Shown here one piece after another: positions 1-64,000 of a DNA stretch of 64,000 bases (its first letter is position 1; the number at the start of each line of letters is the position of its first letter). Source of the stretch: Mobula hypostoma (taxonomy: Eukaryota); NCBI RefSeq assembly GCF_963921235.1, contig NC_086097.1:76138001-76202000 (forward strand), in the 5' to 3' direction. The translations under genes and the position numbers were made by a program. The notes beneath the pieces are model-generated. The model was not told the DNA's origin and did not search any database. It saw nothing but the letters and a program-made list of their open reading frames with translations.

Positions 1-2
1 CA

Positions 3-878
3 TCTTCAGGCATATATGGTGGTCATCCTCCCTTTGAATTGCACCAGTCTGTATTCCTGGCCAATGAATTGGGGGTTACTTTCAATAAGGGTGACAGCTC
101 AGCTTCTACAGATGGAACTTCAGCTTTAGAATTTTCTGCAAAGTTGCCTACTTTGGACATTCCTCTGAGAAATATTTCAGTAGAAGAGCTGCCAGACACT
201 GAACATGGTCATCACTTCAAAGTGGTTGAACATATTCAGCGATTTAATAGTCTTTCATTAAATGATCAAACTCCAAAATATAAAACTGTGCGGTCACCTT
301 TAAAGTTCAAACGTACTCCAGTCCGTCAGTCTGTTAGAAGGATGAATGCACTGTCGTCTGGCAATGAAAAGTTAGTAGCAAGCAGGAACAGAATGTGTAA
401 AATTTCATTTGGTTCTCCAAAAATTAAGCCATTAAGTCATGAAAGTGGTTTGTCATTTAATCAAAATTCATTAGCGTTGAAACAAAATTTTAATATAAAA
501 CAAAATAAGCTCAGAGACAATGCTTGTCAAAATGATTTATCTACTGAAGGATTCTGGAAAACTGAATTAGCAATACATACAAAACATACTGCTGAGTTTA
601 AAGAAAAGAATTTGGGCAGCAAACCGAAGAACTCTGCTCAAAATGTCAACCAGTCCATTTCTCAGGATTGGACTAGTAAGACAATATCAGGAGTTTACCA
701 AGCCGACTGTGTGCTGCCAAAGCATAATCTAGTTACTAAAATGTCTGCTGCAACTCCAGAAAAATCCTTTTCTAATGTTATACTGCATAAAGTTTCAGAG
801 AAAGAAAAACATCAATACAAAGGTTCACCAAAGTGCCCCATATCAACAAAATTGACAACTAAAGCCATAGACCTATAA
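3..878 (+). CDS. ARHGAP11A: Rho GTPase-activating protein 11A, terminal coding exon (5'-partial)
   Basis: Frame is open from position 3 to TAA at 876-878, so the track's TTG start at 39 is not real. Motifs KVVEHIQRFNSLSLN, SPLKFKRTPVRQSVRRMN and the C-terminal YKGSPKCPI...KAIDL match the recalled vertebrate ARHGAP11A C-terminus. Synteny with GREM1 and FMN1 agrees. Confidence 0.93.
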   Translation, partial: SSGIYGGHPPFELHQSVFLANELGVTFNKGDSSASTDGTSALEFSAKLPTLDIPLRNISVEELPDTEHGHHFKVVEHIQRFNSLSLNDQTPKYKTVRSPLKFKRTPVRQSVRRMNALSSGNEKLVASRNRMCKISFGSPKIKPLSHESGLSFNQNSLALKQNFNIKQNKLRDNACQNDLSTEGFWKTELAIHTKHTAEFKEKNLGSKPKNSAQNVNQSISQDWTSKTISGVYQADCVLPKHNLVTKMSAATPEKSFSNVILHKVSEKEKHQYKGSPKCPISTKLTTKAIDL

Positions 879-1720
879 ATATATGGGAAAACCTTTTTTT
901 TCTTCAAATAGCATTGCTGCTGTTCAATACTTCGAATTGCACAAACTATTTTCCTTAAGTTAATTTTATTGTTGACTTTCAGGTATAATTACTTGGAATG
1001 CTGGAATTCCCTGAATTTTAATTGTATAAGTATTTTCTGAAAATAATGATTCACAATATGTGTACTTGGGTAATACCTTTTTGAAACTATTTCAAAATAT
1101 GCTATAGACTTAAAGCAAACTATTTCAATAGCTTATAGTCAGCTAATAGTTTTATTCAGTTTTCTGTTGATAGCTTTACACTTTTTAACTCGCTGAGTAA
1201 AATTCTAGGATTTTATGAACATTTGTCAATAAAATTATGTGAAAATTTGGGGAAAAAAAAAACAAATTCAACTGCTTAGTTGGATCCAAAATGATACTAA
1301 TATATATAGCTCGTTGATCAGCTGGGCTTTCTGTCATGCCATTCTGATTCTATTTAAAAGTACATTTTGCTGGTTTTGAAATCTTCTCATCCAGAAATCC
1401 TGTTAAGCACTTTTAGTATACTGTAGTTTTGATGCAATTTATTGTATTGTAGCTTTGAACAGAATAAGTACTCCATAAGCAGTATTGTGTTCAAGAAAAG
1501 CACATGCAATAATCTTTCAACTTTTTACAGCCAGTTCTGTTGGGTTTGACTTAATATTTTAATACTGTAATAATTCTAGTATGATTGGTGCAAGTTGATC
1601 GTGAACGAATGTAAACAGTAAGAATCTTATGAAGATAAAAGTAAATTATGATATGGAAGTGTTTACAACATTTGACATGAAGCAGAATTTGAAATAAAAT
1701 ATGCTTTATTATTTACTATG
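879..1720 (+). other. ARHGAP11A: ARHGAP11A 3' UTR with candidate poly(A) signals AATAAA at 1228-1233 and 1693-1698
   Basis: AT-rich repeat-free sequence after the stop; repeats begin at about 1730. The true end is inferred. Confidence 0.6.
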
Positions 1721-1729
1721 CTGTTGTAT

Positions 1730-1995
1730 TCCCAAGGTGGAAATAAATGGCTAATTCATATGGGCATAATTTTAAGGTGATTGGGAGAAAGTACAGAAGT
1801 GGGTATTAGGAGTAAGCCTTTTACACTGTGACGGTTGCGTGGAACGTACTGCTGGGGGTGGTAGTGAAAGATACATTAGGGGCATTTAAGTGACTTGGAT
1901 GAAAGAAAATGGAGGGCTATGATGGGAGAGGGTTATAATGAACTTGGAGTAGGTTAAAAGGTTGGCACATCATGCTGTGCTGTACTGTTCCATAT
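1730..1995 (+). mobile_element. Degenerate CR1 LINE 3' end
   Basis: Resembles the 3' ends of other CR1 copies in the window (gggcataattttaaggtgattgg...ctgtgctgtactgttc). Confidence 0.7.
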
Positions 1996-2802
1996 AGAAA
2001 CTACAATGAAAAATTATATCAAACACATTTATTTCATTGGCTTCTGAAGAAGTGAAATAAAGGCAATGTGTGTCAGCCAGTGTTATTACTGTTCAAAAGG
2101 AGGAAACAAAATCCCAATAGAAAAATATAGTGAGATTATAATGCTAATAAACTGCATCAGATGAAATCTTTGGAAAATGGGTGGAAAGTAGAAAAAGATC
2201 ATGCATGAATAGTGAATGATTTGCAAAGTGCTTTTCTGACAACGTATAATACTGACAGCTGAACTTTAATTTCATCTGCTCCCTTAGCTATGTGTTAAAG
2301 GTCATGTGGTACTACTCTGAAGAGCAAATGGTGTTCTTACCAATACCCTGATCATTATTGATCACTCAATCATGAATCACTATCTGCAGTTTGTGTAAAA
2401 TTTTGCTACAGTTCACTTTCTGTTAAAGGGGGAAATACATTTCTAAAGTATTTTAACTGTAAATGCTTAAGATGGTGTCTTTCAGAATCTCAGTTCATTT
2501 AACAGTTCTTTTCATTTATACAAACAAAGTTGCCTGTATATTGGAAAATAAATGATTCATTTAATTAAGCCTCAGAAGCCACATTCTGGTGTTTTTAATA
2601 ATTGACTTCCTATGTAGCTTGATGCACACCCATAATCCATACTGTGATTTCTCTCCTACGTACTTAATTATTTACAAAGGAAATGGTTGCCAGGATGGTA
2701 TTAAGTAGTAGAAAGTGATGAGAAGGTGGGGATATTCAAGCAATAGTGCATGAATAGCAAAAGATTATTCAAGCACAATTTGTTGTAAGACTACCTTGAT
2801 AA

Positions 2803-3765
2803 AATAGAAACATAGAAAACCTACTGCACAATACAAGCCCTTTGGCCCACAAAACTGTGCCAAACATGTCCCTACCTTAGAAGTACCTAGGCTTTACCCA
2901 CAGCCCTCTATTTTTCTAAGCTCCATGTAGCCATCCAGGAGTCTCTTAAAAGACCCTATCATTTCCGCCTCTGCCGGCAGCCCATTCCACGCACTCAGCA
3001 CTCTCCGCTTGTAAAAAAAAAACTTTACACCTGACATCTCTTCTGTACCTACTTCCAAGCACCTTAAAACTATGCTCTCTCGTGCTAGCTATTCCTACCC
3101 TGGGGAAAAGCCTCTGACTATCCACACGATCGATGCCTCTCATTATTTAGTACACTTCTATCAGGTCACCTCTTATCTGTCATTCCAAGGAGAAAAGGCT
3201 GAGTTCACTCCACCTATTCTCATAAGGCATGCTCCCCAATCCAGGCAACATCCTTGTAAAATCTCCTCTGCACCCTTTCTATGGTTTCCACATCCTTCCT
3301 GTAGTGAGGTGCCCAGAATTGAGCACAGTAGTCCAAGTGGGGTCTGACCAAGGGCCTATATAGCGGCAACATTACCACTTGGCTCAGAACTCAATCCCAC
3401 GATTGATGAAGGCCAATGCACCATATGCTTTCTTAACCACAGAGTCAAGCTGCATAGCAGCTTTGAGTGTCCTATGGACTCGGACCCCAAGATCTCTCTG
3501 ATCCTCCACACTGCCAAGAGTCTTACCATTAATGCTATATTCTGCCATCAAATTTGACCTACCAAAATGAACCATCTCACAGTTATCTGGGTTGAACTCC
3601 CCATCTGCCACTTCTCAGCCCAGTTTTGCATCCTATCAATGTCTTGTCGTAACCTCTGACAGCCATCCACACTATCCACAACACCCCCAGCCTTTGTGTT
3701 ATCAGCAAATTTACTAACACATCCCTCCACTTCCTCCTCCAGGTCATTTATAAAACTCTCAAAGA
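2803..3765 (-). mobile_element. 5'-truncated CR1 LINE (RT C-terminus and 3' tail), frameshifted
   Basis: Minus-strand fragments SKFADNTK, MVHFGRSN and RGIDRVDSQRLFP; atagaaacatagaaa tail. Confidence 0.92.
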
Positions 3766-3914
3766 GTAGAGAAGAGTGTTTAGTTTTTCAGAAATTCCTG
3801 TGTTGTCAAAGTTTTATAAAGATATTAATTCTAATGTTTAATATACTTAAACAAAATCCTGAAAAATGACCCAGTAGATTTTCTCTTAGCCTGTCATACA
3901 TGTATTTAAGATGT

Positions 3915-4040
3915 AACATCCTGAAGAAGGGTCTTGGTCTGAAGTGTCGACTGTTTATTCATTTCTATAGATGTTGCTTGACTTTCTGAGGTCCTCCAGC
4001 TTTTTGTGTGTATTGCTCTTGATCTCCAGCATCTGCAGAT
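3915..4040 (+). mobile_element. Penelope-like terminal repeat fragment with degenerate hammerhead motif
   Basis: Similar to copies at 4734, 45208, 46580 and 59920; another fragment lies at about 4385-4470. Confidence 0.65.
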
Positions 4041-4733
4041 CCAAAACCCGGGCTTTTGTGGGTCTTTGACTTCACTGGGAGACCACAGTCGGTATAGATT
4101 GGTAACAGAATCGCCTTCTTGCCAATAATCAACACTGGCACACCTCAAGGATGCCTATAGGTGTGAGATAGATCTGTATCACACTAATCATCTTGCACTC
4201 AACACCAGTAAGACCAAACAATTGATTAGGGACTTCAGGAGGAGAAAGTCGAGAACACACACACCAAGGAGGTGATACAGGAACCTGAAGACACACTCAA
4301 CATTTTAGGAACGGCTTCCTCCCCTCTGCCATCAGATTTCTGAATGGACAATTAACCCATGAACACTACCTCAGTATTTTGTCCCAAGTCCTGAACATGG
4401 GTCTCTGCCCGAAATGTCAACTACTTATTCTTTTCCATAGACCTGCGGAGTTTCTCCAGTTTGTGTTTGATGCTCAGTATTTTTTCCTCTCTTTTTGCAC
4501 TAGTTAAAAATATACTTACTATGTATTGAAATGTACTGCTGCCACAAAACAACAACTTTTATGACATATGTCAGTGATATTTAGCCTATTATGTCTGGGC
4601 TAACCATGATGCCAATTAAACCTAATCCCATAGTCTATATCACAACATTTTCAGCATTTTCATTGCTGGCAAAGTCTAAAGTGAAAAACTCACATCCTGA
4701 ATCTTGTTTATAAAAGAAGAAACAATTTCAGTT

Positions 4734-4921
4734 CGCAAACACGAGGAAATCTGCAGATGCTGGAATTTCAAGCAACACACATAAAAATTGCTGGTGAACG
4801 CAGCAGGCCAGGCAGCATCTATCGGAAGCGGTACAGTCGATGTTTCGGGCCGAGACCCATCGTCAGGACTAACTGAAAGAAGAGATAGTAGGAGGTTTGA
4901 AAGTGGGAGGGGGAGATCTGA
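4734..4921 (-). mobile_element. Penelope-like element 3' end with 14-bp target-site duplication (TSD)
   Basis: TSD aaacaatttcagtt at 4720-4733 and 4922-4935; contains a hammerhead motif. Confidence 0.85.
4835..4870 (-). ncRNA. Minimal type-I hammerhead ribozyme motif
   Basis: Minus strand reads AGTC-CTGACGA-T-GGGT-CTCG-GCCC-GAAA-CATC-GACT: CUGANGA and GAAA core with stems I and II. Confidence 0.65.
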
Positions 4922-5137
4922 AAACAATTTCAGTTTTTGGGTTTATATTTTCAAGTTACTCTCCTGCAGACCGTTAGAAGGTGCAAAGTAAAACATGTGA
5001 TTCTATGTTTTATTTTTGGAGATATGCTTATCATTGGCAAGGTCAGAATTTATTGTTAATTCCAATTTGTCCTTAAAGCACTGATAGGTCATCAGTTTAA
5101 ACTAGTTCTTTATTCTATTTAAATTTTATGATCAACT

Positions 5138-5345
5138 GGTAGCACGGTAGCATAGTGGTTAGCTTAATGCTTTATAGCACCAATGACTTGTATTCAATTT
5201 CTGCCACTGTCTGTAAGGTGTTTGTGTGTTCTCCCTGTGACCACGTGGGATCCCTCTGCCTATTCCAAAGACATATGGATTAATATGTGGTGTGGGCTCA
5301 TTGGGCCAGAAGGCCTCAAATGTGCTGTACCTCTAAAATAAAGAA
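5138..5345 (+). mobile_element. tRNA-derived SINE (V-SINE/HE1-like), degenerate
   Basis: A-box-like tagcatagtggtt, core gtttgtgtgttctccctgtgaccacgtggg, LINE-like tail. Confidence 0.7.
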
Positions 5346-5839
5346 AATTAAAAATAAACTCTTGGCTTGCACCCACTGAAATACTGAGGTCAATGTGGGT
5401 TGACAAATTTGATGCTCTATTGTGTTTTAATAAGTGAGGTGGTAGTTACACTGATTTTTTAAGGGACACTGGTTAGACTTGACCTTTTTAAAGAAAATAT
5501 TCGCCTGATATTTATGTGATGTATGTCACCCCGTAAACAAATAAAACCTGAATGTTGTCTGGGACTTGCTTTGCTTGAGTATAGATCTCAAACCCGTCTT
5601 AAGGAGATTGGGGGGGGGGGGGGTGGAGTTCAAAGGTGGCACTAATAACCTCAGGGCAGTTTGAAGCTTAAGAGCTGTAAGTCACGGTTCACACCGATTT
5701 CGATGGCCAAAGAGGGATAAAATTCTGCAGATACAGTTTGGGAAGATGGACTAAAAAGTATGACATCAAAAGCTAATAATCTTTGGATTATTGCGCACCA
5801 CATGTTACTGAAAATGAAGCAATAAAATAGTTAACGTAC

Positions 5840-6005
5840 TGAATGAGGGGATGTATTAGGGCAGGCTTTGGATTCCTGGGGACCTGGGACCATTTCTGAT
5901 GGAGATGAGCTAGATAGCAGTTCAACAGGAAAGGAACCTGTAACCTCACAAAAGATCTGGTTTCTGGTGTGGGGGCAGATTTAAACTAACTTGACAAGGG
6001 AATGA
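5840..6005 (+). mobile_element. Old CR1 fragment spanning the ORF1 3' end and ORF1/ORF2 junction
   Basis: gggcaggctttggattcctggggacctgggacc resembles the ORF1 end of the 17-20 kb element and finishes in TTTAAAC TAA (5980-5989). Confidence 0.6.
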
Positions 6006-6054
6006 GATCTTGAAGGCAAAATCAGAAGAGAAAAAATCTGCAAACAAGGAAGTG

Positions 6055-8260
6055 TAGTCTGATGATGGATGCTGCATTCCTGCGACAGCACAAAATGTAG
6101 ATGTGCGTGATGGTGGGAAGGGCTTTATCTGTGATGGGGTTGGCTGTACCCACTGCTTTCTGTAAGCTTTTCTGTTCAAGGGCATTGGTGTTTCCATACC
6201 AGGCCATGATGCAACCAGTCAGTATGCTCTCCACAGCACAGCTTTGATGTTCATTGATGTTTTAGATGACATGCCAAATCTTTGCAAACTTCTAAGAAAG
6301 TGGAGGCACTACCACGCCTTCTTTGTAATGACACTTACATGCTGGACCCAGGCCAGATCCTCCGAAATGGTAATACTGAGTAGGCTAATTGGTGATTGTA
6401 AATTGCCCTGTAATTAGGCTAATGTTAAATAGGTGCGTTGCCTGATGATGCGGCTTGTTGTGCCAGAAGGGTCTGTTCAGAGCCTTATCATTAAATAAAT
6501 AAATACCTAAAACACTCAGAAACGTAATGGGAATCAGGGTATTATTACTGACTTACACCGTGAACGTTGTTTTGTGGCAGCAGTACACAACAATACATTT
6601 TTAAAATTTATTGTAAGTTGCAATATGAAATATATAGAAAAATAAATAAGTAGTGCAAGATGAGAGAAGAATTGTGACGTAGTGTCCATGGACTATTCAG
6701 AAATCTGATGGAAAAGGGGAAGAAGCTGTTCCTGAAAGATTGAGTGTATTTTTTCAGGCTTCTGTACCTCCTCTCCGATGGTAATAGTGAGAAGCAGGAA
6801 TGTCCTGGGTGATGAGGTCCTTTAACAAAGGATGCCACTTTCTTGAGGCACTGCCTTCTAAAGATGTTCTTGATGATGCTTAAGCTGTGCCTAGCCATAC
6901 AGCCATGAGTATAGAGAGAGTAGAGCAGTATCCATGTACCAATGTTGACTGAGGTCTCCTGATGAGAAAACCAAAGATCCATTGCAGAGGAAGGTACAGA
7001 GGCCCAGGTTTAGAAGTTTGTTTATGAGTACTGATTGGATGATGGCATTGAACACTGAACTCTAATCAGTTAAAAGCAGCCTGAAGCAGGTATTACTGGT
7101 GTTCAGCTGATCCAAGGCCAGTGAGACTGTGTCTATTGTAGCGATCGGCAAATTGCAGCGGTCCAGGTCCGTGCTTAGTCAGGAATTAATTCTAGAGTTG
7201 GCCAGCCGCTCAAAGCTCTTCAACAAAGTAGATGTGAGTGCTACTGGGCGACAGACACTAAGGCAGCTCACCATGCTCTTCTTAAGCACTAGTATGATTA
7301 ATGCTGTTTTGAAACAGGTGGAACCTCTGACTGCAACAATGAAAGATTGAAGATGACCTTGAACATTCCAGCCAGTTGGTCAGCACAGATTTTTGGTGCC
7401 CTGCCAGATACACCTTTGGGGCCTTTCACATTGCAGCCTCTTGAAAAGTGTTCTGACGTCAGCCTCTGAGACAGATATCACATGGTAGCTAGATGCAGCA
7501 GGAATTCACATAATATAGTTTATTCTACCTTTTAAAGCTTACATTAAAGGCATTCAGCTCATCAGGAAAGGCAACATCACAGCCATTTATGATGTTAGAT
7601 GTTGACTTGTTGGAAGTAATAGCCTGCAAACTCTCCTGTAACTGTCATGCATCCGATTTCATCTCTAACTTCACTCAGAATTGCTTTTACACACTTAAGG
7701 TAGCCTTCCATAGGTTATACCTAGACTTCCTGTAGTGTTCTTGATCATTTGTCTGTGGCATAGTCATTCAGATCTGAAGACAAATCCCTGAATATGGTAC
7801 AGTCTACTGATTCAAAGCAGTCCTGAAAACACTCTTCCACCTCCCTTGACCATACCTTCATGATCTTCACCACTGGTGCTGCTGACCTAGTCTCTGTATG
7901 TCAGGAGTAGAAGTACAGCCAGGTGATCAGATTTGCGAAAGTGAGGGCATGGCAGAGCAAGGTAAGTGCTCTTGTGGTGGCGTAACAGTGGGCAAGTGTG
8001 TTGTTCCTCTGGTTCCACATATAACATATTGGTGGTGGTTTGTTAAGAGACTTCCTCGAGGTGGCCTGGTTGAACTTCCCTACAATGATGAGGAAGACAG
8101 CAGAGTGTGCTGTCTTGACTGCCTGTCACGGTGCTCAGCTCCTTGAATGCCAGCCTGATGTTGACCAGGGGTGGAATATACACTGAAACCAGGAAGATGG
8201 TGGAAAACTCCCTCAGCCGATACAATGGCTGATACTTGACTGCAGATGTTCCAGCTCAGA
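6055..8260 (-). mobile_element. Decayed Rex1/Babar-type LINE fragments, with a SINE fragment at about 6380-6500
   Basis: Minus-strand peptides ESILTGCIMAWYG, HHPGHSCFSLLPSERRYRSL...FRNSFFP and REFSTIFLVSVYIPP. Confidence 0.8.
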
Positions 8261-9799
8261 GAAGTATCTGTGGTAAGACTGACACCTTATTTACAAGTTC
8301 AATCGGTATTTCCATGCTCCAGCTCAGTTTATAGTGGAACAGCACCAGTAGATGGTAACATCTCCTTCAGAAGTGTTCTCTGTCACTACATTAACTTCAA
8401 AAGCAGCTAGGAAACTTCCAGACTAGCATATCCTAATTTACTTGGAAATGACAATCTCAGGTTCCAGTCTAAGTGGTTCCTTCTCCTTAGCAAATTTGCA
8501 GCACAAAGCAGCAATATATTCTGGTGAAACAAATCTAAATTTGTTATTATATGCCTGTCCATCATTAATGCACCAGGCCCACAAATTTATGTGCTTTCTT
8601 AAGAGGTGAAATTAAAAAGAAACTGCAAATTTGGTCAGAATTCTCCACATTTCATCTCCTCTGGTCCACTTTTGAGTCTGAAATAACTTCATGCTATTTA
8701 AGGAGAAGCACTACAATAACCTTTTAAGAGACAAGGGATCAAAAAAGCAAAAGAGAAAAAAAACTGCATATCGTGGAACTCTGAAAGAAAACCAAAAATT
8801 GTAGAAATACTCGACAGGTCAGGCATCACCTGTGGAGAGGGAAAGGGAGTTTGCATTTCAGCTGATGAAACTCTTTCATTTTATTTTTGCTTCATGTTGG
8901 TAGTTACTTTCCTGTAACTTTTCCAAACTCATACTAATGAATGTTCCACGGAACCAGCCAGGCTGAAAGGCAGGGTAGGAACCAGGGTCCTGTTGTGTTT
9001 AAAGGAGTGTGATAACCAGGGCTCCAGTGAGCAAGATGGAGTGCAGGAACTCGTGTCTGGGGGAGAAAAACAGTTCAGCAAACACTACCTGATGAGCCAG
9101 ATGCAATTCTTTGCAATTCTTAAAAAAGAATTGTCAGAGTTTTACTATATTGGATATAAACAAATATCTTCCTTGTATTATTCATCACTTATTTTCCTTC
9201 CAGATTTAACAATAATCTTTCAGTGTTTGTCACCATTCTCTGCTGCCTACTTGTGACTTATTTTCCCAGAACTCAATTTGTTTTACTCCCTGCTAGCTCA
9301 GCCATGGTCAAGATCTCAAGAACTGAGAAAGCCGATGGGAGGTAGGATGCAATCTTGAGTGTACCAGGCCTAAGATCTTTGAGGTCAACAACTTGGATGG
9401 ATACAAATTAAAACTGAACCTGACGACAGACAATCTGAATCCAATCTAAGCTTGAGAACTTAACAATTTTTCCACCTATCATGACTTGATCATCATTGGA
9501 AATATAATTATCTCAAATATGTTGTCCATAATCTTCCACTCAACCCAGCATGTTAGGGCCTCATATGTAACCAAAATATAAATCCTTCAGGCATGTGCTT
9601 TTTCTTATAGTTCTTTTCCTCCAGTTCAGCTCATCCCAGAGACATCCTCAGTTTGAGTCACAAGAGAATAGAAACAGCATAGGTCACCTGGCCCCTCAAG
9701 CCGACACACCATTCAATATGATCATCTCTTCAGATCCCTCTGTCCTTTCAGCAGCACCTTTCCACAGCACTCGTCTGTTAATAGGTAACACTATCAGGA

Positions 9800-11640
9800 A
9801 TCAATGGACGGACAAAGAAGAGCAAGTAACCAAGGATGCAACCATCGGTTGTTCGGAATTAATTAGAGCAAGAGCAGGAAGTGAGCTGGGGCCAATTAAA
9901 GTGGAAAATATCTCATTAAGGAGGGAGGAAACATGAAAATGTCAAAGTATTTTAATTCACCTCTCACAAATGCATAATAGTGAAAATAAAATGCATTAAT
10001 TTCAATATGGATGAATTAAATAGATTCTTAAAGATCAGAGACTAGAACTGATGTTGTTGAGAGTTAAAATAAATAAATCACTGACCTCTACGTACCTGCA
10101 TCTTAGTGTTCTGAGGAAAGCAGAGGAGAAACAGTTTTGATACCCCACCCCCCAACCATTCAACCATTGATTTTGAAAATGGATAGCACTGCTGCTCCCT
10201 CATGACCCCAGTGACCTGGGTCCGATATTGATCATGAGTGCTGTGTGGAACTTGCACCTCTTCCCCATGACTGTGTGTGTTTTGGCCGCGTGTTTTTGGT
10301 TTCTTCGCCTTACCCCACAGATGTGAAGATTGGCAATTTCACTGGCCTCAGTAAATAGGCCCTAATATGCAGGCAAGCTTCAATGTACAGTCCCATCAAC
10401 TAAGGATTCTGTGAAGAGAACAAAATGGAATGAGAGAAGAACAGATGGGCGCCTGAGGGTTAGCGTGGACTTAGTGGGCCTAAGGCCCTTTTTCGTACAA
10501 TTGGTAAGCTGTCAAATTGAACCTCTGTTTAAAAAAAGGTAAAATTCCAAATACTGTAACTAGATGGTAAACATCTGAAAAACAAGATAAAGTGAAATCT
10601 TACTTAGGAAGATGTGGGTTATTTAAGAACATTTATGAGCAGCACAGCTCATAGAGATATTATCTCACTATGCCAGAGACTTATGTTCAATCCTGACCTT
10701 GGGTGTTGTGTCTCTGTGTGTGTGTGGAGTTTGCACATTCACCTTGTGACCATACAGATTGCATTAGTATAGGTTAATGTAAAATGGGTGGTTGACGATC
10801 AGGGCAGACTCAGTGGGCCAAAGGATCTGTTTCTATGTAGCATCTCTCTATGACACTACACAGCACAAAGAGGTAAATTGTTTCTCACTATCTTCCAAGT
10901 CCTATCATAACAGGAACTGCAGAGCATGTTGATGTATGGATATTCCAAAACATTTGATAAGATACTGATGGTAGCTTTGTTGACAAAGTTGAGTCAGCAT
11001 AGATATGAAGTTGGTTTTAGAACAGTAAAACAGGCAGCACATAATGCATTTTCCAGTCTGGAACTGATTTAAATAGCAGTATTGAGACAACTGTTGTTAT
11101 AAAGTAGAGAAATAGAATGAAAAAAAAATTAAAATTTGGCTAATGTGCCTGATCAAAGCTTAAAAATAACATAGGTGAGTGCAGTTTAATTTATAATTTC
11201 TGGAAGTCAGCCAGGTTAATACAGTGGGCTGAAAGTTAGTCCTAAAAACACTGAGAAGATTAAAAGGAAATGATTAATTTATATTTATAACTTTAAAAGG
11301 AATTGAAAAGTGTAGAGACTCAAACACTTAAATGCATACATTTTCAAAGTTTGTGGAACATTTTCAATACATATAAAGGGAAAGAGTACAAAAGCAAAGG
11401 TAACAGTAAGTCATTAAAATCACTGGTTAGACCATTGTTAGAATACTGTTAATGGTTTTAGATGCCCTCTTGGTCATGGCTATTAAGGCGATCCAGGAAA
11501 AAGACTTACTAACCTTACCGAGTTTAATCATGTAGAGAAGCTAGGTAAACAGCAGGGATGGTTAAGAGAACATGCAACAGAAAAATGATTGGCTTTGAGG
11601 TCAATCAGAACAAAAATGAATTTCTCCAGGTATAATTGTT
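9800..11640 (+). mobile_element. Highly decayed CR1 interrupted by SINEs (about 10180-10500 and 10640-10850)
   Basis: Residual CR1 ORF2-like DNA plus V-SINE-like cores (gtgtggagtttgcacattc). Confidence 0.55.
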
Positions 11641-12524
11641 AAATAATGATCAATAATTACCATTTCCACCCACCCTCACCCCCCACACACATATTCACTT
11701 TTGGGAGACAGGATACGTTCCTGTGACAATGGTGGAAGCAGAATAAGAAATAGTCACTTCAGAAATGACACACATAAAGAAAGAGGAAAGGAAAGAAAAT
11801 AGATCAAAATACAGCAGGTGTCAGACTTGGCAAGCAGCAGTTAATCAGATATGCCAACGAACTTGATGTCCTGGGTGCTCACTCCTAAATGCAAATTAAT
11901 AGTTTTCTGGTTAGTAATGTTTCGGATGGCTGAGCCTTGACTTTGTTCCCAGAGAGAGACTGTTGGAATAAAAACAAACCATACAAGTTTGTTAGCTAGT
12001 TGGGGCCTGTAACGCCACTAACGTTTAGGGTAGCAAAAACCATACAAAAGAACAATGGAATTAGTTTCCATTTAAATGAACAATCAGTATATCGTCAATA
12101 AAGCATTTTAACCTTCATCAGTACAACTGGTGTCACTGTACTGGAACACAACTAGTTAGTAATCAATGACTTTTGGGGGAAACATTTATCAAATAAATCT
12201 GGTCTAACAATGGACTGGCTGGAGCTCAGTCCAAAGCACAGCCTGCAATGGCTCCATGTGGTGTGGAAGTGGGGTGTGCTGGAGATTCTCTGTCCGCCGC
12301 CCTGCAGCTGGGCTCACCAGAGCACCGCTAGAGTTCACGCCTCAAGTTGCACAACCCGAAGCCGTGAACTGGCTGCCTCCCGCCAAGGACTTCTTTCAAA
12401 GTTCAATGGAGCTTAGAGAAATTTCATTGATAATTCTACAGTAAATTAACGGTTGTTCGTTTGATTTTGCAATTGCTGATGCATCCTCCAAGGTCCCAGC
12501 ACAACTGTGTGGCTTGACGTGTAA

Positions 12525-12753
12525 TGGGTGAGTGGTGGGTGCGGGGAATGCACTCCCAGCGAAGGTGGTAGAGGCGGATACAATAGGGTCTTTTAAGAGA
12601 CTCTTAGATAGGTACATGGAGCTTAGAAAAATAGAGGCTATGCTGTAGGGTAATTCTAGACAGCTTCTCGAGTGGGTTACGTGGTTGGCACAATATTGTG
12701 GGCTGTAGGGGCTGTAATGTGCTGTGAATTTTCTATGTTCCATGTTCTATGTT
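12525..12753 (+). mobile_element. CR1 3' end
   Basis: gtggtagaggcggatacaatagggtcttttaagagactc and a (ttctatg)-type tail; related to the 2803 and 23138 copies. Confidence 0.85.
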
Positions 12754-13004
12754 TGACACGTCCCTTGTAGTCAAATAGAATATGTTAAAAACTGAAGTGG
12801 GTTACAAAGGTAGTTCGGTGATACATTCACATATAACAATGATTATCTAATTGAAATAAATCTATACTTAAATACAAAACTTAGCTAAGATAACCTTTTA
12901 TTGTGTGTCCCATCCCTCAGGAGATAGGCTCCAGTACGAATGCTGGACTCGGTTGGATTCAGCGCTCACACCCTCCTTTACGTCGGTAGCATAGCAGTGG
13001 AAAC

Positions 13005-13750
13005 TGCAAGTGAAGGGAGGGCACATCTCGCACAACCTCTCGTGGTCCCAGAACGTATCTTACAGAGTCAGGAAAGCTCACCAATGCCTTTACTTTCTGA
13101 GGAGGCTGAGTGAGAGCTGGACTTCGCACATCCATACTCACGTCATTCTAGAGAAGCACAGTAGAGAGTATACTACAAGCTGCATCACTACTTGGTACGG
13201 AAGCTGCGCTGTGGTGGACAGGAAGACTCTACAATGGGTAGTCAAAGCAGTGCAATGCATCAACAGCACCAGCCTACCTGCCATCAAGGACATACTGTAT
13301 GTACAGAAAGGTGTCGGGAAAAGGCCAGTAATATCATGAAGGATCCCACCCACCCTGCTCATGGACTGCTTGTCACACTCCTATCAGGGAGGAGGCTATG
13401 TAGCATCCACACCAATACCACCAGACTCAAAACCAAGTGTACCTTCCCCAAGCAGTAAAGCTGATCAACCCCTCCACATACTAACCCACCCTTTCATGGC
13501 CCCAAGCATCACTGCTTTATTATTTCCTGTCAGTCACCTTATGTACTTACACTCCTGTGCCAAGTGGCACCTTATGGACATCCAATCAATCTATGTATAT
13601 AAGCTATCTTATGTATTTATGTGTATTGTGTTTTTGTAATACTATATTGTATATTTATCTTCTGTGTTCCTTTTTGTGCTGCATCGGATCCAGATTTTGT
13701 TCAACTTTACACTTGTGTACAGGAAATGACATTAAACATCCTGAATCTAG
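13005..13750 (+). mobile_element. Rex1/Babar-type LINE 3' end
   Basis: Peptides RKAHQCLYFLRRL, SCITTWYGSC and IMKDPTHPAHGL; the 3' UTR is shared with 43430-43695. Confidence 0.85.
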
Positions 13751-14949
13751 AATTCAGGGTGTTTAATGTTTAATGAAGGGCAGGTGATGACATCCAGCTT
13801 CTGTACTGTTCTGACGTAAGGTCATCACCCACAACATTAACTACACTTCTCTCTCTCTATAGATGCTACCTGACCTGTTGAGTATTTCTCCAGCATTTCT
13901 GTCCTTGCTACATTATGATAATTTGTATTAGTAGCATTCAGTATTAATATGTTGGTACAGGGTAATAGGCATTTGTGGCTACAATTAAGGTATTTGTATT
14001 ACTTTAAAACATACATTTTAGCAACTTATTACTCAGATATAATGCTTTATATACTTGTAAATACATAGCAACAAAGCTCAAGTTTGCAGTTATTCAGGTT
14101 CCTAAAATTATTGATGAAGGTAACCTAATGAGAACTTGTTAGGAACTTTTCATTGAAAAGTCAATTTTATTCAATTTAAAATCAACTCATAGGAACTCTC
14201 GACAATTTTAGACATATTGCATAAGACTTGTTTAAAGAAAAAAGTGCTTGAAAAATACTTTTCAGATTTTGGCAGAAATACAATCCATTGAAGAACTACA
14301 CATTTGATTTGAAATGACTTCAAACATTGCCTAGTTTTGCACTTTAACACAAGTTAGATTTGATATAAATTTAGGAAATGGGAGTATTTTGAAAGCCTTG
14401 TCTGTAAGACAGTGCATGTAACTAAACAACATCAGTAGCAATGTTCTGTTTTTCTTTGCTGTCGGTATTGGCTTATTATAATCAAAAACAGGTTTTATAG
14501 AATATCAGTACCTTTTTTAGACCAGTGTTGAAATGAACCTAAGCAGACTATTACATCAATTTTCCCATACATGCAGATTGCAGCTTGTACACATCCATAA
14601 TTTACTGTAGGGGGCAGCAACTGTGAGATTACAAAATATTTTCAAAAAGAATAACTACACTTGTGTAATTTTGTATTAGTAATGGATTCCAGATGGAACA
14701 ATATAATTATGCATTATTTTGAAAGGTTAAAGTCAAGTTAACTGCTTTAAAGATGAAATTACATGATCTCTGATTACTAAAACAATCGACAAGATTTTCA
14801 AAACATTTAGAATATATGAAATGCATTTGCAGTACACTCCATTAAAACATGCCTAGGCATCATCCTTTATGAAGCAGGCAGAGACTGCCATCCAAACATC
14901 AGTTTAAATTGACACCTTGACACAGCTGAAAGCCTGAGGATTTATGCGT

Positions 14950-15659
14950 AGCAAATTATGTATTTAAATGAAATACGGAACAAATTAGAACATTACCCAT
15001 ACTACCAGAGTACTATAAAACTGTGTATAGTTTCCTAATAGTTAGCAATGGAGGAATTCACCCAGTGTATGCTGCCCTGTTCTTTTGATTGATTCTAAAT
15101 AAACAAAATCAGTGCAGACACTTAGAGCAGATAATGGACTGCCTTCATACAATGCTTTCGACGAATGCATCCTCCAAATCTTCATTTTCATTGTAACTTT
15201 CAAGATGATTGTTGATACCTTCAGATTCTTCATAGTTCCTAACTTAATGAAGTAGTGAAATTATTTCAATTTCACTCCCAGCTGTTTCTTCCATGTCCAA
15301 GCCTGAACGCTTGAAATCACAGTGAACAAAACAATTCTGAAAATGTCTTACTGCTTATATCTCACCAATTATCAGTGACAAAAACCACTGTTTTTTGAAC
15401 ACACACAAATACATGCAGCTATTTACAAATGGGTTGCTCTAAGCATAGTGAACTGTCTAACTGCCATGCAAGTGCATTCAAATGACTCCAATTAGAAACT
15501 GTTCAGCAACAGTCCACTATCCCAATCGGGTCGCATAACATCTCAAATAAACAAAGGGAATCCTGACCATTTTCTCAATTAGGTTTTGTTCTTTAAGAAT
15601 TGTCCCAAAATAAGCGGATGCACCAATTATCTGTTGGCTCAATTAATCAAAATCCACTG
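14950..15659 (-). mobile_element. Tigger/pogo-like non-autonomous DNA transposon with one end missing
   Basis: Reverse-complement homolog of 28944-29660; ends aatccactg|TA. Confidence 0.75.
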
Positions 15660-17492
15660 TACTTCTACCTCCTGGTCTCTGTTCTACAACACCTCCCAGG
15701 GCTTTGCCAAACTTTGTAAATTCCCTTCCCAAAACATATCATTTTGCAATCGTCCAAGTCAAATTCCATCTGCCATTCCTTGGCCCATTTTCCCAGTTGA
15801 TCTTGATTCTGTTTTAATCTTGCACAACGTTCTTCACTGTCCACCTCACCAATAATTTTGGTGTAATCTGCAAACCTAGATTTTCATCAAATTGCAAAGT
15901 ATCTGTCAAGTCAGTTTGGACCCTTGAAATTATATCAAATACAATTATTTAAATCAATATTTATACATGAAGCAGTGATTCTCTAAATAATTCTAACCCA
16001 TATGCAACAGAGCTTATTTTAAAATCCCTTCATTAATTATATTGGTATTGTACATAGAGCATAATAATACACATTTCTGTTTTCTTTTTAGGTATGTTCT
16101 CCAGTGACACCGGCCACAAACATATTTAAGTGGAGCACTTACTTTTATGGGCATAACATACTATTTACTTTCAAAGACAGGAGTGTTACACAAGGATTGT
16201 CTGATGATATGAACTGTAAATTGCAGATACTGAAATTGGTCAAGGTTCTACCCATTGTAAAACAGACAAATTACTCCTTGAATTTAGCTACATTGATTCT
16301 GTTGCTAAATCCAAGGGGAATGGTTTTAAGGCATTCCTTTGCAGGATTTTTTTTTACAATCCCAAAAGGAATTTTAATCTCCTCTGATTATTCATTCTAT
16401 TCTAAAAGAATCTTTTCTAACTTTGAGGGGCAAATTAAGGAAGGTAGAAAATTGCCAATTTTGGGGCAGACCCAAACAGGAAAAATTAAAATGGTCTTAG
16501 AAAATAATGTGTGTAGAGACCAACTCAAAGGTCAACAAAATTCAAATGTATCAACAAGCCTGATTCAAAATCATGTGGAAAAATAACTGGCAAAAGTACA
16601 TTGAAAATGTTGGATGAGTAAGTAGTCCAATTTAAAAATACTATTTTTGTATACATAATTAAACCATAAAACACAAACTGATATGATTCCTCTGTCCCTG
16701 AGGCTGTTTCATACTTCACAGCATGCTGATTATTTTATAGTTACGAAAAAAACATTTTCCATTGGTTACAAATGTATACCACAGCAAGAAGAAACAGGAA
16801 ATGTTACACCTATGTTGCAAATCTGGGGACCTTTTTAGTAAATCACTTACAAACACAGTCAACAGCATTTGATTTGAACTGAAAGAATAAGGAACATACT
16901 AAATTGATACATGGATATACAAACTGACCAGTGTCAGAAAAGATAAAACAAAATTTTAATGATTATTGTGAATTACATTTTGGATAGTCAATTAGGGGTA
17001 GAACATATACAATAAATAGTAGGGTACTAAGAAATATTGATGAACAGTAGGGACCAAGGGCCAAGGTCGACATTTGTCTGATAATGTGGCCATGTTTGTG
17101 GATGATACAAAGATGGGTAGATGGGGCAGGGAGACTGCAGAACGACTTAAGATTAAGGGAATGGGCAAAGAATTAGCAGATGGAATACAGTGTAGGAAGG
17201 TGTATGGTTATGTACTGTAGTAGAAGGACTATAGGTGTAGACTATGTACTAAACAAGAAGCAAATTCAGAAATCAGAGGTGAAAAAGAGACTCGTGAGTC
17301 CTTGTGCAGGATTCCCTAAAGGTTAACTTACAGACTGAGTGAGTGGTAAGGAAGGCAAGTGTGAAGTTAACATTCATTTTGAGAGGACAGGAATATAGAA
17401 ACATAGAAACATAGAAAATAGGTGCAGGAGTAGGCCATTCGGCCCTTCGAGCCTGCACCGCCATTTATTATGATCATGGCTGATCATCCAAC

Positions 17493-20492
17493 TCAGAACC
17501 CAGCCTTCCCTCCATACCCCCTGACCCCTGTAGCCACAAGGGCCATATCTAACTTCCTTTTAAACATAGCTAATGAACTGGCCTCAACAGTTTGCTGTGG
17601 CAGAGAATTCCACAGATTCACCACTCTCTGTGTGAAGAAGTTTTTCCTAACCTCGGTCCTAAAAGGCTTCCCCTCTATCCTCAAACTGTGACCCCTCGTT
17701 CTAGACCTCCCCAACATCGGGAACAATCTTCCTGCATCTAGCCTGTCCAATCCCTTTAGGATCTTATACGTTTCAATCAGATCCCCCCTCAATCTTCTAA
17801 ATTCCAACGAGTACAAGCCCAGTTCATCCAGTCTTTCTTCATATGAAAGACCTGCCATCCCAGGAATCAATCTGGTGAACCTTCTTTGTACTCCCTCTAT
17901 GGCAAAGATGTCTTTCCTCAGATTAGGGGACCAAAACTGCACACAATACTCCAGGTGTGGTCTCACCAAGGCCTTGTACAACTGCAGTAGTACCTCCCTG
18001 CTCCTGTACTCGAATCCTCTCGCTATAAATGCCAGCATACCGTTCGCCTTTTTCACCGCCTGCTGTACCTGCATGCCCACTTTCAATGACTGGTGTATAA
18101 TGACACCCAGGTCTCGTTGCACCTCCCCTTTTCCTAATCGGCCACCATTCAGATAATAATCTGTTTTCCTATTTTTGCCACCAAAGTGGATAACTTCACA
18201 TTTATCCACATTAAATTGCATCTGCCATGAGTTTGCCCACTCACCCAACCTATCCAAGTCACCCTGCATCCTCTTAGCATCCTCCTCACTGCTAACACTG
18301 CCACCCAGCTTCGTGTCATCCGCAAACTTGGAGATGCTGCATTTAATTCCCTCATCCAAGTCATTAATATATATTGTAAACAACTGGGGTCCCAGCACTG
18401 AGCCTTGCGGTACCCCACTAGTCACCGCCTGCCATTCTGAAAAGGTCCCGTTTATTCCCACTCTTTGCTTCCTGTCTGCTAACCAATTCTCCACCCACAC
18501 CAATACCTTACCCCCAATACCGTGTGCTTTAAGTTTGCACACTAATCTCCTATGTGGGACCTTGTCAAAAGCCTTTTGAAAATCCAAATATACCACATCC
18601 ACTGGTTCTCCCCTATCCACTCTACTAGTTACATCCTCAAAAAATTCTATGAGATTCGTCAGACATGATTTTCCTTTCACAAATCCATGCTGACTTTGTC
18701 CGATCATTTCACCGCTTTCCAAATGTGCTGTTATCACATCCTTGATAACTGACTCCAGCAGTTTCCCCACCACCGACGTTAGGCTAACCGGCCTATAATT
18801 CCCCGGTTTCTCTCTCCCTCCTTTTTTAAAAAGTGGGGTTACATTAGCCACCCTCCAATCCTCAGGAACTAGTCCAGAATCTAACGAGTTTTGAAAAATT
18901 ATCACTAATGCATCCACTATTTCTTGGGCCACTTCCTTAAGCACTCTGGGATGCAGACCATCTGGCCCTGGGGATTTATCTGCCTTCAATCCCTTCAATT
19001 TACCTAACACCACTTCCCTACTAACATGTATTTCGCTCAGTTCCTCCATCTCACTGGACCCTCTGTCCCTTACTATTTCTGGAAGATTATTTATGTCCTC
19101 CTTAGTGAAGACAGAACCAAAGTAATTATTCAATTGGTCTGCCATGTCCTTGCTCCCCATAATCAATTCACCTGTTTCTGTTTGCAGGGGACCTACATTT
19201 GTCTTTATCAGTCTTTTCCTTTTTACATATCTATAAAAGCTTTTACAGTCCGTTTTTATGTTCTCTGCCAGTTTTCTCTCATAATCTTTTTTCCCCTTCC
19301 TAATTAAGCCCTTTGTCCTCCTCTGCTGAACTCTGAATTTCTCCCAGTCCTCAGGTGAGCCACTTTCTCTGGCTAATTTGTATGCTACTTCTTTGGAATT
19401 GATACTATCCCTAATTTCTCTTGTCAGCCACGGGTGCACTACCTTCCTTGATTTATTCTTTTGCCAAACTGGGATGAACAATTGTTGTAGTTCATCCATG
19501 CAACCTTTAAATGCCTGCCATTGCATATCCACCGTCAATCCTTGAAGTGTCATTTGCCAGTCTATCTTAGCTAATTCATGTCTCATACCTTCAAAGTTAC
19601 CCCTCTTTAAGTTCAGAACCTTTGTTTCTGAATTAACTACGTCACTCTCCATGTTAATGAAGAATTCCACCATATTATGGTCACTCTTACCCAAGGGGCC
19701 TCTCACGACAAGATCGCTAATTAACCCTTCCTCATTGCTCAAAACCCAGTCCAGAATAGCCTGCTCTCTAGTCGGTTCCTCGACATGTTGGTTCAAAAAA
19801 CCATCCCGCATACATTCCAAGAAATCCTCTTCCTCAGCACCTTTACCAATTTGGTTCACCCAGTCTACATGTAGATTGAAGTCACCCATTATAACTGCTG
19901 TTCCTTTATTGCACACATTTCTAATTTCCTGTTTAATACCATCTCCGACCTCACTACTACTGTTAGGTGGCCTGTACACAACTCCCAGCAGCGTCTTCTG
20001 CCCCTTAGTGTTACGCAGCTCTACCCATATCGATTCCACATCTTCCCGGCTTATGTCCTTCCTTTCTATTGCGTTAATCTCTTTTTTAACCAGCAACGCC
20101 ACCCCACCTCCCCTTCCTTCGTGTCTATCCCTCCTGAATATTGAATATCCCTGAACGTTGAGCTCCCATCCCTGGTCACCCTGGAGCCATGTCTCTGTGA
20201 TCCCAACTATATCATAATCATTAATAACAATCTGCACTTTCAATTCATCCACCTTATTACGAATGCTCCTTGCATTGACACATAAAGCCTTCAGGCACTC
20301 TTTTACAACTCTCTTAGCCCTTTTTAATGCTTGCCCTGGATTTGTCGGCCTGCCACTTTTACTTTTCCCCTTTGTACTTTTTGCTTCTACGCTCACTTTA
20401 CACCCCTCTGTCTCTCTGCACTGGTTCCCATCCCTCTGTTGTGAACTAACCTCCTCACACCTAGCCGCTTTAATTTGATTCCCACCCCCCAA
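17493..20492 (-). CDS. CR1 ORF2: APE-type endonuclease and reverse transcriptase, uninterrupted, no AUG start
   Basis: Endonuclease motifs NARSI, GITETW, MGDFN and SDHN; RT motifs YRPVSLTS, LDFQKAFD, GVPQGSVLGP and FADD. The first codon shown is TTG. Confidence 0.96.
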   Translation of the reverse strand: MGGGNQIKAARCEEVSSQQRDGNQCRETEGCKVSVEAKSTKGKSKSGRPTNPGQALKRAKRVVKECLKALCVNARSIRNKVDELKVQIVINDYDIVGITETWLQGDQGWELNVQGYSIFRRDRHEGRGGGVALLVKKEINAIERKDISREDVESIWVELRNTKGQKTLLGVVYRPPNSSSEVGDGIKQEIRNVCNKGTAVIMGDFNLHVDWVNQIGKGAEEEDFLECMRDGFLNQHVEEPTREQAILDWVLSNEEGLISDLVVRGPLGKSDHNMVEFFINMESDVVNSETKVLNLKRGNFEGMRHELAKIDWQMTLQGLTVDMQWQAFKGCMDELQQLFIPVWQKNKSRKVVHPWLTREIRDSINSKEVAYKLARESGSPEDWEKFRVQQRRTKGLIRKGKKDYERKLAENIKTDCKSFYRYVKRKRLIKTNVGPLQTETGELIMGSKDMADQLNNYFGSVFTKEDINNLPEIVRDRGSSEMEELSEIHVSREVVLGKLKGLKADKSPGPDGLHPRVLKEVAQEIVDALVIIFQNSLDSGLVPEDWRVANVTPLFKKGGREKPGNYRPVSLTSVVGKLLESVIKDVITAHLESGEMIGQSQHGFVKGKSCLTNLIEFFEDVTSRVDRGEPVDVVYLDFQKAFDKVPHRRLVCKLKAHGIGGKVLVWVENWLADRKQRVGINGTFSEWQAVTSGVPQGSVLGPQLFTIYINDLDEGIKCSISKFADDTKLGGSVSSEEDAKRMQGDLDRLGEWANSWQMQFNVDKCEVIHFGGKNRKTDYYLNGGRLGKGEVQRDLGVIIHQSLKVGMQVQQAVKKANGMLAFIARGFEYRSREVLLQLYKALVRPHLEYCVQFWSPNLRKDIFAIEGVQRRFTRLIPGMAGLSYEERLDELGLYSLEFRRLRGDLIETYKILKGLDRLDAGRLFPMLGRSRTRGHSLRIEGKPFRTEVRKNFFTQRVVNLWNSLPQQTVEASSLAMFKRKLDMALVATGVRGYGGKAGF

Positions 20493-20497
20493 CCATT

Positions 20498-20690
20498 CTA
20501 GTTTAAAGTCACCTCAGTAGCCCCCGCTAATCTCCCTGCCAGGATATTGGTCCCCCGAGGATTTAAGTGTAACCCGTCCTTTTTGTACAGGTCACACCTG
20601 CGCCAAAAGAGGTCCCAATGATCCAAAAACTTGAATCCCTGCCCCCTGCTCCAATCCCTCAGCCACGCATTTATCCTCCACCTCATCGCA
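20498..20690 (-). CDS. CR1 ORF1 C-terminal fragment (SGNH-esterase-like domain)
   Basis: RINAWLRDWSRGQGFKFLDHWDLFW...DGLHLNPRGTNILAG...TLN*, with the DxxH block typical of CR1 ORF1 esterases. Confidence 0.85.
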
Positions 20691-21071
20691 AGAAAAGCAA
20701 GAATGTAATGCTGACCCTTTATGAGGCATGAGTCAGACGGCATGTGGAGAATTGTGAGCAGTTTTGGGCCCTTTATCTTAGAAGAAATGTGCTGGCATTG
20801 GTGAAGTTTCAGAGGAGGTTCACAAGAATGATCCAGGGAATGACAGGGTTAATGTATGAGGAGCATTTGATGGCTCTAGGCCCATCCTTGCTGGTGTTTA
20901 GAAGAACTGGGGAGACAGTGGGGGGGGGGGGGCGCTTATTGAAACCTATTGAATATTGAAAAGTCTAGATAGAGTGGCTGTGACAAGGGTGTTTCCTATA
21001 GCGGGGGAGTCTAGAACCAGAGGGCACAGCCTCAGAATAGAAGGATGCTTCTTTAGGACAGAAGTGAAGAG

Positions 21072-21149
21072 CAGGGGCTCCCAAACATTTTATACTGTGA
21101 ACCAGACTATTAAGCAAAGGGTCCATGGAACCCAGGTATGGAAGCCCTA
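21072..21149. mobile_element. Short hAT-like MITE
   Basis: Imperfect TIRs caggggctcccaaac / ggtatggaagcccta; interrupts CR1 sequence. Confidence 0.55.
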
Positions 21150-21206
21150 CTTTGGAGGCTGGCAAATCTGTGGAATTTATTTCTGCACAACATGGTGGAA
21201 GCTAAG

Positions 21207-21703
21207 TCATTTAGTCATAGTCATACTTATATTGATCCCGGGAGAAATTGGTTTTCCTTACAGTTGCACCATAAATAATTAAATAGTAATAAAACCATAA
21301 ATAGTTAAATAGTAGTATGTAAATTATGCCAGGAAATAAATCCAGGACCAGCCTATTGGCTCAGGGTGTCTGACCCCCAAGGGAGGAGTTGTAAAGTTTG
21401 ATGGCCACAGGCAGGAATGACTTCCTATGATGCTCTGTGCTGCATCTCAGTGGAATGAGTCTCTGGCTGAATGTACTCCTGTGCCCACCCAGTACATTAT
21501 GTAGTGGATGGGAGACATTGACCAAGATGGCATGCAACTTGGACAGCATCCTCTTTTCAGACACCACCGTCAGAGAGTCCTGTTCCATCCCTACAACATC
21601 ACCGGCCTTACGAAAGAGTTTGTTGATTCTGTTGGTATCTGCTACCCTCAGCCTGCTGCCCCAGCACACAACAGCAAACATGATCGCACTGGCCACCACA
21701 GGC
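21207..21703 (-). mobile_element. Rex1/Babar LINE 3' end
   Basis: VASAIMFAVVCWG...SHPLH...RKSFLPVAIKLYN; tagtca repeats at the tail. Confidence 0.88.
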
Positions 21704-21872
21704 TATATTTAAAATAGATTTTGATAAGTTCTTGATTAGTAAGGTTATCAAAAGTTACCGGGGGAATGGGGTTGAATGAAAAAATAAATGAGCCTTGATG
21801 GAATGGCAGAGCAGACTCAACAGGCCGAATGGCGTAATTCTCTCCTATGTGGATAGAATAGTGAAGAACATG

Positions 21873-22332
21873 CACTCACTCAGAGGTTCCTCCTGTACCT
21901 AATAAAGTGGCCACTGAGTGTATGTTCATGGGTATCAATGTTCGAGGTGTGTGTTCAGAGATGTTCTCCTGCACACCACTGTTGTAACATGTGGTTGCTT
22001 GAATTACTGGCACCTTCCTGTCAGTTTGAACCAGTCTGGGCATTCTCCTCTAACCTCTCTCATTAACAAGGAGTTTTCACCCACACAGCTCTCACTCACT
22101 GGATGTTTTTTTTTTGCACCATTCTCTGTAAGCTCCAGAGAGAAATGTGTATGAAAATCCCAGGACGTCAGCAGTTTCTGAGATACTTAAACCACCCTGT
22201 TTGGCACCCACAATCAATCCACGGTCAAAGTCACTTACATCACATTTCTTCCCCATTCTGATGTTTGCTCTGAACAACAACTGAACCTCTTGACCATGTC
22301 TGCATGCTTTTATGAATTGAGTTCTGGCCACA
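21873..22332 (-). mobile_element. Decayed Tc1-like transposon (transposase N-terminus and TIR-like sequence)
   Basis: MGKKCDVSDFDRGLIVGAKQGGLSISETADVLGFS is a Tc1 paired-like HTH start; TIR-like gtacctaataaagtggccactgagtgta lies at about 21895-21922. Confidence 0.85.
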
Positions 22333-23137
22333 GGAGAAAATTTTCAACAAAATGTTCAACTTAACAATAATGGGCTAGTAAGTGCAAATAATATGTCTTC
22401 AGTATTAAAAAAGGTCTTGATACTGGATTCAGTGCACGTGGGCATTTCCTTTCATTTCACGAGCAGTGATTGCTTTGGCTGGAATTCGGGTTCTTGGTTG
22501 GTAGGGATTTCAAGAGGAAGCTGAGATGGTGCTTCAGCATTCACGTGACAGACAGCACTCCTCTGAAGAATACTGGTGATCCACATGGTTTTGTTAAATG
22601 ATTTTCGTGGTCATGATTATGAAAATTAATTCACTCCACCCCCCCCCAACCCATCCTCTCACCCACCACCAAAACATATTATTGTCTAAAGTAAAATTTG
22701 GTAACTACTGTGGTGGGATTTGAGGTATTGTAATCTAACTCTTGCATCTGGACGAGGAGCCTGCAACTTAGCTAATTAAAATATCACCAAGGGGGAAAAA
22801 TTACAATGACAGAGAATCAACTGGGAATGGAAATAGAGGGAGCAGCCACTGAGCAATTAACCACCTAAATCTGTTCAAATGAACAGATCTCTCCATAGGG
22901 CAATTTCGCAAGGCACTATTCTAGCCTTGAGGTTTGGTGGGGGGTGGACGTGAGTGTGAAATGTAGCAGGTGAGAACAGGTTTTGTGTCTGTTTTGCACT
23001 TCCGCCTTCAAAAGTTCTCACGCTGGTTACATTGCGACAAAATAATTCTTTGTGTTCCAACTTGCTGTGCCTAACAGCTGTGATTAAGTTCCAGTTTTAA
23101 TTTGTCAGCTCTTATCAAAATTCCCATTTTCAGTTTT

Positions 23138-23540
23138 ACATAGAAACATGGAACACCTACAGCACAATACAGGCCCTTCGGCCCACAAAGCTGTGCCAAA
23201 CATGTCCCTACACTAGACCTACCTGGGCTTTACCCATAGCCCTCTATTTTTCTAAGCTCCGTGTAGCCATCCAGGAGTCTCTTAAAAGACCTTATCGTTT
23301 CCGCCTCCACCATCGTCGCCGGCAGCCTATTCCACACACTCACCACTCTCTGTGTAAAAAACTTACCCCTGACATCTCCTCTGTATCTACATCCAAGCAC
23401 CTTAAACCTATGCCCTCTCGTGCTAGCCATTTTAGCCCTGGGGAAAAGCCTCTGACTATCCACACGATCAATGCCTATCATTATCTTGAACACATCTATC
23501 AGGTCACCTCTTACCCTCTGCCGCTCCAAGGAGAAAAGGT
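23138..23540 (-). mobile_element. CR1 3' end, same subfamily as the 2803 copy
   Basis: RVRGDLIDVFKIMIGIDRVDSQRLFP...FFTQRVVSVWNRLP. Confidence 0.92.
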
Positions 23541-24419
23541 TATGTTTACTAAGTTACTGAATGTTGTGATCTATACCTTGTAGCTAATTGAGAGAGAAGC
23601 ATCTATTTATTCTGCTGTAGTCCACAGGCATTGATTCGGGCAGTGTACAATTGTATGTTTTGTTTCCAATAGGACATACTCTGCAGTACTTGCGCATGGA
23701 GATACATTACAAAATAAAATGTGAAAATGTACAGTAATTAATTTTTTATAATCTGGATTGGGTGTAGAAAAATAGTTGGGCCCCCTTCGAAGAATCGTCC
23801 CTGGTATAAAAGGATGACTTGTAACGTAACAGTGTGGTGTTCTCAGTGAACGAAGAACATGGAACAGTATGGCACAATATAGGCCTTTCAGCCCATGATG
23901 TTGTATTGATCCGCATTAAGAGAACAAGTGATCACAGTTAATAAATTCTGCTGTATACTCACTTGGATAATTTTGGAGTTAGAGGATGGAGGGGGTTGAT
24001 TTTAAGCATGCTCTGTGAGGTCACACAATCTCCTGTGTCTGACCAACGTGGTGTGCACCATCTTTGACTTATTGATGGAGAGGATTGCAATGAGGATAAC
24101 CAACACAATGTGCATGAATACCCAAGTGTTGTCAAAATTGTTTGCAATCTGAACATCTAATGTCCATCACGCAATCATCCAAGAATGGAGAAGAACTTGT
24201 CAAGGTCAGAGTGGGTGCTACTGCTCACCAGAGAGTTTACTTTGAGTTCAACCCTCTGTCCAACATCTGCTGCTGTCTCAATGCTGGTCTGGCCTGATGA
24301 GAAGCTGAAAAAGCCACACAACAGTTCAAAAATAACAGAACAGATGAAATTCCACACGATAGATTAAAATGTGGCAAATTATTATTTTCATGATCTCATT
24401 TCCCTCAGCCTCGGACAGA

Positions 24420-25620
24420 ACATCATGCCAGGGAACTCTTGGCATGGCATATTACATTTCCAAGGATGGGGATGGTGTTTGCACATATTATGAGGAAGAT
24501 CCTCAACATCCTCTTCCCAGTAGCTGAATTACTCCTTCCAGAATCACAATGTGGACTCTGCTCATCGAGGGGCAAAATGGGTAAGATTTTCACAATGCAA
24601 AAAGAACATGGAAAATATAGCAAAATGCCTTTAACTCAATCAGCTAAATAGGACCATCCAAAAACCTGCCTTTCCTCAGAAATTTAACACCATTTAGCAT
24701 CTGCTGCACACTTTCTTACAAGTACTCTGTCCCAAATTGAACACAATAATTTTCACCCCCTCAGGCAGCTGCTCAAAGTTAATCATCTTCACTCCAAAGA
24801 CAGACATGCTTGTTTATGGACAGTTGGTGATGCATTTCGAGTCAACATTGATTCCATCACCAAAGTTGAGAAATGGATGGGTCTATATTGATTGTCTACC
24901 ACATAAAAGATCACTACCAATCTGTCCTCACCACACAACATCTCAATACCCCCTTTGCACATAACAATAATGAAGACCTTTAGGAGCCAGCTCACAGTGA
25001 AGGCAGAATCAATGACAAAATTCACCACTGACCAAATGAGAAAAAGATCATTTAAAAGGTAACGTTCTGAACCTGGCGGTAAGCTCCTAGTTTACCAAGT
25101 ACCACTGATTCATCTCTGACCTGTATGCAGTTAAGACACAGAAAACTCACCCAAGGTAACTGAGGCACTGGGATATTATGATCAATATTAACTTCACATA
25201 ATCCTCCAAATCCATGGGCAGGAAAGAAGAACCAATATTGGTGCCCTTCTTAGACCAGCTTCCTGAGCATCAAGGCAGTAACCCCGCTTGAACAATTCTG
25301 GTGCATGAGACACTCTGCTTGCACCCCTGTCACAAGACAATCAAGTACCTACTCTGAGTTCCTCATAGGAAGGGATTTTGAGGATAATGGAGAAGATGCT
25401 TCATACATGTTCAGAAAGGCTACTTAAACAAATGCAACTTCCACAGGCCTTTCAGAGTCCCTCAAAATGGAGGAAGAATATCTGAAAGGTACCTCAAGTC
25501 TTCGAGCAAAATGAAAGGGGACAATCTGTAAACAGCCCATCCATTGTCCTGCCAAACTACTCCCACTTTATCTGTAAAGGAGAGCACAGACCCTCTAAAG
25601 ATCACTCAATCACTTCAGAA
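24420..25620 (+). mobile_element. Highly decayed RTE-clade (BovB-like) LINE
   Basis: LLPESQCGLCSSRGKMGKIFTM resembles the RTE RT motif LPESQCGFRxxRGTxDMIF. Downstream extent is approximate. Confidence 0.6.
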
Positions 25621-25921
25621 CTCATAGAAATAAGTCCCAACTGACTGACTGTGTGGGCTTAATTTCTATATGTCACTAAAAAGACCAACACCACTCAAAC
25701 AAGTTGAAATATTTTGCCAAATGTAAGCTAATCATCATTGAGTGTAAACCCACATGACCGATTTAATAATTTGTATTTCGTTAAACACATTGATATGTTA
25801 TTCGTAGAAGGGCCTGGAATGTCCTATTCTGCACAGTAGTTCTAAATACATCAGTACATTGATAGATAGATAGATTATACATTATTCTTTATGATTTTAT
25901 TGTTAAATATCTTGTCTAATA

Positions 25922-26475
25922 TGAGGGGTGATTGATAAGTTCGTGGCCTAAGGTAGAAGGAGTCAATTTTAGAAAACCTAGCACATTTATTTTTCAACAT
26001 AGTCCCCTCCTACATTTACACATTTAGTCCAGCAGTCGTGGAGCATACGGATCCCTTCTTTGTAGAAGTCGGCGTCTTGGACCTCCAGAGGTGGTCCACA
26101 GCAGGGGTGATTGATAAGTTCGTGGCTTAGGGTAGAAGGAGATGAGTTATTAACTTCAAACTTTCTGCATAATCACTCAAAGAGTTGCACTGTATGTGCA
26201 TGTAACGACAGCTGTAGAACTCATCTCCTGCTACCTTGGCCATGAACTTATCAATCACCCCATGCTGTAGACCACTTCTGGAGGTCCAAGACGGCAACTT
26301 CTACCAAGAAGGGATCCGTATGCTCCATGACCGCTGGACTAAGTGTGTAAATGTAGGAGGAGACTATGTTGGACTGTGTAAATGTAAGAGGGGACTATGT
26401 TGAAAAATAAATGTGCTAAGTTTTCTAAAGTTGACGCCTTCTACCTTGGGCCACAAACTTATCAATCACCCCTAG
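25922..26475. mobile_element. Fold-back mariner-derived non-autonomous element with nested inner TIR pair
   Basis: TA flanks at 25920-21 and 26476-77; TIR (c/t)gaggggtgattgataagtt; arms encode the transposase C-terminus FYQEGIRMLHDRWTKCVNVGGDYV...EK*. Confidence 0.9.
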
Positions 26476-26571
26476 TATATGCTTTGTTGCTCATTATTTC
26501 AGAGTTCACATTAAATATATCTCAAGATATATATTTATACAATACCATATCTGTTAGCACAACATTATTTT

Positions 26572-27880
26572 ACAGCTCGGGTTGTTGGAGTTCAGAGTTC
26601 ATTCCCAGCATCCCCTGTAAGGAATTTCTATCTCCTCACTGTGGAATGCATGGATTTCCTCTGGGCGCTCTGGCTTCCTCCCACAGTCCAAAGATGCACC
26701 TATCTACTTATTTATTTGTTTGTATTTATTTCTTACATCCAATGGAGTAAAAACCTTTATGTTGCATCGCCATCGCAATGTACAAGCAGTAGAGAGGGGA
26801 AATGTTGGAGGACATTGCTCAAACACTAAGGCTACATCCACACTAGACGAGATAAATCCATAACCAAAGCTTTTTCTCTTTGTTTTGACCCTCCGTCCAC
26901 ACTGAAACGGTGTTTTCCTCCCCCGAAAACGGAGCTTTTCTAAAACACTCTCCAGAGTGTGTAAATCTGAAACCACCGGTTGGCCGTTGTAGTGTGTACA
27001 GGGTAACCGGCTAATTAAAAAACGCTATCATGACATGCCAGAACAAATGGTGGCGGCAGCGCGGCATTTCATTGTTTTCTTGAACGCAACCTCCAGCACC
27101 ACAACAACAATATCTGACAATAGATGTGTAACATCCTAATGTAACATTGTACGGAAATACAAGATAACACTGATGCAGACATGTTTTATACATTTAACAA
27201 GGTGCTTTATTAACGTACTGCTTGTGCAAACATTCAATAGATGCAATGGTCACTTTTGCCCAGTAACTCATTTTATTGCACATGTAAATACAACAAAATA
27301 ATACAGAAAGACATGGCAAAAGTAAAGGCAATCAAATGAGGTTAACAGCAAATTTCACTTTTGCTAAGTAACAAGCCTTATTGCATTTAGTTGTAGCTGT
27401 TGTCCCTTTCATCGGTGAAGAGACTATGGCTGTAGGAAATGTTTCTGGACAAACGCGCACCAAGTCTTTCGTTTGGCAATTTCCTTTTAAGTTTTTCTAG
27501 TCTGTAACTGGACAAACGCGCACCAAGGATACTGTTTCGTCTTCGCTTGTTTTCTGTGTGTCCTGCGCATGCCCAGTAGAAGGAGATTCGCCCAAATATC
27601 CCTTTTAATGTGGACAGAGGTATTTTCAAAAATGCCTGGTGTGGACGCCTATTGTTTTTACGCAAATATGGCGTTTTCAAAATTATCCGGTCTAGTGTGG
27701 ATGCAGCCTAAGACTCTATACATAATTGTTTTGTGGACATGTATGTACAGTACCAATTAGTAGGTTAATTGGTCATTGTAAACTGGCCTGTGATTAGGTT
27801 AGGGCAAAATCGCGGGTTGCTGGCAGTGCCACTTGAAAGGCTGGAAGGCCTATTCTGCACTGCAGTTCGAAATAAATCAA
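26572..27880 (+). mobile_element. V-SINE-like element split by nested insertions
   Basis: 5' half to 26700 (ctctggcttcctcccacagtccaaaga) resumes at about 27750 (gtaccaattagtaggttaattggtcattgtaaa). Confidence 0.7.
26830..27708. mobile_element. PIF/Harbinger non-autonomous DNA transposon, 879 bp
   Basis: TIRs GGCTACATCCACACTAGAC / GTCTAGTGTGGATGCAGCC; TAA TSD at 26827-29 and 27709-11; CpG-rich. Confidence 0.9.
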
Positions 27881-28943
27881 TGCATTGATAGATAGACAAA
27901 TAAATTAATAAATAAACTAAAGTATATATAGATAGATAAATTAATTAATTAAGTAATTGATAAATAAATAAAATAAGTAAGAAAGAAAGAGTACTGGAAA
28001 AGTTTAACCATACTTTGGTTCCTTTCTCAGGAAGAAGATGAATATCAAATCCAATTTCTTTACAATGTTAAGGCTGGGGATAGTGAAGAAACATTGTCAT
28101 CATTATACTGGTGTTTACAACGTGTGGATTTTTAAATACACGTTTAAAATCAATAGTTCCTTTTCTGCAGTATTCAGCAAAAGGTTTGGCGATCACTCAA
28201 ATTTATTACATTGCTTGCATCAAATGGCAGCTCTCCATTGTGTCCTTTTGCTTTAAGAAACTTTAAGTTATATATTCCCCATATTGCTTCACTAAAACAT
28301 GCAGCTCAGTCTCACAGTATTTACCACTTACTGTTATTTACCACTGTTTCCTGTCAATGTGCCATAATGCATTTCATTTGTCAGAGCAATAAATATGAAT
28401 TATTAAAGTATCAGGAGAGTTAAAGCAGTGTGTATACTGCATGTTTTGCACAAATAACGCCCAGTAACTCACCAAACATATCTTTATGTCTGCAAGTCGA
28501 AAATATAACAACCTTTTTATTTGAAATTTAAAAAGTGATGATGCAACCAATCTTTGGATTCTTTTGGGTGTCTTTTAAAAACGCGAAATCCTTTTGGTCA
28601 CTGTTTAAAACAAGCTGTATAATAATTTTAACTTGTATATCTGTTTTCTTACTCATGGGCACAAATGAATATGAATGCCATTAGAAGTCCACATTGCTTG
28701 AGTTAAACCTATTTCATTGTTAGCAACCAGTAGTTTAGAAAATAATAATGAATTCCCTTAGGAGTGCCGGTGACCAAATCAATCATCAGTACAAATATCC
28801 TTGAATCTGCTGCCATTTTTAATGAAATATTTGTGTGAAACATGTATTACAAAACTGAAAGTTTCTACATCCCAATCAACCAATGTATATAATGTTATTT
28901 GTAATACACATAATTGATGAATAATGTATCAAATAAAGGAATA

Positions 28944-29796
28944 CATTCAATTCCAGTTAATCGGGGCATCAGTTAAGCGGGGCATCAGTTAAGCAGGGCA
29001 TCTGCTTACTTATCTCTCAAAGAACAAAAACAAATCAAGAAAATAGATGGGATTCCCTTCATTTATTTGGGACAATATGCCACTTAGGTGGGATAGGAGA
29101 ACTTCGCTGAACATTTTAAACTAGCATCAGTCACGTGCGCATTGTGTTGCAGTTAGACACTATATTCTGCTTGGAGTGCACAGTTTTTAAATAGCATCAC
29201 TTGTGTATTTGTGTTCAAAAAAGCAGTGAACTTTGTCACTGATACTCAGTGAGTAATAAACAGCAAGACAATTCAGAACTGTTTTGCTCACTGTGGCTTC
29301 AAACATTCAGGCTTGGAGATGCCAAAAATGGCCGGGAGTGAAAATGAAATGATTTCACTACTTTAACAAGTTAGGAACTTCAAAATATTTGAAAGCATTG
29401 ACAGTCATCTTGAAAATTACAATTGAAATGCAGATTTAGAGGATCCAACTGTCGGAAGCACTGTTTGAAGTCAGTATACTATCTGCACTAGGTTTCTGCG
29501 CTGATTTTGTTCATTTACAGTCAATAAACAGAACCTGTCAGCATGTACTGAATGAATTCCTCCATCAATAACTTTTAGGAACTAATACAGAGTTTTATAG
29601 TACTGTAGTAATTTTGGTAATGTTCTAATATATTCTGCATTTTATTTACATACATAATTTGTTACATAGTTAAATGGTAGTTCGTCTTTTTTATACATTT
29701 TTAACTATTTCCGTAAAACTCAGCTAATTGGGGCAACCAGTTAATTGGGCCAAAATGCACAGGTCCTGATGTGTCCCAATTAACTGGAATCTACTG
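28944..29796 (+). mobile_element. Tigger/pogo-like non-autonomous DNA transposon
   Basis: TA-flanked imperfect TIRs cattcaattccagttaatcgggg / cccaattaactggaatctactg; second copy at 14950-15659. Confidence 0.8.
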
Positions 29797-30089
29797 TATA
29801 TCCTCAGAGTGAAGATGCAAATAGGTCATACAAAATAGTTCAATTACATTTATCAGTATTCTAAACTTGGCTTCTCTGAGAATTTTATTCATCCTACACT
29901 TTCTATGGATATATCAGTATGCAGGAGAAAGTTCAGTTTACAAGCACTCTCTCTACAAACTCTGTGTACTATAAGACTTCCTCTGTTAATCAGAAATTGC
30001 ATTGTGAGTTGCATCCAGAAAATGGTTTCTCTCATTAATAAAGATAGTTTGCGATATAAACAAAATTGCAAAGCACAAGTATGTTGGTC

Positions 30090-30495
30090 ATCAGTTCCTA
30101 CTGCCTTGGGAAAACAGCTAACATAATCAGAGACCCCTCCCACCCCAGTCATTCTCTCTTCTCTTCTTATCCCATTGGTCAGAGGATACAAAAACTTGAG
30201 AGTAAGTTCAAACAGAGCCAAGGAGAGCTTCCATCCCATTGTTATCAGACTCTTGAAAGGTCCTCTCATTCACCAAAAGATGAACTGCTGATCTCCCACT
30301 CTACTTCGCTGTGAACCTTGCACTCTATTTGTCTATCTGAACTGTACTTTCTCTGTAACTGCAACAATACTTCCTGAATTCTGTATTCCTTTTACCACCT
30401 TGACGCAATCATGTATGGCATGAGCTGTCTGAATGCTGCACAAAACAAATTTCTTTGTTGTATCTTGGTACATGTTAGAATAATAAACCAATACC
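30090..30495 (+). mobile_element. Rex1/Babar-type LINE 3' end
   Basis: ANIIRDPSHPSHSLFS peptide and an aataaacc tail. Confidence 0.75.
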
Positions 30496-33102
30496 AGTTT
30501 TACAGTTATGCTTAATAATAGTGTCGTATGGTGTTGTAAGCATAGTCACATTTAGTGGCTGTCCTGTTTAGCGATGAATTACCAAATTCTATCAATTATT
30601 GCTTCAGAGTCAGTTTCTTCTTCCTCTATTGGTTGCCATAAAAACATATAAACTAGAAGCAAGAATGCTTGATTCATCACTCACTGAATCTGTGGCTGAT
30701 CTGATCTTAGTCTGAATTGAAATTTCCATCCTGATCCTCAGTAAAACTCATTTTTTTCTATAGTTCAAAACTCTGTCCCAGCTTTGAAAGCATGAATATT
30801 TGATGACTCAACCTGCACTGATGCCTTGGGTAGAAAATTCCAGAGATTCATGACACTCAAGGAATTCCTCCTCAACCCTGTCCAAAATGTGCCTTCCTGG
30901 AAAACATCATGATTTTCTGCACTGTGAAGCTGTATCATCTGCATGTACATCAAGAATCACAAGTTTAAAAATGTGTGTTTACCTTATTCACTTTTCCCCA
31001 TGTAAATTCCATGACAGCATACTTTATTCTGTATCACAATGCTTTGGGGAGTGATTTCTGAATTCTACAAGGATGAATTTCCATTTACTGAATGACTTTA
31101 ATGCGGGTTAACCTGTAATAACTGTCTCTATTTGCTATGAATAGTTTTAAACACTTGATTGTTTTTTTCCAAAATGTGAAATTAGAAGCAGTGCAATCCA
31201 CACTTCCTTCATGACCTTTTTCTCCTGGTAACCTTTGTATCAAAGGTGAGATTGTGCTTCCACGAATTTTTACTGAACATCTTGTCTTGGTAACTACAGT
31301 GAGTTTACGACTTTTCCCACCATTGGTTAGTTGTTCAGGTGCACAGTCAGTTAGAGTTGAAAATATTGAGTGATAAGGACTTGTTAATAAAGCAATTTAC
31401 AGTCTTAACATGTTACTCAATGCTGGAGTCTCAGCAAATAAGCAAGCAAAACACACACACACACACTTTGATGCTTCACTCTTGCAGTTAGTGAATTGTT
31501 GCTAGAACTTTTTAAATTTTAGTTGTTTCAATTTTTTTGCTTTGACTTTCAATTTCTTAATCCAATTTTCATTTTCTTTATTTACTTTGCTAATTCTAAT
31601 TTTACTCCAATTTATCCAGTTTCTTCCTCTGTCATATACTCTAGTTTCTCTTCTAAACTAAAATATTGACCCTGCCATTCACCAGGATCCCAGCTGCCTT
31701 GCTGCCAACTCCAGCTAACTTATACTGTACTACATAAAAAAAACTAGAAGAAAATATATCTATGTGTTTCTCTGTCCAAAATGTGTATATAACATTCATA
31801 CCATACCACTGATTGGAAAAATCTTCCTAATCCCAGAATTATTGATAACAGCCTCTGTAAATTTACACATGGTTAATACTTTAAATGCACAATATACTAT
31901 ACTTTATTTTACAAATATACTTCTCCATATACTTACTCTTTCTGATACACTTGTTATTAGCTCTCCATATTGCAAAACTGATACACCAATTTAATATATA
32001 AAGAGCTTCAGAGCTTTTAACTAATTGATGTATATAGCTTAAAACGTTTTAATTACTTGACTTTCACAGAGCGTTACAATGCAAAATATTTGTATACAAG
32101 TTAAAAAGTAAAAGTCGTTTGTATAAGTCGTTTTACTTTTAAATTATTGATCTGCATAATTCGAGTTCTACGTTTTTTGCAGAACCTATTTGGTTACGAT
32201 TATACAAGGGTCATAATCGAACGTCAAATGTCCGTAATTCAGAACGGTTCGACCATGCTTAGTACATTTTTAATGACGGCTCCACTAGACCATATAAATA
32301 CCCATCGCGATCAGCATCCTGGGCATATGTTGAGCACATGGGAACAATAAAATTGTTAATCTGATACGATTGTTGCAGGCAGTAGCCCAGATCATTGATG
32401 ATTGACGGCACTTTTGTGTAGAATACGTGTTTAAGCTAAAACATGGGACTGTATGTCTGCTTCCAGTGGCTGATAAATACGCATCAAGGTGAATAGACAT
32501 TCAAAATTTATCCTTCTCTACGACACACGGGTAATCAGCCATAAATTGATATCGTCAGTTCTGTTTCAGTAACCCTGTAACAGAAATCCGCCGACCTGTT
32601 TCAACCTTAATAGTCAATTTATAACCAGCGGCGCGACTACTAAAGATAGCCTGCTTTTTAAAGAGTCAATTTAATAAATTTTCTAACTCCCACCCAAAGA
32701 TAGAAATTTTCAAGAAAGCGCCAGTTCTCATTGGGATAACAATCTCGTTTCATTATAATAAAAATCGATCTACGACATATGAATTCGCTAGTTAGAGGAA
32801 CTGCGGGGCACTTACTGACAAACTGACATCAATTTCACCAGATTCCAGGTACCGCAAGAGCTATCGTGCGTCGAATGCATTTATTTCAGGGAATCACTGC
32901 GTAAGTTAAACTAAGAGACACTAAGAACGCATACAAGTCACATGGCCATTCAAAAAGGACTGTACTGTTGGATGTATGCCATCAAGAAGCGCAAATGCTG
33001 AAAACATCAGTCCACAGTTTGCATCAGTTAAAGACACAAATTTGTTGCACTCGTACAAATGTATCGGCGACCTTGTACATGTAATACAAAGTTTGCCGAA
33101 TA

Positions 33103-33140
33103 ATGCACACGCACACACACGCACGCGCGCGCGCACACAC
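33103..33140. repeat. Mixed (CA)n/(CG)n alternating purine-pyrimidine tract
   Basis: atgcacacgcacacacacgcacgcgcgcgcgcacacac. Confidence 0.9.
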
Positions 33141-33769
33141 CCACACGCAAACCCATACGGGAGCGCTTTTAAAAAGTAAATAAACAAAACGCATGCTAAC
33201 AAAAACAGAAATTAACAAATCAGATAGCATCCCTGGACAGAAAATTAGCTTCACGTAGGAGGTTTTTCTAAAAAAAACAGAATGCAACAGCCTACAAGGT
33301 AAAGATACAACATCTGTTCAGATTTAATCATATCCATTCCAACATCTCTCACACAAGGCAAATCATCCTGATTTCGTTTTTTTTGGGATAAAATACAAAT
33401 TCGTGTGGATGATTCAATTTCTGGTGGTTTGTACGTGATAGTTCCATCATTATTATCTTAAAATTAAGTTATTTAAGTTTCGTTGAAGTGTACGAAGTTT
33501 TACAGATTGGTTACGGGTTACTTATACTTTATACTTTATTGTCGCCAAACAATTGATACTCGAACGTACAATCATCACAGCGATATTTGATTCTGCGCTT
33601 CCCGCTCCATGTTTACTGTGAACCATTTCAAATCTCAGAGGGGAACTATACAAAATAGTGCTGAAAGTTTAAATAAGTTGGATTGTAGGATAGATTCGAA
33701 TATGTACAGCAGGATAAAATAATATGTAGGGTAAGATTGGATTAGTGAGGGGTAAACAGCAAAAAGAGA

Positions 33770-34140
33770 AAGCATCAGCATCAGAACAGGGTTTATTATA
33801 ACTGACATGCTGTGAAATTTGTTGTTTTGCGGCAGCAGTATGGAGCAAAACATACACATTTACTATGTTACAATAATACATAAATAGTACAAACGAGGAA
33901 TAACGATATAATGTTCGTGAGTTCATGAGTCGTTCAGAAATCTTTTGGCCGAGGGGAAAAAAGCTGTCTCTGAATCGCTAAATGAATCGTCAGTCTCCTG
34001 TACCCCCTCCCTGACTGTTGTAACGAGAAGGGACATGTCCTGGATTGTAAGGGTCTTTAATGATAGATGCCTCCTTCTTGGGACACCGCCCCTTGAAAAC
34101 GTCCTCGATGTTGGGGAGGTTTGTGCCCGAGATGGAGTTG
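33770..34140 (-). mobile_element. Rex1/Babar-type LINE 3' end
   Basis: Homologous to the 6530-6900 fragment (ttttgcggcagcagta, gggtctttaatgatagatgcc). Confidence 0.75.
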
Positions 34141-35191
34141 GTATAAAAATCTTGCACAGATTGAGGAAAACGTGGAGGATGATCTTCTAAAAACTTTTAT
34201 GCAATTGGGGAAACTTGCCTTGCGAATGCGTTCAAAAATAAGCTTCCAATCAAACTATAAAAGCATTTTCAGTGATTTTGAAACGAGCTTGCTGCGGATT
34301 TCCCTTGTTTAAAACACAGGTTGTTTGGGAACTCCATGGTTGGGAAGAATGAAGTGCAGAATGTTTATTTGGCAGCTGATATCATCAACCTATAAAATCA
34401 ATCACAACACAAATGTATCGAGTGTATTCATGTATCATAAGAATATATTTTCTATGAAAATTTTCCCGGGGTAGGCACGTTGCTTCTCATCAGTGGGTCA
34501 AAACTCATTAAAGGCGGCTGCTTTAAATGATCAGAGAAGTCACCGAATCAACCCTTACCATTTTATCCATGTGAGATTGACTACAATATCAGTTTTACGT
34601 CGACAAGATTATTTTGACCGTCTGCAGAAGAAATTATCAAATAAAATGTATATTATTTACGTAGATTCACAGCAAGTTTCAGTTTCAGATTTTTTTTTAA
34701 CCACAGGTACATCGAAACACACAGTGAAGTGCATCATTTGCGTTAATCCCCAACAGACCCAAGGATGTGCTGGAGGCAGCTGGCAACTGTCGCCACACAT
34801 TCCAACATCATAGCATGTCCACAATGGGAAATATATATTGGTTTCAATTCGTTCTAATCGATATCGTACTATTTGTTTAGGGAAATCCGATGATTTGGTA
34901 TCCCCGTAAAAAATATGCAACTTAGGATGCAACTTCATACTTATGTTTCCAGGGATTTCAACGAGTAGGTGAAAGTAATAGATAGTGAAAATATAGTCAT
35001 ACAAATACCAAAAAATACATAATCAGTTGAGTTTGCAATGTATGTCAAATGAATTAATTTCGTTTCGTAATCAGTTGCAATAAATGGGATACAGATCATG
35101 CAAACCCGACAATGCTTTCAGAGTTTGAACAGTGGCAACAAATGGCATTGACTGTAGTGTGAAACTAATCCAGAACCTGATTTCAATCAGT

Positions 35192-35272
35192 GGGCGGATT
35201 AATTCTGGTGCAATTCCAAACTTTCTGGCCAATGATCGCGAGAGGGTTTGGAGACTTCCTGGCTTTTAAATA
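35192..35272 (+). promoter_or_regulatory. GREM1: Candidate GREM1 core promoter (GC box, CCAAT, TATA-like)
   Basis: GGGCGG at 35192-97, CCAAT at 35229-33 and TTTTAAATA at 35264-72, upstream of a consensus splice donor. Confidence 0.5.
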
Positions 35273-35294
35273 TGACTGCTCGACTCGGGAAGAA

Positions 35295-35429
35295 ATTGTA
35301 CCGCAAATCAGCGGTTCATTCTATGGAGACATCAGTATTCAGAGCTTTCCTTTATTTTCTATAGCATCCCGGCTTTCGCGTGGAACATCAGCCAGCCGTG
35401 TACGTGACTGTACAGAGAACGCTGGGCAG
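35295..35429 (+). other. GREM1: Candidate GREM1 non-coding exon 1 (start approximate)
   Basis: Ends at CAG|GTAAGT (35427-35435). Vertebrate GREM1 has a non-coding exon 1, and the CDS here is preceded by an acceptor. Confidence 0.55.
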
Positions 35430-38400
35430 GTAAGTCTGAAGTTGGTGCATTGTACATCCACTGTGAATTCCGTGTGTTCAGCTGGAAGTCTACAGCGGAG
35501 AGCACTGGCTTGGGAATTGGTTTGGGAGCTTATTTTTGACTCCGACACCGCCAGGTCTTTGCTATTGTCGATCAGTTTCATTTTATATAAGCGCTTAGTA
35601 TCATTCCCCTATCCTGTATGCTTTTTAACTCTTTTCATCTCTCTTTCTCTCTCCCTACACCCTTGACCGATTCAAGTCGATCGTTGCGCGCTGTGTATAT
35701 TTCTCCTTGAATTACCATCAGCTTGTATCGCCTGGGAGAGGAAGAGCCTGTGTGGGCCAGTGTAGCCGCGGTGGGCGATTCTGTGCGTAGACAATTACCT
35801 GCTCGGCGGCAGCGGAGACAAACATCCTTTACCCAACTCTTCTTGGTTGTAAACTAGCTGGGCATTTGAACTCAGCTTTCAAACACCGAATCACAGTCAA
35901 ACGCACCTAGTGGACTAACCTGACGCAGCGCCGAGTATCACTTTGGTACTTATTTATTAACACAAGTTAGTGGGGTACGGTTTAGTATTTATGTTGACTA
36001 ATTTGCATTCGCTAGGTTTCAAAACACCGTGGTCCTAACCTACCGGGCGGTATTCCGCAACAGTTCATTTTACCTTCTCTCTCTCTGGGTCTAAACTTCA
36101 AGTAGCATTACATTTACTTTCTCCTAGAGGTCAGGTATAATCGGCAGACACATGGATATAAACTGCGGGAGTTCACAAAGCCAATGACCCGTGTGGTCGT
36201 CGGTTGGTTGTTTCTCGCACGTTGATTTACGCCGGCCTCCTTCATCTTACGCTTTATATGCTCAATTCTGATACTTGAAATCTTTCACAGCTTTCCTTGT
36301 ATAAGCTATCCCCCTTTATACCTCCCAGTTTCTTGTCCCGTGCTGTGTTTTCCGCTTTATTTTCCCTTTCTACATCTCTGCTTCTTGTGTTGTGTTCTGA
36401 ATCCTGGTTTCGTTCTCGCGGGTATTTGGAATTCCTGTCGCTGCTACCAATCCCGCCCGCACTCTCTGCGATGACATGAATGGTGTCCGTGGTGGGACAT
36501 CAGGCGCGGTTCACGCCATAGTCTAAAATGACTTGAACTGCAGATGTACTGCTTGGAAGGCCTGATGCCACACTGCGTAGTGTTCAGAATGGCGGGGTTT
36601 CGAAGTTTCATTTGCGTCTTCAGTTGTTATCGAGCCGGGGAGACTAGGGAAGGGGAATCACAGAGACGGTAGCAACTATGGGGAGGAAGCGTAGGATCTG
36701 CCTTACATTGGCCGTCAGGGGGAAGGAGCAGTCAACACCCAGGGGGCGAGTGATTCTGCCGTCAAAATTCAAGCCGTGCACGACCCGAACATCCCAAAGC
36801 GTTTAAAGAAACATTATAACACAATTTTAAGACCGCTCTTCTTTGAAGGAATATTATTCACGGTGTCGGTGCTACTTTACGTTATCTTGATCAGATTTAG
36901 ATTGTTTTCAATTCTGAAGATCTCCAAGTATTTGAGAGAAAACATCCTTTATTGTTTTTTTATTCGGTTATGTAGTGTACTCAAATTACAAAGCAGAACG
37001 ATTCAATTCATAATAGTTTGCCTTTTGCGATTCGCGAGCGATGTTGCCCAAAATACAAACGGCTTCTGCTGCTGTATTAATTCACAAAGTCTGTAAAGGC
37101 ATGCCAGCACGGAAAAGTTCAAAGGAAAAGTGAACCATCTCCCACCAGACGGGGATTGCGTAGATTAGATCAGTATAAAGCTATGGCTTTAGTTCTTTGC
37201 AGCTCAGCGTAAACTTTACAGGCTGCCTGACTTCAGTAACCAAAATATTTCTAGGAGATATCCGACTTTGCTCTAGAAATCGTCAGCAAAGTAGTAACAA
37301 AAGTAATTGATCACTATCTTAAAAACAAAATCTTCACGTGATTGTTATAGTTTAGGCTATCAAGATGTAAAATAGGATGTAGATTAATGGTGCATTGGAC
37401 AACACTTAAAATGTAATAACACAGTCGCACAGGATCAAAATCTCAACCCCAGCCCTAAATTACAAAACATTAATTACCGTTAAAATGTTAGCGCAAACAA
37501 GCGCTGCATTGTGTGTATACGTTTTAAATGTTGAAATTCCAAAAGTTTTATGCGACAATAACATATACTAAATAAGTTTAAATATATTCAAGTTGCGTCT
37601 GTACCTGGGAAGTTATCCCTTTCCTGCCCAAATCTACTTGTTGGCAATATATTACTCTATGACAATAGAAAAAAAATCAATAAAAATATCAGCTTTTAGG
37701 GATTCTATGCTATGATATTATTATTTATATCAGTCTTTCTATAATATTATATTCTTTTGGAAATTTTATGTTAAATGGACTTTACGCAAAATAAGACGGA
37801 ATAAGAAACATTTTAAATGTGTTTACTCCACGAGCAGCATTTTATAAAAAAAAGTAAGCAGGTAATAGAGGAGTTTAATGGAAGTATTTTCTGGCTTCGT
37901 CAAAATCTTGTCAGAGATATCCTGATGCTTTAAACTTGAATTTGTTTTGTTAGAGTATTAGTTATGACGTAGATGGATAAATTTCCTTTTCATTAAATAT
38001 AAAGTCTCAGACTCTGGAAAATGTGTTGGAAGATATATGGCATAGGAGCTGAAGTTAATATTTCATCTTCCTTTCAAAATCAAGATTATCAATACTTCTA
38101 GTAATAAGAATGGATGCACCATCAGAGGTGTAGTTTCTTCACAATTTTATCAAACCCAGTAACTCATATTTTGAATTTTTTAGAGCTGAAGCATTCTTTT
38201 TATCATTTAATGAAGGAATTTATTTACTTTAAATTTAAATCATTAATCCAAAGAACAAGCAAGATTACAGAGCCATGTAATGATTTCTGAAAATTTGGTC
38301 AGAATAATTTCATTTCTCCTTCCAACCCATCACAGTGCAGTTCCATTTATTGTGTAATTTCAATAAGCTGCAACTAATCCATTCCAATTACAATAAACAT

Positions 38401-40239
38401 CTTTAAAATCACATGTTTGCTGTAAATTCCTGGCCAACCTTTAGATCCTACTCTCCTAAAAGTACACAAAACATTATAGCTTGGAAACTTCTGCAAGCAA
38501 TTTTACTGCCCAAAAATTCTTTAAATTTCATATCAGATATTCCTCTGATTTGGCAGAACTTTTAAATTAGCTTTTAATATCAAAATGGACTAATATTGTT
38601 AAGATATGTGGATATGAATTTGGTAATGTTTAAATCTGTGTGAAAATTACTTTAGTTTCAAGCCTCAAAGATTAAAATATTTGGAAAACTGTTATAATCT
38701 ACAGTTCTATTCATGAAATCAAACACGTTGCTATCAATAGGATATGATGAGTGCCATTCATATCAATATTATAAGGTAAAAGAATCAATATTCATCTGGA
38801 CTGATTGAATATTGTGGAGGATTTACTGTGGTTTAATATACAGTAGCTGCCAGTCAGGGCTGATGTGTAACAGGTGGAAACATCCCCAGTGTTGATTTTA
38901 AATACATTGTTTACCCAATAACTTTTGCAAGAGAATCTTGTTACTTTTTTTTTGTAAGTTGCACAAGCCTGCACTAAAATGCTGTCAACCTGTTTGAGAT
39001 TGTTATATTTAGTTATTTAAAAAAAATTGCACACATTGCCAATGCTCTGCTGAATGATGTGCAAGACAAATTTAAAGGTATTATGATTAGAGTGACATTT
39101 ATTGATGACTTAAAATATCATAGAAACCAGGCTTCAACCAATTTAAGTCACTCCATATGATAGTTAAAAATGGCTGAGCACTGGATACCTCAAAGATTAT
39201 AGGATTTTATTTTACTCTTGGGTTTCATAACTTAATTCTGAAATTGCAGACTTGTTATATCAATTCAATATTAAATAATTCCATTTTAAATAGCCTTCAA
39301 AAATGGGCCCATTAAATTTAGTGGTGAGTCAGATACCTGCAGAGAATTTGATAGTAATCTATTCCACTATTAAAGTGGTTTGTTTTAGAACCAGAATCAG
39401 AATCAGATTCAGGTTTAGTATCACTGGCATATGTTATGAAATTTGTTAACACCACATATGCATTGTATACTGACTTCTTCCCCACAATTTTTAATGACTA
39501 GAATTGGGAAAGTAATAATTATTCTTTAAACTTAAAATTCAATAATATTTGGCCTCCTTTATGATATCCTATTCAATTTGCAACTGAACTGCGGACAGCA
39601 CTCAAGGAAGATTTCTTGTTTTGCCTTATTCTTTCAGCAGTCACCTAGCATAAAGTTCATAGCCTTCTCTGAGAAGCAACCCAGTGGGGCATATGGATGA
39701 AGAACTCGGACAATTTATCTTTTTGATTAACTCCTCAGTATGTCAACTCCATCCATACTTTTTCGAAATGGTTAGCACTTACTTGGTGGTACTTTTACTG
39801 CTGCACTGAAACAGTGAAAGAATAAAACATGATGGACCACTCACCATCAACCACAAAACAAAGGAAGTGAATGTTCCTTCTCCCCTTAGCTGTCCACGGC
39901 CATTCATGATTGGATGTAATGGCTTTGCAGAACTTTGATATGATTTATTGGTTTTAAGATTATTTAAGATTTCTGAGATTATTATTTTAGACTACCTACC
40001 ACATTCTGCTTTTGCTACCTAGTGCACATGCAGTTCTTCATTAATCTGACAGTTCATTTGAGGGACATAGCAGTGTTGGCCCCAGCCATTTGATCTTACA
40101 ATATCTTCCTTACAAACTGATGGGAACTGGTGTAAGATTGGGGGAGTTGTCCTACGGACCAGACAAACAACACCTTACAGACAATGTGTCTCCACCACAG
40201 GACAGACCACTGTGGGCTAGAGAAAAGGGATGGTGAGTT

Positions 40240-41870
40240 AGATCTATGGCAGCCTCAGATCACATGTGGGCAAGGAAATCTCTTTTGGTTCTTGCTTCCT
40301 CAGACAGCTGATGAATCAGTGGTCTGTGAACAACACTTGGAAGAAGCACAGAATGTAGCAGGGTGCAGAACTTTCTCTGGATGGCAGACTTCAATGTCCA
40401 TCACAAAGAGTGGTTTGGTAGCTCCAGCACTGACCGAACAAGTTAAACTCTCAAGGACTAGGGAGCCAGACTGGTGCTGTGGCAGGTATGAGTGAACTAA
40501 CAAGAGTGATAAACCTTCTTGACTTTGTCTTTGCAAAACTACCTATGGCAGGTGCATTGGAGTGCCATAGCATTTGTAGAAGTAGTCACTGTGTGGTCCT
40601 CATGGAGACAAAGGCCTGGGTTTGTAACAAGTACACCTGCTGTAACAAGTGTTCCAGACTGGAATCAGGACAGGTTTGACAGATTAAAATTGAGCATCCA
40701 TGATTGGAAGCAGTAGCATTATGGTTGAATGCTGGATACAGCATAGAACCAGACCATATCCCAGGTGTAATATTAAAGAAATGTGCTTCAGAAGCAACTG
40801 CATCTCTGAAAAATCATCTCACAACATGGGTATCTTTCAAACATGTAAAAAAAATTCCCAGCCATGCCCCATTCTGAAAAAGTAAGGTGGACCCAATAAT
40901 TGCCAGTCTGTCCACCCTGTTATTAACATTGTGCGGGAAGGTGACATTAACAGTGATATAAAGCGACAGTTACTCACCAATAAGCTGCTCATCCACACTT
41001 GCTTTGGGTTCCAATAGGGCCATTCAACACCAAACATCATCACAGCCTTGGTCCATAATGGATCAAAAAACTGAACTAACATCAGGGCAGCATTTGTCCG
41101 AGTGCCCGAGTAACGCTTGACACTGGGTATCAAGGGCAAACATGAGTGAGTGCAGTCTTGTAGTTCTTGGAGGTCATTCACTGCCCCTCTGGAATTCACT
41201 GCAGGAGTCCAAGGTGCGAATGTCTTCAGCTGCTTTACCAATGACCTTCCTGCCACCATACTATCACATTTAGGGATGTCTGCTGATATATTATTCCATT
41301 CTACTTGTAACCCTTCAGCAACTGAAGCAATGCACATCTGCACATAGAAGGACCCAGACAATATTCAGGTATGGCATTCACTTACTCAGACCACAGAACT
41401 GCTTGACAATCTCTAATGAAACAATCTAATCACATACCCTTGACATTCAAAAATATTATCATTATTGTCTGCCACATATTTTCAATGACACCTGCCACAA
41501 TAATGTTATAAAAGAAAGGTTAGAAGCCAGATAATGTCAGGTGGCTCACTCCTGACACCCAAGCCTCTGCAAAAACTATAAGGTTGAAGTCAGTAGTGTG
41601 ATGATGTGGCCTGGATGACAGCAGTTCTAACAACATCTTGGATCCTTCAGACCATCCAGGATAAAGCAGTTGATTTGAATAGTATATTCATCCATTACCC
41701 AAAGTATTCAATCCCCTCACTTTCAGCCCACAGTGGCTACAGTATGAATCATCTACAAAAGACACTGCAGTTACTTATCTCAGCTTGTCCAATGAAAATC
41801 CTGTTGTCCAGACTTCCTTTTTCTTCCACTAAGGACAAGGACTTCTGCCCATTGGAACACTACCATCTAT
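40240..41870 (+). mobile_element. Highly decayed LINE (CR1/L2 group)
   Basis: Residual RT-like GVQGANVFSCFTNDLP...GMSAD. Confidence 0.6.
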
Positions 41871-41904
41871 AAGAGAAACACTACCGCCTACCATAGGAAG
41901 AGTG

Positions 41905-42078
41905 TAGACACAAGAGACGGCACTTGTTGGAATCTGGAGCAATAAAAAAATCTGCTCGAAGATCTCAGCAGGTTGATCAACATCTGTGGGATGAAAGGAA
42001 ATGTCAGTTGTTTCCACAACAATTCATTTCCCCCCATAGATGCTGCTTGAACTGCTGAGTTCTTCCAGCAGATTGATA
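41905..42078. mobile_element. Penelope-like terminal repeat as an inverted pair, ribozyme core absent
   Basis: aatctgctcgaagatctcagcaggttgatcaacatctgtggg ... cccatagatgctgcttgaactgctgagttcttccagcagatt. Confidence 0.6.
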
Positions 42079-43429
42079 GAAATACATTTGTAAACTGGCT
42101 GTTGTAAATATATACTGTTACAAGTTTAAGAGCTTTGATTCATGATTGTAGCTAACCCAAGGAGTAAAATGTGTCTTGAGTCTATGCTTTCGGAGTAACA
42201 TTATTAGAATGTGTAATAATGAAAGGCAACGTACTGTATCTGTAATGAGCATTTAGTTGCCAAACAAGCAATCAGTAGAAAAATGAGTGCCATTTTGAAA
42301 GTGTATGTTCATTATAATTTTATTTGGGAATTGATTGAAAAATCTTGGTTACATGCCAATATCCCATTGTTCTATGGATACACATGTAAATATGAAAAAA
42401 ACATGTATAATGTGTCTAAATCTGTCAGCAGCAAGGTGTGATGTCAGCAAAGTGTAATGTTCAATATGTCCTATTAATATATTATTTTAGCGTACTTGTC
42501 AAAATTGGCTGGGGGCTGATCAGTAATCCTGTTTTTTATAACTACTGTTCACGCAGAGAGAGCAGGATTTTCCCTTTGCCAACAGCATTTTAAGAAATAT
42601 TTTTTAAGTAGGCTATTTATGAGCAGTCCAAAGTTGCAGCGAAGTATGCTTCAGAAAGGAAACGTGGAGTGCATTTTTGTAATCACAGCTTCATCATAAT
42701 GGCAATTATTATTCCATTTACTGATCTTGGTTTAATAGACCATAATACAGTTGATTAGTAAACATCTCTTCAGTTTTGATCTTTCATGATGGATTATTGA
42801 CAGAAAGAGATTTTAAGTTACACTTTATTTAACATCACTCAGGAATATACCATCTATAATTTTACAATTATGCCCCTTATTCTAGACAAATGGAAATGGT
42901 TTATCCTTATCTGCCCTTTAATCCCTTAATCATCTTAAACATTTCACTTAGCTCACTCTCTAATCTCCCGTGTTCAAGAGAACACAGACTCAGTCTATGC
43001 AACCTGTACTCAACATTAAAACCACTTAACACTGATAACCTTCTGGTGAAGTCTGTGGATTATGCTTCCAGTTCACTAGTCGAATACAATTGTATCCAAT
43101 GAACCTCTGACAGTAATTTTTATGTTCAGAGAATAATTAATGCAAAGGTAATCACAATTTTTTGCACTTGATAACAATAAAAAAGTGTATCTTCAGTTTT
43201 GATTATATTTTTATGGTGTATTGATAGCAAAACCAAAAGTCAATCAATAACATCATTTGCTTTTATGGACTGACATTTATCCATGTTTAAAAATAAAAGT
43301 CAGGAAAATTTCCTATCAGGACTCATACCCACAAAAAGACTTATTGATCAGTAAAATGGTAATAGGCCCACGCTATAGAGAGTTCATATAAGAAACTGGT
43401 CATGTTACTTATGTACATGACAATAAGCT

Positions 43430-43695
43430 TGACCCCACCTCACTATTTTATCATTTGCTGCCAGTCACCTTATGTATAGAGACTCCTGTGCCTAGTGTCA
43501 CTTTATGGACGTACAATCAATTTATGTATGTAAGCTATCTTATGTATTTTTATTTATTGTGTTTTTTAATTATTGCACTCTTTATCCTATTGTGTCTCTT
43601 TGTGCTGCTTTGGATCCTGAGGAACAATTATTTCATTCTCCTTTACACTCGTGTACTGGAAATGATACTAAACAATCTCGAATCTTGAATCTTAA
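43430..43695 (+). mobile_element. Rex1/Babar-type LINE 3' UTR
   Basis: Matches 13500-13750; (tcttgaa)-type tail. Confidence 0.75.
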
Positions 43696-45207
43696 ATTGG
43701 TATAAGCTAGTAAATACTAGTATGTAGTTGAAGATTGCTACATGAACATTTTCTACTTAATATTAATACCTACTCTTTGGTTCTACGTGATATATAGAAT
43801 GGAATCAATAAGCAATGAATAAAAAGCCGTCATAAAGGGCAGAAAACAAAATAAAGGTTTAGAATTCTTACCAAATCAAAAAATGTGACAATTCAGAAGT
43901 TGAAAAATATCTTTTAATATCTTATGCTACAATCGTCCTGCAGGAAAGTTGAATATTGGCTGGCAATATAATTCATTCAGACTCATTTTAGGGACCCAGT
44001 TCACATGATATGTAATTGAAAACAATAAGTAGTTCAAGAGGGTAATAAATTTTTTTCTAACGCATCTGGATTGTGTCTCCCATTGAAATCAATCAGAGCT
44101 CAAGGGGGCAATAAATGCACGCATTGCCTCAGGCAATACATGTTTTTCACACTTCGGTCTCCAAAAGTGTTCAATGGTAACATTTTCTTAGAAATACTTC
44201 ATTTATTCATATTCATTCACATGATCCCTGAGCAAAATAACAGTGGTTTCCAGTTATAGATCCCGAAATAGTGAAAAACATAATTTGCATTTGAAATACC
44301 TTAATTTCATTGTGAAGGAAGAATATAAATATTTGTGTATTAGGGCATTGATCACTTTCAAATATGGAATGAAACAATACAAACTACATTATAGTGTTAA
44401 TCTAATAATGACTGCAAAAGTAATGCAAGTGTAATATACTGTATAATGCTATAATAATCAAAATCTCTTTGCCTATGTTTTCTTTCTTTCTTTTCAACTA
44501 ACATTGTTTCTTTTGATAGGTTCAACTATTCCATCTGTGCAAGTATTCATGTATACTTCAATTTATAAAATATAACAGGGAGTTAATTTTCCACCCTTTG
44601 GCCAATGCATCGCAAAATACTGGTAAATTACCCCCAATCTCATGGAGAAACAAAAAGAAACATCTAAATTTGAACCAAAGTTTTAACTGGAATCAAATAA
44701 GCATGAGTTGATATTGCTAATCTTCATCTGAAAAGTTCATGAAAGGAAGCGTTAATCCTTAAAAATGTTTAACAGGCAATTCTTTTGCTATAATTTTAAA
44801 GATGTAAAACATTTTGAAAGATATTATACATATTGCATCACCTGAAATGATTGCGCATCAGATATAATGCTTCCTGATCTCAGGAAGCACCTCTCAATTT
44901 CAAAGAATGATCATTATATGAAGTACTGAGCTAAACAGGGAGGTGAAAGTAAAATACAACACTGCTGAAGACAGCCGGACAGAATGAAATGATGAGCCTG
45001 ATTATCCTGTGGTCTCATGTATCTGTAGTTATCTTTACAACTTGTCCTGTGGTATATAAAATCAGTATAACATTAGTATGTAGAAGCTTATTTTGTTAAT
45101 CCAGGACATCATTTATTTTGACAAAGGGAAAAGAATAGATAACTTCTAAATAATGAAAGTGTCCAAATAAGTTTGTGTCAAACACAACACTAGAAATTCC
45201 AATACTT

Positions 45208-45386
45208 AAACAACAGGAATTCTGCAGATGCTGGAAATCCAAGCAACACACGTCAAAGTTGCTGGTGAACGCAGCAGGCCGGGCAGCATCTCTATGAAGA
45301 GGTACAGTCGACGTTACAGTCCTGACGAAGGGTCTCAGCCCGAAACATCGACTGTACCTCTTCCTAGGGATGCTGCCTGGCCTGCC
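45208..45386. mobile_element. 179-bp inverted-configuration Penelope-like insertion with 14-bp TSD
   Basis: TSD aaattccaatactt at 45194-45207 and 45387-45400; the two arms are reverse complements. Confidence 0.88.
45315..45356 (+). ncRNA. Minimal type-I hammerhead ribozyme motif
   Basis: TACAGTC-CTGACGA-A-GGGT-CTCA-GCCC-GAAA-CATC-GACTGTA: 7-bp stem I, 4-bp stem II, NUH triplet ATC ending at 45349. Confidence 0.7.
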
Positions 45387-46579
45387 AAATTCCAATACTT
45401 GTTACTTTCATTCCTATTTCCTGTATTTTTTGGCAGTTCAGTAACTCATGTGTGAATTTCAGCGTTACTTCCCTGAGTTTATTCTAGGATACAGACAATT
45501 ATGCCAAACAGGAAAGATACTAGCATGGACAGAAGACTGGCTGACTGGCAGGAGGCAAAGTGTCAGAATAAAAGGGATCTATTCTGGTTGGCTGCCAGTG
45601 ACTAGTGGTGTTCAGCAGGGATTGTTATTGGGATTGCTTCTTTTCACATTATATATCAATGATTTGAATGATGGAATTGATGGCTTTGTGGTCAAGTTTT
45701 CAGACTTCACAAAGGTAGTTGGAGGGGCACATAGTGTTGATAAAGCAGGGAGTCTGCAGAATGACTTGGATAGATTGGGAGAATGGGCAAAGAAACGACC
45801 GGTGGGATATAGTGTAAGAAAGTGTACAGTCATGCACTGTAGAAGGAATAAAAGCATAGACTATTTTCTAAGATTCAAAAATCAGAGGTGCAAAGGGTCT
45901 TGGGAGTTCTTGTGCAGAATTTCCTAAAGGTTAATTTGCAGTTTGAGTTGGTGGTAGGGAAGGAAAATGCAAAGTTAGCATTCCTTTCGAGAAGACTAGA
46001 CTATAAGAGCAAGGAAGTGATGATGAGGCTTTATAAGACTCCACTTGGAGTATTGTGAACAGTTTTGGGCTCCTTATCTAAGAAAGATTTGAAACTTATT
46101 GAATGTTCAAAGGCCTTTCTAGAGTGGATGTGGAGAGGAAATTTCCTATAGTGGGGGAATCCAGGACCAAAGAGCACAGCCTCAGAATAGAGGGCCATCC
46201 ATTTAGAACAGAAAAGGAATTTCAGAGAGTTGTGAATCTGTGGAATTCATCGCCATGGATGGCTGTGCAGGCCAAGACATTGGGTATATTTAAAGGTGAG
46301 GTTGATAAGATCTTGGTTCGTCAAGGCATCAAAAGCTAGGGGTGAAGGCAGGAGAATGAGGATGAGAAGGATAATAAATTAGGTTAGATGAGCGAGTGAA
46401 TATTTGACAGAAAGAGTGCAATGTGGGGAAAATGAAGTGGTTGATTTTGGAGAGAAAAACTGCAAAAAGGTGCAGGACAAAGGGATTTGGGGAAACCTGT
46501 ACGTGAAACGTAGAAAGCGAGCAAAGAACTACGCATGTAAGCAAAGGATAATAGAATGTTGGTTATAATAAAATATAAT

Positions 46580-46935
46580 GCCCCCCTCCCTCCTTTACCA
46601 CTCTCTCATCTTATCTCCTTATCTGCCCATCATCTCCATCTAGTGCTCCTCTCCCTTCCCTTTCTTCCATGGCCTTCTGTCCTCTCCTATCAGACTTCTC
46701 CTTCACCAGCCCTGTATCTCTTTCACCAATCAACTTCACAACTCTTCATCCCTTCCCTTCCTGGTTTCACCTATCACCTTGTGTTCTCTCTCCCCTACCC
46801 CCACCTTCGAAATCTACTCCTCAGCTTTTTTCTCCAGTCCTGCTGAAGGGTCTCGGCCCAAAACGTCGACTGTACCTTTTTCCATAGATGTTGCCTGGCC
46901 TGCTGTGTTCCTCCAGCATTTTGAGTGTGTTGCAT
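46580..46935 (+). mobile_element. Penelope-like element 3' region with mutated hammerhead motif (46835-46872)
   Basis: Pyrimidine-rich region followed by CAGTC-CTGCTGA-AGGGTCTCGGCCC-AAAA-CGTC-GACTG; homologous to 59920-60520. Confidence 0.8.
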
Positions 46936-47116
46936 AGAATGTTACTGCTTATTTTAAGTGGGTTAGCGTAGAAAAGTAGGAAAGCGTTACTGTAACTGTA
47001 TAAAGTACAAGATACACCATATCTACAGCACTGGAAATAATTTTAATGTTCTCTATTTAAGGCAAGATATTTTATTAGAGGCAGTTCAGAGAATATTCAT
47101 CAGTATAATCCCAGAT

Positions 47117-47333
47117 TAGCTGGCTGGTGGCGTAGTGGTATCAGCGCTGGACTTTGGAGCAAAGGCTCCCGAGTTTGAATCCAACCGGCTCCCTTGCACG
47201 CTTTCCATCCATGCTGGGTTGGGCGTCGAGTTAGCAACTCGGCCTCGTAAAAATAAGAAAGCCTGCTAAAAAAAACGTCGTCATGACAGCATCCTGATGA
47301 CTCCACTCAGAGTTAAGGGCTTTCTTCTTCTTC
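47117..47333 (+). mobile_element. tRNA-derived SINE with (CTT)n tail and 13-bp TSD
   Basis: A box tggcgtagtgg, B box gtttgaatcc; TSD tataatcccagat at 47104-47116 and 47334-47346. Confidence 0.88.
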
Positions 47334-48550
47334 TATAATCCCAGATATGTACTATGAGGAAGGGCTGAACAAGATGGTACTCTACTCAATGGGGTTTAGA
47401 AGAATGAGAAGCTACTTTATTAAAACATAAATTTCTTAGGAGGCTGGGAAGAGACCAGAACCTGAGGGATGGTCTGAAGATAAAGAGGGCCTATGAAAAC
47501 AGAGATAAAGAAAAAACTTTCTCTGTTAGTGAGTTTTTAAAACTTCTGGGCATAGAGAAGTGGGGGCAGTTTTCTTATGTTTAGGATAATTGGATTTCTA
47601 ATCAGTTAAGGAATCAAGGATTTTGGGGAACAGATAATGAAGAATACTTAAGGAATATTGGGTCAGCCATAGTCGTATTGAATGGTGGAGCAGGTTGAAA
47701 GGGCTGAGTAGCCAACTCCTGTTCCCAGTTCTTCTGGTCTAATGGTTATGAAACAGATTCGCAGATAACGTGAATAACTGGAGAAAGTGCAGAGAAGATT
47801 CCCCATAATATTGTCTAGAGTGGAGGATTTTAGTTATTGGATGGGCTCAGTTTATTTTCTTTGGAGCAAAGAGATTGAGGGGTGACCTGATAGAGGTAAA
47901 TAAAATTATACGATGCATAGATAGAATCTTTTTTCAATTGTAGTGGTATCAAAATGAAAATGAAATAAGCTTAAACTGTGAGGAAAGAATTTAAAGAGGA
48001 TTTGGTGGGGGAATTTTATTTTACATAGAGAATGGTTAATAGCGAGAAGACTCTGCCAGAAAATGTTTAAAATCAGTATGTTTATGAGACAATTAGACTG
48101 ATACTTGAATCTTTCATGCATCAAAGAATATTAATCCAATCAGCAAATGGAATTAACTGACTAATTGGAATAAGAGAAGATATATTCCTGATCTAAACAG
48201 TATAATAGATCTCCAAATGTTCAGCAACATTGCAGCCAGCTCTTTAAGAAGGTCTTTACATTTCTTAAATAATTAATCAAATGATCCCCAAAATATTTTT
48301 CAATTGGCCTTAAATCATTTTAACTTGGGGGATGTTTTCACTTTCACTGAATACTCTGTTGTGTACAGATTACTTTCAATAATTCTGGGCTCAACTTACT
48401 TACAGTTTCAGCCAGGCAGAACATGTTTTGATTGACTATATTCAAACTGGCTTGAAATGGGACACCTCTGCCCAACAGAGTAAGCTTGAGTTTAAGGGTG
48501 GAAGTAGCTCTCCTCTGTCATTTACAATATAAACATTTCGAAACATACCG

Positions 48551-48678
48551 AACATAGAACAGTACAGCACAGTACAGGCCCTTCCGCCCACAATGTTGTG
48601 CCGACCCTTAAACCCTGCCTCCCATATAACCCCCCACCTTAAATATAGAACATAGAACAGTACAGCACAGTACAGGCC
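48551..48678 (-). mobile_element. Two tandem very short CR1 3'-tail fragments
   Basis: aacatagaacagtacagcacagtacaggcc occurs twice. Confidence 0.75.
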
Positions 48679-50196
48679 AAAACAATGGGAAGAGAATTGA
48701 CTTCCGAAGAATTTAGGTTGTAGACTCCTCAGCACTTTTGAAACCAGGTTTCATACTGCACCAGATTCATACGTAGCACTAAAACAAAGCAAAGTGATAT
48801 GAGGGAACAACTTTGTAGAATATAATTCATTTATGAGTCAGATCATTCCCTGATGCTGGTCTTGGATGGCCAGTGTAGTGTTTGTTTGAAAGGAAGATTA
48901 TTTTACAGCAAAACTAAGCTAGTAGTGCAAATGAATCCTTAGAGAAGATTCTGTTAGGATATGTTGTGTACCTGTCAGGGTTTCACTTCAATTCAGATGA
49001 TGCACTTGACTATTAATATTATCTTATAGGATCAGTATTGAAGGGACTGACAAATCATTTCAGGAAGATAACAGTGAAAGAGTAAATGATAGTAAAGATT
49101 TGAGCAAGGTATATGATACGTAATTTTCAAAATTAAAAATGTGACATTATTAACTTTGGTGGAGAATAATTATTTGATTACATTTTGTATGATGGTTCTC
49201 TACCTAAATGCTGACTTTCTCCTCAATGAACTAACTGCAACTTGGGATTTCTGTGTAAATACAACAATCACTAAGTTGTGGTCAATTGTTCACTATGATT
49301 CTTCTGACTGGCCTGGTTGAGGAAAAGGATTAAAAGTGATGAAATTAATGTGAAATCAGAAAAACTGAATAAATAAAGAACATATTTAAATATCAGAAAC
49401 AAAATAAACAAAGAGCTGCAAAAACGAAGAACCTATTGTTGGTGCAGTTGTTCCATTTATTTCAATGAAAGGAAATGGCTAAAACGAACAAGAGTAAATT
49501 AAGATGTTTAGTTAAATGTATTTACTTCATTAACTTTTTTGGATTTATATTTTTTTTAGTTTGAATTGTTACTTACAGCTGCAAATCAATTAAAATAATC
49601 ACAATTAATGACACAATTAATAATCAAGCTAATTGTCCTTTTTGTTAATAATAGAATACTAACATTTCAGAATTGTCTAATGGTAGGTACCCTCTTTGTT
49701 TTTAAGTTCAAAAGATTCCACTAAAAGTTTTTTTTTTACTTTTAAACCTACGTCACAAATGATTCACCTCTAAGCTCCCAAACACTTTCAAACATTGAAA
49801 TTAAGATCCCAGAGAATGATCTTCATTTGGTTGAAGAAGTGCACTCCACACAATGCAGAAGTTGTTAACGCAGAACAAGGCAAGGCAGGTTGGTCCGTTA
49901 AACACCACCATTGCACGGCAGTTGAAGGTGTACCACATATACATTTGCAGCAATTCCTTAAGACTTTTTTAACTGTAGCTATCAATAAACAGTTTGCTAC
50001 AAATGAAAGAGGTTTACATAAGAAAATGGTTGAAATGTATAAACATAAATATTACCTTCCATTCATGAGTCTAATAGTTTTCAGCCATGTTTACTAATCA
50101 GATTGATTTTAACCAATTTTAGTTCAGCAAAATCAAAGATAACACAGACATTTTATGAAGCCGCAGGATTTGCACTTAAAGAAGATAGGGAACGTC

Positions 50197-50400
50197 GTCT
50201 CAGAAACCTCTGACGGGCATTTTCATGCCTTACAAGGCGCAGGTTGGAAGTCTGTGTGGGACGCCACTCCTCGCACAGACACTAGAGCAAAGTGTGGTTA
50301 AGTGCCTTGCTCAAGGGCACAAACACGCTGCCACAGCTGGGGATTGAACCAGCGACCTTGAGATCACTAGACAAACGCCTTAACCACTTGGCCACGTGCC
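50197..50400 (-). mobile_element. tRNA-derived SINE with Meta-domain-like core
   Basis: Minus strand: ggcacgtggccaagtggttaagg...ggttcaatccc, then gtgcccttgagcaaggcacttaacc. Confidence 0.8.
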
Positions 50401-52219
50401 TAATTATCTTAAAGAAGATAATTAAAGTAAAAAACAGTTGAAGCAAACAGCAAAACAAAAGGTAAATTAGAATAAGGTAAAACTGAGTACTATGTATGGA
50501 AAAGAACACAAGAGAAACAGAGCTAAGAACAAGTAAGATGGATTTCACACATATCTATCCAAATAATTGAATGAACTTAAAGATTAATAATTGAAAATGG
50601 TGAAATTAGTTAGCTAGTTAATGTTATTCCATGTCTTCACTTTCATACTGTCATTGAAAACATTGTCTTGTAGCTATGCAATTAAAAAGAACATAGTTAT
50701 GTTGTAAAATAACATAAGCTTGACGTACTGTTCCACTGGGCTGGCTGCCAGAATGAAGGGAAGTGCTGTCGACCAGCTGTTTGCAGCTTAGTGCCCCAGG
50801 TCTGTGTATGCAAGATGCATGGCCGCACATGTGAGTGCCCTGTCCTTCAAGGAGTGACTTGCTGATAAGCAGCTCCAGGTTCACCTTCACCATGTGCGTG
50901 AATGCCAGCCACTCCTTTGAAAAGAACTTTTGCAAAAGGTGTGTTTGACATACTTCCGTGCTGTAAATTATTTGATAGTTGGTAATAAATGGTTTAAATT
51001 CATTTAAATCACATTTGGATGATTTCAGAGTTTGATGAGGTACCTAAGATGCATTACCTGAGTTTTTTCCCCCTACAGGATGGGGCTTTCCCCACCCTGC
51101 TGGACAAATATTGGGGGTTTGGTCAACTTATCCAGCTCACTGCATCTTGAAATACTAGTGAGTCTGGGTAGTCCTGAGTCACTGCATCTGTATAAATGTC
51201 AATAAGGAGATGCTGGTTTGGAGGTCAACATTCCTCTACCTGTGCTACAGCCTATTTTCATGACATTTTAATTAGTGATTATTTTGTGTGTAAGTATTGA
51301 GAAACATATCACCATTATTTAACTTTTCAGTTTAGGTTATTGGAGTATTTGCCAAGTGTTACCAAACTGACCACAATGTATATCACTAGTAAGATGATCA
51401 ATAAGGGTAGAAATGTCATTTCTTGATTCCCATTGTACAGATGAAAAACATGAAAAACAAAACAAAAAAAATCACGTCCTAAGTGGCAATATCATGAACC
51501 CCCAAAGACCTCTGAATGGCATATGACCTGGTTACAATTTGAGCTAATTTTTTGATATTCCTAGTGGCCATCTGAAACAAGTGTTTGGACTCTTGTAATA
51601 GAATCAGACTTAATCGGTTCTGGAATCTCCAGCAGCTGCTGTGGCCAAAGTAAATGGAGAGAAAAAGATACTGCAGGAGTCTGGGGATCATTAGACATTT
51701 CTACTCGTCCCTCATCTTGGGAGAATTGCCGCAAAGATTGGCATGTGCCCAGCAAAATGCTCAAAGACCCTGAGGCCCAATTTCAAACTAAGAAGGTGCT
51801 CTTGCTTGCTGCGATCACTTATTGTATATAAGACTGTTTGATAAAAATAATAATTATTCCACATTTATTTTAATTGATTTATTGCCAACAAAAATATCCG
51901 GAAGGATAATTTTCCTTTGATTGATGGCTGGTATATATTTGAGTGCATTTAAAGATGTTCCTATGTGGCAGTCTACCATAACTGTGTGGGTTTTAAAATT
52001 GTAGACCATGATCTAATTGCTAAATTACCTCACTCTGTACCCTTGGTGCAAAAGGATACTGGCAACCCACTCCTGTCAACTATTTATCTAACTAGATATT
52101 TCCAGTAGATGCATCATTGCCTAAAGAACAATGTGTGGTCAACCATGTCACAAATATGTGTTGTTAAAACTTTATAAATGGTTATACTGACTGAAGGCAC
52201 TTTGCTGTCTTTCTCCAGG

Positions 52220-52735
52220 ATGACCCGAACCCTGTGTGCGCTCTGCATTTTTCTGTTACTATGGTGTTTTCTGCTATGTACCAGTGAGGGAGCTGGGAAG
52301 AAGAGAAATCGTAGCTCCCAAGGAGCAATTCCCTCACCAGACAAAGGCCAGCCAAACACCTCGGAGCAGGCGGGAAACCGGAGCAATGTGGATGAAGTCT
52401 TGGAGTCGAGTCATGAGGCACTTCACGTCACTGAGAGGAAGTACCTGAAGCGGGACTGGTGCAAAACACAGCCCCTCAAGCAAACCATCCACGAAGAAGG
52501 CTGCAACAGCCGCACCATCATCAATAGGTTCTGCTATGGCCAGTGCAATTCTTTTTACATACCAAGGCACGTCCACAAGGAAGAGGGCTCTTTTCAGTCC
52601 TGCTCCTTCTGTAAGCCTAAAAGATTCACCACCATGACAGTCACCCTAAATTGCCCTGACCTGCAGCCTCCCATTAAGAAGAAAAGAATCCAGAGAGTTA
52701 AACAGTGTCGCTGTATTTCCATCGATCTCAACTAA
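52220..52735 (+). CDS. GREM1: Gremlin-1, DAN-family BMP antagonist, 171 aa, single coding exon
   Basis: Acceptor ctgtctttctccAG|G ATG; hydrophobic signal peptide; QGAIPSPDK; EVLESSHEALHVTERKYLKRDWCKTQPLKQTI; cystine knot ending CRCISIDLN. ARHGAP11A/FMN1 synteny distinguishes it from GREM2. Confidence 0.98.
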   Translation: MTRTLCALCIFLLLWCFLLCTSEGAGKKRNRSSQGAIPSPDKGQPNTSEQAGNRSNVDEVLESSHEALHVTERKYLKRDWCKTQPLKQTIHEEGCNSRTIINRFCYGQCNSFYIPRHVHKEEGSFQSCSFCKPKRFTTMTVTLNCPDLQPPIKKKRIQRVKQCRCISIDLN

Positions 52736-55000
52736 AGTGAGAAGAATACCATCATCACAATTTGACAACCTGCAACGTAATGAACCACAGTCATAACTCT
52801 GGGACAAATGCATTTAAATATGTTTGTATCCTCAATTACCTTTATCTGTTTAAGGACTTGGATTCAGATCCAATCCCCGAGTAGATAATTTCCACTGTGT
52901 GGAGTGTGAATAGTCAGAGAGAAGGATATGAATATTTAAATAATTATTTCAAAGCTCTTGTTCAGAACATTGTGGGTATTTAATAATTAATTTCCGTTTC
53001 ATTGTGTGAGATTGTATTCAACTTAATTTTGCCCATAATACTACAATGCTAACCAAAAGGGAGGTAATTCTGGTATTCATGAAGTTTACTGAACAATTAC
53101 TTTACAATTAACATCATGCATAACTCATTGTAAGAGGCTTGACTTTAAAATATATTTGAACTAATAAAATATCTAGTAGTTTACTTTGTAATTGGCTGGT
53201 CATTCACAAATATGCTTCCAATGATTGCCATTAGAAGTGCGAGTGGGCAGGAAAAGCAATCATCTAAGCAAGAAATGCATTCTTGGACATGCTTGTCTTT
53301 TGATTGCTTTAGCAGCAGTACAAAGTGCCTCTGTAACCAACTGCTGGATGTGCACAAAAGCTTCGAACTTCAAAATACAAGTACAGAATCATTTGTAAAC
53401 CACTTAGATGCACTAAGCATCCAACTTGATATGTTGTTTAAAAAAAGCATTTTTAATGGGCTTATTATACACCCTGAAGAGCACAATTATGGGAATAATT
53501 AACACCTTTGCCAGCTACATGATAGAGAATGGCAGGATTGATCCTAGATCCTTCATACAACTTTACTGATTTCTTTATTTTTCCGCTGAGATGGTTGTAT
53601 AGAGAGGGTACTATTGCTGCTACATATATATTAAATATATGATGAATGCAGAGATCAAACCTTGTGTCATTCACTTACCATTATAATTACATGTTGATAT
53701 TTCCCCTGAGGCTGTTTCTTTTTGACATGCTTGAAATATCTCCTTATGCAGACCAAAGAAAGAACAAAAGTGGTACTTGTGAATATATTTGTAGAAAGCA
53801 ACAGTATTTTGGCTTTTAATTTAATGCCCTTAGCGTAAGTGTGTATTATACTTGCTGCTTTTTACTGTAAAAAAGTATATTATACGTTTATTTCAGTTTC
53901 TGCTGTTAAGTATTAAATTGTTGGGTTGAACAGGTAGCACTGTGATGGAGCATCATTGCACAGTAACATAAATTGGTGGGATATAAAGTTACAATACCTA
54001 GTGCTCCAATGCTGAGCATCTCATTTTGAATAGATTACTAGACGCGGGAAAGAGAAACTAAAAGCTTTCCTGCAACGTGAATGAGAATTAACTTCGGACC
54101 TTCCTCATGCAGATAAAGCATGTATAGAAGTAGCTCATATGTACTCAATGGCACTCAAGAGAGTGCAGGGAAAGAGAGGATGGTGAATGACAAAGATAAA
54201 TGAAAATAAATGGGTAACCACATGTGTTTTTGTTTGGTTATTGGAGAATGATCTTCATTTTGGAATAACTGTATGGAATCATCTGTAATTCATTACAAAA
54301 TGTAAGCTATTCATATTGAAATGATGGACTTATATCAATATCAGAATAATGCTGTCAGATCGCTGATCACTACATTTCACAAAAAAAATTCTGATCTGAG
54401 ATTCAGAATAATACTACCCATACTGAATATAATGAACTGAATCCACCTGGATCTGATGACTTTGAAAACATCCCTTTGAATTCCAGTAGCAAGTTTTTGT
54501 GAAGAGGAACCAGTTCATCTCTTCCCTACTCTCTTAGGGAGTGTCAAATCATGAGAAGAAGCAGGAGTAACCAATGCATTGTTATTCTATTGGATAATTC
54601 TGCAACTCTTATGCTTCAGCAGCATTACACACTGAATGAAAACGCGATTGCATGATCATGGTGCTCTCCTGTATAGTGTAAGCATGATGATTCTGCTTGG
54701 TATAGCCAGGCATCATTAGTAGCAATTAATTAGATTGACTCAGTAATATTAAACGATGAACACTGTATGTATTTATGCTTACTTGTGCATTGTAATATTT
54801 GTACTCATTTTACTGCATGTACTGCAGATTATTTCGTTGTTGAGCTTGCTTATCTTCACTGTCTCATCCAGATGTGGTAAGTTTTAAAAAAAACAAGACG
54901 TCATAAAAAGATTGTAATTAAGCAAAATAAGATCTCATTCCAAGCATTTTATTTGCCATGTTAAATGTTAGTACACAAATAAAAACTACCTTCCGAAGCA
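52736..55000 (+). other. GREM1: Probable GREM1 3' UTR, candidate AATAAA at 54978-54983
   Basis: Repeat-free AT-rich sequence with UTR-like TGTA and TATTTAT motifs near 54760-54800; end inferred. Confidence 0.55.
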
Positions 55001-56829
55001 CTGCATTCCATTTTATTCTCGCTAGGAATTTGCTCCTTGCTGTGATTTTAATACATTGCTCACCCCTGTGGTTCCTTTTCATCATAAAATGTACTGAATT
55101 ACGACTAAGGGACTCAAACCTGTAATTCATTGTGGGTACTTCAAAACACATTGTATAATTGTGTTTCAATCAAATATGTTTGGCACATATATTAATGGTG
55201 ATTAAATCACAGATTTTCATGCATTCATCCATCAATTCCTTCCAGAAAATTAAGAGCAATTTCTACAGATGAATTCTACATTATCAATGATGAAATCTTG
55301 TACTCTCCAATAGCTGTTAAATAGGTGTAGTATTATCAAAAATACAAAGACTTTAAAACATTAAATGAATGTAACCAACCTTAAATTATTTCTATTAATG
55401 AAGGGTCTCCTTTATAAAAGATATTTTAAATGATGAACACAGAGCCATCAATCATGTCATTACAGCATTTACAAAGTGATTTTTATTAGTTTTCCAGAAA
55501 TTTGAGATGCCAATAAAGTCATCACTGTCACTGATATACATACACCAGAGAGAGTAATATCAAGCATTTAATCATTTTAATTTGTAATTAAATTGACTTA
55601 GTAGAAAACAATAAATAGGACACAAAAATAATTCTGCTGAAAGAAAGGAATGTATATTGAGGTTATGGTATTATGGAGGGCCCACATTATCACCACACAT
55701 GACAGAAGAACCAACAATAATTTAAAAAAAAACTCTAAAAATCTTATCTCTATGTCTCAATTGGAGCATCAAAACACAATTCCAACAAAACATTATTTCT
55801 CAGACTCAAGTTTGGCCAAATTAGTATTCTGACCTGATTTTTACATTATGCAGATAATACAATTTCTCCAAGACGAAATCATCAACTCTTGGCCAAACCT
55901 CTAAGTTGCCACATCAGTTACGAGTTCAGTGGCCTGCTAACTTGTATTGCTAATAGCATCTTGTCTTTCTAAACTCACAGAAGGCACTTGCATATGTTCA
56001 CAGACGATCGGATGATACAGGCACTTAGCAACAATGTTGGATCAGTCAATTTCCAGTTACTGGTCCAAAAGAATGTGAGGACATGAGGTTTTGGTTTGGT
56101 TTCTAATAATAGTTTCAAAGATTCATTACCCTGTTTATTTGCAAAATAATTTATTGCATTTGTTATGGGGTTGAGAACAAAGTATCATATTCTTAGTTCA
56201 CTTATATGTTGAAGATGCTTACATAAGAACTTTGGAATGATCAACCTCACCAAAAGCAAATGCAATAGCTCCCTGAATTGGATGGAGCAGGTAGGAAAAA
56301 TTAAACATCATATCCATAATGTATAATATCCTACACAAACTTATTTTTATGCAATAGTTTTTTCCAAAGTATATCTTTTAAATCTGCAGAGGCTTTGTTG
56401 CAAATCCATATCCTTTTTAGTTATATGAATCTAAAGAGGCATGGATAAGTGATTAAGATAACAGATTATTTGCTACATATTTCCACATTTTTAGCTTTAA
56501 GTGGTCCGTAAATCTGATCAGCTATGTGACACTGTATAATTAGAGTTATTGTTTTTGAACAATGTAACAGGGATACATAATCATCAATCTTCTTCTTACT
56601 CTTAGAAAGTTCCATTCTTACTCCTATGTTAACCATAACAAAAACATAAATTGATCAGTAAAGTTCAATGACAAATTAGTCATTTTATTTGTAAAGTGCA
56701 ACTAGAAATAAAGCCTATTATGCACAAGCTGAGCATATGCATAAATTCAAGACAAATTCCCATAAAATAAAATAGTTTACTCTGTTGTTCACAGAAGTAC
56801 CCAGCGCTAAAGGTTGTAATTTCAATTCT

Positions 56830-59478
56830 ATTAATTTTTCAGAACATTTATTGAAACATGTCACACTAGTTATGTAAACATCCCACTACGTTGCTTAAAT
56901 AAACCAACATTAAAATGAACAGCACATTTTAACAAAGACTTCTTAATATATTCAGCAAATGATAAGGAATTATTTCATGTGCTTGTGTGCTTGTTGACTA
57001 AAATAACAAACAGTTCATAAATTACTTCTAATTTTGCTATACACTGCACAAACTGCATATGCAATCCTCTCCAATACTGCCAAATTATATCTCACAGTTT
57101 ACATTGATTACGTACATTGATTATTGGTGTTCTGTTGAGAATCCTTAAACAATGTGCTAACAAACTGGTTTAGCAAACATGCAAATTTCACAACCCATCC
57201 ACCCACACCCACCATCGTTTTACCTGGTTATAAAGACTTGACATTATTTTCATGAACATGTAATTTCAAACTAAATTTAGAAGTTCAAGTGAAATAAGCA
57301 ATTTACATTAGAATAGAGTTTCAAATAAGATGAAAACCCTTTTTAGACTGCATTTTTTATTTCAATAAAACAACAATAAAATTCTTTTCATTGATGAATC
57401 ATGTTCTATAAATATCTGGTGTAAAATGAAAATAAAATCCAATTGATAAAGGAATATACTTATGCCTTAGTTACCTAACTATATAGCATTTATCACCCTT
57501 CGCTAGAAATAAATTTCAGGAGAATTTTCATGACAAACCTTCATTTATAATTTCCTTGCAGAACTTTAAGTACATAACTCACTGTCATTCTGATGTCATT
57601 ATGCTTTAAGTGCAAATCCAGTCTACAAAAGGTGGCAGATTATTTGTTAATGAGAGGCAACACAGTTGATTCCAATCATCCTCTTACTTAGCCTCCGTGC
57701 ATTCAAGTTGGGGTCATCAATATGTGGTAGATCAGTCCCTCTTGCCAATTTAAACACACTGAAAGGCAGCTCTCCTACTCTTTCTGAGATCTGCTAAAGC
57801 AGCATAGGTGAAGAATTAAATCTGATTCTTTCTTGTTCTCTCTCTGGCTTTAAACACCACACTTCACCATGAATGGAATTCTTTTCACTGTAAAGCCATT
57901 ATAGTGAACAACACTTTGGACTATTATTTTTTCATGAAAATATTTCCTATTTCAATAACTATCAAAAGGAACATTCAAATGCTAAAATTAAAAGTTTAAT
58001 AAAATACAATATTAATGAAGAATATTGAATATTTAAGAATAAACCTATAACTTATTCACATAATATTCTGTATAAAAATATTTTCTGAAGAAATCTGTTG
58101 AAGAAATATTTCCGCAGATGACTGAATGGACTCTGCTAAAAATGTAAGCATGATATATTTGAAAGCTTTTTGGAAATTGTAGATGTTTAGAAAAAATTGA
58201 GATCAAGATTATAATAAGTTACTGGAAGAATGGAGTAAAATAAGTTATTAGTGACTGAAAAGGTTTGGTTATGTCAATTATATTTGCTCCTGTATGGTGA
58301 ACATTGAGAAACATAAAGCATTCATGAAAAGAGAAAAACTGACAAAATATATTAACAAGACTGATATATTTGAGAGAAAAAGATAAAGGGGAGAGTGGTA
58401 ATATATATAATTATTGCTATGAATTTATTATGGATTTTTGCCAGTAGTTAAATCTGACTTCTCCAAAATTCTTAGCTTTCTCCTCAAGAATGCATTGACG
58501 AGACTTCCCCACAGATACCATTTTCTTTCATTGTTGCCAGGAAACAAAAAGGAACCATGTCCTAATGAGGGATGGGGAAGGGGCAGCATTCAGACTTGGT
58601 CACAGCAAAAATTTTTAAAGGAATGGCAGACAAAAACCAAGTTCACAGCAGGTCTACAGAGAATAAAAATTGGGTGGCGTGATGGTAGCAAAGCTTTTGG
58701 CGTTTAGCCAGACCCCGGAGGTTACTGTGTATCACCTTTATTTGAGGTACAGAGCAATGGTCAAGTTTGTAAGGTACCAAGCAATATTTTGCAATGACGT
58801 TGGATACTGCTAAGGGAAAAATAATTTGCAGAGATAAAAGAAAACTAAATATTACCAGGTCATTGTCTTCTTCTGAATCTTCTACAGGTATATATTTTTC
58901 TAACAAGTGTCTAGATATCCAGTGAAACAATTTATTGGTGGGCGGGGCTGAGGGAGGCTGAGAAATCCAATGGTATTTAAGACAGCTTGTGCCATGTTTT
59001 ATAGAAGGGCAGAAAGTATAGAATGGAATGCGTATATGAAAATCAAAGTTTATATTGTGACTGAATTCTCCGGCGACCACGGATATTCTAGTATATTTCT
59101 AGAGTAGTATACTGTATTGTAATGGACCTTAGTTTCAGTTCAGAGTATCTTCCCAGAATAACCACCTACCGAGCTTTAATTTTCAGGATCTCCTTTACTT
59201 TGCTTCCTTAGGATATGCAACTTAAACCAAATACCTAAACCTCTCTTGTGTGTGAGCCGAAATACATACTTGCTGTCCCAATTACGAACAAGAAATGCTG
59301 CTGATGTTTGGAATGAATACAACTCTTTTGATGTTAATGTGCAAGTTTAAAGGCTCATTTGCAAGTTTTAAGGAGATAAGCAATGCAAAGTTATGTGGCT
59401 CTTTCAATAAAACATTCCCGAAATTGTGGCAGTATACAAAGCATCAAGTCATAGTATTCTTCCTCTCATTGGTTTTCT
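56830..59478 (-). other. FMN1: Probable FMN1 3' UTR (distal end uncertain)
   Basis: Follows the FMN1 stop; minus-strand AATAAA candidates at 56847-52, 56150-55, 55482-87 and 55012-17. Confidence 0.5.
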
Positions 59479-59523
59479 TCAGTTGGTGGTCACACTTGCT
59501 TCCCTCTGGCGTAGTCTTTCTTT
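59479..59523 (-). CDS. FMN1: Formin-1, last coding exon (KERLRQREASVTTN*)
   Basis: Acceptor ttttgttttaaaaacAG| then 14 codons and TGA; nearly identical to the recalled mammalian C-terminus KERLRQKEASVTTN. Confidence 0.95.
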   Translation of the reverse strand, partial: KERLRQREASVTTN

Positions 59524-59919
59524 CTGTTTTTAAAACAAAATAAGCTTATTGTCATTCAAAGCTTTTGTATTTTGACTGCTTTTGAATTCCAAAATCCACA
59601 TGAGTTTGCTTAACAAGGCTAATTTGTAGATTTTGGAAGAAAAAGGTACATTTTAAATCCTGAATTCTATCTGCTCTCAAATCTACAATGAACTTTTATC
59701 AAAAACAAATCTTAATTTGCTTTTCTTGCTTAGTTCTTTCTTTTGCTCCTTCTATTTTGCTCTCTTTTTTTAAGACAAGGTAATGGGGAACATGTTCTCC
59801 ACATTAGTGGTTCAAATACTCTCCATTTTGAAGATTTCAGGACTTAAATTGGTGGGGTTATCAAATTAGGATAATTATTTGTACGTCCAATTATAAAGAA
59901 GAGAAAATCTGTAGTTGCT

Positions 59920-60520
59920 TGAAATCTGCAGATGCAATCAACACACACAAAATGCTGGAAGAACTCAGCAGACTAGGCAGCATCTACGGAAAAGAGTACA
60001 GTCAATGTTCTGGGCTGAGACACTTCATCAGAATGGGGAAAAAAAAGATGAGTAATCAAAATAAGAAGGTGAGGGGAGGGGTGGAAGAAACACAAGGTGA
60101 TAGGTGAAATCGAGAAGGTGGGGGCGAAGTAAAGAGCTGGGAAGTTGAGAGGTTAAAGAGACATAGGACATAATCTGATAGAAGGGAAAAGGGGGAATCT
60201 GACAGGAGAGGACAGCAGGCCATGGAAGAAAGCAAGGTGGGAGGAGCACCAGAGATGGGCAGATAAGGAGAGAAAGTGAGAGAGGGAAATGGAAATGGGG
60301 AATGGTGAAGGAGAGAGGGGTGGGGTGTTGCTGGAAGTTCAAGAAATCGATGTTCATGCCATCAGGTTGGAGGCTACTCAGATGGAATATAAGGTATTGC
60401 TCCTCCAACCTGAATGTGGCCTCACCCTGACAGTAGAGGACGCCATGGACTGATATGTTGGAATGGGAAGTGGAATTAAAATGGGTGGCCTCTGGGAGAT
60501 CTCATCTTTTCTGGCAGACC
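59920..60520 (-). mobile_element. Penelope-like element 3' end including the GIY-YIG endonuclease C-terminus
   Basis: EEQYLIFHLSSLQPDGMN resembles the Penelope-like endonuclease terminus; followed by the shared terminal repeat with a degenerate hammerhead at about 59999-60034. Confidence 0.82.
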
Positions 60521-61070
60521 TGTGCTGATGGAGATTGTGGAGGAGATGCTGCCAATCTGCACTGACTGGAGTCTGCAGATGAGGAAATTGAGGATCCAAT
60601 TGCACAGGGATGTACTGAGGCCAAGATCTTAAAGCTCACTGATTAGTTTTGAGGGGATGATAGTGTTGAATGCTGAGCTGTAGTCGATAAAGTGCATCCT
60701 GACGTATAGTGCATCCAGATGTTCCAGGGTTGAGTGAAGAATTAGTGAGATGGCACCTGCTGTGGACCTGTTGCTCCAGTAGGCAAATTGGAGCAGATGC
60801 AAGTCACTTCTTAGGCAGCAGTTAATAGGTTTCATCACCAAACTCTCAAAACACTTCATCACTGTGGATGCAAGTGCTACTGGACAATAGTCATTGAGGC
60901 ATGTTACCATGCTTTTCTTAGGCACTGGTATAATTGAAGCCTGCTTGAAACAGATAAGTACCTCAGACTGCTGAAGTGAGAGGTTAAAGACTTCAGTGAA
61001 CACTCCAGCCAGTTGATCAGCACAGATCTTTAGTACTCAGCCAGGTACTAGATCTGGGCCAGATGCTTTT
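60520..61070 (-). mobile_element. Rex1/Babar LINE RT fragment
   Basis: IIPVPKK...[19 protein letters not shown]...LQFAY...[13 protein letters not shown]. Confidence 0.9.
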
Positions 61071-61418
61071 TACTGAGTTATCAATCATAAAAACAACATT
61101 ACTCTCTTTGTTCCATCAAAAGCTTTGTAATTCTGAGGAAGTTCATTATAGCTTCCTTTCAGTTTGTTTGTACCAGTCAAGGAATCTTCACTAGGTATTT
61201 TATAATAACTTCTGATAGGGGTAACCTATTTGGCATATCTTGCTTAAAGAAACTTGACACTAGCTCTTTGCTTTAAATATCACAATATATAAAATGTACA
61301 AATAAATAACCAGTAAGTATATTTAGCACTCTGTAAGCTGCAATTATTAAATAGTTCAAAGAAATGTACAGTGTATAGATATCGACAAAAAACAGACTGC
61401 TAATAAAAACAATATTAC

Positions 61419-61500
61419 CAGGCTGTTAGGGTTTTTTTTCTTTGTTTCAACTTTCTTTTCTTCAGTTATCTTCTTTACTGATAGTTGAGCTTCTTTCAAT
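61419..61500 (-). CDS. FMN1: Formin-1, penultimate coding exon, 82 bp ((R)[27 protein letters not shown])
   Basis: Acceptor atcatttttcAG| and donor CTG|GTAATA; joins the last exon in frame across a 1895-bp intron; resembles mammalian [29 protein letters not shown]. Confidence 0.94.
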
Positions 61501-62015
61501 CTGAAAAATGATAATATTTTACATTTCAATTTATTGTATATGGGGTTTATTTATCTTTTATAATCACATCTAAATTGCATATACTTATATAATGCTTATG
61601 CAAACAGTTTTGCTTTAAATAATTGTGATCTCCCTCTTCAAATCTTTAAAATGCAGGATGATTACAATTTGCTATATCTGAGTGTCCTTAAAAGGTAAAC
61701 TGACCAATCTTCTGACCCTTAATCATCCTTGATACATGGCAAAAGCAAGGCTTATCATTTTATTAAAAAGCACCTTTGAACTTAGATCATTGAGAAATCA
61801 GAGTGGGTGAACAAATTTCACTGCTTCCTCATTTATGACATCTAAGGTTTATGCCATCAGTTTGCCCTACTTTATCATGGGTAGCAAACCAATGGTATGC
61901 ATGCCCAGGATAGTACACACAAATAATTTTAATGGCACATGGCCTGAAGTGCTGCCTCTTCATTCTTTAAACACACCCAATATTTAAAGATACACAATGA
62001 ACATTGATTGCACAA

Positions 62016-62491
62016 TGATTCCTGGGATGGCAGGTCTTTCATATGAAGAAAGACTGGATGAACTGGGCTTGTACTCGTTGGAATTTAGAAGATTGAGGGG
62101 GGATCTGATTGAAACGTATAAGATCCTAAAGGGATTGGACAGGCTAGATGCAGGAAGATTGTTCCCGATGTTGGGGAGGTCTAGAACGAGGGGTCACAGT
62201 TTGAGGATAGAGGGGAAGCCTTTTAGGACCGAGGTTAGGAAAAACTTCTTCACACAGAGAGTGGTGAATCTGTGGAATTCTCTGCCACAGCAAACTGTTG
62301 AGGCCAGTTCATTAGCTATGTTTAAAAGGAAGTTAGATATGGCCCTTGTGGCTACAGGGGTCAGGGGGTATGGAGGGAAGGCTGGGTTCTGAGTTGGATG
62401 ATCAGCCATGATCATAATAAATGGTGGTGCAGGCTCGAAGGGCCGAATGGCCTACTCCTGCACCTATTTTCTATGTTTCTATGTTTCTATG
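62016..62491 (+). mobile_element. Young CR1 3' fragment nearly identical to the 17395-20690 element
   Basis: Identical translation and tail; TSD-like ATGAACA at 61997-62003 and 62489-62495. Confidence 0.96.
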
Positions 62492-62739
62492 AACAGCAGA
62501 TTTTTTTGAAGGTATTGTTTCCTCAGAATTTTTTAGTAGTTATGATAGACCACTTTAAACCAAACACAAATATAATTACAGACTACTTGTATCATGTAGG
62601 AATTTGGAGTAACAAGAAGTTAACTTTTATTAAGTACAATGCGTTTAAGCATTTAATGGCACTGATGCTTTGCAATAGTTCAACTAAGCTGAAAGTGTTT
62701 TGTTAGTGATTTTCATTCATAGTGTCTGAGGCTTCTTGC

Positions 62740-63871
62740 TTTAATGTCCAAGAATATGTCCTGAGGAAACCATTCACCATGCTCATCACTGACAGTACCA
62801 AGATGTGCAGGGAGGAAGTCTAAATGGGAATGCATAAAATAAATCTTCAGTGACTTGTTGCACTCATGGTTTTGTACGCTGGAAGCATGTTGTCAACCAT
62901 GTTGAAGCATGCAGCTTGGTGCTCTGTAGTTGCCAAAAAAAAAATTTCAACAACATCCGTGAATACCTTCCATGAAATTTTCTCTGGTCCCACTAGAAGT
63001 TCTTCCAATTGCCTGTCACTGCTGACCTGTTTGACTTGTGGACCAATAAAAATGCCTTCCTTAATTTTGGTATCAGTTACTCAGGGAAACATTTGTCTAA
63101 AGTATCAAAATCTTTCACCTTCCTTGTTTATTGCTTTCACAAAAATTTTCATAAGCTCCAGTGTTACAGGAAGAGGAGGCAAAAATATCTTTATTGAGTC
63201 TACAAGTGGCTTATGTGCCACAATTTTCTTCTTGGTGGCTTTGAAAGACAGAAATTTTTGTGCCTGCTGACAGCAGATTCCATCCTTGCAGTCTTGAACC
63301 TAGTAATTCTGCTTTTGACTTTGACAAAGCCAAGTCTCTGACCACATCATTTCACTCAGATTGAGTTATCAAAGGAGTCTCACTTGACATAACGGGTTCA
63401 AAATCTGTATCAGTATCAGTGTCATTTTCCATTCCTGCCTCATGCATCATGACATTGTTTCCTGCCTCCTTTAGACTCATGTCTCTGGTGGCTTTGGTAC
63501 TGGAAGGCTATCATCATGTGGCACAGCCTGAAGTTGGGTTATTCAATGGACTTCTTGTTTTTAGCAGAGAAACCAGACGCACTGGTCAGACAGAAGTAGC
63601 AGTCTTTCACATGATCTGCTCTCGCTATATCATCGGGACTGCAAATGGCATTGATTTCCGAGTACCTCTGAGCCAAGCTCTAAGATCGACAATGCTTGTT
63701 GCACAACAAATGTGAGGAGCCCAGGCTTTGTCTTGGTCGTCAATTTTACACCCAAAGTACAGCTCATAGGCTTTCTTAATAAGAGAAGTCATGCTCCATC
63801 TTTGAAATTAAGCAAATTTTGCCAAAAATGTTACAGAAAGTATCATGCCTGTTGCAACATTGGCAAGACAT
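62740..63871 (-). mobile_element. Decayed, internally deleted Chapaev3-like (CMC superfamily) transposase
   Basis: Hand translation gives KKAYELYFGCKIDDQDKAWAPHICC, MPFAVPMI, DHVKDCYFC, LMKIFVKAI, KIKEGIFIGPQ and SLKIYFMHSHLDF...VSDEHGEWF, with stops and frameshifts. Family name is from recall. Confidence 0.78.
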
Positions 63872-64000
63872 TCTGCTATCACAAATTCTCCTGAAAATGC
63901 AATTACTTTATTATAGTGAGTACACAAAATATGGTATGCATGTAGAGCATGCACATCAACATGATCGTAAACTGATATACATGTAAACACAATGCATAGA

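Follow-up and report, generated by a model that had tools for sequence, protein, structure and literature searches.

A conserved slippery heptamer at the ORF1/ORF2 junction of a CR1-clade LINE suggests translation of ORF2 by -1 frameshifting

INTRODUCTION

CR1 elements are the main LINEs of many non-mammalian vertebrates. The way in which LINEs produce their second protein has long been debated, mainly for L1, whose ORFs do not overlap. Mammalian L1, according to excerpts of PMC5009743 and PMC1965478, has a bicistronic RNA, a low ORF2 output and an ORF2 that does not strictly need an AUG, and is comparable to CR1 in this; its ORFs, however, yield separate proteins, whereas the CR1 frames described here overlap on a conserved heptamer. 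A precedent for -1 frameshifting in a LINE is provided by the Dictyostelium elements TRE5-A and TRE3-A (non-LTR, APE-type), in which ORF2 translation needs a -1 frameshift according to a figure legend in a review (PMC5911963), although these belong to another clade and have an unrelated ORF1.

Outside LINEs, the -1 signals of coronaviruses and retroviruses use the same heptamer as the CR1 junction, with a structural gene upstream and the polymerase downstream, and excerpts of PMC5009743 list UUUAAAC among the most shifty heptamers. These viral signals pair X_XXY_YYZ with a 3' stimulator, whereas at the CR1 junction we found no stem-loop or pseudoknot at 5 to 9 nt and a short G-run at +11 instead. 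In the arterivirus PRRSV, the motif CCCANCUCC lies 11 nt 3' of the slippage site; it is bound by nsp1-beta and PCBP (PMC5009743, same excerpts). Like the CR1 G-run, it is a short, unstructured, homopolymer-rich motif at 11 nt, but it is C-rich, serves a -2/-1 shift and has a viral cofactor, whereas a protein partner of the CR1 G-run is hypothetical.

Vertebrate CR1 elements with a type IVB ORF1, in which a zinc finger/leucine zipper is combined with an esterase, are assigned to CR1 subgroup 7 by Metcalfe and Casane (PMC4120745, excerpt). In the available portions of PMC4120745 and PMC3905857, the word "frameshift" is absent and ORF2 translation is not addressed. No earlier report of -1 frameshifting in CR1 was found in the literature searched, whose coverage excluded the 1997 CR1 papers (Haas et al., Kajikawa et al.) and Kapitonov and Jurka 2003. 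Here, we analyzed a CR1 copy in a 64,000-nt stretch of Mobula hypostoma DNA (the window; contig NC_086097.1, positions 76,138,001 to 76,202,000).

RESULTS

The copy is a CR1-clade LINE, an ordinary member with an esterase-type ORF1, as assigned from its domains, its 3' tail and general knowledge of the clade (Table 1). CR1 elements end in short tandem 8-nt repeats and not in poly(A), and the tail of this copy likewise consists of short tandem repeats; in two of the distant loci compared below (L007 and L012), the tail is formed by GATTCTATG repeats. The last TTTCT of the tail matches the 5' flank at 20695-20691, either a short duplication or microhomology. ORF2 encodes, in order, a linker of ~74 codons, an APE endonuclease (Pfam Exo_endo_phos, residues 93-279) and a reverse transcriptase (RVT_1, 566-783). 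The ORF1 remnant matched Pfam Lipase_GDSL_2 with an E of 1e-4, below the curated cut-off, and its last 62 aa were 100% identical to P0002, a 311-aa esterase ORF1p with a Cys-rich N-terminus, labelled Mobula hypostoma; an ORF1 profile matched the ZfL2-1 esterase 4C1B with an E of 2e-43. The esterase ORF1, the Cys-rich N-terminus (in P0002), the APE and reverse transcriptase of ORF2, the short-repeat tail and the 5' truncation are all shared with type IVB-ORF1 CR1 elements.

Table 1. Features of the CR1 copy and its ORF1/ORF2 junction (positions in the window)
Feature	Position	Strand	Basis
CR1-clade LINE copy, 5'-truncated inside ORF1	17395..20690	-	domains, tail, copy comparison
3' tail of TTTCTATG repeats	17395..17417	-	
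Intact ORF2 in the -1 frame, 1006 codons between stops	17493..20513	-	
Earliest ATG in the ORF2 frame (codon 209, within endonuclease)	19887..19889	-	
In-frame GTG, ORF2 codon 40, A at -3; best candidate start for reinitiation	20394..20396	-	
Out-of-frame ATG and 8-codon mini-ORF MVGGWESN, one base past ORF1 stop	20470..20496	-	
Second G run, +18 to +20, conserved less strictly	20481..20483	-	
Conserved GGGGG, +11 to +15 after heptamer, candidate frameshift stimulator	20486..20490	-	
ORF1 remnant, SGNH/GDSL esterase-type ORF1p, last 63 codons, ends Thr-Leu-Asn-stop	20498..20690	-	
ORF1 stop TAG	20498..20500	-	
Slippery heptamer U_UUA_AAC (TTTAAAC), in ORF1 register, directly 5' of stop	20501..20507	-	
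TGA closing ORF2 frame upstream of heptamer	20514..20516	-	

Because truncation at ~20690 left this copy with just the final 63 of ~311 ORF1 codons, the frameshift claim concerns the family and not the expression of this copy. Its 3' 475 bp shared 99.8% identity with another copy in the window (62016-62490), which together with the stop-free ORF2 indicates that the element is young, and hence that an ORF2 without an AUG was functional recently.

The sequence-only reading had proposed a -1 frameshift at this junction, and the features it named were confirmed but for one codon number. Read on the minus strand, ORF1 ends ACT TTA AAC followed by TAG, with the heptamer in X_XXY_YYZ register; ORF2 opens in the -1 frame after the TGA, and the 16-nt overlap (20513-20498, stop included) contains the heptamer. 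The ATG at 20496 lies outside the ORF2 frame and opens only the mini-ORF. The first in-frame ATG was correctly placed at 19889 within the endonuclease, but it is codon 209 of the stop-to-stop frame (205 if numbering begins with the codon that follows the heptamer) and not 202. TTTAAAC as a word is common, with 33 occurrences on both strands of the window. Among 399 stop-to-stop frames of at least 50 codons in the window, however, this one alone ended on TTTAAAC in register; this, and the conservation of the letters at synonymous positions in distant CR1, places the junction beyond chance. Stop readthrough was considered separately and rejected: it would keep frame 0, in which a stop is met before the ORF2 domains.

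Within the window's own group the signal was family-wide: contigs placed on the window numbered 14,758 and 14,462 in two runs. Among the variants listed, none was a substitution in 20468-20523 and none was an indel of at least 4% in 20486-20555; the 56-nt variant-free gap taken alone reaches only a P of ~0.03. Loose contig ends of other subfamilies read AGT TTA AA and GCT TTA AA, and a 1444-nt contig under a third organism label had an unchanged junction and no in-frame ATG over the compared stretch. In a sister subfamily, ORF2 codon 40 is ATG instead of the GTG of this copy; this ATG made up 17% of X4 depth and 95% of the reduced local depth in X5, and was seen in one X14 contig.

For a more distant comparison, we aligned 17 junctions, from this copy and 16 sauropsid-type loci whose ORF2s were 35-45% identical to it; the rows are not independent, since one assembly supplied ten of these loci and six assemblies supplied all 16. 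Thirteen rows without nearby indels were anchored by codon count, and four by alignment across indels. TTTAAAC was kept in 13/17 junctions and TTTA in all 17. In the 13 ungapped rows, the Leu codon was always TTA, compared to 8.4% of the Leu codons in these ORF2s, and the preceding codon always ended in T (26% expected) while encoding Ala, Thr or Cys; the Asn codon was AAC in ten. The joint chance of this codon choice is ~1% per independent lineage. Upstream control columns varied (five Leu codons, three Gly codons), and so did the ORF1 stop (TAG in 10, TGA in 2, TAA in 2, none in 3). Judged by codon choice, the heptamer is conserved beyond amino-acid need. Phase was constant as well among intact relatives: all five long stop-free ORF2s were in the -1 frame, and at 7 of the 10 junctions with any ORF2 match it started in that frame; an exception was L004, where the heptamer is broken and the stop-free start of the endonuclease lies in the +1 frame.

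The ORF1 proteins pointed the same way. Among ORF1 homologues with a non-DGxHP tail, 120/159 ended in Leu-Asn. The tails of these were between 22 and 39 aa long, and their labels included shark, ray, coelacanth, frog, turtle, snake and monitor lizard; among control DGxHP-type (ZfL2-like) tails, only 1/9 ended in Asn. Four decayed copies that had slipped into the -1 frame (P0013, P0039, P0057 and P0142) have FKL there, a reading that fixes the sequence as T TTA AAY. Residues without a U-ending codon occupied position -3 in 3/113 distinct tails compared to 20% at -4 to -12; this agrees with the heptamer, but we discounted it because positions -6 and -7 were equally low. Ten distant homologues ended in Gln/Ser-Gly-Asn and two in Ser-Lys-Asn, endings known from protein only that are compatible with the shifty heptamers G_GGA_AAC and A_AAA_AAC.

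Downstream of the heptamer, the G-rich tract reported at +7 was present in this copy, but relatives shared only GGGGG at +11 to +15. G was found at +12 and +13 in 16/16 rows and at +14 in 15/15, and the codon within the run was GGG in 15/15 rows compared to a usage of 32%; in the second G run, G occupied +19 in 14/15 and +20 in 13/15. The position of GGGGG fits the 11 to 14 nt motif spacing given for protein-stimulated frameshifts of the arterivirus and cardiovirus type in excerpts of PMC5009743. RNA folding gave no conserved structure: the 101 nt downstream of the heptamer had a folding z of +0.61, an RNAalifold consensus over 10 rows had 0 pairs, no conserved stem lay 5 to 9 nt past the heptamer (pseudoknots are modelled only indirectly by such programs), and inverted repeats included nothing conserved. 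No long-range partner of the G-run was common to relatives; the best one in the window was the element's own 3' UTR (-20.0 kcal/mol), which L007 and L012 do not share. A two-tier G-quadruplex was predicted in only 4/15 rows. Taken together, the alignments show heptamer, phase and G-run at +11 retained from ray-type to sauropsid-type elements.

Searches elsewhere returned no comparable junction: six queries against viral contigs gave no CR1 and one weak 30-aa match, plasmid searches no match, and a GTDB scan two loci, neither with the junction.

DISCUSSION

We conclude that full-length esterase-type CR1 elements probably rely on programmed -1 frameshifting at U_UUA_AAC to produce ORF2p, joined to ORF1p in one fusion protein. 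Slipping ribosomes are its likely source because the heptamer directly adjoins the stop, the -1 ORF2 lacks a usable start, and the letters and the G-run are kept in distant relatives; synonymous conservation and constant phase thus support the fusion proposed earlier, with the frameshifting event itself inferred. Most ribosomes would decode U_UUA_AAC as the last two codons of ORF1 and terminate, releasing ORF1p (~311 aa), while in a minority tRNA-Leu and tRNA-Asn would re-pair one base back and reading would continue into an esterase-linker-endonuclease-reverse transcriptase protein of ~1313 aa. This division would set the ORF1p:ORF2p ratio at a high value, and the fusion would tether ORF2p to ORF1p assemblies, as in Gag-Pol. 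Slow termination at the adjoining stop and the fixed-distance G-run may supply the pause, the latter possibly through a bound protein, by touching the ribosome or as a weak two-tier G-quadruplex.

The main rival, which we consider improbable, is that ORF2 is translated by termination-reinitiation or AUG-independent initiation, as in mammalian L1, from a nearby AUG (sauropsid-type loci) or the GUG at 20396, with the heptamer incidental or a relic. An in-frame ATG does occur at codon 4-6 after the heptamer, 1-8 nt past the stop, in 7/16 loci, including three of the four intact ones (L003, L007 and L012), which exceeds the 5% expected from Met frequency; this copy's family has GTG or ATG at codon 40; and L1 ORF2 starts independently of its AUG (excerpts of PMC5009743 and PMC1965478). 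The claim that no in-frame AUG precedes the endonuclease therefore holds for this copy and for most of the depth under its own species label, but not for the sister subfamily or these seven loci. However, the first AUG is not conserved in position (codon 4, 5, 6, 19, 23, 68, 207 or none), a 70-codon linker contains Met by chance in ~73% of cases, and in this copy two out-of-frame AUGs (20496 and 20431) come before codon 40. Reinitiation also leaves the TTA, the third-position T, the AAC, the constant -1 phase and the Gly-Asn and Lys-Asn endings unexplained. The two routes could coexist.

It is more improbable still that TTTAAAC-stop-N7-GGGGG serves some other purpose at the nucleotide level (in RNA packaging or ORF1p binding, as termination context, or as a TATA-like internal promoter or 3' splice site), the Leu-Asn end being partly a protein constraint. 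A G-run without the fold expected of a classic stimulator would suit such a signal, and by sequence pattern the Leu at -2 ends an amphipathic helix. Against this, the motif keeps to the ORF1 frame and stop, shifting along with the latter as the tail varies from 22 to 39 aa; a splice acceptor would lack its AG in the TGA and TAA rows; a transcript from an internal promoter would first meet the out-of-frame AUGs; and the crystallised ZfL2-1 esterase chain stops two positions before the Leu-Asn columns, although that construct may be trimmed. It is barely credible that the -1 arrangement arose when one fused ORF decayed in this copy, or that RNA polymerase adds a base by slippage at the A/T run: homopolymer indels do occur in the family (a 1-nt loss in the G-run reached 4.4% of X4 depth), but the identical stop and phase in thousands of contigs and in distant lineages largely refute this, and runs of three T and three A are short for such slippage. 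A weak search for longer homologues (8000 candidates scored) gave three proteins, none an in-frame ORF1-then-ORF2 fusion.

If ORF2p is a frameshift fusion, the reverse transcriptase would be tethered to a membrane-binding esterase ORF1p, with the two proteins in a ratio governed as in retroviruses; annotations that place the ORF2 start at the first AUG would be wrong, and engineered CR1 assays would have to retain the junction, a 25-nt cassette that allows exact synonymous tests. As no natural G-quadruplex-stimulated frameshift was known to a 2016 review (PMC5009743, excerpt), the CR1 G-run is of interest for recoding generally. More tentatively, and with considerable doubt, the esterase-ORF1 CR1 lineage as a whole, from sharks and rays to sauropsids and, given the Gly-Asn and Lys-Asn enders, perhaps beyond vertebrates, may make its reverse transcriptase as a Gag-Pol-like fusion by way of a -1 frameshift of ancient origin, stimulated by the G-run at +11 rather than by an RNA fold; the run would be recognized by a host protein that binds G-tracts or would act as a G-quadruplex. 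Were this so, the host could tune a switch in the LINE that predominates in birds, reptiles and cartilaginous fish, and the frameshift would be possibly the first natural one stimulated by a G-run.

The CR1 copy and its ORF1/ORF2 junction

The minus-strand LINE copy in the window retains the final 63 codons of an SGNH esterase-type ORF1, of which the last 62 residues match a 311-aa protein labelled Mobula hypostoma at 100%, together with a stop-free ORF2 of 1006 codons (APE endonuclease and reverse transcriptase) and a 3' tail of TTTCTATG repeats. The match to this protein makes a ray the likely host organism. An esterase ORF1 combined with an ORF2 of this kind corresponds to type IVB, CR1 subgroup 7, in PMC4120745, and by ORF1/ORF2 type the element is classed as an ordinary CR1. 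The family is young: over 475 bp this LINE shares 99.8% identity with another copy elsewhere in the window. As the LINE lacks its 5' end, findings on its junction concern the family rather than the single copy. This copy is inserted in an older CR1 in the opposite orientation, whose RT-region matches stand on both sides of the insertion (residues 799-840, continuing with 837-907); TTTCT is the only match between the two ends of the insertion.

Positions of the junction landmarks and repeats in the window
Feature	Position	Strand	Remark
LINE copy	~20690 to 17395	-	single copy; ORF1 remnant, ORF2 and repeat tail
TGA	20516-20514	-	shuts the ORF2 frame upstream
Heptamer TTTAAAC	20507-20501	-	in register; TAG directly after
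ATG	20496	-	out of frame
First in-frame ATG of ORF2	19889	-	inside the endonuclease
Second copy	62016-62490	+	3' part of the same family
Flanks of the older CR1	17126-17408; 20693-21215	+
Older LINE fragments	3009-3766; 15668-15880; 23221-23553; 42919-43050; 45454-46342; 60560-61069		26-58% identity to ORF2
Presumed decayed Tc1/mariner transposase fragment	~21900-22300	-	by resemblance

All coordinates in the sequence-only reading, which had proposed -1 frameshifting at U_UUA_AAC, were confirmed; only the codon number of the first in-frame ATG changed, to 209 from 202. TTTAAAC is frequent in the window (33 occurrences), but only one of the 399 stop-to-stop frames of at least 50 codons ends on it in register.

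Junction variation within the family

Contigs from 4 of 22 sequencing runs were compared with 20240-20690 at 80% likeness, and 14,758 (X4), 14,462 (X5), 3 (X13) and 17 (X14) were matched. X4 shares its sample label with a possible source of the window and is therefore not independent of it; X5 carries a different organism label. Among the variants listed for these runs, no substitution fell within 20468-20523 and no indel of at least 4% within 20486-20555, and the variant-free gap 20468-20523, taken alone, has a P of only ~0.03. In X4, loss of one nucleotide from the G-run, at 20485, reached 4.4%. In loose contig ends from diverged subfamilies, ORF1 terminates in AGT TTA AA or GCT TTA AA.

The absence of an early in-frame ATG held for the window copy and for one X13 contig covering the compared stretch, in which the junction was unchanged, but not for a share of X4, X5 and X14. 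There, contrary to the sequence-only reading, ORF2 codon 40 is ATG instead of GTG through a variant at 20396, found in 17% of X4 depth, in one X14 contig and in 95% of X5 depth at that position, where X5 depth is about a quarter of that at the junction (depth does not equal copy number). Another variant, at 20371, would make codon 48 an ATG in 9% of X5. At window position 20316, relatives have an ORF2 linker 27 nt longer, in frame; the CR1 linker is variable (~30-80 codons), whereas the junction is fixed.

Conservation in distant relatives

A metagenome scan gave at least 52 loci, 24 with a match to the ORF1 C-terminus. Six ending before the junction, one lacking the region (L014) and one with a bacterial-type esterase (L045) were left out, and the remaining 16, from six assemblies (10 from one), were aligned with the window in 17 rows. 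We take these loci to be sauropsid-type from their best matches, which are proteins with turtle and snake labels. ORF2 identity is 35-45% between these loci and the window and 55-69% among the loci themselves, and two loci (L007, L012) terminate in GATTCTATG repeats.

The heptamer proved to be conserved at synonymous positions, as the frameshift proposal had called for. Of the 17 rows, 13 carry TTTAAAC and every one carries TTTA. Where no indel lies nearby (13 rows), Leu is always encoded by TTA, which accounts for 8.4% of the Leu codons of these ORF2s, the preceding codon always ends in T, though coding Ala, Thr or Cys, and Asn is AAC in 10. Leu and Gly columns upstream, used as a control, show many synonymous codons, and the ORF1 stop varies (TAG, TGA, TAA). 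The predicted constant -1 phase was found in all five long stop-free ORF2s and in 7 of 10 rows with an ORF2 match. Two loci in another phase, L025 and L034, carry stops, but L004 (1420-1832) deviates without them: in this low-coverage contig ORF1 is open for 227 codons, the heptamer reads TTTACGA, and the endonuclease starts in the +1 frame, stop-free as far as the contig end. L004 represents decay, an assembly error or a real exception.

GGGGG at +11 to +15 nt after the heptamer is common to ray-type and sauropsid-type rows, with its Gly codon GGG in 15/15 (vs 32% usage). No shared RNA fold with the G-run was found in the window and aligned junction rows. Its spacing is closer to that of protein-stimulated sites (11-14 nt), such as PRRSV, whose stimulatory motif sits 11 nt downstream of the shift site, than to the 5-9 nt of folded stimulators (PMC5009743); we regard this likeness as a lead rather than a test.

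The first two protein searches gave 121 ORF1 homologues. Among tails of 20-40 residues after the esterase DGxH motif (84 plus the window's own; P0001 left out), 81 of 85 end in Asn, preceded by Leu in 80. With a profile search added, 168 of 259 proteins were kept (75 lacked the motif; in 16 the tail was not within 22-45 residues). Among the 159 non-DGxHP tails, 120 end in Leu-Asn, 10 in Gly-Asn, 2 in Lys-Asn, 2 in Ser-Asn and 23 in a residue other than Asn; one of nine DGxHP (ZfL2-like) tails ends in Asn. XXA codons exist for four residues, among them Leu, Gly and Lys. The Gly-Asn enders, with Gln or Ser before (P0162, P0178, P0180, P0186, P0188, P0197, P0205, P0226, P0231, P0257), and Lys-Asn enders, with Ser before (P0198, P0260), are distant esterase ORF1 proteins, 32-39% identical. 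As read from protein, these endings would be compatible with G_GGA_AAC and A_AAA_AAC, both of which PMC5009743 places, along with U_UUA_AAC, in the group of heptamers that shift most. Four decayed copies reading into the -1 frame have FKL at the junction, three then Gly-x-Gly at the G-run position.

Lys-Asn also occurs 10-11 residues before the end in P0194, P0214, P0223 and P0227. CR1-type ORF1s labelled Pseudomonas aeruginosa (P0028), Protopolystoma xenopodis (P0113) and Providencia alcalifaciens (L053) are probably vertebrate DNA within those assemblies. In P0124 (1031 aa) endonuclease and RT come first and are followed by an esterase with a Leu-Asn end, opposite to the CR1 order; this is probably one element inserted into another.

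Probable frameshifting and alternative routes to ORF2

The heptamer, the adjacent stop and the -1 ORF2 form a conserved arrangement. Once ORF1 translation has brought UUA into the P site and AAC into the A site, a minority of ribosomes would slip one base back, possibly aided by the G-run, and continue into ORF2 as a fusion of ~1313 aa (311 + 1002); the remainder would terminate at the stop. ORF2 might instead be reached by reinitiation. Seven of the 16 loci, 3 of the 4 intact ones among them, have an in-frame ATG at codon 4-6; several rows have none, and its position after the junction is not fixed. We consider reinitiation unlikely, though lineages in which an AUG lies beside the stop may use it as an additional route. 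Another function of the heptamer/G-run motif is very improbable. Decay or polymerase slippage seems least probable of all.

L1 ORF2 uses AUG-independent initiation (PMC5009743 and PMC1965478), and a review legend states -1 frameshifting for Dictyostelium TRE5-A and TRE3-A (PMC5911963). We found no report of a CR1 slippery site in searches of the open literature, nor by term search in the main text of PMC4255032, PMC5006619, PMC4120745, PMC3905857 and PMC8665684 and part of PMC5009743; earlier mention in the 1997 chicken/turtle CR1 papers, in Kapitonov and Jurka 2003 or in Repbase is quite possible. Judged from the alignments, the recoding-like signal is real and deeply conserved in an ordinary CR1 element, and the family probably expresses ORF2 by -1 frameshifting.
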